Positions 1 through 64,000 of a stretch of DNA of 64,000 bases are shown here, one piece after another. Within the stretch, counting starts at the first letter, position 1; each line of letters begins with the position of its first letter. Both the position numbers and the translations under genes were made by a program. The DNA is taken from positions 169,897 to 233,896 of the forward strand of contig WARW01000022.1 in NCBI GenBank assembly GCA_013387215.1, read 5' to 3'. Origin of the DNA: Patescibacteria group bacterium. GTDB lineage: Bacteria > Patescibacteriota > Microgenomatia > UBA12405. A model generated the notes under the pieces. It saw only the letters and a list, made by a program, of their open reading frames with translations. It had not been told where the DNA came from and searched no databases.

Positions 1-212
1 TTAACAATATTTTTCTCATAGACTTTCTTCTCCTATATATTTTAATAATTGTAAGAATCACAAGCAGATGGTTATGGTTGTTACTATAATTATTCAGCTT
101 ATAACTTTTACATTTGTAATTAATACATCAGAAAAATGAAGAGAAAATGAACAAAAGTAATATTTTTTACTTTTATTCCCTATTTACCAGTAAAAGAAAT
201 TTTAGAAATCAT

Positions 213-794
213 TTACCAACTTCCACTTGTGACAGTGTTTGATATAGTTTTCTTGAATTTTAGGCCGGTCGTTTGAGACAAACTTTTGTTGTATCCATTA
301 AAAACCAAATTAAAAAAACAAGTTTTGTTTTGCAGATTAGCATCGTTTTTGTTAAATTTTACAAATACAATCCAGTCAGATTGAGTGTTGGGGTTGAGTG
401 CCGGAGATTCGTGAGATAAATTTGTTAATTTGCCATGGAAACTTGATTGATCTTCATAATTTAATTCAATATCCAATGATTCACAAAAATCCCGATCCCC
501 GCCTGTTATTTCTGTTGTAATTTTATTGTATAAATTTGATTGGCCTTCATTCTTTAGGCGTACAGCATTTACCTGAAAACCACCAGGAATTATTCCTTTG
601 ATATCAAATAATTTATTTATTGGTGTGTTTGTGGCGGTGTCGATATCAGTAAAATCGAGTGTTGTGGCAGACATTTTATTGTCGGCGACAATTTTTTTAT
701 CAATAAAATCGGCATCGGTAACACCAGTTAAAATCAAGCCAAGGGAAAATAAAAGGAAAACTATTTTAGGAAAAATGCCAATAGACCTTCGCAT
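213..794 (-). CDS. TasA/camelysin-like secreted protein (SipW-cognate class signal peptide)
   Basis: N-terminal signal peptide followed by a DADFIDKK..ATTLDF motif resembling the A[YF]F[ST]D..TL.L motif of TasA/camelysin proteins; immediately downstream of the SipW-like peptidase gene. Confidence 0.5.
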   Translation of the reverse strand: MRRSIGIFPKIVFLLFSLGLILTGVTDADFIDKKIVADNKMSATTLDFTDIDTATNTPINKLFDIKGIIPGGFQVNAVRLKNEGQSNLYNKITTEITGGDRDFCESLDIELNYEDQSSFHGKLTNLSHESPALNPNTQSDWIVFVKFNKNDANLQNKTCFFNLVFNGYNKSLSQTTGLKFKKTISNTVTSGSW

Positions 795-797
795 AAA

Positions 798-1325
798 TTA
801 ATACGAAAATATTTCTGACAGATCTTTGAAGATCTTTTTGAATTCACCCAAAACAATGAGAAGGGCTGGAAAAAGAACTAAAACTACCAAACCTGGAAGT
901 GTTTTACTGAAAAATACTAATTTTCCAAGATATGGAATTTGATAATTTACTTTGCCGATGATATTCGAGGTGGAAATATAGGCATCATCAAGAACTTTGT
1001 TTGCATCACCTTTGGTATATATTTTTTGGATATTATTTTCAGTTTTGATATTTACAATACGATGAGTAACTTTCTGATTTTTAGAATTATTAAAAGTGAT
1101 GATGTCGCCTGCTTTATAATTTTTATCTGGTTTGATGACAATTAAATCACCTGTTTTGATGGTAGGCGACATGGAACCAGATTGAACCAAAAGGGTTTGA
1201 AAAGACCCTTTGATGTTAATTTTTGAAATTAACATTTCCCCGGCAACGACCAAAAGTATAAAAGTGATAATCCAGGTAAATAATGTCCAAAGATTAAAAC
1301 CCTGCTTCTTTTTATAATTTTTCAT
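798..1325 (-). CDS. sipW: Signal peptidase I, SipW/archaeal-eukaryotic type
   Basis: SGSMSPTIKTGDLIVI (catalytic Ser) and THRIV (His) motifs, KGDAN box, N- and C-terminal TM segments typical of SipW. Confidence 0.7.
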   Translation of the reverse strand: MKNYKKKQGFNLWTLFTWIITFILLVVAGEMLISKINIKGSFQTLLVQSGSMSPTIKTGDLIVIKPDKNYKAGDIITFNNSKNQKVTHRIVNIKTENNIQKIYTKGDANKVLDDAYISTSNIIGKVNYQIPYLGKLVFFSKTLPGLVVLVLFPALLIVLGEFKKIFKDLSEIFSY

Positions 1326-1328
1326 TGT

Positions 1329-1934
1329 TTATTTGATAATTTGTTTGAGACTGAAACTCATATCAAAATTTAGGCTATCGCTTTGAATTTCGTTGCCATA
1401 ATTGTTATCAGCAGTCCACTCCATTTCCAAATTAGCTTCTTGCCCAGGATTTAAAATGATCGGCGGATTAATTGAATCCCAAAGATTGTTAATTTTTGAT
1501 GCAGCTTCTTCTGTCATATATGATTCAACTTCTTTGATACCGTTAATATAAAAAGTTACTTTTATGTATTTACCTAATTCGCCTTCGTGAGGGCCTGGAT
1601 TACCACAAGTAGAATCAACCTCTTTTTCTGGTTCATTACAACCATTTTCATAATTTACAACATTATCTAGTGAGGCGGAAAATTGACCAGGCAAAGAACC
1701 GGTGTTTTTTACTTTCCAAACTTTTGAACCACTATTTATTCCAGAACCAATATCGGAAATTACAAACGGTTCAACACTAGAACCACTGGCACCTCCAACT
1801 TCAAGATTTAAAGTTCCAACCGCAAAAGTGTTGTTGGTACTAGTTTTTTTATCAGTAAAGTAGGCTTGGGTGACAAAGTATGAAAAAGATCCGATGACTC
1901 CGATAGTAACTAAACTGACTAATACTTTTTTCAT
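1329..1934 (-). CDS. TasA/camelysin-like secreted protein (SipW-cognate class signal peptide)
   Basis: Signal peptide then AYFTDKKTSTNNTFAVGTLNLEV, matching the AYFSD...GTL.L motif of the camelysin/TasA family; operon with the SipW-like peptidase. Confidence 0.55.
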   Translation of the reverse strand: MKKVLVSLVTIGVIGSFSYFVTQAYFTDKKTSTNNTFAVGTLNLEVGGASGSSVEPFVISDIGSGINSGSKVWKVKNTGSLPGQFSASLDNVVNYENGCNEPEKEVDSTCGNPGPHEGELGKYIKVTFYINGIKEVESYMTEEAASKINNLWDSINPPIILNPGQEANLEMEWTADNNYGNEIQSDSLNFDMSFSLKQIIK

Positions 1935-2068
1935 AAAATACTGATGAATTTATATTAATTTAGATTATGATTTATCCAATTTGCTGAGTTATTCTACTTT
2001 CGGATATACATAACAGATATACATTAAATACAAAAACAAAGGCTTAGTCAAGAAACAAATTATGAAGA

Positions 2069-2917
2069 TTAGTTAACTTTTGTTTTGAGAGATTTTATCT
2101 TAACAATAGCGAGTGGTGCCAATAAAAGTAGCGCACCAAAGCCAATAAAAAGGCCAGGAATTATATTTTTTTGTCCTTTTTCGGACGGTGATGGAGTTGG
2201 AGTTTTTGGGTCAGCATTGCTTAAAACTGGTGCAGATGTTGGCGGTATGGTTGGATTATCTGTTGGCAATGGTTCCATGACTGCAGTTGGTTCTGGAGAA
2301 GGTGTTGGGGTGGCAGTTGGTTTTTTTGTTGTAGTGGGTGTGAGTGTTAGGGTTGGAGTGGGAGTCGGGGTTGAGGTTGGGGCTGGAGTACTAGTAGGAG
2401 CGATACAACTATTATTGGCTGCATCTTTAGATGTGGGAGCTAAACACCAACTACCAGAAACTTTTGACCAACTATATTGAACTGAAGACGTATTTGGATA
2501 AGTATAACTATCCACCTCGTTTCCAGCATTATTCACTAATCTTACTTTATCCCCATTATTATTTAGATAATTGGCTGTTCCAAGATCAAATGATTTATAT
2601 GCTTTTGCCGGTATTACGAATGGTGATGGTATAGTTTTTGAAGTATCAGTGGAATCAAAAATTTTCCAACCAGTTAATTGAACTTCAAAATCGTTTGAAT
2701 TATAAAGTTCTACCCATTCATAGCCAGATGAAGGATTGGCTAAAAACTCACTCAAACTAATTCCCGTAATTGGTGTAGTTGTTAGTGTTGGAGTTGATGT
2801 GGAAGTTGGAATAGAGGTTGGTGTTGGGGTGGGTGTTAAAGTTACTGTCGCTGTTTGAGCCCAAACAGGTTTAGAGAAAGGCAGTAAAAATGTAAGCAAT
2901 AGTATAATAATTATCAC
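2069..2917 (-). CDS. Lamin-tail-domain (LTD) surface protein with Thr/Pro-rich linkers and C-terminal membrane anchor
   Basis: Signal peptide; TPTPTPT repeats; central EWVELYN...GWKIFD...NNGDKVRLVNNAGNEVDSYTY matches LTD fold signature; C-terminal hydrophobic segment plus basic tail. Confidence 0.6.
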   Translation of the reverse strand: MIIIILLLTFLLPFSKPVWAQTATVTLTPTPTPTSIPTSTSTPTLTTTPITGISLSEFLANPSSGYEWVELYNSNDFEVQLTGWKIFDSTDTSKTIPSPFVIPAKAYKSFDLGTANYLNNNGDKVRLVNNAGNEVDSYTYPNTSSVQYSWSKVSGSWCLAPTSKDAANNSCIAPTSTPAPTSTPTPTPTLTLTPTTTKKPTATPTPSPEPTAVMEPLPTDNPTIPPTSAPVLSNADPKTPTPSPSEKGQKNIIPGLFIGFGALLLLAPLAIVKIKSLKTKVN

Positions 2918-2933
2918 AAGTTTAGTTTAGCAA

Positions 2934-4418
2934 TTAACTGGTTAATTTAGAAATAGCGAGGTCTAGTTTATGGATAGTTTTTTCTTTACCAAGGGCTGGC
3001 AAACAATCGACAACTGGAGGTGTAAATTTAGACCCACAAATAGCAACTCGGAAAACCATAAAGTATTTTCCAACTTTATTTTCTTCATTCGACCAATTGT
3101 CTGATTTCAGCAATTCATCAATTTTTGCCTGAATATTGGAGGCTTTGAAATCGTCTATTTGCGACATTATGTCTTTGGTTTTTGAAATCATGTCGAGAAC
3201 CAAATCTTTTGACATTTCTTTGTCTTTGTACTCGAGAAGTAACGATTTATCGTAGTCCACATCTTCAAAAATAAATTTTGTTTGAGGTTGAAGATCTGAT
3301 AATTTAACAATTCTTTCTTTTAAAACCGGCAGTAAAATATTTATTTGCTCATCTGAAGCTTGAGGCAAAAACTTTTTAAACAAAACTTTTAATTCATCAT
3401 TGGATTTTTGACGGATATAATATCCGTTTAAATAGTCCAGTTTTTTACGATCAAATACTGGCGATTTTTTGTGGAGATGATCCAAACTAAAAGCTTGAAC
3501 AAATTCATCTAATGTAAAAAATTCACGATTGTCTCCCGGATTCCAACCTAAAAACATTAAAAAATTAAGCATGGCTTCTGGCAAATAACCTTCTTCTAGA
3601 AATGATCTGGCTGAAGTTGCGCCATGGCGTTTACTTAATTTTCCCTTACCGTCTGGATTTAATAATACCGTAAGATGGGCAATTTTAGGTGGTTCCCAGC
3701 CAAAATAGCGATAGAGTAAAAGATGTTTTGGAGTGGAAGTGAGCCATTCCTCACCTCGAAAGACATGAGATATTTCCATTAAATGATCGTCGACGACTGC
3801 AGCAAAATGATATGTAGGAATTCCATTTGATTTTATTAAAACCTGATCATCAATGTCATTAGTATTAAATTTTATTTTGCCGCGGATTACATCTTCGAAA
3901 ATAATAGTTTCATTTTTAGGAATGACCATACGGATGGTGTATGGTACTTTTGCATCAATATTTTTTTGAATTTCCTCGGGTGTTAAATGAAGACAATGTT
4001 GATCATAACGAGGAACTTGCTTGGCGGCTTTTTGAGTAGCACGAAGTTCATCAAGACGCTCTTGAGTACAAAAACAGCGATAAGCCAAACCTTTATCTAG
4101 TAATTCTTGAATATATTTTTGGTAAATTTCAAGACGTTGAGTCTGAATATATGGACCATAAGGCCCACCAATATCTGGACCTTCATCCCATTGCAGACCA
4201 TAGTCTTTTATAACTTGAAGGGTTCTTTCCATGGACCCAGGGACAAAACGTTTTTGATCAGTATCTTCGATTCTTATAATAAATTGGCCATTATTTTTTT
4301 TAGCGAGTGCATAATCATAAAGACAAGTTCTTAAGTGGCCAACATGATATTCCCCCGTTGGACTGGGAGCAATACGAGTTCTCACAATTTTGTTGTCAAT
4401 CATGGTTAATTTTATCAT
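2934..4418 (-). CDS. gltX: Glutamyl-tRNA synthetase
   Basis: HVGHLRT (HIGH motif) and KLSKR (KMSKS motif); class I catalytic core similarity. Confidence 0.9.
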   Translation of the reverse strand: MIKLTMIDNKIVRTRIAPSPTGEYHVGHLRTCLYDYALAKKNNGQFIIRIEDTDQKRFVPGSMERTLQVIKDYGLQWDEGPDIGGPYGPYIQTQRLEIYQKYIQELLDKGLAYRCFCTQERLDELRATQKAAKQVPRYDQHCLHLTPEEIQKNIDAKVPYTIRMVIPKNETIIFEDVIRGKIKFNTNDIDDQVLIKSNGIPTYHFAAVVDDHLMEISHVFRGEEWLTSTPKHLLLYRYFGWEPPKIAHLTVLLNPDGKGKLSKRHGATSARSFLEEGYLPEAMLNFLMFLGWNPGDNREFFTLDEFVQAFSLDHLHKKSPVFDRKKLDYLNGYYIRQKSNDELKVLFKKFLPQASDEQINILLPVLKERIVKLSDLQPQTKFIFEDVDYDKSLLLEYKDKEMSKDLVLDMISKTKDIMSQIDDFKASNIQAKIDELLKSDNWSNEENKVGKYFMVFRVAICGSKFTPPVVDCLPALGKEKTIHKLDLAISKLTS

Positions 4419-4486
4419 TGGTTTTAAAATTTGAGCCTGGAAAATTAATATGGAAATTGTTGCTTATTTTTATGTAAAATATTGTA

Positions 4487-5530
4487 ATGTCATCTTTGAC
4501 CCAAACTGCTTACATGAGCAGAAATTTAATTAAATACGGCGGAAGTGGACTCGTAATCTTTTTGATTATGTGGTCGATTATTACTGGAGCAGTCAAAGCA
4601 TACAACTTAGCCCATCCTAAATATATTCCACCAACAGTCAAATATGGAGTGATGCCTAAAATTGTATTTCCAGAAAAACAATTTAACAAGAAAAATTTTA
4701 CTTTTGAATTTCCGAACGATTCGGCACCAAAATTTAAAGATCAATCTAAGGTATTTATTATTTATCGCCCAAACAGCAGCTTTTTGGCGCTTGAGGACGA
4801 TACAAAAACTGCGTCTGATTTAGGTTTTAGTTCCAAACCAACTGAAGTAAAAGAAGGGGTATATGAATTTAAAAATGATAATTTAAATCGTACTTTGACG
4901 ATGAATGTGCTAGATGGCAGCTTTAAAATGGAATATCCATTTCAAAATGACCAAATGCTTTTGACTCCTGGAAATGTTCCAGCAAAAGAAGAAGCTATCG
5001 CAATTGCATCTGCATATTTAAAAACCGGAAATAAATATGCATCTGATATTGAACAAGGCACTCAAAAAGTAAGCTTTTGGAAAATTGAGTTTGATGGACT
5101 GAAAGCTGCTGATTCCCAATCGGATGCGAATGTAGCGAGAGTTGATTTTTATCGAAAAAATTTGGAAGATGATTTAAAAATATTATCTCCAGAGGTGAAT
5201 AAAGCATCAATTTCAGTTTTAGTTTCCGGTTCTACGGTTGATAATAAAAAAATAATTCAAGTGGATTACAAATATGCCAATATCGACAGAGAATCTTTTT
5301 CTACATATCCAATCAAAACATCAGAGGAAGCTATTGCAGAATTAAAAGCCGGTAATTATTGGCCAGCCATAGATGTGAATTCTAATAACGTAATAATCAG
5401 AAAAGTTTACTTGGCATATTTTGAACCGGTAACTTTGACCAATTACATGCAGCCAATTTATGTTTTCGAAGGTGATAATAATTTCGTGGCTTACGTCCCA
5501 GCAATCATAGATAAATACGTCCAAAAATAA
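4487..5530 (+). CDS. Hypothetical membrane-anchored protein
   Basis: Long ORF with a single N-terminal TM helix, divergent from gltX; no recognisable domain. Confidence 0.45.
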   Translation: MSSLTQTAYMSRNLIKYGGSGLVIFLIMWSIITGAVKAYNLAHPKYIPPTVKYGVMPKIVFPEKQFNKKNFTFEFPNDSAPKFKDQSKVFIIYRPNSSFLALEDDTKTASDLGFSSKPTEVKEGVYEFKNDNLNRTLTMNVLDGSFKMEYPFQNDQMLLTPGNVPAKEEAIAIASAYLKTGNKYASDIEQGTQKVSFWKIEFDGLKAADSQSDANVARVDFYRKNLEDDLKILSPEVNKASISVLVSGSTVDNKKIIQVDYKYANIDRESFSTYPIKTSEEAIAELKAGNYWPAIDVNSNNVIIRKVYLAYFEPVTLTNYMQPIYVFEGDNNFVAYVPAIIDKYVQK

Positions 5531-5544
5531 AAGGTTTAGTTAAG

Positions 5545-6465
5545 CTAATAATCACGCCAGGTGATATTTTGCTTTGCCCAATTTACTATCTCTTTTGTAT
5601 CCTGAAACCGATCATCGCTTTGAGCAACAACACTAATTAGTTTGTGCCCGTTTATATTGATTAAGCCAACAAAACAACCGCCTGCTTCTGGAGTCCAACC
5701 GGTTTTTAAACCTTCTATTTCCGGGATGACTCCCAACAGTTCATTGGTCGATTCAAGATTGTGTTGAATTTTATTATCAAGATCAGAAACTATGACTGAC
5801 TTATTTTTAACAATTTCAGTGATGGTGGGATTTTTTATGGCGATTCGAGAGAGTTGGGCCAGATCATATACTGTTGAATAATGATTTGGATCATGAAGAC
5901 CATCATAATTGGTGAAATGAGTGTCTTTGAGTCCATATTTTGACACCAAAAGATTCATTTGATCAACAAAACCGGTTATTCCACCTGGATAATGTTTAGC
6001 CAAATTATAGGCAGAATCATTGGCGGAATATACCAAAAGTGCAGTTACTAAAGATTTTACGGTCATTTTTTCGCCGGGCTGCAAATTCATGACTTGACCT
6101 TCAGTGAAAGCATCAGGAACCGTGATTACTTCATCCAGCGGATAAATATTAAGAGCAGTGATGGCAGTTGCCAGCTTAGTAGTTGAGGCTGGATAAATTT
6201 TATCGTGAGCTCTTTTAGAAACTAAAACAGTGTTTGTGGCACTGTCGATTAAAATATAACTACCAGCATTTGCCTGGGGAGGATTGGCAAGATGAATAAC
6301 CGGCACTTGCGGATGGTTAAATTGAGCCAGAGTGGTGTTTTGGGGAATGATTTTTACTTTTGGATAGATTGTCCACAAACCAGAAAACGGCAGCCAAAAT
6401 AAATTAAGAACTAATAATAAAAATATTATTATGAAACTAATTTTATTCGACTTTAGCAGATTCAT
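5545..6465 (-). CDS. dacA: D-alanyl-D-alanine carboxypeptidase (S11 family, PBP5-like)
   Basis: N-terminal TM; SxxK active-site motif ASTTK; overall PBP5/DacA-like architecture. Confidence 0.75.
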
Positions 6466-8221
6466 TTTTCTCCGGTTTTAACATCAAACCAACATCATCC
6501 AACTGTTTTTGACTGACTTCACTTGGAGCATTCATCATTAAATCTACCCCATTTGAATTGAGAGGGAAAGCATACACATCTCTAATGTTTGGTTCATCCA
6601 AAAGCATCATTAAAAATCGGTCGATTCCAATTGCCCAACCACCGTGTGGAGGTGCACCATAGTGGAAGGCATTGTACATGCCACCAAATTTTTTAATGAC
6701 TTCACTTCGTCCATAACCAATAACTTCAAAAGCTTTGACCAATGTTTCCGGCTCATGATTTCTGATGGAGCCAGAAGCGAGTTCAACTCCATTCATGGTT
6801 AAATCGTATTGATAGGATTCAATTTCCAAAGGATCTTGGGTTTTTAAAGCTTCCATTCCGCCTTTTGGCATTGAGAAAGGATTGTGGCCAAAATCGAGTT
6901 TGCCTTCATCATTGACTTCATAAAATGGAAAGCCAGTAATCCAAACAAGTGATAAAACATTTGGATTACGGAGATTTAACATATCGCCTAAGATAAGGCG
7001 TAAATGACCGAGTGATTTGTTAACAACGGATGGTTTGTCGGCAACTAATAAAAGTAAGTCGCCTGCTTTAGCATCAGTGGCTTTGATTAATTCTTTTTGA
7101 AGTTCTGGACTGAAGAAACGAGAAACTCCAATTTCTAAACCATTTTCAGTGACTTTAGTGTAGGCCAAACCTTTGGCGCCTTTTTCCTTAGCGATAGTTT
7201 CAAGTTTTTCAATTTGGCTTTTTGAATAATTGCCACAACCTGGAGCAACAATGGCTTTAATGTTTTCTGCATTATTAAAAACATTAAATTCACTTTTGCC
7301 TTTTAAGACATCAGTGACATTAATTAATTCAAGACCAAAACGAATGTCTGGTTTGTCGCTGCCAAATCTTTCCATGGCTTCTTTGTATGGCATACGTGGA
7401 AATGGAAATTGAGCAATTTTCTTTTGAGGCGCAGCAACTTCATAGGTTTCTTTGATTAATTTTTCGGCAGTGTCAAAAATTTTATCAATGGTGGGGAAAC
7501 TCATTTCAATGTCGATTTGATAGAAAACACCAGCATGTCTGTCGGCACGAGGATCTTCATCGCGAGCACATGGAGCGATCTGAAAATATTTATCGACTCC
7601 AGACACCATTAATAATTGTTTAAATTGTTGCGGTGCTTGAGGCAAAACGAAAAATTTACCTTTATGAATTCGGGATGGAATAATAAAATCTCTAGCACCT
7701 TCAGGAGAAGTGCTGGTCAAAAGTGGAGTCATAACTTCAGTAAAACCATTTTTTTCCATCCAGTTGCGAACAGCTAAAATGTAGGCGCTTTTCTTTTTCA
7801 TGATATTTACTAAACGTGGTCGGCGCAAATCAAGATAGCGATATTTTAATCGTAAAGATTCGTCGATTTCGGTGCCTTCAGTGTCAAGCGGAAATGGAAC
7901 AACTTCACTCTTATTTAAAACTTCCAATTTTTCGGCAATAACTTCAATAGTTCCAGTTTCCAAATTTGGATTGGAGGCTTTAGCGTCGCGCAAAACAACT
8001 TTACCTTCAACTTCAATCACCCATTCGGTTCCTAAACTAGAAGCGATTTTATGATTTTCTTGACTATCAGCAGCATTAACAACAACCTGAACAATTCCAC
8101 TCCAATCACGAAAATCAATAAAAATTAATTGACCATGATCACGAATATTACTGACCCAACCTTTTAATAAAACTTTTTCTCCAATATGCTGGAGAGCTTC
8201 TTTTGCTAATATTCTTTCCAT
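6443..8221 (-). CDS. aspS: Aspartyl-tRNA synthetase
   Basis: N-terminal OB anticodon-binding domain; class II motifs [12 protein letters not shown]...[13 protein letters not shown] and [14 protein letters not shown]. Confidence 0.92.
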
Positions 8222-8249
8222 GTTTTTTATTTTTTTTAATAACTAATTT

Positions 8250-8420
8250 TATACAAAAAAACCCGACGTGTGTCGGGATACGAAAAATAGCTTTCATTTT
8301 TCGTGCTCTGTTTCTAGTGTGACACACGTTGTAGTGTTTAACGGTTCTACTTCCGTAGGGTTCTAATAAGTGATTAACTTTTCTTCCCTCAGCTTCCCCG
8401 ATGTTTGTCGGGGTTAAACG
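8250..8420 (-). promoter_or_regulatory. Structured aspS 5' leader with candidate terminator/antiterminator switch
   Basis: Three hairpins on the minus strand; 9-nt segment 8321-8329 is the exact reverse complement of 8266-8274 (terminator 5' half plus loop), allowing a mutually exclusive antiterminator. Confidence 0.4.
8254..8277 (-). terminator. Intrinsic terminator hairpin (CCCGAC-ACAC-GUCGGG plus U8) about 30 nt upstream of the aspS start codon
   Basis: Perfect 6-bp GC-rich stem followed by 8 U on the minus strand. Confidence 0.7.
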
Positions 8421-8460
8421 CTTTTGTTTATAGTCTATTTTACTTCTAATTTAATGGATG

Positions 8461-10134
8461 TCAAATAAGAAATATTTCTTTGACCATAAGTTGGGGAAGA
8501 GTTGTGTTATTCCAAGTGTTAAGTTCGAGTCGGGCAATAATATCAACATGATCACCCACTTTTAATTGACCATCCATTGATCCTTTTTTGAAAGCAATCG
8601 CATCGGCACTAATGTTTTCTAATTTTTTTGTGTCTGGATCATCAAATTTTAATTTTAAGTGATCCCCTGTTGAACCAACTAATCTTTTCTGAGAAACAAC
8701 TAAATCTTTAAATAAAAACAATGGTTCTGAGTTATCGATTCCAAATGGTTCAAGTTTTTTTGTTATCTGGCAATTTTTGACAGTGACAGCTTCCAGTTTC
8801 ATTTCTGCATCAACAGTGACAGACGGTTTTAAATCCAAGCCAGCTAATTTTTTATTAACAATTTTAGTTAATTCTTTTTTTAATTTTTCAATTTTTTTAG
8901 TTTCAATACTAAAACCAGCGGCTCCAGCATGGCCACCAAGATCGATAAATAAATCTGATACCTCACGAAGACTTTCTATAATATTTAGTTCTTTTATTGA
9001 ACGGCAAGAACCTTTGGAAACTTCTTCACCAACACTTATGGCAATACAAGGCAAATAATTTTTTTCAGTTAACCGACCAGCGATCAGACCAATAATTCCG
9101 GGATTGAAGGAAGGATCGTAAACAAACAATAGTTTGTCTGGCGAATCAGTTGATGCATTTTTTCGAATATTTTCTTCGGCAAGATCGAGACTGTCTTGTT
9201 GAAGCACTTGACGGTCTTTGTTGAATGAATCTAAAACTTTGGCATATTTATCGGCATAAAGTGAATTTGAACTGCATAAGAGACGCAAAGCATCGGTAGG
9301 ATTAGAAAGCCGGCCAACAGCATTAATTCTGGGACCTAAAATATACCCTAAATCATAGGCAGAAATACTATCGGCCTTAACACCACTTACTTGAACTAAT
9401 TTTTTAATTCCAGGACTGGGATTAAGCCTTAATGACAATAAACCATGAACCACGATGCTGCGATTAATGCCATTTAAAGGCATACAATCTGCAACTGCAC
9501 CTAAAGCTGCCAAACCTAAGTCAGCATTGGGGTTGAATTGCGAGGCCAATAGCCAGGCAAGAGTACAGCCAGACACTTGGGTTGAATGGACAATTGCCAG
9601 AGCGTTTGGCAATTCAGAGGTGGGCAAATGGTGATCCGTAATAATAACTTCAGTGCCAGATTCAACGATTTTTTCAATTTCTTTATTGGCGACGATTCCA
9701 TTATCAACAGTAATCAGTAGAGAGAATTTTTTATCTTTTTCCTTTTCGAAGGCGAAAAATGATTTTGCTTTAATACCATAGCCATCGTGTTCACGGTCGG
9801 GAATGAATGGCAAAACTTTTAGACCAGCATAACGCAAAGATTGCCAAAGAACTGCGGTTGAAGTGATGCCATCAACGTCATAATCTCCATAAATCAGGAC
9901 ATTTTCTTCATTCTTAATCGCTTTTTTAATTCTATCAACAGCTTTATTGAGTTGTTTTTGGCTGACTTTATATTGTTTTGGGGTTAGAGTTCCTGGAAAA
10001 ACAGGTTTTAAAAAATCGCTAATCTGATCTTTTTGAATATTTCTATTTTTTAAAAGCAAATCCAAAAAATCCAACTCAGAAAAGTCTTTTTCAATTACAG
10101 TCTTTGACTTAATAATAATTTCAGGTTTATTCAT
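8461..10134 (-). CDS. recJ: Single-stranded-DNA-specific exonuclease RecJ
   Basis: DHH motifs IYGDYDVDGITS and ITDHH, DHHA1 domain GGHAGAAG, C-terminal OB domain. Confidence 0.85.
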   Translation of the reverse strand: MNKPEIIIKSKTVIEKDFSELDFLDLLLKNRNIQKDQISDFLKPVFPGTLTPKQYKVSQKQLNKAVDRIKKAIKNEENVLIYGDYDVDGITSTAVLWQSLRYAGLKVLPFIPDREHDGYGIKAKSFFAFEKEKDKKFSLLITVDNGIVANKEIEKIVESGTEVIITDHHLPTSELPNALAIVHSTQVSGCTLAWLLASQFNPNADLGLAALGAVADCMPLNGINRSIVVHGLLSLRLNPSPGIKKLVQVSGVKADSISAYDLGYILGPRINAVGRLSNPTDALRLLCSSNSLYADKYAKVLDSFNKDRQVLQQDSLDLAEENIRKNASTDSPDKLLFVYDPSFNPGIIGLIAGRLTEKNYLPCIAISVGEEVSKGSCRSIKELNIIESLREVSDLFIDLGGHAGAAGFSIETKKIEKLKKELTKIVNKKLAGLDLKPSVTVDAEMKLEAVTVKNCQITKKLEPFGIDNSEPLFLFKDLVVSQKRLVGSTGDHLKLKFDDPDTKKLENISADAIAFKKGSMDGQLKVGDHVDIIARLELNTWNNTTLPQLMVKEIFLI

Positions 10135-10357
10135 GACAATAGCTTTAATTTTACACTGTTTTTATTAAAGCTAGGCATATATAAAAATTATATAAAAAAA
10201 CTTGATTTTCAGGGAAAAAGTGATATTATAGGTTGCATTACGAGCGAAAGCTTGTAATAAATTATTATATCGGCTTTGCCGATACTGACGAGTTTAGGTT
10301 CAAATTAAGCTTTGAGCCAGAACAGAGCCAGTGGTACTTTAAAAATACGGATTACCC

Positions 10358-10411
10358 GAGAGCTTGGGCTCATTGTGGGCAGCGCGCTGCCTAGAATGAG
10401 CACAAGCGCTC
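10358..10411 (+). promoter_or_regulatory. Long imperfect hairpin leader (apical palindrome GGCAGCGCGCTGCC) at the predicted 5' end of the 10439 transcript
   Basis: About 17-bp stem GAGAGCTTGGGCTCATT/AATGAGCACAAGCGCTC directly downstream of TTTAAAAAT (-10-like), about 28 nt before the start codon; homologous element before the paralog at 11229. Confidence 0.4.
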
Positions 10412-10438
10412 AAAGTTATAAATTAGGAGGTAATAGGT

Positions 10439-10906
10439 ATGAAAAAATTATTTTCAAGATGGTTCTTGATCCTTATATTGGTGGCTATCTTGTCCGCTTT
10501 TGCTGTTTGCTACGGAGTATCCGCATCAAATGCAAAACATACAACAGACAAATTCACGGTAGAAAATATAAATGGTGAGGTCATCTTGTCTAATTTCGAC
10601 AAAGACATTGCCTCTTATGTTGGACACCAAAGCAGTTATACTGCTACCGGGACTCACGAGTCTACCAGTCTGACAATTAATGTTGGACCTGGCGAATACG
10701 GTATAGTTGGCGGATCAAAAGTATTTTATTTTGATGACTTCTACACTGTTGTCGGACCTGGAACTTATACGTTTCAAGTCACTGACGGCTTTGCAGAAGT
10801 TGTTAATAGTAAATACGCAGCCAAACAGTGGCAATACAGATTGTGGCAAACACAAAAAAATAAATGGTCACTGAAAGGAACCTACAATACACTTTTAAAG
10901 TGGTAA
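10439..10906 (+). CDS. Small secreted protein, paralog A (signal peptide; GPG.YT..TDGF..VV C-terminal block)
   Basis: RBS AGGAGG 8 nt upstream; signal peptide with AxA-like site; paralogous to 11229..11633. Confidence 0.6.
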   Translation: MKKLFSRWFLILILVAILSAFAVCYGVSASNAKHTTDKFTVENINGEVILSNFDKDIASYVGHQSSYTATGTHESTSLTINVGPGEYGIVGGSKVFYFDDFYTVVGPGTYTFQVTDGFAEVVNSKYAAKQWQYRLWQTQKNKWSLKGTYNTLLKW

Positions 10907-10972
10907 TCCGTAAGGGCAGAATTGTTAAATCTTAATAAACTTTATGTTTATTATTTTTTATACTTTTCTGTC

Positions 10973-11028
10973 CTTTGGTCTATTGGTAAACCAATACTGA
11001 TGAGTCCGTTTTGAGGACGAAACCGAAG
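10973..11028 (+). ncRNA. Hammerhead ribozyme, type III (copy 1)
   Basis: CUUUGG-U-C^ / stem I UAUUGG-UAAA-CCAAUA / CUGAUGA / stem II GUCC-GUUUUGA-GGAC / GAAA / CCGAAG; all 11 invariant core nucleotides present, cleavage site GUC at 10978-10980. Confidence 0.85.
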
Positions 11029-11143
11029 AGGTATAGTTTTTTGGGAAATTTGTGCTAAATTACATTAGTTGTAAACTAAAATGGTTATTAAAAATAGCTT
11101 TTAATAGTCATTAGCACTTTAAAAAAGGTTGAATTGTTGTGAA

Positions 11144-11201
11144 ATGAGCTTGAGCTTGTTGTGGACAGTATTTTTACTGTTTAGAATGAGCTCAAGCTCA
11201 A
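11144..11201 (+). promoter_or_regulatory. Long hairpin leader (apical palindrome ACAGTA-TTTT-TACTGT) at the 5' end of the 11229 transcript
   Basis: 13-bp perfect stem GAGCTTGAGCTT/AAGCTCAAGCTC just downstream of TTTAAAAAA; same architecture and basal-stem sequence as 10358-10411. Confidence 0.4.
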
Positions 11202-11228
11202 ATTCTAAGAAGAAAGAAGGTGAGTTAA

Positions 11229-11633
11229 ATGAAAGGAAGGCGTTTTTTGGCTGCATTTTTGACTGTTTTAATTGTTTTTGTTTGTGTTTCAATACCTGCG
11301 TTTGCACATACTTGCAAACATGTAGACGTGAATATTGACAATTACCAATCAAACGGAGTTTATCAATCAACAGGGGTGGGTGTGACAAAAACAATAACGT
11401 TCTACGTTTGCCCAAACCAAATTGGCGTGCTTGGAGCCAATAAATATGGCGGCTACACTGATGGAGTTTACAAAACTTTTGGACCTGGATGGTACACAGA
11501 GACACTGACAGATGGTTTTGTGAATGTTGTAGACAAATCCGATGCCTGGAAAGAATGGACATACAGACTTAAAATGGCACGGGACCATAAGTGGGCAGCT
11601 AATCATCTTTTCACCAATGCGTTACCTAAGTAG
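11229..11633 (+). CDS. Small secreted protein, paralog B
   Basis: RBS GAAGGTGAG; signal peptide ..SIPAFA; C-terminal block GPGWYTETLTDGFVNVVDKSDAWKEWTYRL aligns with paralog A. Confidence 0.6.
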   Translation: MKGRRFLAAFLTVLIVFVCVSIPAFAHTCKHVDVNIDNYQSNGVYQSTGVGVTKTITFYVCPNQIGVLGANKYGGYTDGVYKTFGPGWYTETLTDGFVNVVDKSDAWKEWTYRLKMARDHKWAANHLFTNALPK

Positions 11634-11698
11634 CAATTCAACCTATGGATAGGAAATTTTATTTATAAGCAATTGCTTATTTATATTATTTCTTATCC

Positions 11699-11753
11699 TT
11701 CGGTCTATTGGTAAACCAATACTGATGAGTCCGTTTTGAGGACGAAACCGAAG
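11699..11753 (+). ncRNA. Hammerhead ribozyme, type III (copy 2)
   Basis: Same core as copy 1 with stem III CUUCGG/CCGAAG; the G-C pair here is G.U in copy 1, a compensatory-type difference; cleavage after C11706. Confidence 0.85.
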
Positions 11754-11878
11754 TGTAAGAATTGTGTTTTTTGTGATGTATGTTATATAATTTAATTAGT
11801 TAGTAGTTGTCGCCAACAACTTTTAATGAGGTTTAAACCTTTTAATTTAGTTTAGGAAAAGGAGAAATTCTTGATACT

Positions 11879-12148
11879 ATGGCAAAAAAATTATTTGTAG
11901 GCAATCTCCCATTCGCAATGAATGATGATCAGCTAAGAGAAATCTTTGCCGCTTATGGCAATGTCGTCTCTGCAAATGTCGTTATCGACAGATATGCAAA
12001 TAGGAGTAAAGGATTCGGTTTCGTTGAATTCGAAAACGAAGAAGATGCTTCTAAAGCATTAGCTTCATTAAATGGAACTGAACAAATGGGCAGAAATATT
12101 GCTGTTAAAGAAGCTTTAGCAAAGCCCGAAAGACAAGATAATCAATAA
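11879..12148 (+). CDS. RRM-type RNA-binding protein
   Basis: RNP-2 LFVGNL and RNP-1 KGFGFVEF motifs; 89 aa single RRM. Confidence 0.8.
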   Translation: MAKKLFVGNLPFAMNDDQLREIFAAYGNVVSANVVIDRYANRSKGFGFVEFENEEDASKALASLNGTEQMGRNIAVKEALAKPERQDNQ

Positions 12149-12167
12149 ATTTTCGTGTCTTTTTACA

Positions 12168-12194
12168 CCCTCCGATACTTTCGGAGGGTTTTTG
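12168..12194 (+). terminator. Intrinsic terminator after RRM gene
   Basis: CCCTCCGA-TACT-TTCGGAGGG followed by TTTTT. Confidence 0.7.
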
Positions 12195-12216
12195 GTTTAA
12201 AATACACTATAAAGAT

Positions 12217-13554
12217 ATGATGAAATTAATCATTCCAGAAAAAATTAAGAAAATAATCGACGTGTTTCATAAAGCAAACGCTGAGATTTATGTTGTTGGC
12301 GGAGCTGTCCGAGATTTGATGCTGAACCGAGAAGTAAAAGATTGGGATTTTACAACCAATTTAACTCCAGAAGAAATGAAAAAATTATTTCCAAAAAATA
12401 GTTTTTGCAATAATATTTTTGGAACTTTTAGTATAGTTGATAAAAGTGGAGAAATTTTTGAAGTAACAACATTTAGAACTGAACAGGGATATTCTGATAA
12501 AAGGCACCCTGATGAAGTTAAATGGGGAAAAAGTTTGGAAGAAGATTTGCAAAGACGCGATTTTACAATCAACGCCATGGCTTTGGATGTACAAAACGAG
12601 GAAATAAAGATCATCGATTTGTATAACGGCCAAGAAGATTTAAATAATAAATTAATCCGAACTGTTGGTAATCCAGATGAAAGATTCAGCGAAGATGCTT
12701 TAAGAATGATGAGAGCAATTAGGATTGCTTCACAAATTGGATTTTTGATTGAAGAAAAAACTTTTGAATCAATTCAAAAAAATGCTGGCTTAATTAATCA
12801 AATTGCCAACGAAAGAATTAGGGATGAATTATTCAAAATTCTGATGTCTTCAGTCCCCTCTCAAGGAATAATTCTTTTAAAAAATTCAGGACTTTTGAAG
12901 GAAATAATGCCTGAGTTATTGGAAGGCTATGAAATGAAACAAAAAGGCCATCATATTGATGATGTCTGGACTCATAATTTGAAAGCACTTGATAATTGTT
13001 TAAGCAATAATCCAATTACACGATTAGCTTGTCTTTTGCATGATGTTGGCAAGCCATCAACGGCTGTTGGTGAAGGTGAAGCCCGAACATTCCACAACCA
13101 TGAAATTGTCGGATCAAGAATTGCTGTTCAAATCGGAAAAAGATTAAGGTTGTCTAATAAAGAACTTGATCAATTATTCAAACTGGTGAGATGGCATATG
13201 TTTACTACTGAGGAAACGCAGACTGATAAAGCAGTCAGAAGATTTATTAGAAACGTAACTCCTGAATATATTGATGAAATGATTATTTTAAGAAGAGCTG
13301 ACAGAATGGGCAGCGGTGCCAAAGAAACCAGCTGGAGATGGGAGCTTTTTAAAGAAAGAATTGTTGAAGTGCAAAAACAACCTTTTTCAATTAAGGATCT
13401 GAAAGTAAACGGAAAAGACGTAATGGAAATTTTAAAAATTGAACCGAGCCGAAAAGTGGGCGAAGTTTTGGAATCTATTTTTAAAGAGGTTGAAGAAAAA
13501 CCAGAATTAAATGAAAGAGAAATATTATTAAAAAAAATTGAGGAGTACAAATAA
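12217..13554 (+). CDS. cca: CCA-adding tRNA nucleotidyltransferase with HD domain
   Basis: GGAVRD polymerase-beta motif, DWDF, RRDFTINA; C-terminal HD motif HHIDDVWTH...LHDVGK. Confidence 0.85.
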   Translation: MMKLIIPEKIKKIIDVFHKANAEIYVVGGAVRDLMLNREVKDWDFTTNLTPEEMKKLFPKNSFCNNIFGTFSIVDKSGEIFEVTTFRTEQGYSDKRHPDEVKWGKSLEEDLQRRDFTINAMALDVQNEEIKIIDLYNGQEDLNNKLIRTVGNPDERFSEDALRMMRAIRIASQIGFLIEEKTFESIQKNAGLINQIANERIRDELFKILMSSVPSQGIILLKNSGLLKEIMPELLEGYEMKQKGHHIDDVWTHNLKALDNCLSNNPITRLACLLHDVGKPSTAVGEGEARTFHNHEIVGSRIAVQIGKRLRLSNKELDQLFKLVRWHMFTTEETQTDKAVRRFIRNVTPEYIDEMIILRRADRMGSGAKETSWRWELFKERIVEVQKQPFSIKDLKVNGKDVMEILKIEPSRKVGEVLESIFKEVEEKPELNEREILLKKIEEYK

Positions 13555-13556
13555 AA

Positions 13557-13718
13557 ATGGCAATTGAAAAAATCAGTCCAGTTTTTCCTATTTATCAGTC
13601 TCAAAACAGAAAGGAACCTCAAACTTCCGATCAGCAACCTAATAAAAAACAAAAAGAGAAAGGTGATTTTAAGGACGAAATAGAAAAGGCACTAAGTAAG
13701 TTTGATGTAAAAATCTAG
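13557..13718 (+). CDS. Possible small ORF (53 aa, Lys/Gln-rich)
   Basis: ATG 2 nt after cca stop, weak RBS; below ORF-track length cutoff. Confidence 0.2.
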   Translation: MAIEKISPVFPIYQSQNRKEPQTSDQQPNKKQKEKGDFKDEIEKALSKFDVKI

Positions 13719-13846
13719 TTGCTTGTAAACTATTTTTTTGGTATATTTCCGTAAAATCAATTATATTGCCAGCAATATATTTTTTGGTTCTTTAAAATCT
13801 AGAGAAAGGAGTTTTTATACAAATGAATTTCTGATTTGTATATAAA

Positions 13847-14473
13847 TTGAAAGGAGTCGGTGTTATGGGTAAGTTTTTTAGGCCAATCCAAGGAACTAGA
13901 GTGTACGACAGGAAGTATTTTGAGATTCTGATCGGATTGTTTACCGCGGTTTCACTGTTTATTTGTTTTGCAATGAGCCAATGGTTCAAAAATGATGACA
14001 AGACTGTATGTATTGCAGTTGCCGCAATTTATTTGATTTGCGGAGTTATGGTGTTTGCAAATGCTAAAAAAACTGAATATACGATTATTGGTATGGCATT
14101 AATAATTGCCAGTGCCGGACTTGTGATAAATGTGTTTATTAAGAAGCCGTTTGAGTTTATTGATAAAGCGATAGCTGCGATCGTTGTTTTTAGTGTTGTG
14201 AGCTATTTGTTAACATGCGTATTTAAAATAAAGATACTGTTTTATTGGATTATATATTCGTTATGTTGGGCAACAATTTTGGTTCTATGGTTTAATTTCG
14301 CATTGTATTGGATTCTGATTTTAGCAGTAATTTGTTTTGCGGATATTGTAATATGGTCAAGATCAAGCAAATCATATCCAATAATAAAAAACGTTTTAAA
14401 TAGCGGCCTCTCGTTGTTCACAGTTTCACTGATTGCGTATTTTATCCTCAATTTGGGACTCTCAATCCTCTAG
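13847..14473 (+). CDS. Hypothetical polytopic membrane protein
   Basis: RBS AAAGGAG; 6 predicted TM helices; no recognisable family. Confidence 0.5.
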   Translation: MKGVGVMGKFFRPIQGTRVYDRKYFEILIGLFTAVSLFICFAMSQWFKNDDKTVCIAVAAIYLICGVMVFANAKKTEYTIIGMALIIASAGLVINVFIKKPFEFIDKAIAAIVVFSVVSYLLTCVFKIKILFYWIIYSLCWATILVLWFNFALYWILILAVICFADIVIWSRSSKSYPIIKNVLNSGLSLFTVSLIAYFILNLGLSIL

Positions 14474-14487
14474 AATAATTTGTTTTT

Positions 14488-14541
14488 GACCCTTGAATTT
14501 ATAGCCAGTTTTTTGGTTATTTTTGACAAGGGTCTTTTTTT
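14488..14541 (+). terminator. Hairpin terminator (8-bp stem GACCCTTG/CAAGGGTC, large loop, T8)
   Basis: Follows the 13847 gene stop; lies between convergent genes. Confidence 0.5.
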
Positions 14542-15416
14542 TATTTCTTTTTAGGACGATTTTGAAGCTTTTTCCAAATCAATACCAAAGGAATAGCAAC
14601 ACCGGTTGAGGAATAAGTTCCGCAGGTATAACCGATCAATAAGGCCATAGCAAACCAGCGAGTGGTGTTACCACCAAGAATTACTAAGGCTAAAAGCATG
14701 ATAATAACAGTCATAGAAGTGTTTATGGTTCTATTTAAAACTTCGGTAACAGCTTGATTGGCCAGATCTACCCATTGGAATTTAAAGTTCTGACGTTTTA
14801 ATTCACGAATACGATCAAAAGTAATGACAGTATCGTGAACGGAAGCTGAGAGAGTGGTTAAAAGTGCGGTCACAAATAATGAGTCAAGTTCAGCTCCAAA
14901 AAAATGACCTAGAATTGAAAAGCTTCCAATTAATATGATCGCATCATGGAACATGGCTAGAACTGCTGAGGTGCCAAAGGTGAAATCGTGGAAACGAAGT
15001 CCAATAAAAACTAAAAGCGAAATAGCTGATAATATTACGGCAGCAATGGTTTTAGTTAACAATTCTTTTCCAAGACTTGGACCAAGAGTTTCGAATTTCA
15101 TTTCTTTTGCATCTTTATCCAAAGTTTTGAGTGACTGATCAAGTTTATTTTTTTGTTCTTGATTAATATTGGCAAACTTTAAAGAATATTGATTATTACC
15201 AAGCGGAGCAGTTGAAATAAGATCAATTTTATTTTCTTCAAATATTTTTTTGAATTGATCCTGATTTTTTACTCCTGGAGCATTAACCTGCCAAACAGTA
15301 CCGCCGGCAAAATCAATTGATGGTTTGAAACCCCAAAATACAATCGAGAAAATAGAAAAAAGAATTAAAGTAATAGAAATAAAATAAAACAATGGACGAA
15401 ATTTCATTATGTTCAT
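14541..15416 (-). CDS. secF: Protein translocase subunit SecF
   Basis: SecD/SecF family; FAGGTVWQV motif; 6 TM; adjacent to secD. Confidence 0.85.
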   Translation of the reverse strand: MNIMKFRPLFYFISITLILFSIFSIVFWGFKPSIDFAGGTVWQVNAPGVKNQDQFKKIFEENKIDLISTAPLGNNQYSLKFANINQEQKNKLDQSLKTLDKDAKEMKFETLGPSLGKELLTKTIAAVILSAISLLVFIGLRFHDFTFGTSAVLAMFHDAIILIGSFSILGHFFGAELDSLFVTALLTTLSASVHDTVITFDRIRELKRQNFKFQWVDLANQAVTEVLNRTINTSMTVIIMLLALVILGGNTTRWFAMALLIGYTCGTYSSTGVAIPLVLIWKKLQNRPKKK

Positions 15417-15418
15417 AG

Positions 15419-16816
15419 TTATGCCTTTTTTACATCAAAATTAATATCTTTATTTGTTTTTGCTAAAACGCGGAGCAAGTTTCTGGTGACAAAGACACCA
15501 GTGAAAATACCGAGAAGAATTCCGAGAACTAGAGTTATTGCAAATCCTCGAACCATACCAGAAGTGTTTAAAAACGACCAGTTAAATGGATTAAATAAAA
15601 TTAGACCAGTGATAATAGTACAGGCATTAGCATCTTTGATGGAACTCCAAGCGTGAGTGAAACCAAGCTCCATAGCGATATTCCAAGGTTTCCCTTTTCT
15701 TAATTCTTCCCGCATCCGTTCAAAAATTAAGATATTACTATCGACGGCCATACCGACTGATAAAATAAATCCTACGATACCTGGGAAAGTTAAAGTAACA
15801 GGAATTAAGCGATATAAACTTAAGGTAATTAAACCGTATATTAAAAGTCCGATGTCAGCAATTAAGCCTAATTTTCCGTAATTTCCAACCATAAAGAGTG
15901 AAATAAGAATTAGACCGACAACACCAGCGAAAATACCTTTATTAATTGAATCTTTTCCAAGAGTGGCGCCAATCTGAGTTTGTTGGATCAACTTAATTGG
16001 AAGCGGAAGAGCACCTGCATTTAATTGTGCCGATAAAGCTTTAGCAGTTTTAGCATCGAAACTTCCATTAATGACCGCACGGCCATCTGTGATAACCACA
16101 CCGACTGTTGGATAGGTAATTATTTGGTCATCCAAAAAAATACCGATTCTTTTGTTTAAGAAATCTTTTGTTGCTTTCTCGAATAATTTTGTACCTTTTT
16201 CATCAAATTCCAAGGCAACTTCCGGTTCACCATTATTAGGATTAATTTCAACTTGAGATTTGACTAAGTTCGAACCATTGATTCCCGTATCAAATGGAAA
16301 TGCTTCTTTAAAAGTTGCGGATGCAGTGGAACTGGTTACTTTTTGATCTTCACCACGAAAACTTAGCTGAGCGGTTTGACCCAGTAAAGAAATAGCATCG
16401 GAAACATTTTCTACGCCTGGCAATTCAACAATCATTCGGTTTTGTCCGCCTTGGTTTGAGAGTTGAATATTGGCTTCACTAACACCAAAAAGATTAACTC
16501 TTCTTTCGATGTTACCTTTCAAAGCATCCAAAGCTGAAGGAAGATCTTCTTTTTTAACTTTTGTCGTATCGATGTCATATGAAAGTTCAGCACCACCAGC
16601 CAAATCTAATCCGTACTTTAGATTCAAATCTTTCGTAATAGTGTTAGAACCAATTTTATAGTTGAACTGAGGACGATATAAAGTGTGTTCCCAATTTATT
16701 TTGCCGAAATGAATTTTAATTGGCAAAGTTGTTGGCATGTTTATAACTAAACAGACTAGAGTAATGCCCATGATAGTCCAAAAGATTTTCATGGTTCGGC
16801 TTTTGATTTGAGACAT
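15419..16816 (-). CDS. secD: Protein translocase subunit SecD
   Basis: LDLAGGAEL periplasmic domain, C-terminal RND-like 6 TM bundle. Confidence 0.85.
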   Translation of the reverse strand: MSQIKSRTMKIFWTIMGITLVCLVINMPTTLPIKIHFGKINWEHTLYRPQFNYKIGSNTITKDLNLKYGLDLAGGAELSYDIDTTKVKKEDLPSALDALKGNIERRVNLFGVSEANIQLSNQGGQNRMIVELPGVENVSDAISLLGQTAQLSFRGEDQKVTSSTASATFKEAFPFDTGINGSNLVKSQVEINPNNGEPEVALEFDEKGTKLFEKATKDFLNKRIGIFLDDQIITYPTVGVVITDGRAVINGSFDAKTAKALSAQLNAGALPLPIKLIQQTQIGATLGKDSINKGIFAGVVGLILISLFMVGNYGKLGLIADIGLLIYGLITLSLYRLIPVTLTFPGIVGFILSVGMAVDSNILIFERMREELRKGKPWNIAMELGFTHAWSSIKDANACTIITGLILFNPFNWSFLNTSGMVRGFAITLVLGILLGIFTGVFVTRNLLRVLAKTNKDINFDVKKA

Positions 16817-16820
16817 AATT

Positions 16821-17009
16821 TTATTTTTGACTAATTAAAGACAACTGGCGAGGGTGACCAGAAAATATATAAGTAACTGTTGCTTTCGTTTTATTTATTT
16901 TTAATTGAACCAAATCCCCTTCTTTAATATTAAAGTCTTTTATAGATTTTGAAGGTATTGTTAGGGCTAGGCTGTTTCCTGTTTTGATTACTTTTCTTGG
17001 AGCACTCAT
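16821..17009 (-). CDS. AbrB/MazE/SpoVT-family small DNA-binding protein
   Basis: VIKTGNSLALTIPSK...EGDLVQL swapped-hairpin motif. Confidence 0.5.
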   Translation of the reverse strand: MSAPRKVIKTGNSLALTIPSKSIKDFNIKEGDLVQLKINKTKATVTYIFSGHPRQLSLISQK

Positions 17010-17603
17010 TTATAGATTGGAAATATCTTCCGGATTACCAATTATAACAACTGGACTATTTAGAAAAAATTCAACGATAAATTGATCGCGTTTTTGTTTG
17101 CGTAACTGAAATTCATTTTTGTCCATAATCATGTAGTTGATTTCATGACCGCGAGTTTCTTCTTCTTGCTTAATATTATTTTCGATTTCTTTATAGGAAA
17201 CATCGCCAACAATTATCAAATCAATATCATCTTCAGTCTTTTTTTCGTTAGTTATAAATTTGTAGCTATAGATCAAAAGTTTAATTTGACCTAGACTTTC
17301 ATTTTTATTGTGCAATTTAAAACCTAATCCAGTTGACTTGTTAGCAATCGATACTAATTCAGGAAATAAACATGAACGTTTGTTTGCCCAATAATAAAGA
17401 CGATTGCCGCGCCACTCGGATTCGATAATGTCAGCTTTTTTAAGATTATCCAGCTCACGTCGGACTGAGTTAATTTCTTCGTCTAGTAATCTGACTAACT
17501 GACGAACATAATAAATTTCTTTTGGGAAATAAAAGAGAGTATTTATTAGCTTTAGTCTGGTTTGAGAGATAAAAAGATGTTTAAGACTGGACTGCACCTT
17601 CAT
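17010..17603 (-). CDS. Hypothetical protein with N-terminal winged-helix-like region
   Basis: Abuts the AbrB-like gene (1-nt gap); overlaps DUF3048 gene 3' end; no confident family. Confidence 0.35.
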   Translation of the reverse strand: MKVQSSLKHLFISQTRLKLINTLFYFPKEIYYVRQLVRLLDEEINSVRRELDNLKKADIIESEWRGNRLYYWANKRSCLFPELVSIANKSTGLGFKLHNKNESLGQIKLLIYSYKFITNEKKTEDDIDLIIVGDVSYKEIENNIKQEEETRGHEINYMIMDKNEFQLRKQKRDQFIVEFFLNSPVVIIGNPEDISNL

Positions 17604-18840
17604 AGCTTACTTTTGAACCTATAGGTATAATTTCAACCCAGATTTGTCCAGGTACAAAATTAATTTCTTTGCCAGCACTGTCTTTGTAGATAGTTCGAGA
17701 AAGACGATTTGCCTTAGACCAGGTAATTTCTGTTTTCTCTCCATTTTGGAAAAGAATTCCTGTACCAGTTCCAGTTACACCATAAAGATTGTGTAAATGT
17801 TCATCAACTGATCGAGTTTCTTTGGCATATTCAACAACAATATTTTTAGTGGTAATTTGGGCACCGGTATTGAAATCGATGTGTGGTTTGCCAGCGTTGG
17901 TTCGAGCATAAGTGTTGGTAGTTTTATCGTATTTCCAAGAAACTGAGTAATAGGTGTCACCCGGCCAAAAATCCATAGAGATAGTTGCGGCGGTTGTATT
18001 TGCACTGGCTTGATCAGCTTGCTTAAAGCTCCATGGCCGGAAGCTTTTATCCCAAGATGAGTTTGTTTTAGCAGTGACATTTGTTAAACCTCTTTGAGCA
18101 GCGACATTGTAAAGTTCATTTGTTGAACAATACATTGTGTGTTCTGTGGCTTTTTCAGTGCCAGTTCGATCTGGTTCACGTCGACAAGCTTTATAGCCTA
18201 AAGAAAATTGATTCATATCGCCCCAAGTGCCATCAGTATTCCAACCGTAAGAGGCAATTTGCTCTAGAGCTTGAGCTCTCTTATCGGTGGTACAAGGGCC
18301 AGTATAATGAGTTGAAGCATTTTCAGCACCACTACAATTAGCACCTCCAACGTGGTTATAGAGAGGATAATCGGCATATTCTGAGGCTAGATCAACATAA
18401 TAAGTTCTGGCAGATCGGACAGGACCAACATCATATTGATTTGGAGTTCCTTTAACGATATTACAATAAAAAACACCCATAAATCGGGTAATTCCACCTT
18501 CGGCAACTGCTTCGTAAACAACATCTGCACTTTGAAGACCTGATTGGGGACGAGAATCGCTGTGATTTTCGATCATAACAAGCAATGGACGTCTTTGAGA
18601 CCAAATATTTTTTTCTTCTTTAGTGAACATCTGACCATTCATTGGACACATTTCAGTTTTAGGGCCCGTAAAGTTAATGACACCAGGAGTAGTTTTAGTA
18701 GAAGCTGTAGTATTAGTTGTTTCTGAAGAAATTGATTTTGATTTCACTGGTAAAAATTTATCAAAGGCAAAATAAGAAACACCTGTTAATAATAAGAACA
18801 AGCCTAGATAGACAGGTATTTTAATTGTGTTGTTATTCAT
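17581..18840 (-). CDS. DUF3048 (YerB-like) secreted protein
   Basis: Signal/TM anchor; RPLLVMIENH...RPQSGL..ADVVYEAVAEGGITRFMGVF matches DUF3048 N-terminal signature. Confidence 0.7.
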   Translation of the reverse strand: MNNNTIKIPVYLGLFLLLTGVSYFAFDKFLPVKSKSISSETTNTTASTKTTPGVINFTGPKTEMCPMNGQMFTKEEKNIWSQRRPLLVMIENHSDSRPQSGLQSADVVYEAVAEGGITRFMGVFYCNIVKGTPNQYDVGPVRSARTYYVDLASEYADYPLYNHVGGANCSGAENASTHYTGPCTTDKRAQALEQIASYGWNTDGTWGDMNQFSLGYKACRREPDRTGTEKATEHTMYCSTNELYNVAAQRGLTNVTAKTNSSWDKSFRPWSFKQADQASANTTAATISMDFWPGDTYYSVSWKYDKTTNTYARTNAGKPHIDFNTGAQITTKNIVVEYAKETRSVDEHLHNLYGVTGTGTGILFQNGEKTEITWSKANRLSRTIYKDSAGKEINFVPGQIWVEIIPIGSKVSYEGAVQS

Positions 18841-18847
18841 TTAAATT

Positions 18848-19198
18848 TTAACTTTTAATAGTTTTTACTATAGCCAATTTTTCTTCCTTTGATAAGGTGA
18901 TGTTATCTCCTTCTCCGTTTTTTAGAGGTTTGGCATAGACGCGGGTAAAATCGCGACTATGTAATGAAGTAATGATAACACCAGAATTATTACTGTCCAA
19001 TATACAGAGAATAAAGCTCTGATCGCCCCCAACATCTTCAAATGGATTGAACCGTGTTACAGTTATGCGTAGATTGTTATCTTTTGTTGCTAAAGTTGCT
19101 GGTTTATTTTTATGACTATTTCTCTTATAAACTAAGTAGGTTAGATAGCTAAGCCAAATTAGATTACAAATTGTTAGCAAATATATTAAGTAAGACAT
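18848..19198 (-). CDS. Hypothetical membrane-anchored protein
   Basis: N-terminal TM, 116 aa. Confidence 0.4.
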   Translation of the reverse strand: MSYLIYLLTICNLIWLSYLTYLVYKRNSHKNKPATLATKDNNLRITVTRFNPFEDVGGDQSFILCILDSNNSGVIITSLHSRDFTRVYAKPLKNGEGDNITLSKEEKLAIVKTIKS

Positions 19199-19276
19199 TA
19201 CTTAATTATTGTAACAAACCAGCGTGCTATACTGGCCTTGTAAAATGAAAGAGATAAATTACATAAAAAAAGATTT

Positions 19277-19298
19277 ACTTAAAAGTATACTTTTAAGT
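19277..19298. promoter_or_regulatory. 22-bp perfect palindrome ACTTAAAAGTA|TACTTTTAAGT
   Basis: Candidate operator about 95 nt upstream of the small ORF at 19392. Confidence 0.3.
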
Positions 19299-19391
19299 AT
19301 GTTTTCTATTATAGTGATAGTTGCGGTATATTATTTTCAGACCAAATTTAACCATTAATTTTTATTAATTATTTAAGGGGGTGAATTTTTA

Positions 19392-19568
19392 ATGCCAACT
19401 ATTAAATTTTATTCAGTCAAATCAAGAAAGACTGTCGAAGTCGACGTCTCAAAAGTTAAAAAAGTAACTTTAAAGAACGGCCGACCAGCAGCAGAAACCA
19501 TCGATCCAGAAACAGGTACAAAAATGTTCAAAATCCTTTCTGCAGCTGACGCAGCTTTATTGAAATAA
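19392..19568 (+). CDS. Small basic protein (58 aa), unknown function
   Basis: Strong RBS AAGGGGGTGA 6 nt upstream; followed by strong terminator. Confidence 0.5.
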   Translation: MPTIKFYSVKSRKTVEVDVSKVKKVTLKNGRPAAETIDPETGTKMFKILSAADAALLK

Positions 19569-19588
19569 AAAATTTTGATAATAAAAAT

Positions 19589-19615
19589 ACACGGCCTTCG
19601 GGCCGTGTTTTTTTT
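19589..19615 (+). terminator. Intrinsic terminator ACACGGCC-TTCG-GGCCGTGT plus T7
   Basis: 8-bp GC-rich stem, UUCG tetraloop, U-tract. Confidence 0.8.
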
Positions 19616-19633
19616 GGTAAAATACACTATCCT

Positions 19634-19933
19634 AGAGAAGCTGAAGGGTTAACTCCGACGTAAAGCCGGAGAGGAAAGTCTGGACCACAAAAAGCAAGGA
19701 ACTTAAAAATATAGAGCAAGGCGTGAGCTTTGGGCAATGCTACAGAGACGAGTAGTCCCGCAAGGGATGAGATGAAACGAGCATCCTTCCTGTGGAAATC
19801 TCAAGTTGAGACGTTTGTATCTGGCTTCCCGAAGTAAATTCGGGATCAGGTTCGAAAGAATCTGATTTGAGAGTCTCAGGTGGAGAGAATAGATAGATGA
19901 CCCATAAACAGAATCCAGCTTAACAGTTTCTCT
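19634..19933 (+). ncRNA. rnpB: RNase P RNA (bacterial type A)
   Basis: P1 pairing AGAGAAGCUG/CAGUUUCUCU; P4 strands GAGGAAAGUCUGG and ACAGAAUCCAGCUUA match the universally conserved RNase P regions; TAAAAT -10 element 11 nt upstream. Confidence 0.8.
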
Positions 19934-19941
19934 GGGATATT

Positions 19942-20928
19942 TTATTTGATTGGCAGTTCTTTTTTAAAAAGAACTTTTATAATCACTTCAACGGTCATGT
20001 ATATCGGCACTGCTAAGATGGCACCAGGAACTCCTCCAAGTTTGGCACCAGTAAGTAATAACAAAATTGTTATTACTGGATTGATATCACAAGATTCTTT
20101 CATTACTTTGGGTGCAATAAAATTTCCTTCTAATTGTTGAATTAAAATACCAGCACCGAGAGTTAGTAAACCTATGGTTGGTGATACAGTAAAACCAATA
20201 ATTGATGAAAACACCACTGAAATTATAGAACCAATATTGGGTACTATTTCTAAAAGTCCTGTAATTATTGCTAAAGATACAGCATAGTTTAGTCCTAAAA
20301 TTAAATAAACAAAATAAGATAAAATACCCATAACAACCATTAATATTAATTCGGCATTGACCCAATTACCGAGTCTTATTTCAAGGTTATCAATTATTTT
20401 AGTTATAAGACCGCCGTTTTTTTCTCCAAAAAAGTCAATGCTATATTTGGCAAAATGTTTTCTTTCTAAGAGTAAATAAAATGTAATGATAAGAATAATT
20501 ATGGCTGAAAATAAATTTGAAACAAAAGATACTGCGATATTGGCTATTCCACCGGGAACAGGTTCAAGTATTTTGAGCTGAGAAGAAAAATCAGAGGCTT
20601 TTAGCCCGTAGATATTTATGTTTTTAACCAAATCGGGCAGAGTTTTTATTAAGCCGGTAGTTTGATCTACTAAAGGTGGAATTATGCCGGCAAAAGCAAA
20701 AAATAAGACGGATAAACCAAGCAGATAAATAATTAATATAGCCAAGGCCCTTGGTACTTTTAATTTTTGCAACCTATTTATAGTAGGATTTATGGCTTCC
20801 ATGAAAATAAAACAAACGAAAACCAAAATTATTATGCTTCGGATGTTCCACAATAAAGCCAAAGCAAGTAAAAACAAGACAGTAAAAACAATCGTTTTGG
20901 GCGATATTTCAATCCTTTTAGTTCTCAT
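19942..20928 (-). CDS. AI-2E family transporter (PerM/UPF0118)
   Basis: 8 TM architecture; conserved GGVPGAILAVP motif. Confidence 0.8.
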   Translation of the reverse strand: MRTKRIEISPKTIVFTVLFLLALALLWNIRSIIILVFVCFIFMEAINPTINRLQKLKVPRALAILIIYLLGLSVLFFAFAGIIPPLVDQTTGLIKTLPDLVKNINIYGLKASDFSSQLKILEPVPGGIANIAVSFVSNLFSAIIILIITFYLLLERKHFAKYSIDFFGEKNGGLITKIIDNLEIRLGNWVNAELILMVVMGILSYFVYLILGLNYAVSLAIITGLLEIVPNIGSIISVVFSSIIGFTVSPTIGLLTLGAGILIQQLEGNFIAPKVMKESCDINPVITILLLLTGAKLGGVPGAILAVPIYMTVEVIIKVLFKKELPIK

Positions 20929-20965
20929 GATTTATTTTATCATTACCGGCGTGTATTCCACGATC

Positions 20966-21952
20966 TTATTGAATTTTGAGATCTCTTCCGAAAACGATTT
21001 TTATAACTACTTCGATAGTCATATAGACCGGAACGGCTAAAATGGCACCAACTATTCCACCAAGCTGAGCACCTACAACCAAAAGTAAAATTGTGATTAC
21101 TGGACTAATATTGCAAGTCTCTTTCATAATCTTGGGAATAATAAAGTTATTTAAAATCAAGTGAAGTACAGTGCAGCAAGCAATAACTAAAAGTGCAGAG
21201 GTCGGCGAAATCGTGAGACCAATAATGGCGGCAAAGATAACTGCAATAATGGCTCCGATGTTTGGAACTATTTCCAATATTCCGGCAATTATGGCCAAAG
21301 ATACAGCATATTTTAGACCAAGAATTAAATATATTAGATATGAAATAATACCAACAGATATCATGAGAATTAATTGCGAATTAACCCAATTACCTAAGCG
21401 GGCTTCAAGACCATCAATAATTTTTGAAATTTTATTGCCAGCATTGTCTCCAAAATAATTAGTGGCGTATTTATGGAAATGTTTTCTTTCCAAGATTAAA
21501 TAAAAAGTTATCATCATGACGATGATGGTATAAAAGATATTAGAAACAATTGAAACTGCAATATTAGCAATATCCCCAGGAAGCGGTTCAAGTATTTTAA
21601 ATTGTGATGATAAATCAATGGCCGACTTTCCAAAGAAATTAGTGTTTTGGATAATATCGGGAAGGGTTTTAACAAGTCCTGTTGTTTGTTCTACTAAAAC
21701 TGGAACAATTCCGGCAAAAGCAAAAAATAAAATTGCCAGAATAACTAAATAAATTATTGAGACAGATAAGAGCCTTGGGATTTTAATTTTTTCAAGACTA
21801 GTAACAGTAGGATTTATGGCTTCCATTAAAACGAAACAAACAAAAATTAAGACGATTATTCCACGAATACTCCATAATAAAGCTAAGGCTAAAAGAAATA
21901 GAACGGTAAAAACAATAGTTTTGGGCGATATTTCAATCTTTCTGGTTCTCAT
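20966..21952 (-). CDS. AI-2E family transporter (tandem paralog)
   Basis: Roughly 60 percent identical to the 19942 gene; same length (328 aa). Confidence 0.8.
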   Translation of the reverse strand: MRTRKIEISPKTIVFTVLFLLALALLWSIRGIIVLIFVCFVLMEAINPTVTSLEKIKIPRLLSVSIIYLVILAILFFAFAGIVPVLVEQTTGLVKTLPDIIQNTNFFGKSAIDLSSQFKILEPLPGDIANIAVSIVSNIFYTIIVMMITFYLILERKHFHKYATNYFGDNAGNKISKIIDGLEARLGNWVNSQLILMISVGIISYLIYLILGLKYAVSLAIIAGILEIVPNIGAIIAVIFAAIIGLTISPTSALLVIACCTVLHLILNNFIIPKIMKETCNISPVITILLLVVGAQLGGIVGAILAVPVYMTIEVVIKIVFGRDLKIQ

Positions 21953-22881
21953 GGTTTATTGTACCATTCGCTTGCTGTTTCGAAGACATTTTGTTCCCAT
22001 AAGTTTTGAGTAATATCGAAGGAGTTGATGTTGGTCTTGTTTTTAAACCAGGTTTTTTGGCGACGGGCGTATGCATGTTCATCAAATTTCCATTGCTGAA
22101 TACAATCTTTGAGGGTCGCATCATAAGGTTCTTTTACGGATTTAACATTAAAGCTTTTTGCAAAATATTTTTTGAATTCTTTGTAGGCCAAAGTATTTAA
22201 TCCAATATCCGACCATGTGTATTTTTTTAATAATTTATTAATCTCTTCCAATAATCCTAACTTCAATCTAGACTCAACCCGCTTATCTATTTTTTGATAA
22301 AGATGATCATTGGGAGCAGTTAATGAAATATGAAGGTAATCAAATTTATTATTAGGAACTACAGATAATATTTTTTTTGGTGAAAGAGTAATTTCAATTT
22401 TTCTGATTAAGCGATGAGGATTGTGAACTTCAGAATTATTTAATTTTATATATTCAGATTTATTTAAAAATTTATATATTTTTTGTAAATTCGGAACAGA
22501 AAAATGTTTTAAAACAGTTCTTAAAATATGGTTTGGTTTGATTGAATATGTTTCACAATTGGAATTAATTATAGAATCTATATATAGGCCAGTACCGCCA
22601 ACTATTATAGGTAATTTACCTTTATTCTGAATTTCTTCGATTTTTTCTATAGCTAATTTTCGGTATTGAGCGACTGAAAAAGATTGGTCAGGATTAATTA
22701 GATCAATCAAATTAATATGGATATTTTTTGAATGATCTTTGCCAGTGCCAATATCCATTCCTTTATATATTTGACGCGAATCAGCAGAAATCAATTCACC
22801 ATTAAATTGTTTTGCCAATTTTATGGCTAAATCCGTTTTGCCAGTAGCTGTTGGCCCAGAAATGATCAAAACTTTATTCAT
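21949..22881 (-). CDS. miaA: tRNA dimethylallyltransferase
   Basis: P-loop GPTATGKT, SADSRQIYKGMDIGTGK. Confidence 0.85.
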   Translation of the reverse strand: MNKVLIISGPTATGKTDLAIKLAKQFNGELISADSRQIYKGMDIGTGKDHSKNIHINLIDLINPDQSFSVAQYRKLAIEKIEEIQNKGKLPIIVGGTGLYIDSIINSNCETYSIKPNHILRTVLKHFSVPNLQKIYKFLNKSEYIKLNNSEVHNPHRLIRKIEITLSPKKILSVVPNNKFDYLHISLTAPNDHLYQKIDKRVESRLKLGLLEEINKLLKKYTWSDIGLNTLAYKEFKKYFAKSFNVKSVKEPYDATLKDCIQQWKFDEHAYARRQKTWFKNKTNINSFDITQNLWEQNVFETASEWYNKP

Positions 22882-22922
22882 GGTGATATTTTACCCTATT
22901 TATTTGATACAATCGCAAGCAT

Positions 22923-23573
22923 ATGAACGGAAAAGAATGCGGTTTTTGTAAAAACTCGACAGGCAAGAACCCAACAAGAGTGACAATTGGCAAGCTTCGC
23001 TGTATGAATACGACCAACATGGAATCTGTAATAAAAGAATCAAGCATTAGTATTAGATTTGGAGATAAAAATAGAAATTACAAAAATATGATTTTAAAAA
23101 TTCCCCACTACTTTGAAGGCGAAGAAAAAGAATTTCCAGAAGCAATACCCGAAAATGTTTTAAAGAAATATAAAAAATTAAAAGAAAATGGGTTTCCGGT
23201 GGTGCCAACTTTTAGATATGATCCAGAGAATAAATATTTTTTAATGACTGATTTAACTGAAAATGGCAAAAATATTATTATTGATAAACATGAACCTTTA
23301 AAAAATACTAATATAAATATCGAGAATATCGACCAAATCAAAAAAGAAATACTCCAAACGGCAGAAAAAGCTTGGAATAACGAAATATTTTTAAGTTATG
23401 ATGCTTATGCGGTGGTAGTTAACAAAGAAACAAGAATTGGTAAACTCTATATTCTTGACATTGGACAAATGTCCTATGAAATAGACCATAGATATTGTTT
23501 AATTTACGACACTAAAGATGATGCTATAGATAAAGCTGAACTTTTTTTAAAACATTCCTTTTCTAAAGACTAA
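22923..23573 (+). CDS. Hypothetical protein
   Basis: ORF; true start possibly an internal Met; N-terminal CxxC; no confident family. Confidence 0.35.
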   Translation: MNGKECGFCKNSTGKNPTRVTIGKLRCMNTTNMESVIKESSISIRFGDKNRNYKNMILKIPHYFEGEEKEFPEAIPENVLKKYKKLKENGFPVVPTFRYDPENKYFLMTDLTENGKNIIIDKHEPLKNTNINIENIDQIKKEILQTAEKAWNNEIFLSYDAYAVVVNKETRIGKLYILDIGQMSYEIDHRYCLIYDTKDDAIDKAELFLKHSFSKD

Positions 23574-24658
23574 GCATTGATTCTGAACTCTACAACATCG
23601 TCTGGCTGCATGATATAGTCTCTGCCTTCGTGTCGAAGTCGGCCTGCTTCCTTGGCTCCTGTGAGCCCTTTAAATTGAACGAAGTCGTCATAGGAAACAA
23701 CTTCAGCCATGATAAATCCTTTTTCAAAATCGGTGTGGATTGCGGCTGCAGCTTTGGGAGCCGTGTCGCCTTTATAAATAGTCCAGGCACGAGCCTCTTT
23801 GACTCCTGCGGTGTAGTAGGATTGTAAGCCTAAAGTGTCGTAAGCCTTTTGAATGACGCGTTCTAGGCCTGATTTTTCCATTCCTAATTCTTTGAGATAA
23901 TCTGTTTTTTCTTCGGGAGATAGTTCAGATAAATCATATTCAATTTTGGCGCAAACAGGAATTACAGAATTATAATTTTCGATATTAATTTTCCAATTAT
24001 TAATATTTTTGTAGGTCCCCTCATCAACATTTGCAACTATAAAATATGGCTTGGCCGTCAATAAAAAGAATTCTTTAAGCAATTCTTTTTCTTCATCATT
24101 TAAAGGCATATTGATAGCTAAATGACCTTGATCGAATTCTGATTTTAGTTTTTGGGCAAGAATAAACTTTTTAGATTTGCTTTCTTTGGGGTTATTTTTA
24201 TTGGTACTAATATATTTTTCAACACTATCCAAATCTTTAATTATCAACTCAGCACAAATAACTTCAAAATCGCCCTGAGGATCAACTGAACCTTCTTTAA
24301 TAATATTGTCGTCGGTAAAAGATCTGACTACATGACAAATAGCATCACAATCACGAATGTTGGTTAAAAATTTATTACCTAAACCTTCACCCTGAGAAGC
24401 ACCTTTAACAAGCCCTGCAATATCAACAAATTCGACAATAGCAGGAACAACTTTATCGGTTTTAACAATTTCTGCCAATACTGGCAATTTGTCGTCTGGA
24501 ACTTCGACGACACCAACATTTGGATCGATGGTACAAAAAGGATAATTACTAGCATCCGCTACTTGCTTGCCAAGTAGAGCGTTGAAGAGAGTTGATTTGC
24601 CGACATTAGGAAGACCGACAATTCCAATACTTAATTTAGACATGAGGTATTTTATCAA
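23570..24658 (-). CDS. ychF: Ribosome-binding ATPase YchF
   Basis: G1 GLPNVGKST, Obg-like G domain, C-terminal TGS domain. Confidence 0.9.
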   Translation of the reverse strand: MIKYLMSKLSIGIVGLPNVGKSTLFNALLGKQVADASNYPFCTIDPNVGVVEVPDDKLPVLAEIVKTDKVVPAIVEFVDIAGLVKGASQGEGLGNKFLTNIRDCDAICHVVRSFTDDNIIKEGSVDPQGDFEVICAELIIKDLDSVEKYISTNKNNPKESKSKKFILAQKLKSEFDQGHLAINMPLNDEEKELLKEFFLLTAKPYFIVANVDEGTYKNINNWKINIENYNSVIPVCAKIEYDLSELSPEEKTDYLKELGMEKSGLERVIQKAYDTLGLQSYYTAGVKEARAWTIYKGDTAPKAAAAIHTDFEKGFIMAEVVSYDDFVQFKGLTGAKEAGRLRHEGRDYIMQPDDVVEFRINA

Positions 24659-24706
24659 TAATTATCTAGAATGTCGTCTAAATGAAGCTAAAATGTTTTA
24701 ATATAT

Positions 24707-25348
24707 TTAGATTTTTGATTTTGTCCGACGATTATACGCATGATGATATGGGAACTCTTCAGTGGTTAAATCTTCTGGAGAAAAAACTTTTTGTTTTAAT
24801 TTTAAAGTCCACTTGTATAGCGCATCCAATAGTTCTTTAATTTTTTCTTTAGTATGTTCGTCGGTTAAATTTTCATTTGAGTCTATTTTTTTTGAAATTT
24901 CCGGAACGATTACTTCTGGACGATTAAGCGGAAACATATTTAAGAAAATAAATATTTGTCTTAAATTAAGCTGAGCCCGAACGCCACCCATCATGCCGCT
25001 TGATGCAGACATAATGGCGGCCGGTTTTCCTTCCCAAGCGCTATCACCATATGGACGGGATGCCCAGTCGATAGCATTTTTTAAAACTCCTGGAATTGAA
25101 TAATTATATTCCGGAGTTGAAATTAAAATGGCATCGGCTGATTTTATTTGATTTTTAAAATCAACCACAACTTCCGGCGGATTATTTTCATAATCCTGAT
25201 TAAAAATGGGAATTTCTCCAAGTCTTCCAAAGACCATCACTTCCATATTTTCGGGACTTAATTTTTGGGCAGTATTTAGGACTAAAGTGTTATAAGAGTT
25301 TTTTCTTATGCTTCCAGAAATACCTAAAACAGTAATTATATTTTTCAT
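24707..25348 (-). CDS. NADPH-dependent FMN reductase family flavoprotein
   Basis: ITVLGISGSIRKNSYN flavodoxin-like N-terminus. Confidence 0.7.
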   Translation of the reverse strand: MKNIITVLGISGSIRKNSYNTLVLNTAQKLSPENMEVMVFGRLGEIPIFNQDYENNPPEVVVDFKNQIKSADAILISTPEYNYSIPGVLKNAIDWASRPYGDSAWEGKPAAIMSASSGMMGGVRAQLNLRQIFIFLNMFPLNRPEVIVPEISKKIDSNENLTDEHTKEKIKELLDALYKWTLKLKQKVFSPEDLTTEEFPYHHAYNRRTKSKI

Positions 25349-25785
25349 TATTTTTCTTGATTAACCCGTTTTCGGATACTAATTTTTTTAGGAGCTTGTT
25401 TTTCAATTTTAGGAAAAGTCATCTTTAAAACTCCATTATCAAATTCACAGATCGGTTCCTGATTAGACGCTGCGTTTTTAGGTAATCTAAAAGTGTAATT
25501 GTATGTTTGAAGCATGGAAGACATAAAATATTTTCGCTTATTTTTATCTTCCTCTTGAGTTTCATTGGACCCAGTGACTCTCACAACATTATCATCATCA
25601 ACTGTTATATCTATTTTATCCTCAGGAATACCAGGTAAAGCAGCTTCGGCTATTATTTCAGAATCCGTTTCATAAATATTCAAACCTTGTCCAACCAATC
25701 TTGATAAACCTGGAAAGGTAGGCATGTCTAATTCATCATCAAAAAACCTGTCAATATTCCAGGGATTCCATCTAATTATTGCCAT
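25348..25785 (-). CDS. Hsp20/alpha-crystallin small heat-shock protein
   Basis: Start moved to the internal ATG preceded by AAGGAGGTGA; alpha-crystallin domain; C-terminal I-x-I (KISIRKR). Confidence 0.8.
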   Translation of the reverse strand: MAIIRWNPWNIDRFFDDELDMPTFPGLSRLVGQGLNIYETDSEIIAEAALPGIPEDKIDITVDDDNVVRVTGSNETQEEDKNKRKYFMSSMLQTYNYTFRLPKNAASNQEPICEFDNGVLKMTFPKIEKQAPKKISIRKRVNQEK

Positions 25786-25901
25786 ATTAATCACCTCCTT
25801 TTCATTAATTAATATATAAAAGTTAATTAAGATTTTTTTAAAAAAAGAAAACGAGATCAGTAAGAAGCGGATAATCAATTAGTTTCTAGAATTATTACAA
25901 A

Positions 25902-26516
25902 ATGTACAAATATTTTGTGGTATTATTTCTGTTTGAAACTCGTAAAAATTTTGTAAGAATGATTAAAAACTGTTACCAATTGAAACGGTACAAGATAAGC
26001 ATTAAACAAAACAAAAAGTCTTCCCAAATTAAAATGGAAATGCCGTTGTGTTGCCTGAGCACGGAACATTTGCCATTTACCAAGACTATTTTGAATATTC
26101 TTTTGCCTCATATTTTCAGAGGCAAGTGTTTCAACGATGGTGAACTGCCATTTCGAATCGAAGTTGAAAATACAGAGACAGGCCATCTTTTTGAACATAT
26201 TCTTTTGGAATACCTTTGTGACTACAAAATTAAACTTGGTGCAAAAACAGTAACTTTTTGCGGCGAAACCCAATGGAATTGGAAAAAAGAAAAGCGGGGT
26301 ATTTTTAATATTACCGTCAACACTTGTGATGAGGACGTTGATATTTTTTACCCCGCTTTAGAAAAGTCGATCGAGCTTTTTGACTTTATTCTTGAAAATG
26401 GTCAGCGCAACTTTACTAATAATACTTTTAACAATTGGTATTATCTGCTGGCTGTTGATTTCTTAGCTGCACCTCGTCTTGATCTTTGTCCGCCTTTCTT
26501 TCCGATACGGCTGTAG
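25902..26516 (+). CDS. Hypothetical protein (boundaries uncertain)
   Basis: ORF only; 3' end overlaps the convergent KGG gene; start may be the internal Met (MEMPL). Confidence 0.3.
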   Translation: MYKYFVVLFLFETRKNFVRMIKNCYQLKRYKISIKQNKKSSQIKMEMPLCCLSTEHLPFTKTILNILLPHIFRGKCFNDGELPFRIEVENTETGHLFEHILLEYLCDYKIKLGAKTVTFCGETQWNWKKEKRGIFNITVNTCDEDVDIFYPALEKSIELFDFILENGQRNFTNNTFNNWYYLLAVDFLAAPRLDLCPPFFPIRL

Positions 26517-26614
26517 AAGTCAGAACCGTGGGATTTTTTTGTTGCTTCCCCACCCTTTCGTCCTGCTTCCTGAACAGTCATGGAACCTTTGCGGCGATTT
26601 GATGTGTTTGCCAT
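26441..26614 (-). CDS. KGG-repeat general stress protein (57 aa)
   Basis: Not in ORF track; RBS GGAGGAAAAG; MANTSNRRKGSMTVQEAGRKGGEATKKSHG...GKKGGQRS with repeated KGG motifs. Confidence 0.6.
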   Translation of the reverse strand: MANTSNRRKGSMTVQEAGRKGGEATKKSHGSDFYSRIGKKGGQRSRRGAAKKSTASR

Positions 26615-26726
26615 TTAACTTTTCCTCCATAAATATTTAACATTTAACATCGTTGTTAAATGGTATTCTATTGCGATTGTTTAAAATCCAAACGAAAATG
26701 AGGTAAGAGGAAAGTAAGAGTTTGCT

Positions 26727-27425
26727 TTATCCGTGAGGGTAGAGATTAATAGCTATATTTTTTACTTGAACAAGGGTTTCTTCTTCACCCGAACAAACAA
26801 CCGATGGCAAAGTTATTGGATGAATGTTTTTGGCCACAAAATCTTTTAAAAAATCAACACAAGTTTGATGTTCAATTGGCAAGCATCTGGATTGTAAATC
26901 TTCAACTGTATCGAAAGGAAAAATATCAACTCTATTTGTTTTTAAAACTTGACCTTCATCAAAATTTAAAGCAACCTTTTGGACAATAACATTAGTCCAA
27001 TAATCTCTTTTAGTTAAACGACGAAATAATAAAGTGGCAGCGTGCACCCGGCGACCATACATTCCTTTTCCCCCAAAGTCAGGTACAATCCCTGGGTGCT
27101 GATTAAATATGGAATTTTTATATTGATTAATTACAATTGGCGGAGTTAATGGCAACCAACCGTTTTGCGAGACAACTGTAACATTTCTTATTTTCAATTC
27201 GTTAATTAAAGTAGCGGCAAAATTTTCCTTGTCTTTTGGGTCTACAGTTATGACATCTTTTTGAGGAATACCAAGATCAAGTGCTTTTCTGATACCGCCT
27301 GCATCTGGATTGCTAGAAATTACACAGGCAATATCCAAATCAAGTTCTTTTGATTGGACTGATTTAATAATTTGCTGCATAGTAGAACCACCACCAGAAA
27401 TTAGAATTGCCAATCGCTCTTTCAT
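26727..27425 (-). CDS. purN: Phosphoribosylglycinamide formyltransferase
   Basis: ILISGGGS N-terminus, formyl transferase fold, conserved HPG/D region. Confidence 0.8.
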   Translation of the reverse strand: MKERLAILISGGGSTMQQIIKSVQSKELDLDIACVISSNPDAGGIRKALDLGIPQKDVITVDPKDKENFAATLINELKIRNVTVVSQNGWLPLTPPIVINQYKNSIFNQHPGIVPDFGGKGMYGRRVHAATLLFRRLTKRDYWTNVIVQKVALNFDEGQVLKTNRVDIFPFDTVEDLQSRCLPIEHQTCVDFLKDFVAKNIHPITLPSVVCSGEEETLVQVKNIAINLYPHG

Positions 27426-27494
27426 AAATGCAGTCTAGCATAACCAAAAAACTCCCCCAATATCTTGGAGGAGTTTGAAAAAGTAATTTAAAAA

Positions 27495-27767
27495 TTACTT
27501 GACCATTTTTTTGATTTTGGTACCTGGAATGTAGCGAGGCATTCTTCGAGCGATAATCTTTTTAGCTTCTTTGGAGCCAATAGCTTTAATGGTTTTAGCT
27601 TTGAACATTTTGGTTTTGAAAGTTCCAAAACCTGAAAGTTTAACAACTTCACCACTTGAAAGAGCTTTCATAATTTCATTTAAGAAAGTTTCGACAGCTT
27701 GTTTAGCAGCTTTTTTACTGAGCTTAGCTTTTTGAGATACAAGTTCGATGAGATCTTTTTTGGTCAT
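27495..27767 (-). CDS. hup: DNA-binding protein HU
   Basis: 90 aa; GFGTF arm motif; MTKKDLIELVS N-terminus. Confidence 0.85.
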   Translation of the reverse strand: MTKKDLIELVSQKAKLSKKAAKQAVETFLNEIMKALSSGEVVKLSGFGTFKTKMFKAKTIKAIGSKEAKKIIARRMPRYIPGTKIKKMVK

Positions 27768-27833
27768 TATTTTTTATTATTTAATTAGTAATTAAGATAA
27801 TTTTATCGGAATATCGGCAAAATGCAAGTGTTC

Positions 27834-29450
27834 TTAATCATTTTTTACCGCATTTTTGTTGATTTTACTACCGACAATGACACTGCTGGTGCGAACTTCG
27901 CGGATAACAGTGACTTTTATCTGACCTGCCCACTTAGCTTCTTCTTCCAAATGTTCGGCAATATTTTGACTTAATACTTCCGCTTCAGTATCAGAAACTA
28001 TTGATGGTTCAACAATAACAACAACTTCTCTTCCGGCTTGATAAGCAGCGACACTTAGTACACCTGGAAAGTTTTTAGCAACTTCTTCAATGTTCTTCAT
28101 TCGCTTCAAATATTCTTCATGAACTTCATATCTAGCACCAGGACGAGCTCCAGAAGCTGCGTCACCAATATAAACGATAATTGATTCAATAGAAGAGAAT
28201 TCTTTATCCTCATGGTGTTCAGAGACACAATTTATGACGGCTTCGGAAATCTTGAATTTTCGTAAAAGATCAACACCGAGATCGATGTGGGTTCCTTCCT
28301 GGTCGGTAACCACTTTTCCGATATCATGCAATAAAGCGCCTTGTCGGACAATGTTGACATCTGCTTTTAGCTCATATGCAATAGCGGTAGCAATTTTGGT
28401 TGCCTCAATGGTGTGTTTAGCAAGGTTTTGACCATAAGAATATCGGTATTTATATTTTCCAATTTCTTTCATCAAATCGATTGGAAGATTGAAAACGCCG
28501 ACTTCTTGGCAAATTCTTTTACCTTCATTAGTCAAGATTTTATCCATTTCAGTTTTAGTTTGAGCAACAAGCTGTTCAATTTTAAGAGGCTGAATTCGGC
28601 CATCTTTAATTAATTTTTCAAGAGAGATGCGGGCAATTTCACGACGAGTAGAATCGAAAGAAGAAATTCTGATGTCATTGGTTTCATCAAGTTCCAACTC
28701 TACACCAGTAGCTTTTTCAAAAGCTCGAATATTTCGTCCTTCACGACCAATAATCTTACCTTTAATCTTTTCGTCTGGCAAAGAAATTGTGGAGACAGTA
28801 TATTCAGCGACATAGTCAGTTACACCATGTCGAATACAATCAACAATTATTTCTTTGGCTAAATCGTCTTCTTTGCTTTTAATTTCTTCATTAGCTTCTT
28901 CGATCTTTTTAGCAATCCAACTGGTCATTTTCTTTTCAGTGCTACTGATGATTAATTTTTTTGCTTTTTCAACGTCGAGTCCAGAAATATTTTCTAGTTT
29001 TTCAAGTTGTTTTTTATAAAGATCATCAACACTAGCTAATTTAGTTCTGATTTCAGCAGCTTGGCTGTCAAGTGTTCTTTCTTTTTGGATCATGTAACGC
29101 TCTTTCTCATCAAGAGAAGCGAGTCGCTGGAAAATTTCGGCTTCTTTAGCTTTGGCTTCACTTTCAATCTTTTTAGCATTTTGCAAAGCAAGTTGAATGG
29201 AAGCTTCGACTTGAGCGGTATTAACAGCTGGAGCAACAGCAGTGACTACAGGAGCTGCAGGTTCTGAAGCTTGTGATTTTTTAGGCGCAAATACCACTCT
29301 ATTTTTATTGGTATCTTTGGAATCCTTTGCATCCTTACTGTCGACACTGACTTTTGTAATAACTGGGGTTTCGGTTTTTTTAGCTGTATTACCAGCAGTT
29401 TCAGGCACCGAAAATAAACCTTTAACCTTCGATAAAAAATAATCTAACAT
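27834..29450 (-). CDS. rny: Ribonuclease Y
   Basis: KH domain GREGRNIRAFEKATGV; HD domain LLHDIGK; coiled-coil N-terminus. Confidence 0.85.
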   Translation of the reverse strand: MLDYFLSKVKGLFSVPETAGNTAKKTETPVITKVSVDSKDAKDSKDTNKNRVVFAPKKSQASEPAAPVVTAVAPAVNTAQVEASIQLALQNAKKIESEAKAKEAEIFQRLASLDEKERYMIQKERTLDSQAAEIRTKLASVDDLYKKQLEKLENISGLDVEKAKKLIISSTEKKMTSWIAKKIEEANEEIKSKEDDLAKEIIVDCIRHGVTDYVAEYTVSTISLPDEKIKGKIIGREGRNIRAFEKATGVELELDETNDIRISSFDSTRREIARISLEKLIKDGRIQPLKIEQLVAQTKTEMDKILTNEGKRICQEVGVFNLPIDLMKEIGKYKYRYSYGQNLAKHTIEATKIATAIAYELKADVNIVRQGALLHDIGKVVTDQEGTHIDLGVDLLRKFKISEAVINCVSEHHEDKEFSSIESIIVYIGDAASGARPGARYEVHEEYLKRMKNIEEVAKNFPGVLSVAAYQAGREVVVIVEPSIVSDTEAEVLSQNIAEHLEEEAKWAGQIKVTVIREVRTSSVIVGSKINKNAVKND

Positions 29451-29604
29451 AATAACCTCCGTTACTTTTTACAACACGACACCCCCGAATTAGGATATAA
29501 GATTGGGCAAAATTAGAAAACCAAATAATCTAAATGACATGTAGGTGCGTAAATAAAAAGTTGTGTAATTAATAATTAAAATATAAAGTTGAGTTATAGG
29601 TATT

Positions 29605-30255
29605 TTACCTGGAATAAAGAAGCTCGTCAATTGCGGTTTTAATGTTAGATAGGGAAAATCCTTTTCTGTACAAAAAAGCCGTAATTTTGTTTTTATATTC
29701 AAAGTTAGCCAAATTCTTTGGGTCTGACACTTTTTTGGCAAGCAACTTTTTGATTTTGTCCAAATCTGATTCTTCGCCAAATAGACTGGGAGATAAAGAA
29801 TCAACATTTATCCCTTCCTGCTGCAACAAATAAATTATTTCCCGCTTGGATTTTTTATAGTGCTTTTTAATAAAATAAGCGATATATTCATTATCGTTTA
29901 ACAATCCTTGGGATTTTATTTTTTGAATGCAATTAAAGGAAATTTCTTTTAAATCTGCCGAATTTTCTGGATATTTATATTTAAAAATAACCCGTTTCAG
30001 ATAGCCGCTGATTTTTTGATGCAATACTTTTTCAGTCTTCGGAGAAAGGGCAATTTGTTTGAGGCCATATTCCCAGGCGAGGTAGGATAGTGAGGCAGTG
30101 ATAATCTTATTAAACTTGGCATCATCAATTGCTTCTCCCGTTATTAAGGATAATTTTACAATATCATCGATAAAAAACGGGAAAAACAAACCAGTTGAGA
30201 ATTTTAAATAAACCCGACTAGGAAAACGACTAGTTTTGATAGCGGCGAGAATCAT
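29605..30255 (-). CDS. recX: RecA regulator RecX
   Basis: Three-repeat helical RecX fold; immediately downstream of recA. Confidence 0.65.
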   Translation of the reverse strand: MILAAIKTSRFPSRVYLKFSTGLFFPFFIDDIVKLSLITGEAIDDAKFNKIITASLSYLAWEYGLKQIALSPKTEKVLHQKISGYLKRVIFKYKYPENSADLKEISFNCIQKIKSQGLLNDNEYIAYFIKKHYKKSKREIIYLLQQEGINVDSLSPSLFGEESDLDKIKKLLAKKVSDPKNLANFEYKNKITAFLYRKGFSLSNIKTAIDELLYSR

Positions 30256-30260
30256 AATTA

Positions 30261-31355
30261 TTATTCTTCATCACCAGCACCTATTTTTACAGATGCATTT
30301 TCTTTGTTATTTTTAGCTTTTTCCCAAACTTTGGCTTTTACTTCTTCGGCGATGTTTTGATTTTCTTTTAAGAATCTTTTAGCGCCTTCACGACCTTGAA
30401 TGTTTTGGTCATTAATTTTGAAGAAAGCTCCAGATTTAGTGATAATGCCGTATTGAACAGCTAAATCGACTAGACCGCCGTATACTGAGATGCCTTCGGT
30501 ATTCATAATATCGAATTCAGCTTCTTTGAATGGAGGAGCGATTTTATTTTTAATGATTCTGGCACGATGCTGAGAACCAATGGATTCGCCTGATGGAGTT
30601 TTAATGTTAGCAATTTTTCTCAAATCGATTCTGACTGAGGAATAGAATTTTAGAGCTAAACCACCAGGAGTAGTTTCAGGATTACCAAACATTACGCCTA
30701 TCTTTTGGCGAAGTTGATTGGTAAAGATGACTACTGTTTTAGATTTAGAAATAGCGCCAGTGAGTTTTCTTAAGGCTTGAGACATCAAGCGAGCTTGAAC
30801 ACCCATCATAGAATCGCCCATTTCGCCTTCAATTTCGGCCTTAGGAACTAATGCGGCAACCGAATCGACAACGACGACATCAACAGCATTGGAACGAACT
30901 AATGTTTCAACGATTTCCAAGGCTTGTTCACCATTGTCTGGCTGAGAAATTAATAAACTATCGAGATTGACGCCAACAGTAGCGGCTCTTTCAGGATCCA
31001 AAGCGTGTTCGACATCAATAAATGCGGCAGTGCCACCCATTTTTTGGGCTTCTGCAATTAAGTGTAAACAGACAGTGGTTTTTCCAGAAGCTTCTGGTCC
31101 GAATATTTCACTAATACGGCCGCGTGGCAGACCACCAACACCAAGGGCAATATCAAGAGGAATACAACCAGTAGGAATAACTTCGACTGACATATCGGCT
31201 CTTCGGTCACCCATTTTCATGATGGCACCATCGCCGTAGGCTTTAGTAATTTGTTCCATAGCAACTCGAACTGCTTCGAGCTTTTTATTTTGAATGTTGG
31301 AAGTGTTTGTAGTCTCAGACTTTATTTTTGTTTTTTTCATTTTATCTTTAATCAT
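30261..31355 (-). CDS. recA: Recombinase RecA
   Basis: Walker [11 protein letters not shown]1/L2 loops; full-length similarity. Confidence 0.95.
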
Positions 31356-31572
31356 TTTTTATTTAACAAATATAGTGATAACAAAATTTGATCGCTTAAG
31401 TCAATAAGTAAAACCGAAGAAAAACCGAAGTTGAATTAAGTATAACATGATGTAGCTTGCTTAATGTTAAAATTAAAACGAAAAATCATAAGTTAATTTA
31501 TGTTTAGAAACTAGCGAATTTGTCTAGTGATTATTGGAAATTTAGATATGATTGAGTAAAATAGGATACTCT

Positions 31573-31646
31573 CGGGAATTGGCGCAATTGGCTAGCGCGC
31601 ACGGATGGGGTCCGTGAGGCTGCAGGTTCGAATCCTGTATTCCCGA
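31573..31646 (+). tRNA. tRNA-Pro (anticodon GGG)
   Basis: Manual cloverleaf: acceptor CGGGAAT/ATTCCCG, D stem GCGC/GCGC, anticodon stem CACGG/CCGTG with loop AUGGGGU, T arm GCAGG-TTCGAAT-CCTGT; CCA not encoded. Confidence 0.85.
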
Positions 31647-31793
31647 CTCAGTTTTGTAAACAAAACTTCGTCGGATTTCAGATCGATTAAGAAATATCGA
31701 TCTTCAACCCTACTCGCTTGTATTTTATGGATTTCAACTGGACTATATATATAGTAGATTTGATGTTTTTTGCTATAATTCTTAAATAATTAA

Positions 31794-32363
31794 GTGATAT
31801 TTATGGCCAAAATACTTTCAGAAATACATCATATCGTGGTAAAGATAAACGCTTTTTTGAGAAAATTTGCCAAAACAATTTTCAGAATTTTTGAAGTCAG
31901 CATTATTATTAAAGGAATCGATGGTATTTTGGAAATAATCGGAAGCGGAATTCTTTTTTATGTAGCCAAACCAGAAAGAATGGACAGGATTGTTCTTTTA
32001 TTAACCGAACATGAATTGAGCCAAGATCCAGATGATACTTTTGCCAATCTTATTACCGGATTGGGCCAACACTTGTCAGTGGGCGGCGCTAGATTTGGAG
32101 CAATATATCTTCTGGCTCATGCATGTATAAAAATATTTATGGTGACAATGCTTTTAAGTAAAAAGATGTGGGCTTATCCGGTAGTGGCAGTGGCATTAGT
32201 AGGATTTGCGGGTTACCAGATTTATAGATTTACCCATACCCATTCAGCTCCTTTAATATTCTTTTCCTGTTTTGATATTTTTACGGCAATTTTGACGATT
32301 CTAGTTTACCGACAATTAAAGAAAGAAGAATTACACCGCGCCAAAGTTCTTGCTACTGCCTAA
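31794..32363 (+). CDS. Hypothetical membrane protein
   Basis: 4 predicted TM helices. Confidence 0.4.
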   Translation: MIFMAKILSEIHHIVVKINAFLRKFAKTIFRIFEVSIIIKGIDGILEIIGSGILFYVAKPERMDRIVLLLTEHELSQDPDDTFANLITGLGQHLSVGGARFGAIYLLAHACIKIFMVTMLLSKKMWAYPVVAVALVGFAGYQIYRFTHTHSAPLIFFSCFDIFTAILTILVYRQLKKEELHRAKVLATA

Positions 32364-32894
32364 TTTTTCCAGTTTTTGGACTAAATCTGAGTCGTTTTTC
32401 ATTTTTGTAATATCTATTTCCATCTTTTTAGAAATAATCATACCTTGGATTATTCTTCTGGCTTTTAAGGCTTGATCTTTTTTAAGATATTTTAAAGTAA
32501 TAGGTGTGGTTGGTGAAGAAGCTTCAACAATATTTAAAGTAGCAAAAAATGGAACAACTACAGCCGTTACTTCGGCAATATTTTCAATATCGATACTTCT
32601 GATCCGGTCACTCAGAAAAAACATTTTAGAAATTACGTGAATTTGACTATAGTCGATAACAAGAGTGGTTGGAAAAATATCCAAAGGGAAAATGGTAGTA
32701 GTCCTAAAAATAACATTATTAGACAAAGATAATAAATTATCTAATTTTTGCTGATTAATGTTGGTATCTTTTGTGGTTTCCTTTTTAGCTTCGTTCATTC
32801 CTTCGGAAACCGGATCATTATCGGGATTTGCATCAGCTTTCAAATTGGTGCGGGAAGAAATGTTTTTGCTGTTTTCTGTGTCGGGCATGTTCAT
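32331..32894 (-). CDS. Hypothetical protein
   Basis: ORF only. Confidence 0.35.
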   Translation of the reverse strand: MNMPDTENSKNISSRTNLKADANPDNDPVSEGMNEAKKETTKDTNINQQKLDNLLSLSNNVIFRTTTIFPLDIFPTTLVIDYSQIHVISKMFFLSDRIRSIDIENIAEVTAVVVPFFATLNIVEASSPTTPITLKYLKKDQALKARRIIQGMIISKKMEIDITKMKNDSDLVQKLEKLGSSKNFGAV

Positions 32895-33036
32895 AATAAT
32901 ATATTAATTTCAGAAGAGGAGCTTAATAAGAAAGTTAGAATGCAGTAAGCATAGTTCTTTCTAAACTATTACCCGTTTCTTATTCGGACAAGAGACTTGT
33001 TGCCTAGAATTTAATTATTAATATTTATGGAATAAA

Positions 33037-33603
33037 TTGAACAAATCCATAGCAGCAATATTGGCGGTAGTGATATTAATGTTGGCAGGCGGGGTGGTGG
33101 CGGTAATAAAAAGAAATTTAACTTTACCATCTACTACAAATATACCAACACCAGAATTAATAAGTCCGGTTCCATCGGGCACACCAACTCAAATACCAAC
33201 TACCAATATAGTGGACACGCTTAATGAGTTGGGAGCTTTTAGATATTCAGTGGCAGCAATTAAATTAAGTAATCTGAATTCAGCTTTAAGCGATGGCGGA
33301 AATTACACTATTTTTGCACCGACTGATGATGCTGTGGCCAAGCTTTTCAATAATCAACCAAGTTTACCAAGGACCACAGCCGAAATAAATAAAATTGTAG
33401 GTTATCATGTGGTTTCAGGGAAAACTACATCGACAGATTTATTAAAGTCGCCTATTTTAAAAACTTTAGAAGGCCAGAGTTTAACAATAAAAATCAGCAG
33501 CATGTCGGCAACAGTTAATAATGCCCAAATTATTGATGTTGATATTCCAGCAAGTAACGGGGTTATTCATGTTATTGATTCAGTTTTAATTCCACCAAAA
33601 TAA
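33037..33603 (+). CDS. Fasciclin (FAS1) domain protein, membrane-anchored
   Basis: N-terminal TM, Pro/Thr linker, FAS1 motifs TIFAPTDDAV...YHVV..K......TLEG....I......V........NGVIHVID.VLIP. Confidence 0.75.
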   Translation: MNKSIAAILAVVILMLAGGVVAVIKRNLTLPSTTNIPTPELISPVPSGTPTQIPTTNIVDTLNELGAFRYSVAAIKLSNLNSALSDGGNYTIFAPTDDAVAKLFNNQPSLPRTTAEINKIVGYHVVSGKTTSTDLLKSPILKTLEGQSLTIKISSMSATVNNAQIIDVDIPASNGVIHVIDSVLIPPK

Positions 33604-33605
33604 TT

Positions 33606-34169
33606 ATGAGACCAATAATAATTGCATTGCTGGCACTTTTAGGAGTGTTGTTAATTGTTTTTTTAATAGTTAGAGCTAGCGGACCAATCAGTTTGGTTAC
33701 TAGCCCAACTCCGACTCCTAGCCAAATGCCAACTCCGACTCCTACCATAACACCTTCATATGCAATGACGGCCACAGTTACAGTTTCACCAATTACACCG
33801 GCGCCAACCAGTACGACTGGCATAACAGATGCTTTAAGCCACAATAATTCCTTAGGACTTTTTACAAAAGCAATTAATGATACCGGTTTGAATGGAATAT
33901 TGAATTCCGGCGATCCATACACTGTTTTTGCATTGGATAACAATAATATGCAGAGCATATTAAATAGTGCGGGCAGCAATACCAATATTTTAAACGATAA
34001 ATTAAAAATGCAAATTGTTTATGGAATTTTAGATAGCAATCAAATTAAAAATAGAATGACTTCCTTAAGCGGTCAAGATATTAGTCTTGGAAATGCAAAT
34101 GTGGATGGAACAATTCCAGTTAATAATGGAATAATTTATATTGTCAGCTCACCTGTAACTCCTCAGTAA
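33606..34169 (+). CDS. Fasciclin (FAS1) domain protein (tandem paralog)
   Basis: TM, TPTPT linker, TVFALDNNNM...NGIIYIV FAS1 motifs. Confidence 0.7.
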   Translation: MRPIIIALLALLGVLLIVFLIVRASGPISLVTSPTPTPSQMPTPTPTITPSYAMTATVTVSPITPAPTSTTGITDALSHNNSLGLFTKAINDTGLNGILNSGDPYTVFALDNNNMQSILNSAGSNTNILNDKLKMQIVYGILDSNQIKNRMTSLSGQDISLGNANVDGTIPVNNGIIYIVSSPVTPQ

Positions 34170-34187
34170 AAATGGTATATTTTAAAT

Positions 34188-34583
34188 GTGAGACATGGAG
34201 TTTTGTGGATTTTTATACTAATAATTATTGTTATATCAATATTTATTTATCATGACTTGGTTTACACCTACAAAGTGCTGCCGGAAACTATTGTTTTACT
34301 GCCAGATAAACTGACTGATATTGAAATTGCCGAAAATTGCCAAAGCGATATGAATTCTATTAAAGCGTGTCCAAACGGAGATTATATTTTTGAAAAAACA
34401 GATACATTAAGAAATGTGTATAATCACGGCAAATTCTTAGTTTATACCGACAAACTAGAAAACAACGGCTTTGAAATTACGACAACCAGAACCAATTCGA
34501 TTTTGTTTTATCTTCGAGCAATAACAAAGACCAGTTCGGGATGTACTGCTGAAGAAGCAAAAAACGGCTGCGACCATATATAA
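34188..34583 (+). CDS. Hypothetical membrane-anchored protein
   Basis: N-terminal TM, Cys-containing ectodomain. Confidence 0.4.
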   Translation: MRHGVLWIFILIIIVISIFIYHDLVYTYKVLPETIVLLPDKLTDIEIAENCQSDMNSIKACPNGDYIFEKTDTLRNVYNHGKFLVYTDKLENNGFEITTTRTNSILFYLRAITKTSSGCTAEEAKNGCDHI

Positions 34584-34607
34584 ATTAGATCTGTCAAAAT
34601 ATTTAAA

Positions 34608-35141
34608 ATGAACAATATTGAAGTTGAAATCAGAAGTTTTATTAGCAAAGAAAAATATGAAGAATTAATAAAGTTTTTTGATAAAAACGCAGAAAAACTA
34701 AGCGATGATTATCAGGAAACCTATTATTTTGATACACCGCAAGATTTGAGAATTCAGAAAAATAAATATTTTTCCAAAGTCTGGCTTAAGAAAGGAAAAA
34801 TCCATGATGAATCGAGAGAAGAAATTGAAATTAAATCAAAAGTTGAAGATTTTGAAAACTTAGAAAAGCTGTTTTTAGCTTTGGATTATAAAGTGAAAAT
34901 CAAATGGTTCAGAAACCGAACGGAATATAGGTGGCAAGAAATGAATGTTTGCATTGATTATTCAAAAGGATATGGATATATTGTTGAACTGGAAAAAATG
35001 AGTTCCGAGAAGGAAAAAGAAAATAGTCTGGAGTATTTGAAGAATAAATTAAAAGAACTGGAGATTCCTTTGACTTCACGAGAAGAATTTGAAAGAAAGT
35101 TCAAAGATTACGAGGATAATTGGCAAACATTAACTCAATGA
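34608..35141 (+). CDS. CYTH-domain protein (class IV adenylyl cyclase/triphosphatase fold)
   Basis: N-terminal EVEIRSF (ExExK-like) motif and YYFDTP..DLRIQK. Confidence 0.55.
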   Translation: MNNIEVEIRSFISKEKYEELIKFFDKNAEKLSDDYQETYYFDTPQDLRIQKNKYFSKVWLKKGKIHDESREEIEIKSKVEDFENLEKLFLALDYKVKIKWFRNRTEYRWQEMNVCIDYSKGYGYIVELEKMSSEKEKENSLEYLKNKLKELEIPLTSREEFERKFKDYEDNWQTLTQ

Positions 35142-35219
35142 ATTCTTGTGTAATTCTTATAATTCTTTGAAAATTGGCTGAGATAATTGTAATGAAGAAT
35201 TACAAATTCTTTTAAGGAG

Positions 35220-35474
35220 GTGATTATCAAAATGAATCGAGTTAATTCATTAGATTACGTTGCTCTAGTTTTAATAATCATCGGAGCGTTAAATTGGGGT
35301 CTTGTCGGCTTGTTTGGTTTTAACCTTATCGATACAATATTTGGTGCTGGAAGCATTCTTGCTAGGATAATCTATATAATCGTAGGTTTGGCGGGCTTAT
35401 ACACCTTGTATTTGATATCTAAAATCAGTTCAAGTATTGAAGAAAGATCAGGCAGACCTCACACCAGTACGTAG
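35220..35474 (+). CDS. DUF378 small membrane protein
   Basis: RBS AAGGAGGTGA; two TM with ALNWGLVGLFGFNLI signature. Confidence 0.65.
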   Translation: MIIKMNRVNSLDYVALVLIIIGALNWGLVGLFGFNLIDTIFGAGSILARIIYIIVGLAGLYTLYLISKISSSIEERSGRPHTST

Positions 35475-35481
35475 ATAGAGG

Positions 35482-36039
35482 TTACGCTTCGGGGTTGGCG
35501 GCAATTTGAGAGAGTTTTTCTTTTTGCTCTTCTTTGTATACTCTCATTGAATCAACAATGATTTGGCGAGCTTCTTTGCGTCCAAGCCAGCCTTTGACTT
35601 CAACATTTTTTTCTTCAAGACGTTTATATTCGGTGAAAAAGTGAACCAGTTCTTTTAGTATATGAGGAGATACGTCTTTAAGACTTTTAATTTCGGCATA
35701 ATTTGGATTTTTTAAAGGCACGGCAAGAATTTTTTCATCATCACCATGTTCATCAGACATGATTAAAACACCAATCGGTCTGACTTCCATTAGACAGCCA
35801 GTGAATACGGGGGAATTAGTTATAACCATAATATCAAGATGATCCCCGTCTTTAGAGCGGGTTTCAGGAATAAAACCGTAATCAACTGGATAGAACATTG
35901 GAGAATGGAGCACGCGGTCGAGTTTGATGATATCAAGTTCCTCATCATACTCATATTTATTGGAAGTTTGTTTTGCAATTTCAATAATTGCATTAACTAC
36001 TTTTGGTGCCTCTTCGCCAGCTGTAATCAAAGGATTCAT
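35482..36039 (-). CDS. ppa: Inorganic pyrophosphatase (family I)
   Basis: Conserved EIPxxSNxKYE (here EIAKQTSNKYE) and DGDPLDIMVI-like motifs. Confidence 0.9.
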   Translation of the reverse strand: MNPLITAGEEAPKVVNAIIEIAKQTSNKYEYDEELDIIKLDRVLHSPMFYPVDYGFIPETRSKDGDHLDIMVITNSPVFTGCLMEVRPIGVLIMSDEHGDDEKILAVPLKNPNYAEIKSLKDVSPHILKELVHFFTEYKRLEEKNVEVKGWLGRKEARQIIVDSMRVYKEEQKEKLSQIAANPEA

Positions 36040-36212
36040 AGTGCCGGAATTATAACACTTATAATATGTAAGTCAAATTTTGAATACATATTATATGTGT
36101 ATATCATTTTTATTTTTTCCCATATTTAAGGAATTATATTAGTTTATTAACTAATTGTATCAAACAGTATCAAAAAGCGAGTATAATCGAAGTATCAATA
36201 TAAAATACCCAT

Positions 36213-36437
36213 ATGACAATCTACATTAAGGTTAAGCCTGGGGCCTCTAGAAACGAAATAATCAAAAAGGATGAAAACCATTGGGAAGTCTTTGTGACTG
36301 TAACTCCTCAAAAAGGAAAAGCCAATAAAGCTGTGATTGATATTCTAGCTAAAGAGTTAGGAGTGCCCAAGTCGAGAATCAGCATTAAACAGGGATTAAA
36401 AAGTAAACTTAAGGCGGTCGAGATTCTGAACTTTTAG
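36213..36437 (+). CDS. DUF167/YggU family protein
   Basis: IKVKPGASRNEI...GKANKAVI...LGV motif typical of UPF0235. Confidence 0.7.
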   Translation: MTIYIKVKPGASRNEIIKKDENHWEVFVTVTPQKGKANKAVIDILAKELGVPKSRISIKQGLKSKLKAVEILNF

Positions 36438-36454
36438 GTTATAATTATTAAATT

Positions 36455-37426
36455 ATGGCCATAAATATTACCCCAAATGAACTAATCCGCGATCGTCATT
36501 TTTTAGTTGTCAGCAAAGAGACCAAACAAACCAAATCAGGTGATGCTTATTACGTTTTAGAATTAAGCAATTCGTCAGGTAAGATTGAGGCTAAAATTTG
36601 GAACAATAATATTGCCCACTGCAATTTTGAAGTTGGCAAAATAATAGAATTAAACGGAAAGTCACAAGAATACAACGGTAAAGTCGGATTGATTATTGAT
36701 AGCTGCCAGGTGGTCGATAATGAAGAAACCGCCAATTATTCCCCCACTGTGCCAACTTTAGTATTTGACATTGAAACTGTAGGCAAGAAGTTTGAAGAAC
36801 TGGATGCTAAAGAACAGGATTATTTGCTCAATAATTTGCTTAAAAATGATGAAGATAAAGAAGAAGCCAAAAAGAAAACAGCTTTATTTTCGATTTTTGG
36901 TTTTGTCTGTGCTATTGGCTGCTACAATCCCGGAACAGACAGAGGTATTGTTTTATGTTTAACTCCTGGCGAATCTAGAGAGCTAGTTCCAGAAAGCGAG
37001 GCTTATTCTTATGAATGTTTTGCTGATGAAAAAAACCTTTTAAAAAGATTTTGGGAAATAACCGAAAAATACGAGAAATTTGTTACTTATAACGGCGATA
37101 ATTTTGATTTTCCATATTTAATAATCAGATCAGGAATAAATAGAGTTAAGGTGCCAATGGCAATTAAAAAATGGTCGGATGATGTTATTGATCTGCAAAA
37201 TAAAATAAGACAAGGAAGCGGTCAACACAGCGCTTTTAAACTGGAAATGCTATGCAAGGCTTTTGGGGTGGAAAATCCAAAAGAAGCTGGGGTGTCGGGA
37301 GGTGAAGTTACTTCCCTATTTGAAAAGAAAGAATATAATACGATAGCTGACTATGTTTCCCGTGACGCATTCTCGACCAGCAGATTATATTTGATCTGGA
37401 AAGAATATATGAGCGGAGAAAAGTAA
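36455..37426 (+). CDS. OB-fold plus RNase H-like (PolB-exonuclease-like) predicted 3'-5' exonuclease
   Basis: N-terminal OB-like domain; LVFDIETVG (Exo I) and FVTYNGDNFDFPYL (Exo II) motifs. Confidence 0.5.
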   Translation: MAINITPNELIRDRHFLVVSKETKQTKSGDAYYVLELSNSSGKIEAKIWNNNIAHCNFEVGKIIELNGKSQEYNGKVGLIIDSCQVVDNEETANYSPTVPTLVFDIETVGKKFEELDAKEQDYLLNNLLKNDEDKEEAKKKTALFSIFGFVCAIGCYNPGTDRGIVLCLTPGESRELVPESEAYSYECFADEKNLLKRFWEITEKYEKFVTYNGDNFDFPYLIIRSGINRVKVPMAIKKWSDDVIDLQNKIRQGSGQHSAFKLEMLCKAFGVENPKEAGVSGGEVTSLFEKKEYNTIADYVSRDAFSTSRLYLIWKEYMSGEK

Positions 37427-37608
37427 ACTTATTATTTTTTTAATTTTATGGATATAAATCAAGAATTCGAGCAAGAATTAGTTTTTCAGGTGGAACCTGA
37501 AAATAAAAAAAGTAATAAAGAGGTTAAGACTAAGAAAATAACTAAGATTGCGACTGAGAATTTAAAAAAATTGGTTTTAGACAGATTAAACGAACGAACC
37601 GGCGAGTG

Positions 37609-37839
37609 CTAATTTTCGACAATATTGTCTTTTTTTTCCGAGGGAGTTGAGGAATAAAAGTCTGTTTTAGTGCTGGGAGCATTAACTTGATCGACGCTTA
37701 ATTTGATGATGTCGATTAGGGCTTCATCAAACTCTTTTTCCGACCAGCCTTTTTCAAGCAAAAGCTTTTTTATGGACTCAACCTTGACTCCTTCTTCGAG
37801 CTGGGCTTGAATATATTCAATTAATTCTTGATTGGCCAT
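37609..37839 (-). CDS. Hypothetical small acidic protein
   Basis: ORF with ATG; 76 aa. Confidence 0.3.
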   Translation of the reverse strand: MANQELIEYIQAQLEEGVKVESIKKLLLEKGWSEKEFDEALIDIIKLSVDQVNAPSTKTDFYSSTPSEKKDNIVEN

Positions 37840-37880
37840 ACCATATTATAGCCTAAAAAGAATGTTTTGTGTATTATTTA

Positions 37881-38690
37881 TTACAATATAAAGAAAGTGA
37901 TGATTGCCAAAATAAGTGTATAGATCCCGAAATACCACAATTTTCGGCTGACTAGCAATTTTTTTAAGACAGTTAGGGCACCAAGACCCACAAAAAACGT
38001 AACGATAAAGGCAATAATGTAGTTTAGTTGAAATACATTAGCGCCTACTAAATCTTTAGCGTCAAACACTAATGCCCCAAAAGAAGCAGGGATTAAAAGA
38101 CAAAAAGAAAAATTAAATGCATCAACGGCAGACAGACCAACCAATAAGCCAGCAAAAATAGTTGAACCTGAACGGGATACACCGGGCAATATGGCTACAG
38201 ACTGGAATAATCCAACTATTAAGGCTCTTTTCCAATCCATCCTGATTTCCTTTTTATATAAATATTTTGTGGATAAAATAAAAGCTGAAGTAACCAAGAA
38301 GAAAAGCGGCAAGATATGGGTGTTGGTAAAAACAGCATCGATTTTATGACGGAATATAAGGGTAACCAAAACTGTGGGCAAGGTGGCGATAATAATATAT
38401 TTTAAATTTTTTATAAAATATGGAATTTGCTTTCGGAAAAAGAAAAAGACTGAAAAAAGAGTGGCAGTATTAAGAAAAATATCAAGTGTGATTGATGGCT
38501 GAAGACCTAATAAATGCTGAAAAATGTTCAAATGGCCTTTTGAAGAGATTGGTAAAAATTCAGCGATTCCCTGAACTATACTTAAAACGATTGCTTGAAA
38601 TAAATTCATGTATTGATTATACAAGCTATTTTGAATTATACCTACCAGTATCTTGAGGATCAAAAAGACCGTTTGAATCATAACTATCAC
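37881..38690 (-). CDS. uppP: Undecaprenyl-diphosphatase
   Basis: GIAEFLPISSKGHL and PGVSRSG motifs; 8 TM. Confidence 0.85.
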   Translation of the reverse strand: MIVMIQTVFLILKILVGIIQNSLYNQYMNLFQAIVLSIVQGIAEFLPISSKGHLNIFQHLLGLQPSITLDIFLNTATLFSVFFFFRKQIPYFIKNLKYIIIATLPTVLVTLIFRHKIDAVFTNTHILPLFFLVTSAFILSTKYLYKKEIRMDWKRALIVGLFQSVAILPGVSRSGSTIFAGLLVGLSAVDAFNFSFCLLIPASFGALVFDAKDLVGANVFQLNYIIAFIVTFFVGLGALTVLKKLLVSRKLWYFGIYTLILAIITFFIL

Positions 38691-39561
38691 GAGAGATCAT
38701 GGAATCACACGTTTCTTCAAGCGGACACAGATCGTGCCTTTCTTTGTTGCAGCATTTACTGCCAATATACCAAAGAGTTTCCGAAACTTCACGGGTTTGC
38801 CAATTGTTTTCCAAACACATTTCAGACAACAAAGGCAGTAAAGTTCTAACCGAAACGTGATGAGTCCCAGTTGGTTTGTCCAGTTCAATTCCTTTGGTTT
38901 GAATCATAATTCTTGAAACCTGAAAATCAACAGGTATGCCGTTGTTTTGGGTGTTTTTTAATTCGTAAAAACCATATTGATCCACCCACTGAACAAATAA
39001 ACGTGATAATTTGGGACCGTAACGCCGGAAATCAGGTTTTTTTGAAGTTTTTGCTCTTGGTTTTACAACCAATGATTCAATTATTTTAGTAGAATCATCA
39101 TTATTGGCTTTAAAAAAATTCTTCATGTCTCCCCCAAATTTATTTTGAAGAACCGAACAATTATGAACCCATTGAGAAAAAGTAGTTTTGTTGTATCCCC
39201 CGGGTCTGAAAAAATTTTTACATTCTTTTTCAACATCAATGCCATTTGAATCGGCATCGAGTACTTTTTCCGGCTGAAATATCCAGGCATATTTGTTTAA
39301 TAGTTCTGCTTCAGAAAACTTTTTAAAAAACAACTCTGTGTTTTCTGCATGAATTAAACTGGTAGTAAAGAAAAGGGCATTTAAGGCAAAATTATCATCA
39401 TTGGTATTTTGTCCGTAATCTTTTATGAGTTTTATAAATTCTTCTTCAGGGGCTTTAATTTCTTTTTCAAAAATACCATATCTGTTTTCTCTGGCGTTTA
39501 AAGAGATTTGAATAGTATTATAAATTCTCTCTTTGTTTACGTTAATTCCTTCAATTGACAT
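38626..39561 (-). CDS. Hypothetical protein with C-terminal Cys cluster
   Basis: 311 aa; CCNKERHDLCPLEETC near C-terminus; no confident family. Confidence 0.4.
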   Translation of the reverse strand: MSIEGINVNKERIYNTIQISLNARENRYGIFEKEIKAPEEEFIKLIKDYGQNTNDDNFALNALFFTTSLIHAENTELFFKKFSEAELLNKYAWIFQPEKVLDADSNGIDVEKECKNFFRPGGYNKTTFSQWVHNCSVLQNKFGGDMKNFFKANNDDSTKIIESLVVKPRAKTSKKPDFRRYGPKLSRLFVQWVDQYGFYELKNTQNNGIPVDFQVSRIMIQTKGIELDKPTGTHHVSVRTLLPLLSEMCLENNWQTREVSETLWYIGSKCCNKERHDLCPLEETCDSMISRDSYDSNGLFDPQDTGRYNSK

Positions 39562-39578
39562 GGGATTATAAGAATAAT

Positions 39579-40400
39579 TTAATAATTATCTTTTTCTAAG
39601 AGAAAATTAATGTGTGAAGCTACAATATTGTGTAAGACAGCGGCTTGTTCGGGAGTGTCCACGTTATGGCTATGATATTTGGGATCGTTTCTATTTTCTA
39701 AAGCATAAGTGGTCCGATCACCTTGAACACTGACAAAATTTAATATTCCCCTGTCATTAAAACCAAGATCTAGTAAATCTAAACCAAATCTACCGGCAAT
39801 ATTGTGAGCGTTATAGATAAATTTTTCCTGATAATAGGAATTAGTTACAGTATCCTGGCTTTCAAAATATTTTTTTGGTACTTTTAATCCGTCTGGTCCA
39901 AAACCACCTCCCATGCTTATTCTATTACCTCCGATATACGCATAGTCATTTTCATTCCAGATACTTTTTAGATACGAGGCACCTATTTCTTGAAAAATAA
40001 AAGCAGCATCAATAGTAGTTAAATTCTCTGCCTCATAGATGCCCTTTTCTTCAAAAGGAAAACTAGCTAAATGCAATTTTGAAATTGTATTTGTTTTGTT
40101 GTTTTTGATTTGAACTTCTTTGAGAACATTGTTTGGATCAAGTTTCAGGCTTTCCAATGAAAAATCCCAATCAGAACAAATTTTGGTGTAAAAATCTGTC
40201 ATTCTTTGAGGACTGATGGCTTTCAAATTATCGAGTTTTAATTCCCATTCTCTGGGTAAATTAAGACCGGTGATTTTAAAATCTTTTCCGGTACCATTGG
40301 CAACGATTTCCACTATTCTAAAATCACTTCCCCAAACATCTTCAGGATTTATTGGTATTTCCTGAGATATTCTGCGATCAAAGCCTGCTTCTTTATTCAT
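39579..40400 (-). CDS. Hypothetical protein
   Basis: 273 aa ORF, co-directional and 18 nt upstream of the 38626 gene; starts a transcription unit after the rpsI terminator. Confidence 0.4.
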   Translation of the reverse strand: MNKEAGFDRRISQEIPINPEDVWGSDFRIVEIVANGTGKDFKITGLNLPREWELKLDNLKAISPQRMTDFYTKICSDWDFSLESLKLDPNNVLKEVQIKNNKTNTISKLHLASFPFEEKGIYEAENLTTIDAAFIFQEIGASYLKSIWNENDYAYIGGNRISMGGGFGPDGLKVPKKYFESQDTVTNSYYQEKFIYNAHNIAGRFGLDLLDLGFNDRGILNFVSVQGDRTTYALENRNDPKYHSHNVDTPEQAAVLHNIVASHINFLLEKDNY

Positions 40401-40456
40401 GGTGAAGATTAACCTATTGTTAGAACAATCTCAACCGATTGGATTGCGTCGTATAA

Positions 40457-40485
40457 CCAAAAAGCCCCGCACGGATGCGGGGCTT
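40457..40485 (-). terminator. Intrinsic terminator ending the ribosomal operon (AAGCCCCGCA-UCCG-UGCGGGGCUU plus U-tract)
   Basis: 10-bp GC-rich stem plus UUUUUGG on the minus strand, 18 nt after the rpsI stop. Confidence 0.8.
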
Positions 40486-40502
40486 GTGAATACAAAAGTG
40501 TA

Positions 40503-40922
40503 TTAACGCTTTGGAGATTGCTTTTGGCGTCTAGCTTTACCGCCAGTACCAACCATTCTTCTTTCTCTAACGCGTGAATCAACAGTTAATAAACCAACTT
40601 CGTGTAAAGCAGGTTTGAAAACTTCATTGATGGCTTTGAGAGCGCGAGCTAATGCGAGCATTAAAGCTTCGACTTGACCTTGTTTGCCACCACCAGTAAC
40701 TTTAGCTTCAAAATGATATTTGCCTAAAGTTTGGGTAACTGCGAAAGGTTTATCGTAGTTAATTTTATCAGTAGCACCTGGGAAGTATTTATCGATAGCA
40801 ATTTTATTGACTAAAGTTTCACCTTTTCCAGAGAATAGCTTGACTGTAGCAACGGCAGATTTTCGTCGGCCGACTGCGTAAGTGTAAGTATTTTTAGTTG
40901 TTTTAGTTGTTTTTGCTGCCAT
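40503..40922 (-). CDS. rpsI: 30S ribosomal protein S9
   Basis: C-terminal GGKARRQKQSPKR. Confidence 0.9.
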   Translation of the reverse strand: MAAKTTKTTKNTYTYAVGRRKSAVATVKLFSGKGETLVNKIAIDKYFPGATDKINYDKPFAVTQTLGKYHFEAKVTGGGKQGQVEALMLALARALKAINEVFKPALHEVGLLTVDSRVRERRMVGTGGKARRQKQSPKR

Positions 40923-40927
40923 AGTCT

Positions 40928-41350
40928 TTATTTTGCTAATTTGTCAGCGTAAATGTGTTCAGCGCCAACAAAAACTTTTAATCGGGTCATTCTGACATCA
41001 CGGAGTTTATTTTTAGGAAGCATTCCTAAAACACCATGTTCAATAACTAAGCGTGGATCCTTTTTAAGTAATTCAGCTAAAGTTAATTCTTTTAAATGAC
41101 CAGCCCATGGAGTGTGATGGTAATAAACTTTTTGTTTGGTTTTATTACCAGTAGCAACGATTTCAGAGGCATTTATGGCAACAACATAGTCACCATCATC
41201 ACGATGATAAGAAAATGTTGGTTTATCTTTACCCATCAATAGTTTAGCTATTTCGGTACATGCACGACCAATTGATTTACCTTTAAGATCGATTAAGACC
41301 CAATTTCTTTCAACTGCGGCACCTTTTAATACGGTAGTTTTTGCGTTCAT
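40928..41350 (-). CDS. rplM: 50S ribosomal protein L13
   Basis: N-terminal WVLIDLKGKSIGR; L13 family. Confidence 0.9.
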   Translation of the reverse strand: MNAKTTVLKGAAVERNWVLIDLKGKSIGRACTEIAKLLMGKDKPTFSYHRDDGDYVVAINASEIVATGNKTKQKVYYHHTPWAGHLKELTLAELLKKDPRLVIEHGVLGMLPKNKLRDVRMTRLKVFVGAEHIYADKLAK

Positions 41351-41832
41351 TATTTTGTCTCCTTTACAGCTTTAACTTTCTTGACGGTTTTAACTGCTTT
41401 TTTAGCGACAGTTTTCTTTGCTTTAGGTTCAACTTTTTCAACTGCAACTTCTTCTTTTTTAACAGAGAATTTGACTGGTTTAACAAAGCTTAACTTAACA
41501 ACTAAAGCATTATCACCATAGCGATATTTAATTTTAGTTACTTTAGTAAAGTTTGATTTTTGATCACCAAAAGTAGATTTGAATGTAGTGACAACATTAT
41601 TGACCCAAGTTTGATCTTGGAGATGTCTAAACATTTCGCGTCGAGCTGTTAATTCTGGCTTACTGACGATGGTTGAAGCTAATCTTTCCACTAATGGAAT
41701 GACTGCTTTTGCCTTTGCATCGGTAGTTTCGATTGAACCATGAGTGAACATGGATCGAGTCAAAGAACGGAACAAAGCTTGTCGTTCGTTGTGGTTTCTA
41801 CCTAATTTTTTTCCAAAAATACGATGTTTCAT
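41350..41832 (-). CDS. rplQ: 50S ribosomal protein L17 (with Lys/Ala-rich C-terminal extension)
   Basis: MKHRIFGKKLGRNHNERQALFRSL. Confidence 0.9.
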   Translation of the reverse strand: MKHRIFGKKLGRNHNERQALFRSLTRSMFTHGSIETTDAKAKAVIPLVERLASTIVSKPELTARREMFRHLQDQTWVNNVVTTFKSTFGDQKSNFTKVTKIKYRYGDNALVVKLSFVKPVKFSVKKEEVAVEKVEPKAKKTVAKKAVKTVKKVKAVKETK

Positions 41833-41835
41833 AAT

Positions 41836-42753
41836 TTATTTCCAGGTAAAACCCCGTTCCTTTAACCAAGAGTCAATGATTTTTAATGATTTTTCACCAA
41901 CGTTTTTTGCTTTGCTAACATCGAGTCGGCCAGCTTTTAATAAAGCTTCAATGGTTGGATAACCAGCTTTTTTAAGAGCGTTAGTGACGCGAAGTGGTAA
42001 TTCAATTTCTTCTACAGAAATGTCAGAACCAGAATTTGATGGAGTTGAAGAAATAGTGATGACTTCATCTTCAAATTCTTTTGGATCAGCAATTTGGCTG
42101 TAAGAATTGATTAAATCGTTAGCAGCTAACTTAAGAGCATATAATGGATCAACTGAACCATCAGTCCAGATTTCCATGGTTAATTTGTCGTAGTTAGATT
42201 TTTTACCTAAACGAGTAGGTTCAACAGCGTAGTTAGTTTTGATAACTGGAGTGAAAGCGGCATCAAGGATGATTTCGCCAACAACATCAGTTTTTTGTTC
42301 TTTTGCTAAAGTGTATCCAACTCCTCTTTCAACGGTAAGATCCATTTTAAGAGTAGACTTGCTGTCTGCTAAAGTAGCAATGACTTGATCTGGGTTGGTA
42401 ACTTTACAAAGATCATTGTCGGTAATATCACCAGCGGTGACAACACCTGGACCTTTCTTTTCGAGGTGAAGCGTAATAGGTTCATCTTTGCTGTAGGCAA
42501 ATTTGATTTTTTTAAGATTCAAAGAAACTTCAACTAAATCTTCTTTAACACCTGGAAGAGTTGTAAAAAGATGGTTTGCACCATCGATTTTGATGCGAGT
42601 AATAGCAGCACCAGGAATAGTAATGAGAAGAACTCGTCGTAAACTATTTCCTAAGGTGTGGCCTAAACCGCCAAAAAGAGGACTAAGTTCGAACTTACCG
42701 TAGTTTTCGGAAGTCTTGACTGCTTTGATATTGAATTTGCTTGTATCAATCAT
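41836..42753 (-). CDS. rpoA: DNA-directed RNA polymerase subunit alpha
   Basis: NTD GHTLGNSLRRVLL; C-terminal domain; position between rpsD and rplQ. Confidence 0.9.
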   Translation of the reverse strand: MIDTSKFNIKAVKTSENYGKFELSPLFGGLGHTLGNSLRRVLLITIPGAAITRIKIDGANHLFTTLPGVKEDLVEVSLNLKKIKFAYSKDEPITLHLEKKGPGVVTAGDITDNDLCKVTNPDQVIATLADSKSTLKMDLTVERGVGYTLAKEQKTDVVGEIILDAAFTPVIKTNYAVEPTRLGKKSNYDKLTMEIWTDGSVDPLYALKLAANDLINSYSQIADPKEFEDEVITISSTPSNSGSDISVEEIELPLRVTNALKKAGYPTIEALLKAGRLDVSKAKNVGEKSLKIIDSWLKERGFTWK

Positions 42754-42770
42754 ATGGTCTCCTTTAATTT

Positions 42771-43403
42771 TTATCTAGAATAATATTCAACAATTAAATT
42801 CACATCGATACCATTGGTTAATTCTTCACAAAGAGGCAAAGAAGTAACTTTGGCAGAGTGATCTTTTTTAATTACATCCAACCAACTTGGAGCTTTGAAG
42901 TCTGCATCTTTAATTGGCAAAATGTCTTGAAATTTTTCAATGATCTTTGGAGATAAAGCGATGGTATCACCGACTTTAAGTTCAGAAGATGCAATGTTTA
43001 ATGTTTTTCCGTTAACTAATACATGTCCATGACTAATTAATTGTTTTGCACTACTTCGAGAAAGAGAAAGACCAGATTTGTATATAGCATTATCAAGTCT
43101 TCTTTCCAATAAAACCATTAAGTTGTCACCAACAAGACCTTTAAGTCTTTTAGCTTTATCAAAATAGTTTCTGAATTGGGTTTCTTGAATTCCGTAAATT
43201 CTTTTAGCTTTTTGCTTAGCTCTGAGCTGAATACCGTAATCGGTAGGCTTGGAATTGGTTTTAACACCGTGCATACCAGGAGCAACTGCACCTTTCTTTT
43301 CTAAAGGACATTTAGCTGATAAACAACGATCACCTTTAAGGTAAAGTTTTGTGCCTTCTCTTCGACAGAGTCTGCATTTTGCGTCTAATGTAATTCTGGA
43401 CAT
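42771..43403 (-). CDS. rpsD: 30S ribosomal protein S4
   Basis: Cys4 N-terminus CRLCRREG...C; S4 domain. Confidence 0.9.
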   Translation of the reverse strand: MSRITLDAKCRLCRREGTKLYLKGDRCLSAKCPLEKKGAVAPGMHGVKTNSKPTDYGIQLRAKQKAKRIYGIQETQFRNYFDKAKRLKGLVGDNLMVLLERRLDNAIYKSGLSLSRSSAKQLISHGHVLVNGKTLNIASSELKVGDTIALSPKIIEKFQDILPIKDADFKAPSWLDVIKKDHSAKVTSLPLCEELTNGIDVNLIVEYYSR

Positions 43404-43434
43404 AAATTAGTTTAAAAAGTTATTAAAGGATAAA

Positions 43435-43854
43435 TTAAACACGGCGTTGTTTTGGAGGTCGTGGACCATTGTGTGGAATGGGAGTGACATCAGAGATCAT
43501 ATCGATATCGAAATCTCTCTTGGTCCGGAGGTAACGCAAAGCTGCATCACGACCAGCACCAGGACCTTTCAAATAAACTGCTAATTTTTTAACACCGTAT
43601 TTTTTAGCTTCTTCAAGGGTTTTTTCAATTGCAGTAGTAGCGGCAAATGGAGTTGATTTTCTTGCACCCTTAAATCCACAATGACCTGCACTTGACCAAG
43701 CCAAGCTTCGACCTTTAGTGTCGGTTACTGTAACAATAGTGTTATTAAAAGAAGATTGAATATATAATCTGCCTTCAGCAACGTTTTTGTAGGTTTTTTT
43801 CTTAGCTACAGTTTTGTTAGCGGTAGTAGTTGATGTAGTAGTTTTTTCTGCCAT
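43435..43854 (-). CDS. rpsK: 30S ribosomal protein S11
   Basis: S11 family; C-terminal PHNGPRPPKQRRV. Confidence 0.9.
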   Translation of the reverse strand: MAEKTTTSTTTANKTVAKKKTYKNVAEGRLYIQSSFNNTIVTVTDTKGRSLAWSSAGHCGFKGARKSTPFAATTAIEKTLEEAKKYGVKKLAVYLKGPGAGRDAALRYLRTKRDFDIDMISDVTPIPHNGPRPPKQRRV

Positions 43855-43868
43855 ATTATTTTAAATGT

Positions 43869-44288
43869 TTATTTTGAAGAACCGCCAGATGCAGCTTTTT
43901 GTTGAGCTTCGATTTTTGCCCAAGCTTCCTTGGTTAACGAACCGACTGTCTTCTTCTTACCTTTTCGGGTACGAGAGTTGGTTTTAGTGCGTTGACCATG
44001 AACTGGTAAACTAACGATATGACGAATTCCTCGGTATGTTCGGATAGCTTTTAACCGATCAATGTTTTCACGAATTTCTTTTTTAAGATCACCTTCGATT
44101 TTAAAAGTTTCGAGGGCTTTCATTAAGTTGGCAACATCATCACGAGTAAGATCTTTGATACGAGTATCTAAATTTATACCGGCTGCTTTAGCCAAAGTTT
44201 TAACATTAGTTTTTCCGATACCAAAAAAACGAGTTAAGCCGATTTGGGCTCTTTCGTTATCTGGAATTTCAACACCGACAATTCTCAT
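43869..44288 (-). CDS. rpsM: 30S ribosomal protein S13
   Basis: Start trimmed to ATG (MRIVGVEIP); the ORF-track start is an upstream TTG that overlaps rpmJ. Confidence 0.85.
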   Translation of the reverse strand: MRIVGVEIPDNERAQIGLTRFFGIGKTNVKTLAKAAGINLDTRIKDLTRDDVANLMKALETFKIEGDLKKEIRENIDRLKAIRTYRGIRHIVSLPVHGQRTKTNSRTRKGKKKTVGSLTKEAWAKIEAQQKAASGGSSK

Positions 44289-44296
44289 ATTAATAG

Positions 44297-44410
44297 TTAA
44301 CCCTGTTTCTGGGTATGCTTTTTTGTAGAACAAATAATACGTCGTGCTCCTCTTCGGATCACAATTTTACAATTTTTACAGCGACGTTTGATACTAGATT
44401 TGACTTTCAT
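44297..44410 (-). CDS. rpmJ: 50S ribosomal protein L36 (zinc form)
   Basis: Not in ORF track; MKVKSSIKRRCKNCKIVIRRGARRIICSTKKHTQKQG with C-x2-C-x12-C-x4-H. Confidence 0.85.
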   Translation of the reverse strand: MKVKSSIKRRCKNCKIVIRRGARRIICSTKKHTQKQG

Positions 44411-44466
44411 AGGAACTTGGATATTGTAACCTAAAAAGATCACAATATCAAAGACTAAATTTAAAT

Positions 44467-44673
44467 TTATATGCGATAGACGATCCGGCCCTTTTCACCT
44501 TCTGGACTTAAGACCATTGAAACAAAATCACCAGCCATAACCCGGATATGGTTCATTCTGAGTTTTCCGGCTAAATGAGCAATGATTTCGTTACCGTTTT
44601 CGAGTTTAACGCGAAATAGTGCATTAGGCAATACCTCTGTTACTTGTCCTTTGACTGTTGGTTCTTTTGGCAT
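44467..44673 (-). CDS. infA: Translation initiation factor IF-1
   Basis: 68 aa S1-like OB; [14 protein letters not shown]. Confidence 0.9.
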
Positions 44674-44679
44674 AATTGG

Positions 44680-45264
44680 TTATTTACTAATTTTATCAAT
44701 AATTTGGCAAATGTCACCAATAATAGGCTCAACAGGACGATTACCATCCACCTTGATTAATCTTTCGGATCGAGAAAAATAATCTAAGATTGGATTAATG
44801 GTATCGTCATATGATTTTTGACGTTGAGCAATAGCTTCAGGAGTGTTATCGGTACGAGCGGCATCTTGGAATGTTTGGCCAAGTCTTTGCCGACGAGCCA
44901 TGATTTCCTCAAAGGTGACATCTAAAAATATTAAGGCAGACATAGGTTTGTTGTTTGATTTCAAATAGGCTTCGATTTCTTCACCTTGAATTAACATTCG
45001 AGGGAATCCATCGACAATGAAGTTTTCATTGTTAACTTTTTGAAGATTATCCTTAAGAATGGCGATAACGAGATCATCTGGAGCCCAGATGCCTTGATCG
45101 ACATAAGATTGAGCTTTGAGGCCAAGTTCTGATTTGGCAGCCATTTCATCTCTTAATAATTGACCCATGGAAAAATGTTTTAAGTTGTATTTTTCAGCAA
45201 TAAGCTTGGCTTGAGTGCTTTTGCCGCAACCTGATGGACCGATGATGAATAAGTTTAATGACAT
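44680..45264 (-). CDS. adk: Adenylate kinase (short LID form)
   Basis: P-loop GPSGCGKST. Confidence 0.9.
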   Translation of the reverse strand: MSLNLFIIGPSGCGKSTQAKLIAEKYNLKHFSMGQLLRDEMAAKSELGLKAQSYVDQGIWAPDDLVIAILKDNLQKVNNENFIVDGFPRMLIQGEEIEAYLKSNNKPMSALIFLDVTFEEIMARRQRLGQTFQDAARTDNTPEAIAQRQKSYDDTINPILDYFSRSERLIKVDGNRPVEPIIGDICQIIDKISK

Positions 45265-45279
45265 TTTATTTTTTGGTAA

Positions 45280-46560
45280 TTAATAAGAAATTTTTTCGTA
45301 ATTATACATTTGGACTACATTCTCAAGCCGACGAGTCAATTCAATGACCACTGAGACAACGATAAGAACACTGGTACCACCAATAGTTAAAGTGGTAATT
45401 CCGGTAATTTTTTGGACCACTGATGGAGCCACAGCAATAAAACCTAGGAAGACAGCTCCAATTATAATGACACGATTAATTAAAAATTGAAGTCTTTTTT
45501 CTGTAGCAATACCAGGTCTGATGCCAGGCATAAATCCACCGGATTTTCTTAATTCATCGGCAATATCTTTGGGTTTGAAAATAACTGAGGTGTAGAAAAA
45601 GGTAAAGCCAATAACTAAAAAGAAGTAGAAAACCATGTAGACATATGAGCCAGTTTTAAAGAAATCAGCCAAAGCTAGGGCAAAACTAGAAATTAAATGA
45701 TTGGGAACTTTCCCGAGGAACTGTCCAATAAGAGATGGTGCAGTGGCTAAGGATACGGCAAAGATAATAGGCATGACTCCGGCAGTATTTACTTTAATAG
45801 GCAAATAAGTGACTTGAGCCCGTTTAGCATAGTGAATAGGAATTCTTAAAACTGCTTCCTCAACCATAACGATACCAATAACCAAAGCGACGGCTAAAAG
45901 TGCAAAAATAAGCATATTTAAGCCAGTCTGAGGGTTATTGAAATCAGAAATACTGAGGGTCTTGAGGAAACCAGTTGGAAGTCTTGAGACGATACCGGCA
46001 AAGATCAACATAGAAATTCCATTGCCAACACCAAAAGTATTGATGAGTTCACCAAGGAAAATCATGATCATGGTGCCAGCAACCATACTGACAATCATGG
46101 CTACTATAGTAATAGGAGTAAAGGTGGTGATGATATTTTGAGATTTCAAAATAGCAAACATACCCAAAGCATTGACGATAGCAAACGGAATTGTGGCAAT
46201 ACGGGTGTACTGATTAATTTTAGCCCGGCCATATTCCCCTTCTTTTTGGAGTTCTTCAATTTGAGGGAAAACAAGACCGAGAAGCTGCATCATAACCGAA
46301 GCATTGATATAGGGATTTAAACCTAGAGCAGCAATCGAGAAATTAGCAAGAGTACCACCGGAAAAAATGTCCAATAATGATAAAAGTTGATTTTGTGAAA
46401 AAAATCTTTGGAGAAGAGCTAAATTGACACCTGGAACTGGAACGTGAGCTATAAATCTAAAGAGGATTAAAATCCCCAAAGTGATTAGTAATTTTTTCCT
46501 AAATATTGGAGTTTTTATTCCTTCAATATAAAGAGACAGGGCCTTAGTTAGCTGGTTCAT
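45280..46560 (-). CDS. secY: Preprotein translocase SecY
   Basis: 10 TM; position between rplO and adk. Confidence 0.9.
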
Positions 46561-47009
46561 TATTCTATATTACCACCCAATGCGATTATTTTTTTACTTG
46601 CACTTTCAGATACTAAAATTCCCTTAATAGTAAGTTTTTTTGTTAGCTTACCATCAGCAAGAATTTTAATTCTGCCATTAAGATCTTTTATAGATAATTT
46701 AGCTTTTTTAGTTAAAGTGTTTAAATCGACAGTTTCGCCAGCTTTAAACCATTTTTCGAGTTGACCAAGATTTACAGAAGCGAATTCGCATCTTTTATTG
46801 GTTCGATTTTTACCTCTCATAAAAGGAAGTCTTTTGATCCAGGATTTCTTGATTTTTGTTCCGTCAAAAGTTAATTTGGTTTTACCTCTGACTTTGTCAC
46901 CTTTAGCACCACGGCCAGTTGTGTGACCACCATTACCAGAACCGATTCCTCGGCCGACTCTTCTTTTTTGTTTAGTAGTAGTTTTTTCTAATTGATGTAG
47001 GATTTCCAT
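46560..47009 (-). CDS. rplO: 50S ribosomal protein L15
   Basis: Gly/Arg-rich N-terminus [19 protein letters not shown]. Confidence 0.9.
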
Positions 47010-47010
47010 A

Positions 47011-47490
47011 TTATTTCTTCAACATTGAAAGAGCTTTAAGTGTAGCCCAGACGTTTATTGATTTATTCTTAGAACCAATAATTTTTGATACGACATCTTT
47101 GATACCTGCTAATTCAACAACAGATCGGACAGGACCGCCGGCAATGAGACCGCTTCCCTGTTTACCTGGACGAATTAAAACGATAGCACCTTTAAATTTA
47201 AGTTGGAGTGAACCAGGAATAGTGCCATTAATAATTGGAACATTAATCATGGATTTTTGTGCTTTTTTGATACCTTTTTGGATAGCTTCAGCAACACTTT
47301 TTGCTTTACCAAGACCGACACCGACTCGAGATTTCTTGTCTCCAGAGACAACTAATGCAGTAAAGTGGATTTGGTTTCCACCTTTAGTTTTTTTAGATAC
47401 TCTTTTGATTTGAACTACTTTATCAGAAAATTCACTGACTGGTTTTTCTGGTCTTTCGAATCTTTTATTTTGTTGATTATTTGGTGCCAT
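47011..47490 (-). CDS. rpsE: 30S ribosomal protein S5
   Basis: S5 dsRBD and C-terminal domains; abuts rplO with a 1-nt gap (no L30 gene). Confidence 0.9.
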   Translation of the reverse strand: MAPNNQQNKRFERPEKPVSEFSDKVVQIKRVSKKTKGGNQIHFTALVVSGDKKSRVGVGLGKAKSVAEAIQKGIKKAQKSMINVPIINGTIPGSLQLKFKGAIVLIRPGKQGSGLIAGGPVRSVVELAGIKDVVSKIIGSKNKSINVWATLKALSMLKK

Positions 47491-47493
47491 ATT

Positions 47494-47838
47494 TTAAAAA
47501 TTTAAACCTTTAGATCGAGCACCTTCAGCAAGGGCCTTAACTCGACCATGATAGCGGTAAGCGCCACGGTCAAATCTAATATTTTTAATTTTCTTTTCTT
47601 GAGCTAAGCTAGCGATAGCTTCACCAACAGCGAAGGCTTTTTCAACTTTGGTACCTTTTAATTTTTCAACGCTTTTTGTGGAGGCTGAAACTAAAGTTCG
47701 GCCGTGTTTATCGTCGACTATTTGGGCCCAAATATGTTGGTTGCTTCGGAAAACAGAAAGACGAGGAATACCCAAATTAAGGGCTAATTTGCCTCTGACT
47801 CTTTTTGCTCTTCTAAGTTTTGCGTTATGTGTAATCAT
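47494..47838 (-). CDS. rplR: 50S ribosomal protein L18
   Basis: L18/L5e family. Confidence 0.9.
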   Translation of the reverse strand: MITHNAKLRRAKRVRGKLALNLGIPRLSVFRSNQHIWAQIVDDKHGRTLVSASTKSVEKLKGTKVEKAFAVGEAIASLAQEKKIKNIRFDRGAYRYHGRVKALAEGARSKGLNF

Positions 47839-47846
47839 GGTTTTAA

Positions 47847-48386
47847 TTAGGCTTTAGCTTTTTTACCAGCCTTAAGTTTTATAAATTCGTCAATATATCG
47901 AATACCTTTACCCTTGTAAGGTTCAGGTGGTTTGACTTTGCGAATATTACTAGCTACTTGGCCAACCATAGTTCGGTCAGCACCAGAAACAGTAATTTTT
48001 GTATCGTCTGCAACTTGGAATTGTACTCCAGTTGGAGCAACAATATCAACTGGGTGAATAAATCCGACATTTAATCTGATTTTATTACCATTGAGTTGAA
48101 CTTTATAACCAGTTCCTCGGACTTCCAATTCTTTTTTCCAATTGGTTTGAACACCAAGGATCATATTATTAATATGAGCACGAGTTGTGCCATGGTTAGC
48201 TCGGGTTTTTTTGTCTTCGCCAAGGCGAGTAACAACAACTTGACCATCGATTATTTCAACTTTAATTCGAGGGGCAACAATTAAGTCGATATTACCTTTT
48301 GGACCAGTAACATTAACTTTGTTGTCATTGATAGTGACAGTGACTCCGGCAGGGATAGTGATTGGTTGTTTACCTATTCTGGACAT
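47847..48386 (-). CDS. rplF: 50S ribosomal protein L6
   Basis: MSRIGKQPITIPAGV. Confidence 0.9.
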   Translation of the reverse strand: MSRIGKQPITIPAGVTVTINDNKVNVTGPKGNIDLIVAPRIKVEIIDGQVVVTRLGEDKKTRANHGTTRAHINNMILGVQTNWKKELEVRGTGYKVQLNGNKIRLNVGFIHPVDIVAPTGVQFQVADDTKITVSGADRTMVGQVASNIRKVKPPEPYKGKGIRYIDEFIKLKAGKKAKA

Positions 48387-48391
48387 AGTCG

Positions 48392-48781
48392 TTAATAAAT
48401 TTCTGCGATAACTTCTCCGCCTAAACCTTTGGTTTTAGCCTCTTTTTGAGACATAACACCACTGGAGGTGGAGATAATAATTAATGATTTAGGAGTTTTG
48501 CCCCAAGGTAAGGAAGAAGATTTTTCATAAAGTCTTCGGCCAGGCTTGGAGAAAAGTTGGACATCAGAAACTTTTGGCTCACTATTTTCGTAAGCGAGTT
48601 TAAGAGTCATAACTTTTTTGACATCACCTTCAATAGAAAAATCAGTAATGAAGCTGTATCTTTTCAATAATTCAGCCATGCTGACAGTGAAGTTGGAAAC
48701 AGGAGCATCAATGGTTTTTCTACCTGCTCGGTAGCCATTTTTAATTCTAATTAAGAAATCAGTTGAGATTGATTGCATCAT
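48392..48781 (-). CDS. rpsH: 30S ribosomal protein S8
   Basis: S8 family. Confidence 0.9.
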   Translation of the reverse strand: MMQSISTDFLIRIKNGYRAGRKTIDAPVSNFTVSMAELLKRYSFITDFSIEGDVKKVMTLKLAYENSEPKVSDVQLFSKPGRRLYEKSSSLPWGKTPKSLIIISTSSGVMSQKEAKTKGLGGEVIAEIY

Positions 48782-48793
48782 ATATTTTTAAAT

Positions 48794-48979
48794 TTACCAG
48801 CTGGCTTTTCTTACACCAGGAAGCATCCCTTGATGTGCCAATTTGCGGAAGCAAAGACGGCAAACGCCAAATAAACGAATAAATCCACGAGGACGACCAC
48901 AGATATGACAACGATTATGATGTCGTACGCTAAATTTTAGTTTTTTATCTTCTCTGACAATTTTTGCTGTAGTAGCCAT
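48794..48979 (-). CDS. rpsN: 30S ribosomal protein S14 type Z (zinc)
   Basis: 61 aa, CHICGR...CRLCFR. Confidence 0.9.
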
Positions 48980-48981
48980 AG

Positions 48982-49530
48982 TTAGTTATTTTCCTTTTTT
49001 TCAAATGGAAGACCTAGGGTCGATAGTAACATTTTTGAATCTTCTTTTGAAGAGGCAGTTATACCTAATGTTACCTGAATAGATCTAATATGATTTATTT
49101 TATCAAGATTGATCTCTGGGAAATAGGTTTGATCTTTAATAGTAAAGTTATAATTACCTTCAGAATCAAAAGCATTTAATGGAAGACCTTTAAAGTCACG
49201 CAAACGAGGTAAAACTATATTGAATAGCTTTTCAACGAAATCGTACATTCTGGCACCTCTTAAAGTAACTTTAAGAGCTAATGGATCACCTTGTCTGACT
49301 TTGAATGAAGAAACTGCTTTTTTAGCGCGGCAAAGTTTTGGTTTTTGACCGGTAATAGCAACGATTTCATTGGTAGCAGCTGCGAGTGATTCTTGACTTT
49401 CACGAGCATCGTTAACGCGGTAATTGATAACCACTTTATCAAGGCGTGGCAAAGAGAAAACGTTTCTTTTGGAACCGAGTTCTTTGGTCAAGGTTTCTTT
49501 AACAGTGGTATTAATAATATTTTTTAACAT
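48982..49530 (-). CDS. rplE: 50S ribosomal protein L5
   Basis: L5 family. Confidence 0.9.
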
Positions 49531-49532
49531 AA

Positions 49533-49859
49533 TTATTTTTTAATCGTGGTGTTTGGAATGAGAGCTTCGCATTTTTTGCAAAATCTGTATTTTTCACCGG
49601 ATTTATCAATTTTATAACCAACACGAGTTGCTTTTTTACATTCTGGGCAAATTAAGGCAACTTTTGAAACTAAAAGGGCTCTTTCTTTTTCAATAATACC
49701 GCCTTTTTGACCTTGAGATGGCTTAACGTGTTTTTTAAAGATATTTAAATCTTTGACAACGATTTTACCTTTTTTTGGCATAGTCATTAAGACTTCACCA
49801 TCACGGTTTTTATCTTTGCCGATAAGTACTTTAACTTTATCACCTTTAAGTATTTTCAT
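49533..49859 (-). CDS. rplX: 50S ribosomal protein L24 with Cys4 C-terminal zinc-ribbon-like tail
   Basis: KOW N-terminus; C-terminal CPECKK...CKKCE. Confidence 0.85.
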   Translation of the reverse strand: MKILKGDKVKVLIGKDKNRDGEVLMTMPKKGKIVVKDLNIFKKHVKPSQGQKGGIIEKERALLVSKVALICPECKKATRVGYKIDKSGEKYRFCKKCEALIPNTTIKK

Positions 49860-49860
49860 A

Positions 49861-50232
49861 TTAGTACACCTCTTGAGCCATGGAGGCTATTTTATTAAAT
49901 CCTAAATCTTTAATTTCACGAGCAATTGGCCCGAAGATACGAGTACCTCGTGGGTTATTTTGAGAATCAATTATAACACCTGCATTATCGCTAAAACGAA
50001 TGTATGATCCATCAGCTCGGCCAAATTCTTTTCTGGTTCGAACAATAACCATTTTAACTTTTTCTTTTTTCTTAACTAAACCGTTTGGAATAGCATCTTT
50101 AACAACAGCAAGAACGATATCACCAATTGATCCTTTCTTGTGGAAATGACCTCGGTAGACATGGACAACTTGGACGAGTTTAGCGCCGCAATTGTCTGCT
50201 GGTTTCATTATAGTTCTTAATTGGACTGACAT
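49861..50232 (-). CDS. rplN: 50S ribosomal protein L14
   Basis: L14 family. Confidence 0.9.
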   Translation of the reverse strand: MSVQLRTIMKPADNCGAKLVQVVHVYRGHFHKKGSIGDIVLAVVKDAIPNGLVKKKEKVKMVIVRTRKEFGRADGSYIRFSDNAGVIIDSQNNPRGTRIFGPIAREIKDLGFNKIASMAQEVY

Positions 50233-50234
50233 AA

Positions 50235-50492
50235 TTAGGCTTTTTTAATGATTTCTAAAGTAGTAAATCTTTTAAGTTTACTGAGCGGACGAGTCTCGAG
50301 AACCTTAACTCTATCACCGACTTTAGCTGAAAGATTGTTTTCAGCATAAATCTTTTTGTGTTTACTGACGATTTTTTTATAAATCGGATGTCTGCTGGTG
50401 TATTCAAGAGATACAGCAATTGTGTTGGCCATTTTATCAGAGACAATAGTGCCTTCAAATGTTTTTCCAGTTTTATTAATTTTGTTTGTCAT
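50235..50492 (-). CDS. rpsQ: 30S ribosomal protein S17
   Basis: GTIVSDKMANTIAVSLE. Confidence 0.9.
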   Translation of the reverse strand: MTNKINKTGKTFEGTIVSDKMANTIAVSLEYTSRHPIYKKIVSKHKKIYAENNLSAKVGDRVKVLETRPLSKLKRFTTLEIIKKA

Positions 50493-50694
50493 GTTCTTTT
50501 TCAGTTAAAAGAGTAGAGATATATGCTATCTCATATTTAATTTTTTCAAAGACTGAGGTGTCTTTTTGGGTTCCACTTGCTAATTTAGCTTTAGTTTCAA
50601 CCAGTTTATTTCGAAGATCAGATAAGTTTTTAGTCAATTCTTCACTGCTCTTTTGTCTGTAGGAAATTTTATCAGTTTTTTTCATAAAGTCCAC
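50476..50694 (-). CDS. rpmC: 50S ribosomal protein L29
   Basis: 72 aa helical; position between rplP and rpsQ. Confidence 0.85.
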   Translation of the reverse strand: MDFMKKTDKISYRQKSSEELTKNLSDLRNKLVETKAKLASGTQKDTSVFEKIKYEIAYISTLLTEKEHDKQN

Positions 50695-50696
50695 CC

Positions 50697-51101
50697 TTAT
50701 TTTCTATTAACTATTTTGGTAACTAATGGTAATTTAGCAGCAGCTAGTTTCAAGGCGACTTTAGCGTCTGCTTCGCTAACACCAGAAACTTCGAACATAA
50801 TTCGACCTGGTTTTATAACGGAAACATAACCTTTGACGTCACCTTTTCCGGCACCTAATGGAGCACCTGAACCTTTTTCAGTGACAGGTTTATCTGGGAA
50901 AATACGGACCCACATACGACCGTTTCTTTTGGTAGCATGAGCAATAGCGCGTCTTGCAGCTTCGATTTGATTAGCTGTGACCCAGCCACATTCGAGAGAC
51001 TTGAGACCGAAATCTCCAAAGGCAACTAAATTACCTTTTGAGTTTCCTCGCATTTTTCCTCTAAATTGTTTTCTATATTTGGTTCTACTTGGTTGCAACA
51101 T
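50697..51101 (-). CDS. rplP: 50S ribosomal protein L16
   Basis: MLQPSRTKYRKQFRGKM. Confidence 0.9.
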   Translation of the reverse strand: MLQPSRTKYRKQFRGKMRGNSKGNLVAFGDFGLKSLECGWVTANQIEAARRAIAHATKRNGRMWVRIFPDKPVTEKGSGAPLGAGKGDVKGYVSVIKPGRIMFEVSGVSEADAKVALKLAAAKLPLVTKIVNRK

Positions 51102-51107
51102 AATGGT

Positions 51108-51749
51108 TTAGCCTAAACACAAATAAACTTTTACGCCAATATAACCTGATCGGGTTAATGATGGACATTCGTGATAATCAATGATTGATCGGATAGTACT
51201 TAATGGTACTTTACCTTCTGAGAATTTTTCTCGGCGTCCGATTTCGGATCCGTTGATTCTTCCAGAAAGAATAATCTTAATACCTTTGGCACCAGCTGAA
51301 ATGGATTTTTCCATTGCAGATAATACGACTCGGCGGTAAGGCATTCTTTTGGTAAGTTGATATGCTACTTTTTCAGCAATTAATTTAGCTGAAAGATCGG
51401 CATGTTTGAATTCTTCGACTTGGATTTCGATGCTTTGTTTGCCAGGGACTTTAGCGATAAGTTTTTGAATATCTTTTTTCAAGACTTCCAATTCTTTACC
51501 ACCGCGACCGATGACTAAGCCAGGTCGAGAAACGACGATAATTAATTTAATTTTTTTAACAGATCTTTCGATTTTTAATGAAACAACACCAGCAGAATAG
51601 AGTTTCTTTTGAAGATAATCTCTAATTTTTTTATCTTCGAGAAGATAAATTCCGTACTGTTTGGTATTGGCATACCAGGATGATTGCCATTCTGGACTGT
51701 TTTTGACAGTTTCTAATCTAAAACCAATTGGATTTACTTTTTGACCCAT
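51108..51749 (-). CDS. rpsC: 30S ribosomal protein S3
   Basis: Start trimmed to MGQKVNPIGFRL (ATG with GGAG RBS); KH plus S3-C domains. Confidence 0.9.
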   Translation of the reverse strand: MGQKVNPIGFRLETVKNSPEWQSSWYANTKQYGIYLLEDKKIRDYLQKKLYSAGVVSLKIERSVKKIKLIIVVSRPGLVIGRGGKELEVLKKDIQKLIAKVPGKQSIEIQVEEFKHADLSAKLIAEKVAYQLTKRMPYRRVVLSAMEKSISAGAKGIKIILSGRINGSEIGRREKFSEGKVPLSTIRSIIDYHECPSLTRSGYIGVKVYLCLG

Positions 51750-51753
51750 AGTT

Positions 51754-52203
51754 TTACTTTTGAACTCCCTTAACATTTATTAGTAGACGACTGTGTCTCT
51801 TCATCATAAGACCTCGAGCAAATCGAGAACCGTGGGATTTATCCATTCTTTTGATTTTAAGACCTTCGTTAACTTGGATGGTGTCGAATTTTAAGGTTTC
51901 AATGTCCATGCCAAAATTGTTTTTTGCATCAGCAATAACATTTTGGATAGCACGAACTAAAATTCGAGCAGATTTAGTATTGGTAAATTTAAGTCTCAAT
52001 AAAGCTTCGGTTGGAGCTAATTTCTTGATATCGTTTGCAAGTAATCTGAGCTTACGAGGCGAAATCATGACATTCTTATTGATATATTTTGCCACTTTAA
52101 AAACTGGTTCGGATTTTACTTCAGCAGTCTTTTTGGTTTTTGCGACTACTGGTTTTTTATCGACCACAGTTTTTGTAGTTTTTTTATTAATAGTTTTTGC
52201 CAT
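51754..52203 (-). CDS. rplV: 50S ribosomal protein L22 (Lys-rich N-terminal extension)
   Basis: ISPRKLRLLANDIK core. Confidence 0.85.
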   Translation of the reverse strand: MAKTINKKTTKTVVDKKPVVAKTKKTAEVKSEPVFKVAKYINKNVMISPRKLRLLANDIKKLAPTEALLRLKFTNTKSARILVRAIQNVIADAKNNFGMDIETLKFDTIQVNEGLKIKRMDKSHGSRFARGLMMKRHSRLLINVKGVQK

Positions 52204-52206
52204 AGT

Positions 52207-52482
52207 TTATGTCTTTTCAATAACTCTTTTAACGACACGTCCATGACCTTTGAAGGTTCTTGTTGGAGCGAATTCTCCAAAACGATGTCCTACCATTTCT
52301 TCAGTAACATAGACATTTATAAATTTTTTGCCATTGTAGACTTCGAAATTTGTGCCGATGAAATCTGGAGCGATTTGGCTCGATCTGGCATAAGTTTTAA
52401 CTGGGGTTGAACCCTGTTTGTTAGCAACTTTTTTTAGAATGTTTTGATCGATGTATGGACCTTTCTTTGAACTTCTAGACAT
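52207..52482 (-). CDS. rpsS: 30S ribosomal protein S19
   Basis: [12 protein letters not shown]. Confidence 0.9.
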
Positions 52483-52484
52483 GT

Positions 52485-53225
52485 TTATTTGCTTTTGCGC
52501 TTAACAATTAATTTATTAGATGCATTTTTTCGCTTTCTAGTTTTTCGGAAAGCAGATTTACCCCATGGTGTTTTTGGATTCATACCAATAGAGCTTCGAC
52601 CTTCACCACCTCCATGTGGATGGGAGTGAGGATTCTGAGCAACACCTCGGACAGATGGTCTGATACCTCGATGTCGGGAATCACCGGCTTTAACTAATTT
52701 TTGATTGCTGTGATCAGAATTTCCAACTTGGCCAATAGTAGCTTGAGCGTCAGCATGGAAAATTCTAATTTCGCCTGATGGTAATTTAATAGTAGCTTTA
52801 TCACCGTCTATGCTTTGAACATAGGCTGCAGAACCTGCACTTTTTACTAATTGAGCTGGTCTGCCTTTGTGGAAAGCTAAAGCATGAATAGGAACACCAA
52901 CTGGGATGTTTCTTAATGGTAAACAGTTTCCATCTTTAATTGGAGCATTTTGAGAAGCAACAACAACATCGCCGACTTTTAAATTGGTTGAAGCTAAAAT
53001 ATAAGTTTTAGCACCATTTTCATAAGATAAAACGGCAATATCAGCAGTTCGGTTTGGATCGTATTCGATTGCAGTAACTTTTGCCTTAATATCGGTTTTA
53101 TTTCGATTCCATTCGATTTCTCTTAAATAGCGCTTGTGTTCTCCGCCGCGATGTCTAACTGAAACATGACCTTGAGAGTCACGTCCGCTTTGTTTCTTTT
53201 TAATGGTTAATAATGCACCTATCAT
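52485..53225 (-). CDS. rplB: 50S ribosomal protein L2 (short N-terminus)
   Basis: [18 protein letters not shown] motifs. Confidence 0.9.
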
Positions 53226-53227
53226 AA

Positions 53228-53530
53228 TTATTTGTTTAGAGTTAATAATTCGATTTTTTGATCTTTTCCAACAGTGATCAAAGCTTTTTTCTGATCAGGT
53301 TTTTGAATTGGTTTTCTTTTTTTCCAATCAGTTTTAAGTTTTCCTTTAAGAGTGGTTGTGTTGACAGATAAAGGTTTAACACCAAATACTTCTTGAAAGG
53401 CAGCACCAATTTGGTTTTTGTTAGCTGAAACGCTAACCCAAAAAGAGTATTTACCTTTAGACTGCTCTATAAGAGCTTTCTCAGTAATAATTGGTTTTAA
53501 AATAATGTGTTGTGAACTTATGAGGGTCAT
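53228..53530 (-). CDS. rplW: 50S ribosomal protein L23
   Basis: L23 family. Confidence 0.9.
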   Translation of the reverse strand: MTLISSQHIILKPIITEKALIEQSKGKYSFWVSVSANKNQIGAAFQEVFGVKPLSVNTTTLKGKLKTDWKKRKPIQKPDQKKALITVGKDQKIELLTLNK

Positions 53531-53532
53531 GT

Positions 53533-54168
53533 TTATCTAGAAAAATGTTTTAAGGCCTTTTTGCTGACAATCAAAAATTGTTGATTGGCAAGGTCATAAG
53601 TATTTAATGATTTAAGGGACAAAAGATTTACTTTTTCCAAATTTCCAAAAGCTCTTTTAACATTAGTCAATGTTTTAGTGGTAATTATACCAACTTTTGA
53701 ACTTTTAGATAATACTTCATTCTTGGCTTTAAGTCCAGTAATAAGTTTTAACGCTTCTTTGGTTTTTGGAGTTAAAGTGTTGATTTGTTCAACTATAAGA
53801 ATTCTCTTTTCTTTAGCAAATTTAGATAAAAGTGAATTTACAGCCACTTTTTTCATTTTCTTGTTAAGGCTAAGAAGGTAGTTTTGATCACCTTTTGGAC
53901 CGAGAGCAATGCCTCCACCGACAAAGATTGGAGCAGTTCTGTTACCGTGACGAGCACGACCAGTACCTTTTTGAGCCCAAACTTTTTGTCTGGTTCCAGC
54001 AACTTGAGATCTGGTTTTGGTTTTAGCAAAAGAAGATCTTTGGTTGGAAAGATAGACTCGGATAGCTTGAGAAATTAATTTTTCGGAAATTTCGTTTTCA
54101 AAAACTGCCTTTGGTAAGGTGATTTCTCCAACGTTTTCTGCTTTGATATTATATACTTGGGCTTTCAT
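53533..54168 (-). CDS. rplD: 50S ribosomal protein L4
   Basis: Start trimmed to MKAQVYNIK (ATG, RBS AAAGAGAG); GTGRARHG motif. Confidence 0.9.
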   Translation of the reverse strand: MKAQVYNIKAENVGEITLPKAVFENEISEKLISQAIRVYLSNQRSSFAKTKTRSQVAGTRQKVWAQKGTGRARHGNRTAPIFVGGGIALGPKGDQNYLLSLNKKMKKVAVNSLLSKFAKEKRILIVEQINTLTPKTKEALKLITGLKAKNEVLSKSSKVGIITTKTLTNVKRAFGNLEKVNLLSLKSLNTYDLANQQFLIVSKKALKHFSR

Positions 54169-54169
54169 G

Positions 54170-54790
54170 TTAGGCTCTCTTTGAAATGGTGACCCAGGAA
54201 TTAAACGAACCAGGGACAGAACCACTAATTAATATTTCGTTAGTATCTTTGTTGACAGCTACTACTTTTAAGTTAGTAATTGTTTTAGTGACAACACCCA
54301 TGTGTCCTGGCATTTTTTTACCACGAACAACTTTTCCTGGGGTTTGTGCTCCAATAGAACCTGGTGCTCTGATACGATCAGAAGCATTTTTGATAGGTTG
54401 CTTTTTGAAGTTGTGTCTTTTGATAACACCAGCAAAACCACGACCCTTAGTTATGCCGGTAGCATCAACGGTATCGCCGACTGCAAAAACAGAATCAATA
54501 GCAATATCGTTACCTACTTCAATTGTTTGATCTGCGGCTGCAGTGAATTCTTTAAAATGTTGAGGTTTTAAATCAACGTTAATTTTTGTAAGTTTGGCAG
54601 AGGTTGCTTTGTCCAATTTTTTCTTGGAACCATAAGCGACTTGAACAGCTTGGTAGCCATCTTTCTCGGTATTTTTGACTTGAGTTACTTTGAGAGGTAA
54701 AGCTACACATTTGGTTACAGCTATTCTTTTGCCGTCTTCAGTGAATACGCTGGTCATGAGACCTTTTTTTACAATAAATCCTGTGATCAT
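54170..54790 (-). CDS. rplC: 50S ribosomal protein L3
   Basis: L3 family. Confidence 0.9.
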   Translation of the reverse strand: MITGFIVKKGLMTSVFTEDGKRIAVTKCVALPLKVTQVKNTEKDGYQAVQVAYGSKKKLDKATSAKLTKINVDLKPQHFKEFTAAADQTIEVGNDIAIDSVFAVGDTVDATGITKGRGFAGVIKRHNFKKQPIKNASDRIRAPGSIGAQTPGKVVRGKKMPGHMGVVTKTITNLKVVAVNKDTNEILISGSVPGSFNSWVTISKRA

Positions 54791-54794
54791 AATT

Positions 54795-55106
54795 TTACAT
54801 CTTAACTTCTACTTCCACGCCTGAAGGCAAATCTAAATGCTGAAGACTATCAACAGTACGAAGACTGGTATTTGATATGTCGATTAGACGCTTGTGAGTA
54901 AGTATTTCGAAATGCTCACGAGCATTTTTGTCTGTATGAGGGCTGGTTAAAACAGTAATTGTTTTTCTCTCAGTTGGTAAAGGAATTGGTCCTTCCACTT
55001 GAGCACCTGCGGTAACCGCAGCCTCAACGATTTTGACTGCAGCTTCATCGATAATACGATGATCAAACGATTTTAATCTGATTCGGATACGGTTACCTTT
55101 GGTCAT
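54795..55106 (-). CDS. rpsJ: 30S ribosomal protein S10
   Basis: [15 protein letters not shown]. Confidence 0.9.
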
Positions 55107-55110
55107 AGTT

Positions 55111-56283
55111 TTACTTGATAATTTCTGTTATAGCACCTGCACCAACAGTCAAACCACCTTCACGAATAGCGAAGCGTTGACCAGGTTGCATAGCAACAGG
55201 TTTAATTAATTTAACTGTCACAGCGGCATTATCGCCTGGCATGACCATTTCCATACCTTCTGGTAAGGCAATGTCACCGGTTACATCAGTAGTTCTGATG
55301 AAGACTTGAGGTCTGTAACCAGAGAAGATTGGGGTGTGACGACCACCTTCTTCTTTCTTTAATAAAATAACTTCAGCTTTGAATTCAGTGTGAGGAGTGA
55401 TTGAACCTGGTTTAGATAAAACTTGTCCTCGTTCAATATCGTCTTTTTCAACTCCGCGGAGTAATAAACCGACGTTGTCTCCTGCTTGACCTTGATCGAG
55501 CATTTTGTGGAACATTTCAACACCAGTAACGATAGCTTTTCGAGTATCTCTTAAACCGACGATTTCAATTTCATCGTTGACTTTAACGACACCTTTTTCG
55601 ATTCTACCAGTAGCGACAGTACCTCTACCTTTAATAGAGAAAACGTCTTCAACAGGCATTAAGAAAGGTTTATCGAGTTCACGAACAGGTTCAGGAATGT
55701 AAGTGTCAAGAGCTTCCATTAATTTCTTAATAGATTCAACACCATCAGCTTCACCGTTGAGAGCTTTTAAAGCAGAACCACGAATAATTGGAGTTTCATC
55801 ACCTGGGAAGCCGTATTTAGTTAATAAATCACGGATTTCCATTTCGACGAGATCTAAGAATTCTGGATCTTCAACTAAGTCGACTTTGTTTAAGAAGACT
55901 ACGAGAGATGGAACGTTAACCTGTTTAGCCAAAAGAACGTGTTCTCTGGTTTGAGGCATTGGACCATCTGGTGCAGAAACGACGAGAATAGCACCATCCA
56001 TTTGAGCAGCACCGGTGATCATGTTTTTGACGTAATCAGCGTGTCCTGGACAATCGATGTGAGCATAGTGTCTTTTTTCTGTTTCGTATTCAATGTGAGA
56101 AATGGCAATAGTGACGATTTTAGAAGAATCACGGACAGTACCACCCTTAGCGATATCTGCATATGATTTTGCACTTCCTTGTACTTTAGAAATTGCTGCT
56201 GTTAAAGTTGTTTTACCATGATCGACGTGACCAATGGTACCGACGTTGACGTGTGGCTTAGTTCTTTGATAAGTATCTGCCAT
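55111..56283 (-). CDS. tuf: Elongation factor Tu
   Basis: [22 protein letters not shown] motifs. Confidence 0.95.
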
Positions 56284-56610
56284 TTTTTGTCTCCTTTTTT
56301 TTGATTTATTGTCTTTGGTAAGACGAAAGTTTCTAATTAATAATATTTAGAATAAAACGCTTTTAGATTGTATCAACTAAATAAAGCCATTGCAACATAC
56401 AAAATATATCAAAATGACTATATGTTAGTAGATATTTTGTCTTAATTCGTTTCTGAAATTATAACCCGTGCTACTTTAAATAAATAGGGATGACTTTGAA
56501 AAAATAATACAGAGTCGATGTGTATATATTTTTTATAAAAAAAATACCCGGCAGTAAAACAAGTTTGAAGCACAAAGGTGCAACAAACGGTTTTAGAACC
56601 GGGTTGACGG

Positions 56611-57018
56611 TTAAATACTCCAAAGGAGTCCTCGAGGTAATCTTTCAACTGATTCTGTTTGAAATAGTGCCCACTGCCCGATTTCATCTTTTTTATAGAT
56701 GTCTACATGATAATTACTATAACTGTCTAAATCAGCAGATGCACCACTGTGTCCACCCCATGCGTGATAACTTTTTTCAGAAATATAGACATTTATGCTG
56801 TCTCCACTTTCCGATTTAGAAAGACCAATAATTCTGTAGGATGTAACATGACGGCTGTCGTCTAGATAACATCCTTTAAGGTTATTAGCGATGGAAATGT
56901 TTAAAAACAAAAACATGGCATTTTGTTGACTACCTGTTGCGGCGACCAAGGCAGCAATAAGGCTACGTGCCTCTTTTTTGATTTTTCCAAACAATTCAGT
57001 TTTTCGTTTTTCGTCCAC
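56611..57018 (-). CDS. Hypothetical small protein (cassette gene 3 in the fusA-tuf insert)
   Basis: GTG start with GGGGAAAG RBS; 135 aa; U-rich terminator-like region downstream. Confidence 0.4.
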   Translation of the reverse strand: MDEKRKTELFGKIKKEARSLIAALVAATGSQQNAMFLFLNISIANNLKGCYLDDSRHVTSYRIIGLSKSESGDSINVYISEKSYHAWGGHSGASADLDSYSNYHVDIYKKDEIGQWALFQTESVERLPRGLLWSI

Positions 57019-57195
57019 TGATACTACCTACTTTCCCCTGTTTTTTTATTAATGACAGGAACCTGTTTTGGAACTTAAAACAAATTCCTACCATTAATAT
57101 ATTATTTAAAAGAGCTAGTAATAACTATTTTGTTATAGAAAATAAAACTGCAGGCATTATAAGATAGAAGGAACGTTAAGGCAATATTTTATTGC

Positions 57196-57244
57196 AAAAA
57201 AAAATACCCCAAACGTTTTTGTCAGCAAGCTGACCGTTTGAGGT
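57196..57244 (-). terminator. Complex intrinsic terminator (CCCCAAACG...CGUUUGGGG enclosing GUCAGC/GCUGAC, then U-tract); repeat copy 1
   Basis: Nested hairpin plus U7 on the minus strand directly after the 57266 gene stop; near-identical copy at 57822-57868. Confidence 0.7.
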
Positions 57245-57265
57245 ATAAGATGAAATTAGGAAATA

Positions 57266-57700
57266 TTAATAAGAAAGAATAAAGAAGTCGTAGAGCGGAG
57301 ACAAAATGTCTGAGTAGTGTCGTTTAAGAATTAGCTTGATTTTGTTTGACCAACAGATGGATCCAATGGTTATAAGATCAAGTTTGTGCTTATCAATTAT
57401 TTTAGTTTCCATTAAACCCGTAAATTTACCATTTTCAATATGAGTATCTGGATCATCTACTTCAAGATAAAGTCGATAAAAAAGATTTTGTATGCCAGCA
57501 CTATAGATTGAAAAATAATATTTACCGTCGACAAATTTTGCCTTGGTTCTAATAAAATAACTATTTTCATGTAAGTATGAAGTAGGAAGAGGTTGGTTTA
57601 AACCTTTAGCTGCACTTTTCTCAATTTCCGGAGGTATAAAGCCATTTATCAGCTCATACCAAATGTAAATGTCTTTTGTGTTTTTTTCCAATAAAATCAC
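57266..57700 (-). CDS. Hypothetical small protein, paralog 2 (IW.E...IDKHK family)
   Basis: GTG start; 144 aa; shares the IWYE and IDKHK blocks with the 57884 gene. Confidence 0.45.
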   Translation of the reverse strand: MILLEKNTKDIYIWYELINGFIPPEIEKSAAKGLNQPLPTSYLHENSYFIRTKAKFVDGKYYFSIYSAGIQNLFYRLYLEVDDPDTHIENGKFTGLMETKIIDKHKLDLITIGSICWSNKIKLILKRHYSDILSPLYDFFILSY

Positions 57701-57821
57701 TCTCTTTCTTTTAATTATCCTGATTTTAAAATGTGCTATTCAAAAAGAATGCGTGAGCTTGGCTCAATTCTTTCGAATGGGTTCGATTGTATCACAAGGT
57801 CTTTGATTTCCAAAATTTTGA

Positions 57822-57868
57822 CAAAAAATACCCCAAACGTTTTTGTCAGCAAGCTGACCGTTTGGGGT
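57822..57868 (-). terminator. Complex intrinsic terminator, repeat copy 2
   Basis: Identical to copy 1 except 2 substitutions. Confidence 0.7.
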
Positions 57869-57883
57869 GTAAGGACTAAATAA

Positions 57884-58300
57884 TTAAGATTGCAGATGAT
57901 ATGGCTTCAAATAATAGACATTTGTGTAGGGATAAAATCCTATTGGAGCATATTCATCATCTAAACTATAGACAGTACCATTCAGTTTAAATATGTCTTT
58001 TTTATAGAGCGGCTCTGCACAGATTTTGTGTTTATCAATTTCAAAGCGTTTGTTTGGCTGGTCGATTTCATACAATTCTTTAAAAAAACGAAATTGGATA
58101 TTATTGTAACCTTCTGTGTGAACTGTAATCTCAAGATTTTTTGACTCTTGTTTTGAAACTAGTTGTCTGACGAAGATACTGTGATCTTTTTCAAAAACCT
58201 GGTATACAGCAGTACATTGTCTCAATTCAAGTAAACTCTTTTTTAAATCTTCTGGTAAAGAGTTTTTGGGATATTCAACCCAAATATAAGTGGGATCCAT
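57884..58300 (-). CDS. Hypothetical small protein, paralog 1 (IW.E...IDKHK family)
   Basis: RBS AAGAGGAG plus ATG; 138 aa. Confidence 0.5.
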   Translation of the reverse strand: MDPTYIWVEYPKNSLPEDLKKSLLELRQCTAVYQVFEKDHSIFVRQLVSKQESKNLEITVHTEGYNNIQFRFFKELYEIDQPNKRFEIDKHKICAEPLYKKDIFKLNGTVYSLDDEYAPIGFYPYTNVYYLKPYHLQS

Positions 58301-58410
58301 TAAACCATCTCCTCTTTTATTATTTTTCCTAATTTTAAAATGAGCTATTCAAGAAAAATGCCGCATTCTTCCGAATTGGGCTGATTGTATCATAAGATCT
58401 GAAATTTTGG

Positions 58411-58441
58411 CAAAAAAAATACCCCCGAAGGATCGGGGGTA
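58411..58441 (-). terminator. Intrinsic terminator after fusA (ACCCCCGA-UCCU-UCGGGGGU plus U8)
   Basis: 8-bp GC-rich stem, U-tract on the minus strand, 20 nt after the fusA stop. Confidence 0.8.
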
Positions 58442-58462
58442 TAAAAAATTCAAAATTAATTT

Positions 58463-60574
58463 TTATTTTGCAGCGACACCAGTCTTGATGGTCAAAGCTT
58501 CTTGAACATCTCTTGGAACCGGATCATAGTGTGATGGTTCCATGTAGAATGAACCTCGACCTTGAGTCAAAGATCGGATAACTGTGGCGTAACCACGGAT
58601 AGCTTCCAAAGGAATGAAGGCGTTAATGGTGGTAAAGTTGCCTGATTCAGTTGTACCGTTGATTTGGCCACGGCGAGATGAAAGATCTCCGATAACAGTA
58701 CCCAAGAATTCAGATGGGGTGCTAACTTCGAACTTCATAATAGGTTCAAGTATTTGAGGTTTAGCTTTAGTAAATGCATCTTTAATTGCATATGCACCAG
58801 CTAGTTTGAATGCCATTTCAGAAGAATCGACTTCGTGGTAGGTACCGTCGTAAACAGTAACTTTAATATCGGTAGCTGGATAGCCAGCAATAATACCTTT
58901 AAGCAATGTTTCTCGGACACCTTTTTCAATAGCAGGAATGAAGTTGGCAGGAATTGCACCACCTTTAACAGCGTTGACAAATTCAACACCTTCTCCCCTA
59001 TTTTTAGGTTCGATTTTAATTTTACAATGACCGTATTGACCGTGACCGCCAGATTGATGAATATATTTACCTTCACCGTCTGCAGGAGCAGAAATAGCTT
59101 CTCGATAAGCAACTTGAGGAGCACCGGTTTTGACGCCAACTCCGAATTCTCTTTTTAAACGATCAACGATAATTTCCAAATAAAGTTCACCCATACCGGC
59201 GATAATGGTTTGGCCAGTTTCGTGATTGTAGGAAACTCTAAAGGTAGGATCTTCAATTGAAAGTCTGTTTAAAGCAGCACCCATTTTTTCTTGATCGTCA
59301 GAAGTGGCTGGTTCGATTGAAAGGGAAATAACTGGTTCAGAGAATTGAATTGGAGATAATGAAATTGGGTTGTTTGCATCGCAAAGAGTGTCACCAGTAG
59401 TAGATTCTTTTAAACCAATACAGGCAACGATTTCTCCAGCGAAACCTTCTTCAATACCTTCTCTTTTATCAGCATGCATCAATAGCAAACGTCCGATTCT
59501 TTCGCTCTTTTTCTTGGTGGTGTTGTAGACTTCAGTACCTGCTTTTAAGGTGCCTGAGTAAACACGAACATAAGAAAGAGTACCAACGTGGGCATCTGAT
59601 TGAACTTTAAAAAGAAGAGCAGAAAGAGGTTCAGTCTTTTCTGGTTTTCTGGTTAAAATGTCATTAGTTTCAGGATCATAACCTTCGACTGGAGGTAAAT
59701 CCAAAGGAGAAGGTAAATAATCAACGATACCATCGAGAATTGGATGGATACCTTTGTTTCTCCAAGCAGCACCGCAGTAAACTGGGAATAATTTTCGAGC
59801 AATAGTAGCTTTTCTTAAAGCTGCTTTTAATTCTGGAACAGAAATTTCTTCATCATTTAAGAATTTTTCCATTAAAACTTCGTCTTCACCAGCGATTTTT
59901 TCAATCATTTCTGCACGAGCTTTGAGAGCGGCATCTTTATATTCATCAGTGACATCTTTAGTGGTAAATTCCATACCTTCAACGTCCTTATCGTAGACAA
60001 TCATTTTGAGAGTCATAAGATCGACGACACCAACGTGGTCGTGTTCTTCACCAACAGGAATAACGACTGGAACTATTGGAGCTCGTAATTTTTCATTAAT
60101 ACTTTGAAGAGTACCTTTGAAAGAAGCACCAATTTTATCCATTTTATTGACGAAAGCAATTCGAGGAACACCATATTTGTCGGCTTGTCTCCAAACAGTT
60201 TCAGATTGAGCTTGAACACCAGCGTTTCCGTCGAAAATCATGATAGCACCGTCTAATACACGCAAAGATCGTTCTACTTCAGCAGTAAAATCGACGTGTC
60301 CTGGAGTATCGATAATATTTAAACGGTAATCTTTCCAATAAGTAGTAATACAGGCAGATTGAATAGTAATACCTCTTTCTTTTTCCTGAACCATGGAATC
60401 GGTAGTAGTTGAACCTTCGTCAACTGAACCAATTTTGTGAATCTTTCCAGTATAGAAGAGAATTCTTTCAGTAGTAGTAGTTTTTCCACCGTCAATGTGG
60501 GCAATAATACCGATGTTTCGGACCTTTTCCATAGGTACTTCTCGGTTTTTAGTAAGTTTGATTTGTTCGGCCAT
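58463..60574 (-). CDS. fusA: Elongation factor G
   Basis: Start trimmed to MAEQIKL (ATG); AHIDGGKTT, DTPGHVDF, NKMD motifs. Confidence 0.95.
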   Translation of the reverse strand: MAEQIKLTKNREVPMEKVRNIGIIAHIDGGKTTTTERILFYTGKIHKIGSVDEGSTTTDSMVQEKERGITIQSACITTYWKDYRLNIIDTPGHVDFTAEVERSLRVLDGAIMIFDGNAGVQAQSETVWRQADKYGVPRIAFVNKMDKIGASFKGTLQSINEKLRAPIVPVVIPVGEEHDHVGVVDLMTLKMIVYDKDVEGMEFTTKDVTDEYKDAALKARAEMIEKIAGEDEVLMEKFLNDEEISVPELKAALRKATIARKLFPVYCGAAWRNKGIHPILDGIVDYLPSPLDLPPVEGYDPETNDILTRKPEKTEPLSALLFKVQSDAHVGTLSYVRVYSGTLKAGTEVYNTTKKKSERIGRLLLMHADKREGIEEGFAGEIVACIGLKESTTGDTLCDANNPISLSPIQFSEPVISLSIEPATSDDQEKMGAALNRLSIEDPTFRVSYNHETGQTIIAGMGELYLEIIVDRLKREFGVGVKTGAPQVAYREAISAPADGEGKYIHQSGGHGQYGHCKIKIEPKNRGEGVEFVNAVKGGAIPANFIPAIEKGVRETLLKGIIAGYPATDIKVTVYDGTYHEVDSSEMAFKLAGAYAIKDAFTKAKPQILEPIMKFEVSTPSEFLGTVIGDLSSRRGQINGTTESGNFTTINAFIPLEAIRGYATVIRSLTQGRGSFYMEPSHYDPVPRDVQEALTIKTGVAAK

Positions 60575-60673
60575 AAAATTAATTTGTAAGTAAAAAATAA
60601 CTGTTACCTGTAAAGTCGGCAACAGTGAACGGTTTTATGATACCATGAGGCTTAGTTATAATAAAGAACTATA

Positions 60674-61993
60674 ATGAATAGTATGCAGAATACAGAAATT
60701 GCAATTATTGGCGGAGGTTTAACAGGTTTGACGGCTGCATACCGATTGTCAAAAACAGGTGCTAAAGTTACTGTTTTTGAGAAAAGCAGTAATTTGGGAG
60801 GACTGGCTGGCGGTTTTCAAATCAATGGAACCAGTCTTGAAAAAGCTTATCATCACATTTTTAGAACTGATAAAGAAATTATAAACTTAACAAAAGAGCT
60901 AAAAATCGATAAAAAATTGAAATGGCACGAAAGCTCGATTGGTCTTTATTACAATAAAAAATTATATCCATTTGTTACGCCAGTTGAACTTTTGAAATTT
61001 GATCAATTGGGTCTGGTTGATAAATTCAGATTAGGCTTGGTGGCAGTTTATTTGCAAAAGTCTAAAAATTATAAAGATTTGATAAATATTCCAGCTGCTG
61101 ATTGGATGGAAAAATGGTGCGGGAAAAGAGCTTATAAGGTTATTTGGGAACCACTATTGAAAGGCAAATTTCATAATTATTATAAAAAAGTTTCCATGGC
61201 CTGGCTTTGGGCAAGAATTAATACCCGGGGAAATTCAAAAGAAAAAGGCGAACAAACCGAAAAACTAGGATATTTTGATGGCGGGTTTGAAATAATTTCT
61301 AAAGCGTTGGAAAAAGAAATCAAAAAACATGGCGGCAAAATTATTTTAAATAGCAATATTGAAAAAATTAAGGAAGATCGGAATGGAAAAGTGAAAATTA
61401 AAATTGAGGGAAAAGAAATGAGTTTTGACAAGGTTATAGCTTCTATACCAAGCCATGTTTTAGGAAAATTAATTGATGCAAAAAAATATAAAAAATATAT
61501 CGAAAAATTAAACAGTATAAATTATTTAGGAGCAATCACGGTGGTGTTTTCGTCTTTCCAAAGCCTGAGCAAATATTACTGGCATAATATAAATGATATA
61601 AAATCCCCTTTCCTGGCATTTTTGCAGCACACAAATTTGGTGGATAAATCCAATTATAAAAATGAAGAAGTATATTATTTGGGAACTTACCTTCCACATG
61701 AACACAAATATTTTAAAGCCAGTGAAGAAGAAATTTATAAAGATTTTTTTGATTATCTTAAAAATATATTCCCTGATTTTGATAGAAATAAAATTACTTC
61801 AAAGTATGTTTTCAAGCTGGCTAATGCTCAACACGTGGTGGACACAAAATATGTGAATAAAATTCCTGATTATGAAACGCCAATAAAAAATTTATATTTG
61901 GCCAATTTTTCCCAAATATTTCCAGAAGACCGCGGCACGAATTTTGCAGTGAGAGAGGGAAACAAAATATCAAAAATAATACAAAATCCATAA
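60674..61993 (+). CDS. FAD-dependent oxidoreductase (amine oxidase/phytoene desaturase-like)
   Basis: N-terminal Rossmann IAIIGGGLTGLTAAYRL...VFEKSSNLGG. Confidence 0.7.
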   Translation: MNSMQNTEIAIIGGGLTGLTAAYRLSKTGAKVTVFEKSSNLGGLAGGFQINGTSLEKAYHHIFRTDKEIINLTKELKIDKKLKWHESSIGLYYNKKLYPFVTPVELLKFDQLGLVDKFRLGLVAVYLQKSKNYKDLINIPAADWMEKWCGKRAYKVIWEPLLKGKFHNYYKKVSMAWLWARINTRGNSKEKGEQTEKLGYFDGGFEIISKALEKEIKKHGGKIILNSNIEKIKEDRNGKVKIKIEGKEMSFDKVIASIPSHVLGKLIDAKKYKKYIEKLNSINYLGAITVVFSSFQSLSKYYWHNINDIKSPFLAFLQHTNLVDKSNYKNEEVYYLGTYLPHEHKYFKASEEEIYKDFFDYLKNIFPDFDRNKITSKYVFKLANAQHVVDTKYVNKIPDYETPIKNLYLANFSQIFPEDRGTNFAVREGNKISKIIQNP

Positions 61994-61996
61994 AAC

Positions 61997-62025
61997 AGAA
62001 AAAAGAGGAGAAAGAAACTCCTCTT
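61997..62025 (-). terminator. Terminator hairpin AGAGGAG-AAAGAAA-CTCCTCT with U-tract on the minus strand
   Basis: Follows the 62024 gene stop; overlaps the end of the convergent oxidoreductase gene. Confidence 0.6.
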
Positions 62026-62422
62026 ATCTAAGATAAAGTCGTGAAGTGCAAAGATAAAGAGAAAAGTTTCTGACATTGTGACCTAGATTAAAGAAGGCAT
62101 CACGGACTTCATAGCTAAAAAAATTCCAATCGGTTTGATCGAGCTTCTCAAAAATAGAAGAAAAGTAGGCCATTTCGTTGAAACTGTATCTTTTCCCTTT
62201 GTCAGATAGATAATTGTCATAAATAATTTGAAAAGCTTTATCATCTGAAGTCTTTTTAAGTTGGTATTTAGATATTGGGGTTATTTTTAGTACTTTTGCT
62301 TTTAATGATCGGTCGTTTTTTATGTCAACTTTGAGTCCTACCAGTTTGGCGAGTTTTTTTAAACAAGATTCTGTTCGCCAAGTAATTATTTTAGCTTGGA
62401 TGTTTTGAAAGAAAATAAACAC
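62024..62422 (-). CDS. Hypothetical small protein, family WR.ES..L.KLAK..GL (paralog A)
   Basis: Probable GTG start 8 nt after AGAGAGG; homologous to the 63254 and 62632 genes. Confidence 0.45.
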   Translation of the reverse strand: MFIFFQNIQAKIITWRTESCLKKLAKLVGLKVDIKNDRSLKAKVLKITPISKYQLKKTSDDKAFQIIYDNYLSDKGKRYSFNEMAYFSSIFEKLDQTDWNFFSYEVRDAFFNLGHNVRNFSLYLCTSRLYLR

Positions 62423-62631
62423 AATAAACACCTCTCTTTCTGTTTTATGGATTTTTAAAGTCCAAAGATAAAAATCTAAAGCAAAATTAGATTTATCTGA
62501 ATACGGGAAAATTATACACCTTAAACTTAAGCAAGGTTTTATTTGAAAAATGTAAATCCATAAAATATAAAAAGATGTTAAAGAGGAGAAAAAATTCCCC
62601 TCTTAAAAAGTATTATTGTTTTTTAGCTGTC

Positions 62632-63060
62632 TTATTCGTTTTTTGATGAAGATAATTTGATTTTGGCTGCATGTGCTTCGAACTGAGAAAGATCATCTTC
62701 TAATGATTTAGCCTTCCAATAGTCCTGTCTGTCGATAAAAAACCGATTAAGGTTATGGAAAAACAACATTTCTTCATAATAAGTCAAACCTTTATCTGCC
62801 CCGATTGTAAAAAGATTCACGCCATCTTCTTTGACAATAGGAACGTGGAATAAATTTCCTGCCTCAAAAAAATCAAAAATTTCTTGTCTAACTGTCTGTT
62901 CTTTGGGGGAACAATTACATTTGTCCATTTCAAGACCATTAACAATAATTCTTGTTAAACCACGCGATCTTTTAACAGATACTTTTACACCGACATCTCC
63001 CATTACAAATTGCAAGCAGCCTTCCATGCAAAACCGTAGCCACCATTTTTTTAGAGTCAT
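62632..63060 (-). CDS. Hypothetical small protein, same family (paralog B)
   Basis: RBS AAAGGGG plus ATG; 142 aa. Confidence 0.5.
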   Translation of the reverse strand: MTLKKWWLRFCMEGCLQFVMGDVGVKVSVKRSRGLTRIIVNGLEMDKCNCSPKEQTVRQEIFDFFEAGNLFHVPIVKEDGVNLFTIGADKGLTYYEEMLFFHNLNRFFIDRQDYWKAKSLEDDLSQFEAHAAKIKLSSSKNE

Positions 63061-63253
63061 ACGAACACCCCTTTCTATATTTTATGGATTTCAAGGTACT
63101 TCAGTATTCAGAAGGAAAAGCTAAGCTATATAGAATAACCAGAATACTGGCCGATTATAACATACGCAAGCTAATAAACTGCTTAGGATTGTTGGAAAAA
63201 AAAATGAAAATCCATAAAACTCAAAAGAACCAAGAGGAGACTTAAGCCCCCTC

Positions 63254-63652
63254 TTATTTAAAAAACAGTTTTGTAGAGCAACCAACATCTTCAAGATAAT
63301 CGATCCATTTTTTTAACTTTTCAAAATGCTTTTTGCGTTTATGAGAAAAGTTCATGTGATCAATATAATCTTCAAGAATCTTATATACTTCTTCAAAATA
63401 TTTCAGTTCGTTTTGCGATAAACCACAAGATAATTGGTTTTCGTATTCATTATAGAGTTCTTTACCCTTAGCAACAAAGTTTTTAGGCAATAAGTCGTTT
63501 GTATATGGAACTATGGTGATGGTTCTATTCCCAGGGATATACCTAGAACTAAAATTAATTTCTAAACCTAGAGTTTTAGCCAAATTAATAAAATTTGATT
63601 CGGCGCGCCATAAATAAAAATCTCTCTTCATTTGTAAAACATAATCAATCAT
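63254..63652 (-). CDS. Hypothetical small protein, same family (paralog C)
   Basis: RBS GAAGGAG plus ATG; WRAESNFINLAKTLGLEI aligns with paralog A WRTESCLKKLAKLVGLKV. Confidence 0.5.
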   Translation of the reverse strand: MIDYVLQMKRDFYLWRAESNFINLAKTLGLEINFSSRYIPGNRTITIVPYTNDLLPKNFVAKGKELYNEYENQLSCGLSQNELKYFEEVYKILEDYIDHMNFSHKRKKHFEKLKKWIDYLEDVGCSTKLFFK

Positions 63653-63938
63653 TTATTTTCTCCTTCTTTCCGTTTGGATAAATATCAAAGCAAAGGCTGA
63701 TTGGGCACGCTTCTATGTTGCAACGTGAAGTCCATTTTTGGAAACAATCAAATAAAGGTCTTATCCGATGTGTTTCGGAAAAAAGATGCATATGTTGGCA
63801 AATTATATGGTAGATGTCTATAAAATAGATTACCTCGTTGAAGTTAGAGTTTTCTTGATATTGTCTATTTATATAGTCCAACCAAATCTCTGAGTGAATT
63901 TTTTTGATTTTATCAGGAAGTATAAATTTGTTTTTCAA
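63645..63938 (-). CDS. Hypothetical His/Cys-rich small protein
   Basis: 97 aa; HIICQHMH...H...C...C..EAC cluster; 8-nt overlap with the downstream paralog C gene. Confidence 0.35.
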   Translation of the reverse strand: MKNKFILPDKIKKIHSEIWLDYINRQYQENSNFNEVIYFIDIYHIICQHMHLFSETHRIRPLFDCFQKWTSRCNIEACPISLCFDIYPNGKKEKIND

Positions 63939-64000
63939 AGAAATAATTCTTATTTCTCTTAAATGTAAATCTGTTCCAGGTATAATCTCAACGTCCAGCT

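Follow-up and report, generated by a model that had tools for sequence, protein, structure and literature searches.

RNase III processing stems bracket the 16S and 23S rRNAs in rRNA operons. Invertons are phase-variable invertible DNA segments with a shared core and locus-specific flanks, and in integrons the arms of attC, with RYYYAAC/GTTRRRY cores, lie adjacent to each other at the 3' end of the cassette. Bacterial mRNAs whose own 5' and 3' ends pair with each other are known for only a few single genes, icaR, hok and hbs among them. In Staphylococcus aureus, the anti-SD sequence UCCCCUG in the 3'UTR of icaR pairs with the SD region of its own mRNA, which blocks initiation and yields an RNase III substrate (PMC3868564). 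In hok, the long-range 5'–3' stem tac/fbi shuts the full-length mRNA with the SD unavailable, and the mRNA becomes active only once its 3' end is removed (PMC9841398). Another bacterial precedent for 5'–3' UTR pairing is hbs (PMC5737220).

Within the window—the whole 64-kb stretch of DNA that we analysed—matched inverted repeats surround the units of an array of small genes, and this observation is confirmed. As the best reading, we tentatively propose that the repeats form a 5'UTR–3'UTR panhandle in transcripts that read past a weak post-stop hairpin. Were this true, pairing would be built into every unit of a fast-evolving array in which natural covariation already supports it, and the array would offer a compact model both for the silencing or unit-wise cutting of read-through transcripts and for new gene copies that bring their own post-transcriptional lock. 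Should the repeats act on DNA, the Candidate Phyla Radiation (CPR), in which regulation and genome plasticity are almost unexplored, would have a new type of cassette or phase-variation system. Under both readings, the array is a lineage-specific hypervariable locus by translation-factor genes that encodes about ten orphan proteins.

As in icaR, most units of the array have, beside the 3' arm, an anti-SD-like sequence that is predicted to face the SD of the same mRNA. Complementarity of the 3' region to the 5'UTR covers the SD in the predicted duplexes of five of the six units, and every MFE fold contains the panhandle. However, icaR is one gene with a long 3'UTR, whereas the array has a separate pair for each unit, a 3' arm that follows a terminator-like hairpin and a conserved 12-nt core common to all units. 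The predicted 5'–3' stem resembles that of hok/sok in closing the full-length mRNA over the SD, but the array proteins (~135 aa; 132–142 aa) are predicted to be mainly helical bundles with one β-hairpin, not membrane toxins of ~50 aa, and neither an antisense RNA gene nor a mok-like leader ORF was seen in the array. An Rfam scan of 56000–64000 at permissive E-values gave nothing near any gathering score and no antisense RNA family; together with protein size and the helical-bundle model, this led us to reject a type I toxin–antitoxin (hok/sok-like) system. Read-through models of the array fold like rRNA precursors, with a private long-range inverted repeat per unit in a long RNA, although the array RNAs are mRNAs with their own promoters and cleavage is only proposed for them.

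Inverted repeats in the array

The array and its repeats occupy the following positions in the window.

31723..31734, minus strand: lone sixth core (plus-strand reading TTTTATGGATTT)
60674..61993, plus strand: amine-oxidase-like FAD oxidoreductase gene (Pfam Amino_oxidase, 6e-30)
61983..62001, minus strand: unit A, 3' arm, reads AAAATCCATAAAACAGAAA on the plus strand, complementary to 62437-62455
62003..62025, minus strand: hairpin that follows the stop of gene A, AAGAGGAG-loop-CTCCTCTT (terminator-like scan)
62024..62431, minus strand: gene A, family member, 135 aa as given in the ORF list
62437..62455, minus strand: 5' arm of unit A, immediately 5' of the SD GAGAGG (62434-62439)
62511..62516, minus strand: -10-like box TATAAT of unit A, ~55 nt upstream of the 5' arm (read from the sequence)
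62554..62574, minus strand: 3' arm of unit B, matching 63071-63091 at 20/21 positions
62580..62603, minus strand: hairpin 3' of gene B, AGAGGGGA-loop-TCTCCTCT (terminator-like scan)
62632..63060, minus strand: gene B, 142 aa, divergent member of the same superfamily
63071..63091, minus strand: 5' arm of unit B, immediately 5' of the SD GGGGTG (63066-63071)
63154..63159, minus strand: -10-like box TATAAT of unit B, TGTTATAAT (read as for unit A)
63207..63225, minus strand: 3' arm of the C-D unit (plus-strand reading AAAATCCATAAAACTCAAA)
63231..63256, minus strand: hairpin over the gene C stop codon (terminator-like scan)
63254..63652, minus strand: gene C, 132 aa (AF2 model, pLDDT 87.7)
63645..64000, minus strand: gene D, cut by the window end; fourth paralog (full protein P0005, 136 aa)
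Exact copies of AAATCCATAAAA (sequence scan): 61984(+), 62443(-), 62554(+), 63080(-), 63208(+) and 31723(-)

The inverted pairs of genes A and B were complementary at 19/19 positions (61983-62001 with 62437-62455) and 20/21 positions (62554-62574 with 63071-63091), respectively, and each was better than 1,000 of 1,000 shuffles; at its one mismatched position, the unit B pair would form G.U in the sense RNA. The initial annotation had recorded both, at coordinates a few bases off, together with a more degenerate pair at gene C. The upstream arm that it gave to gene C (63655-63700) is no better than chance (332 of 1,000 shuffles), and the 3' arm alone is present in the window. Gene D starts ~57 nt past the window end and overlaps C by 8 nt; because of this overlap, C and D are taken as one unit, and the true partner of the 3' arm of C should lie upstream of D, past the window end. 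What had been annotated as a separate His/Cys-rich ORF (63645-63938) is actually the 3' part of D. The terminator-like hairpins (AAGAGGNG...CNCCTCTT) reported earlier are present at 62003-62025, 62580-62603 and 63231-63256, and that of unit A is canonical (an 8-bp stem, then UUUUUUCUGUUUU), with a descending arm that is an anti-SD-like sequence. For gene A, the sequence makes the GTG at 62422 a more probable start than the one at 62431, because the first GTG belongs to the SD.

The proposal that A, B and C are paralogs stands directly for A and C (25% identity, E=3e-8); B matches A over 23 N-terminal residues only, but aligns with the family over its full length. The array proteins are orphans, with about ten known sequences in the family. 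The AF2 model of one family member is confident—mostly a helical bundle, with one β-hairpin—and its structural comparison gave no informative match. Sequence searches of Pfam, PHROGs, PADLOC and PDB with the array proteins returned nothing credible, no DNA-binding fold or domain was detected in these proteins, and a family HMM run over the 64-kb window and 20 kb of L114 found nothing beyond the array locus. The units clearly arise by local duplication.

The arms share a 12-mer, AAATCCATAAAA, of which the 64 kb hold six exact copies, five of them inside 61984-63219. With at most one mismatch, 14 copies were found compared with 2.9 expected, a number equalled in none of 100 shuffles. The sixth copy lies 19 nt 3' of a hairpin that itself follows tRNA-Pro; no partner arm was found for it within 2.8 kb, and the ten ORFs scanned around it include RecA and no site-specific recombinase. 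We rejected the core as a DNA uptake sequence (copies too few and too localised), as a DnaA box or a dif/pdif site (sequence and spacing misfit in both cases) and as an UP element of the next promoter, which would suit only 3 of the 7 3' arms.

Related genomes and pair specificity

Related metagenomic genomes, from a few very small uncultured CPR, Shapirobacteria-like bacteria, share this architecture and its location, between rfbD and the amine-oxidase-like gene next to fusA. On one side, the array is bordered by the conserved oxidoreductase gene, which is transcribed convergently with it and whose stop codon, TAA, falls within the outermost core motif. L099, L113 and L114 also have an ortholog beside their arrays, in every case with a stop codon that adjoins the core. 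The flanking oxidoreductases are ~50% identical across genomes, and the unit proteins share only ~20-25% identity. The initial picture of fusA as an island between cassette arrays is only loosely right: the oxidoreductase gene intervenes, and the genes at fusA-tuf are of a different family without this repeat. Family genes at the rfbD/oxidoreductase site number 0, 1, 1, 3 or at least 4 in the related genomes, a distribution that does not track phylogeny.

Five further units bounded by inverted repeats were found in these genomes. Across the six complete units, which come from four genomes, the 5' arm has a TATAAT-type box on its upstream side and the SD on its downstream side, and the 3' arm follows the hairpin of the last ORF at a distance of 1-17 nt; the same -10-like box as in unit A, GGTATAAT or GTGTATAAT, stands upstream of units in L099/L117, L113 and L114a. 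The arms enclose transcription units, not single genes—two units are bicistronic (L114 genes 2 and 3, and C-D in the window), and in neither do the two genes have a significant arm between them. Every 3' arm comes after a terminator-like hairpin; the hairpins adjoin stop codons, and about half of them are without an adjacent U-tract. A terminator ahead of the 3' arm combined with an absence of other repeat-bounded copies had been named at the outset as grounds for abandoning the proposal; the hairpins bear out the first half and the five further units contradict the second. In L114, a mere 12 nt separate the 5' arm of unit b from the preceding 3' arm, too few for a promoter; the SD of this unit, 38 nt from the arm, is uncovered, and the hairpin of L114 gene 2 lies inside the operon.

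Covariation, permutation and energy tests covered the six pairs available from the window and the related genomes. Both arms of L114 unit a carry ATCAATAAAA, whereas every other unit has ATCCATAAAA (a core change of C to A). Pairing the 14-nt extensions within units gave better matches than permuting them (an equal match in 2 of 720 permutations), and duplex energies averaged -28.7 kcal/mol with own compared with -23.6 kcal/mol with permuted partners (again 2 of 720); the gene specificity of the pairs, first claimed for the window, thus holds once the units of related genomes are added. By formal count, four pairs have double-sided changes, giving a covariation score of 0.183, compared with 0.117 for shuffles (10/500) and at most 0.097 for slid controls, and the outer boundary of the helix is sharp in this analysis. 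Our reading of the alignment gave seven sense-strand G.U/U.G cells in the helix compared with one antisense-only wobble cell, an excess that could reflect composition (5' arms G-rich near the SD and 3' arms U-rich). The sense duplex had the better energy in four of the six units, which is not decisive for RNA versus DNA. The arms of the metagenomic units contain bulges and indels outside the core.

Proposed pairing of mRNA ends and rival readings

The order within a unit—promoter, leader of ~60 nt, 5' arm, SD, one or two ORFs, stop-abutting hairpin and 3' arm—would give an mRNA whose two ends can pair. On the 5' side, pairing would involve the 12-nt core AAAUCCAUAAAA, the unit-specific extension and the SD, which complement the 3' arm and, in most units, also the adjacent anti-SD-like CUCCUCU or CUCCCUUU. 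Transcripts ending at the hairpin would be without the 3' core and stay open; those reading through would form a closed panhandle of 20-27 bp. A number of features make read-through plausible: the missing U-tract next to several hairpins, a terminating ribosome that would sit on the hairpin, the promoter-less gap of L114 unit b, the intra-operon hairpin of L114 gene 2 and the stop codons that abut the hairpins. Such a panhandle would hide the SD and provide a double-stranded substrate of the size cut by RNase III, by which long read-through RNAs may be silenced or cut to unit length.

Predicted duplexes, with complementarity that reaches into the SD in all units except one, range from -25 to -37 kcal/mol. 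In silico, each full-length transcript that was modelled forms a panhandle of its own, with each 5' core paired to its own 3' core in the MFE fold, and the two modelled read-through array transcripts also pair their own cores, with each unit looped out by a private stem. The repeats, where they lie with respect to promoter-like boxes, SD and hairpin, how they covary and how they are predicted to fold are matters of observation. From there we infer transcription of the 3' arm, pairing in the cell and an effect on translation or processing. If termination at the canonical hairpin of unit A is efficient, the core is absent from the RNA. A further point against the panhandle is that pairing alone cannot explain a near-invariant 12-nt core across diverged units and genomes; a trans-acting factor is possibly behind this conservation. 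The choice originally offered was between base-paired mRNA ends and mini-cassettes bounded by terminal inverted repeats. Position, covariation, SD involvement and folds favour the former; the latter fails as a classical transposon and is possible as an inversion or recombination cassette.

Read as DNA, the arms may be recombination sites at which a trans-encoded site-specific recombinase inverts the SD-ORF-hairpin segment relative to a fixed outside promoter (ON/OFF), or captures, excises or shuffles cassettes, with strand exchange or gene conversion keeping both arms of a unit alike. We consider this the main rival, possible but unlikely. Protein recognition would naturally account for core conservation, and inverton repeats (Bacteroides Mpi-type) are typically built of a conserved core and a locus-specific extension. 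The array also resembles invertons in its 12-21 bp inverted repeats, in arms 450-1000 bp apart around a segment of a few hundred bp and in the clustering of several segments in one genome, and its promoter-like boxes sit outside the repeat-bounded segment. Consistent with recombination are, in addition, the variable gene count that does not follow phylogeny, the lone core adjoining a tRNA gene and two Logan contigs that end inside or beside units. Unlike an inverton, however, the array segment holds an ORF with the promoter outside, and only one orientation was seen: in all genomes assembled, the seven units all run in the direction of their promoter-like boxes. Near the array no invertase was found; no recombinase Pfam family occurs in 20 kb around the L114 array, and no recombinase is visible among the ORFs near the window array and no site-specific one among the ten by the lone core, although one could act in trans from elsewhere. 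Bulges and indels such as those in the arms are better tolerated by RNA helices than by recombinase sites, and recombination gives no reason for the repeat to take in the SD or for arm differences that are G.U-compatible on the sense strand. The family is, moreover, limited to one locus, with no sign of transfer.

Rather unlikely, in our estimate, is that the arms are sites of an undescribed CPR cassette system, in which a trans recombinase acting on the 12-bp core would individually invert (ON/OFF), or add and remove, whole SD-ORF-hairpin modules from a hypervariable family of orphan proteins at one constant hotspot flanked by two convergent housekeeping genes, integron- or inverton-like without attC or a linked integrase. 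As in integrons, the genes of the array are small and mostly orphan, all face one way at a site that is fixed, vary in number between relatives and each have an imperfect inverted repeat with a conserved core and a variable remainder. Integron cassettes proper were rejected: the array arms flank the gene and have the core AAATCCATAAAA, the units have their own promoter-like boxes, and neither intI/attI nor any integrase family is listed near the array.

It seems improbable that a DNA- or RNA-binding protein uses the core, which stands at both ends of every unit, as its operator, pair specificity being a by-product of unit origin. The core sequence is conserved far past the needs of pairing, and the small helical-bundle proteins encoded right by the sites could themselves be the binders; yet a shared operator predicts a single consensus, not unit-specific extensions or a core change matched in two arms, and the proteins lack a detectable DNA-binding fold. 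We find it very improbable that the repeat is functionless, with the 3' arm a U-rich terminator tail, the 5' arm an A-rich leader and their likeness left over from unit duplication: the A/T richness of the arms, the overlap of the 3' arm with the U-rich stretch past the hairpins and the clear local duplication speak for it, but neutral remnants would not remain matched within units (19/19 and 20/21) while coding regions fall to ~20-25% identity, extensions differ between units and one core changes in both arms, and exact core copies are far over chance. A classical terminal-inverted-repeat transposon or MITE was dismissed for want of target-site duplications (no direct repeats outside the arms), of dispersal from one site and of a transposase.

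A pattern scan of metagenomes for the repeat returned 31 matches, 30 of them apparently unrelated by context and G+C, and the viral pattern scan returned one, also unrelated. Compared as population variants, L114 and L115 are identical across 11 kb.

Small-protein paralogs beside fusA

The region is part of a low-GC genome, and its fusA is 87–90% identical to fusA of Candidatus Shapirobacteria MAGs. The array of small minus-strand genes lies beyond fusA and an oxidoreductase gene.

Genes of the array and its flank in the window
58463–60571, minus strand, fusA
60674–61993, plus strand, amine-oxidase-like FAD oxidoreductase gene
62024–62431, minus strand, gene A
62632–63060, minus strand, gene B
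63254–63652, minus strand, gene C
63645 to beyond the window end, minus strand, gene D (full-length form P0005, 136 aa, obtained by exhaustive profile search)

The true start of fusA is likely the ATG at 60571, from which homologues align (MAEQIKLTK...), in place of the TTG at 60622 given in the ORF list. Genes A and C share 25% identity (E=3e-8); the match of gene B to gene A is confined to the N-terminus, and gene B aligns with the family over its full length and is also detected by the family HMM. The three paralogs recognized in the initial annotation hold, and the neighbouring ‘His/Cys-rich ORF’ is a fourth, gene D, given the N-terminus of P0005 (YVIWRTEVSFLKLAKFLKLDVEI). An AlphaFold model of C, built from nine family sequences, was confident (pLDDT 87.7, pTM 0.81) and comprises, in order, a long N-terminal helix, a beta-hairpin, three further helices and a C-terminal strand.

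The array proteins are almost orphans. The first indexed protein search matched solely the window’s own sequences, an exhaustive profile search added four representatives and a second indexed search two, and a DNA-pattern scan of metagenomes gave one true match (L099); the family HMM detected no further members in the rest of the window, L114 or L099. All family members found occupy the same site, between rfbD and an oxidoreductase gene adjoining fusA, and the search for further repeat-bounded units recommended at the outset succeeded at this site in related genomes.

Family genes in metagenomic contigs of related genomes
L099/L117: one unit
L113: one unit
L114: three genes in two units
L002, L003: no family genes; the two flanking genes are convergent and 0–16 nt apart

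The distribution of array genes is not in step with phylogeny; L114 is the nearest to the window (fusA 94%, oxidoreductase 74%), and L099 is nearer to L002 and L003, which are empty, than it is to the window.

The interval between fusA and tuf (window 56611–58300) carries three further small genes, two of which (57266–57700 and 57884–58300) are tandem duplicates of a family distinct from that of the array (25% identity; promoters and leaders 76–77% alike, terminators 96% identical). The number of these genes varies (L114 has one, L003 none), so a second variable site stands beside fusA. The str operon is split in this lineage (L114 204–12850; L002 2240–9998), with ~7–11 kb separating rpsG from fusA and carrying genes for a LytR_C protein, several small ORFs, rfbB, rfbC, rfbD and the convergent oxidoreductase gene.

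Architecture of the repeat-bounded units

Of six exact occurrences of the 12-mer core AAATCCATAAAA in the 64 kb, five fall between 61984 and 63219. Each arm consists of the core and a unit-specific extension, and a 5′ and a 3′ arm form the inverted pair that brackets a unit.

Inverted pairs in the window
61983–62001 with 62437–62455, unit A, 19/19 positions complementary
62554–62574 with 63071–63091, unit B, 20/21 positions complementary

Each pair beat 1000/1000 shuffles, confirming the repeats first noticed around genes A and B. The upstream arm proposed for gene C at 63655–63700 did not rise above chance (332/1000 shuffles were as good); gene C has a 3′ arm and no 5′ arm of its own in the window. 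As genes C and D overlap by 8 nt, they form one unit, the 5′ arm of which necessarily lies beyond the window; we predict that this arm, AAAATCCATAAAACTCAAAAG-like when read on the minus strand, lies 10–40 nt before the start of gene D (window ~64065–64100), and that rfbD marks the end of the array.

On the sense (minus) strand, a unit opens with a TATAAT-type box and a ~55–70-nt leader with a small hairpin, followed by the 5′ arm, the SD, one or more ORFs, a second hairpin ((A)AGAGG(A/G)G-loop-CNCCTCT(T)) and the 3′ arm. This second hairpin begins at or a few bases from the stop codon in A and C and ~30 nt downstream of it in B, and the 3′ arm lies 1–15 nt past the hairpin in the window units. 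All complete units share this architecture and core. In 4/4 genomes, the stop codon of the oxidoreductase gene touches or overlaps the outermost core, falling just outside the core or at its edge in L099, L113 and L114; the window ORF crosses the core motif at 61985–61993 (CAA AAT CCA TAA), and its C-terminus gains Q-N-P. In L114, a single arm pair encloses two genes that no arm separates, which indicates that the repeat marks out transcription units, not ORFs; the view that each gene has its own flanking pair thus applies to A and B, and not to this L114 pair or to the single C–D unit.

Two Logan contigs from other samples break within the array: L115 ends at L114 coordinate 11004, between L114 genes 2 and 3, and L117 ends (1540) inside the 3′ arm of its unit. 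These breaks could stem from low coverage or from structural variation at the repeats.

Arm covariation and predicted pairing of mRNA ends

At present, the arms are best read as a unit-specific device for pairing mRNA ends, a variant of an already known kind of regulation. The 14 nt past the core are unit-specific and matched within the unit (2/720 partner permutations score equally), and both arms of L114 unit a have ATCAATAAAA in place of the ATCCATAAAA of the remaining eleven arms, in agreement with the gene-specific pairs described initially. Predicted duplex energies averaged −28.7 kcal/mol for own partners versus −23.6 kcal/mol for permuted ones (2/720). In an ungapped alignment of six units, the outer boundary of the helix was sharp (four flanking columns unpaired, the next twenty paired), four pairs showed double-sided changes, and the covariation score was 0.183 versus 0.117 for shuffles (10/500 reach 0.183) and ≤0.097 for slid controls. 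By our own count in this alignment, seven cells inside the helix are G.U/U.G on the sense strand and one would be a wobble on the antisense strand alone.

Complementarity runs past the arm into the SD in 5/6 units, through either the descending hairpin arm (CUCCUCUU) or an additional CUCCCUUU/GCUUCUUU stretch between hairpin and arm. Folding of modelled transcripts, in line with the check suggested earlier for the 5′ and 3′ UTRs, predicted that the 5′ core pairs with its own 3′ core in 6/6 full-length models and likewise in two modelled read-through transcripts (window B+A, L114 a+b), in which a private stem loops out each unit with no pairing to the nearer neighbour arm. Such stems resemble the private processing stems that flank 16S and 23S rRNA. 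The predicted folds share their 5′–3′ pairing logic with icaR, in which an anti-SD motif in the 3′UTR base-pairs with the SD, prevents initiation and generates a site for RNase III (PMC3868564), the tac/fbi lock of hok (PMC9841398) and the 5′/3′UTR interaction of hbs (PMC5737220).

The weak point of the pairing reading is that the 3′ arm lies past the terminator-like hairpin, so that RNA carries it solely upon read-through. The initial two-way interpretation, an mRNA panhandle or a mini-cassette, is partly supported: arm covariation, SD complementarity and the folds speak for the panhandle, and the position of this hairpin speaks against it. Read-through is plausible, given that 12 nt between arms leave L114 unit b no space for its own promoter, that the hairpin of L114 gene 2 sits within an operon, that the stop codon touches the hairpin in most units, where a terminating ribosome would melt it, and that about half of the hairpins have no adjacent U-tract. 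Transcripts terminated at the hairpin would be open and translatable, and read-through transcripts would close on themselves and then be silenced or processed; we offer this modelled scheme tentatively, as nearly an even bet.

Alternative readings and minor repeats

A role of the arms at the DNA level, as a switch, is a live alternative to mRNA end pairing, albeit a less probable one. It would suit the nearly invariant 12-bp core, the location of the promoters outside the segment that the repeats enclose, the hotspot-like behaviour of the array site and a solitary core 85 nt after tRNA-Pro, but it leaves SD inclusion and the sense-strand G.U bias unexplained. Moreover, 7/7 units across all assemblies share one orientation, the arms of metagenomic units contain bulges and indels, and no recombinase appears among the Pfam families listed for 20 kb around the L114 array or among the window ORFs scanned. 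A protein operator shared by the units is improbable, as it does not predict unit-specific arms, and a neutral leftover of duplication is less probable still, since a 19/19 match could not be maintained while the proteins drop to ~20–25% identity. The array does not qualify as a set of classical integron cassettes, as TIR transposons or as a type I toxin–antitoxin system, since it lacks a defining feature in each case.

The solitary exact core (31723–31734) lies between tRNA-Pro (31573–31647) and a DUF2127 gene; a hairpin (AGATCGAT...ATCGATCT) precedes it by 19 nt, and a TGCTATAAT box follows ~39 nt downstream. With its flanks, it is identical to the unit B 5′ arm at 18/19 positions; no partner arm was detected within 2.8 kb. 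On the plus strand, an ATG and a 23-codon ORF (MLKRRKNSPLKKYYCFLAVLFVF) lie in the 3′ module of unit B (window 62575–62646); the ORF continues into the hairpin and antisense to gene B, probably by chance. A 17-nt inverted repeat (16/17; 57186–57202 and 57681–57697) flanks the gene at 57266–57700, with one arm in the U-rich tail past the terminator and the other over the first ORF codons, and could represent either a second kind of 5′–3′ pairing or chance in A/T-rich sequence.
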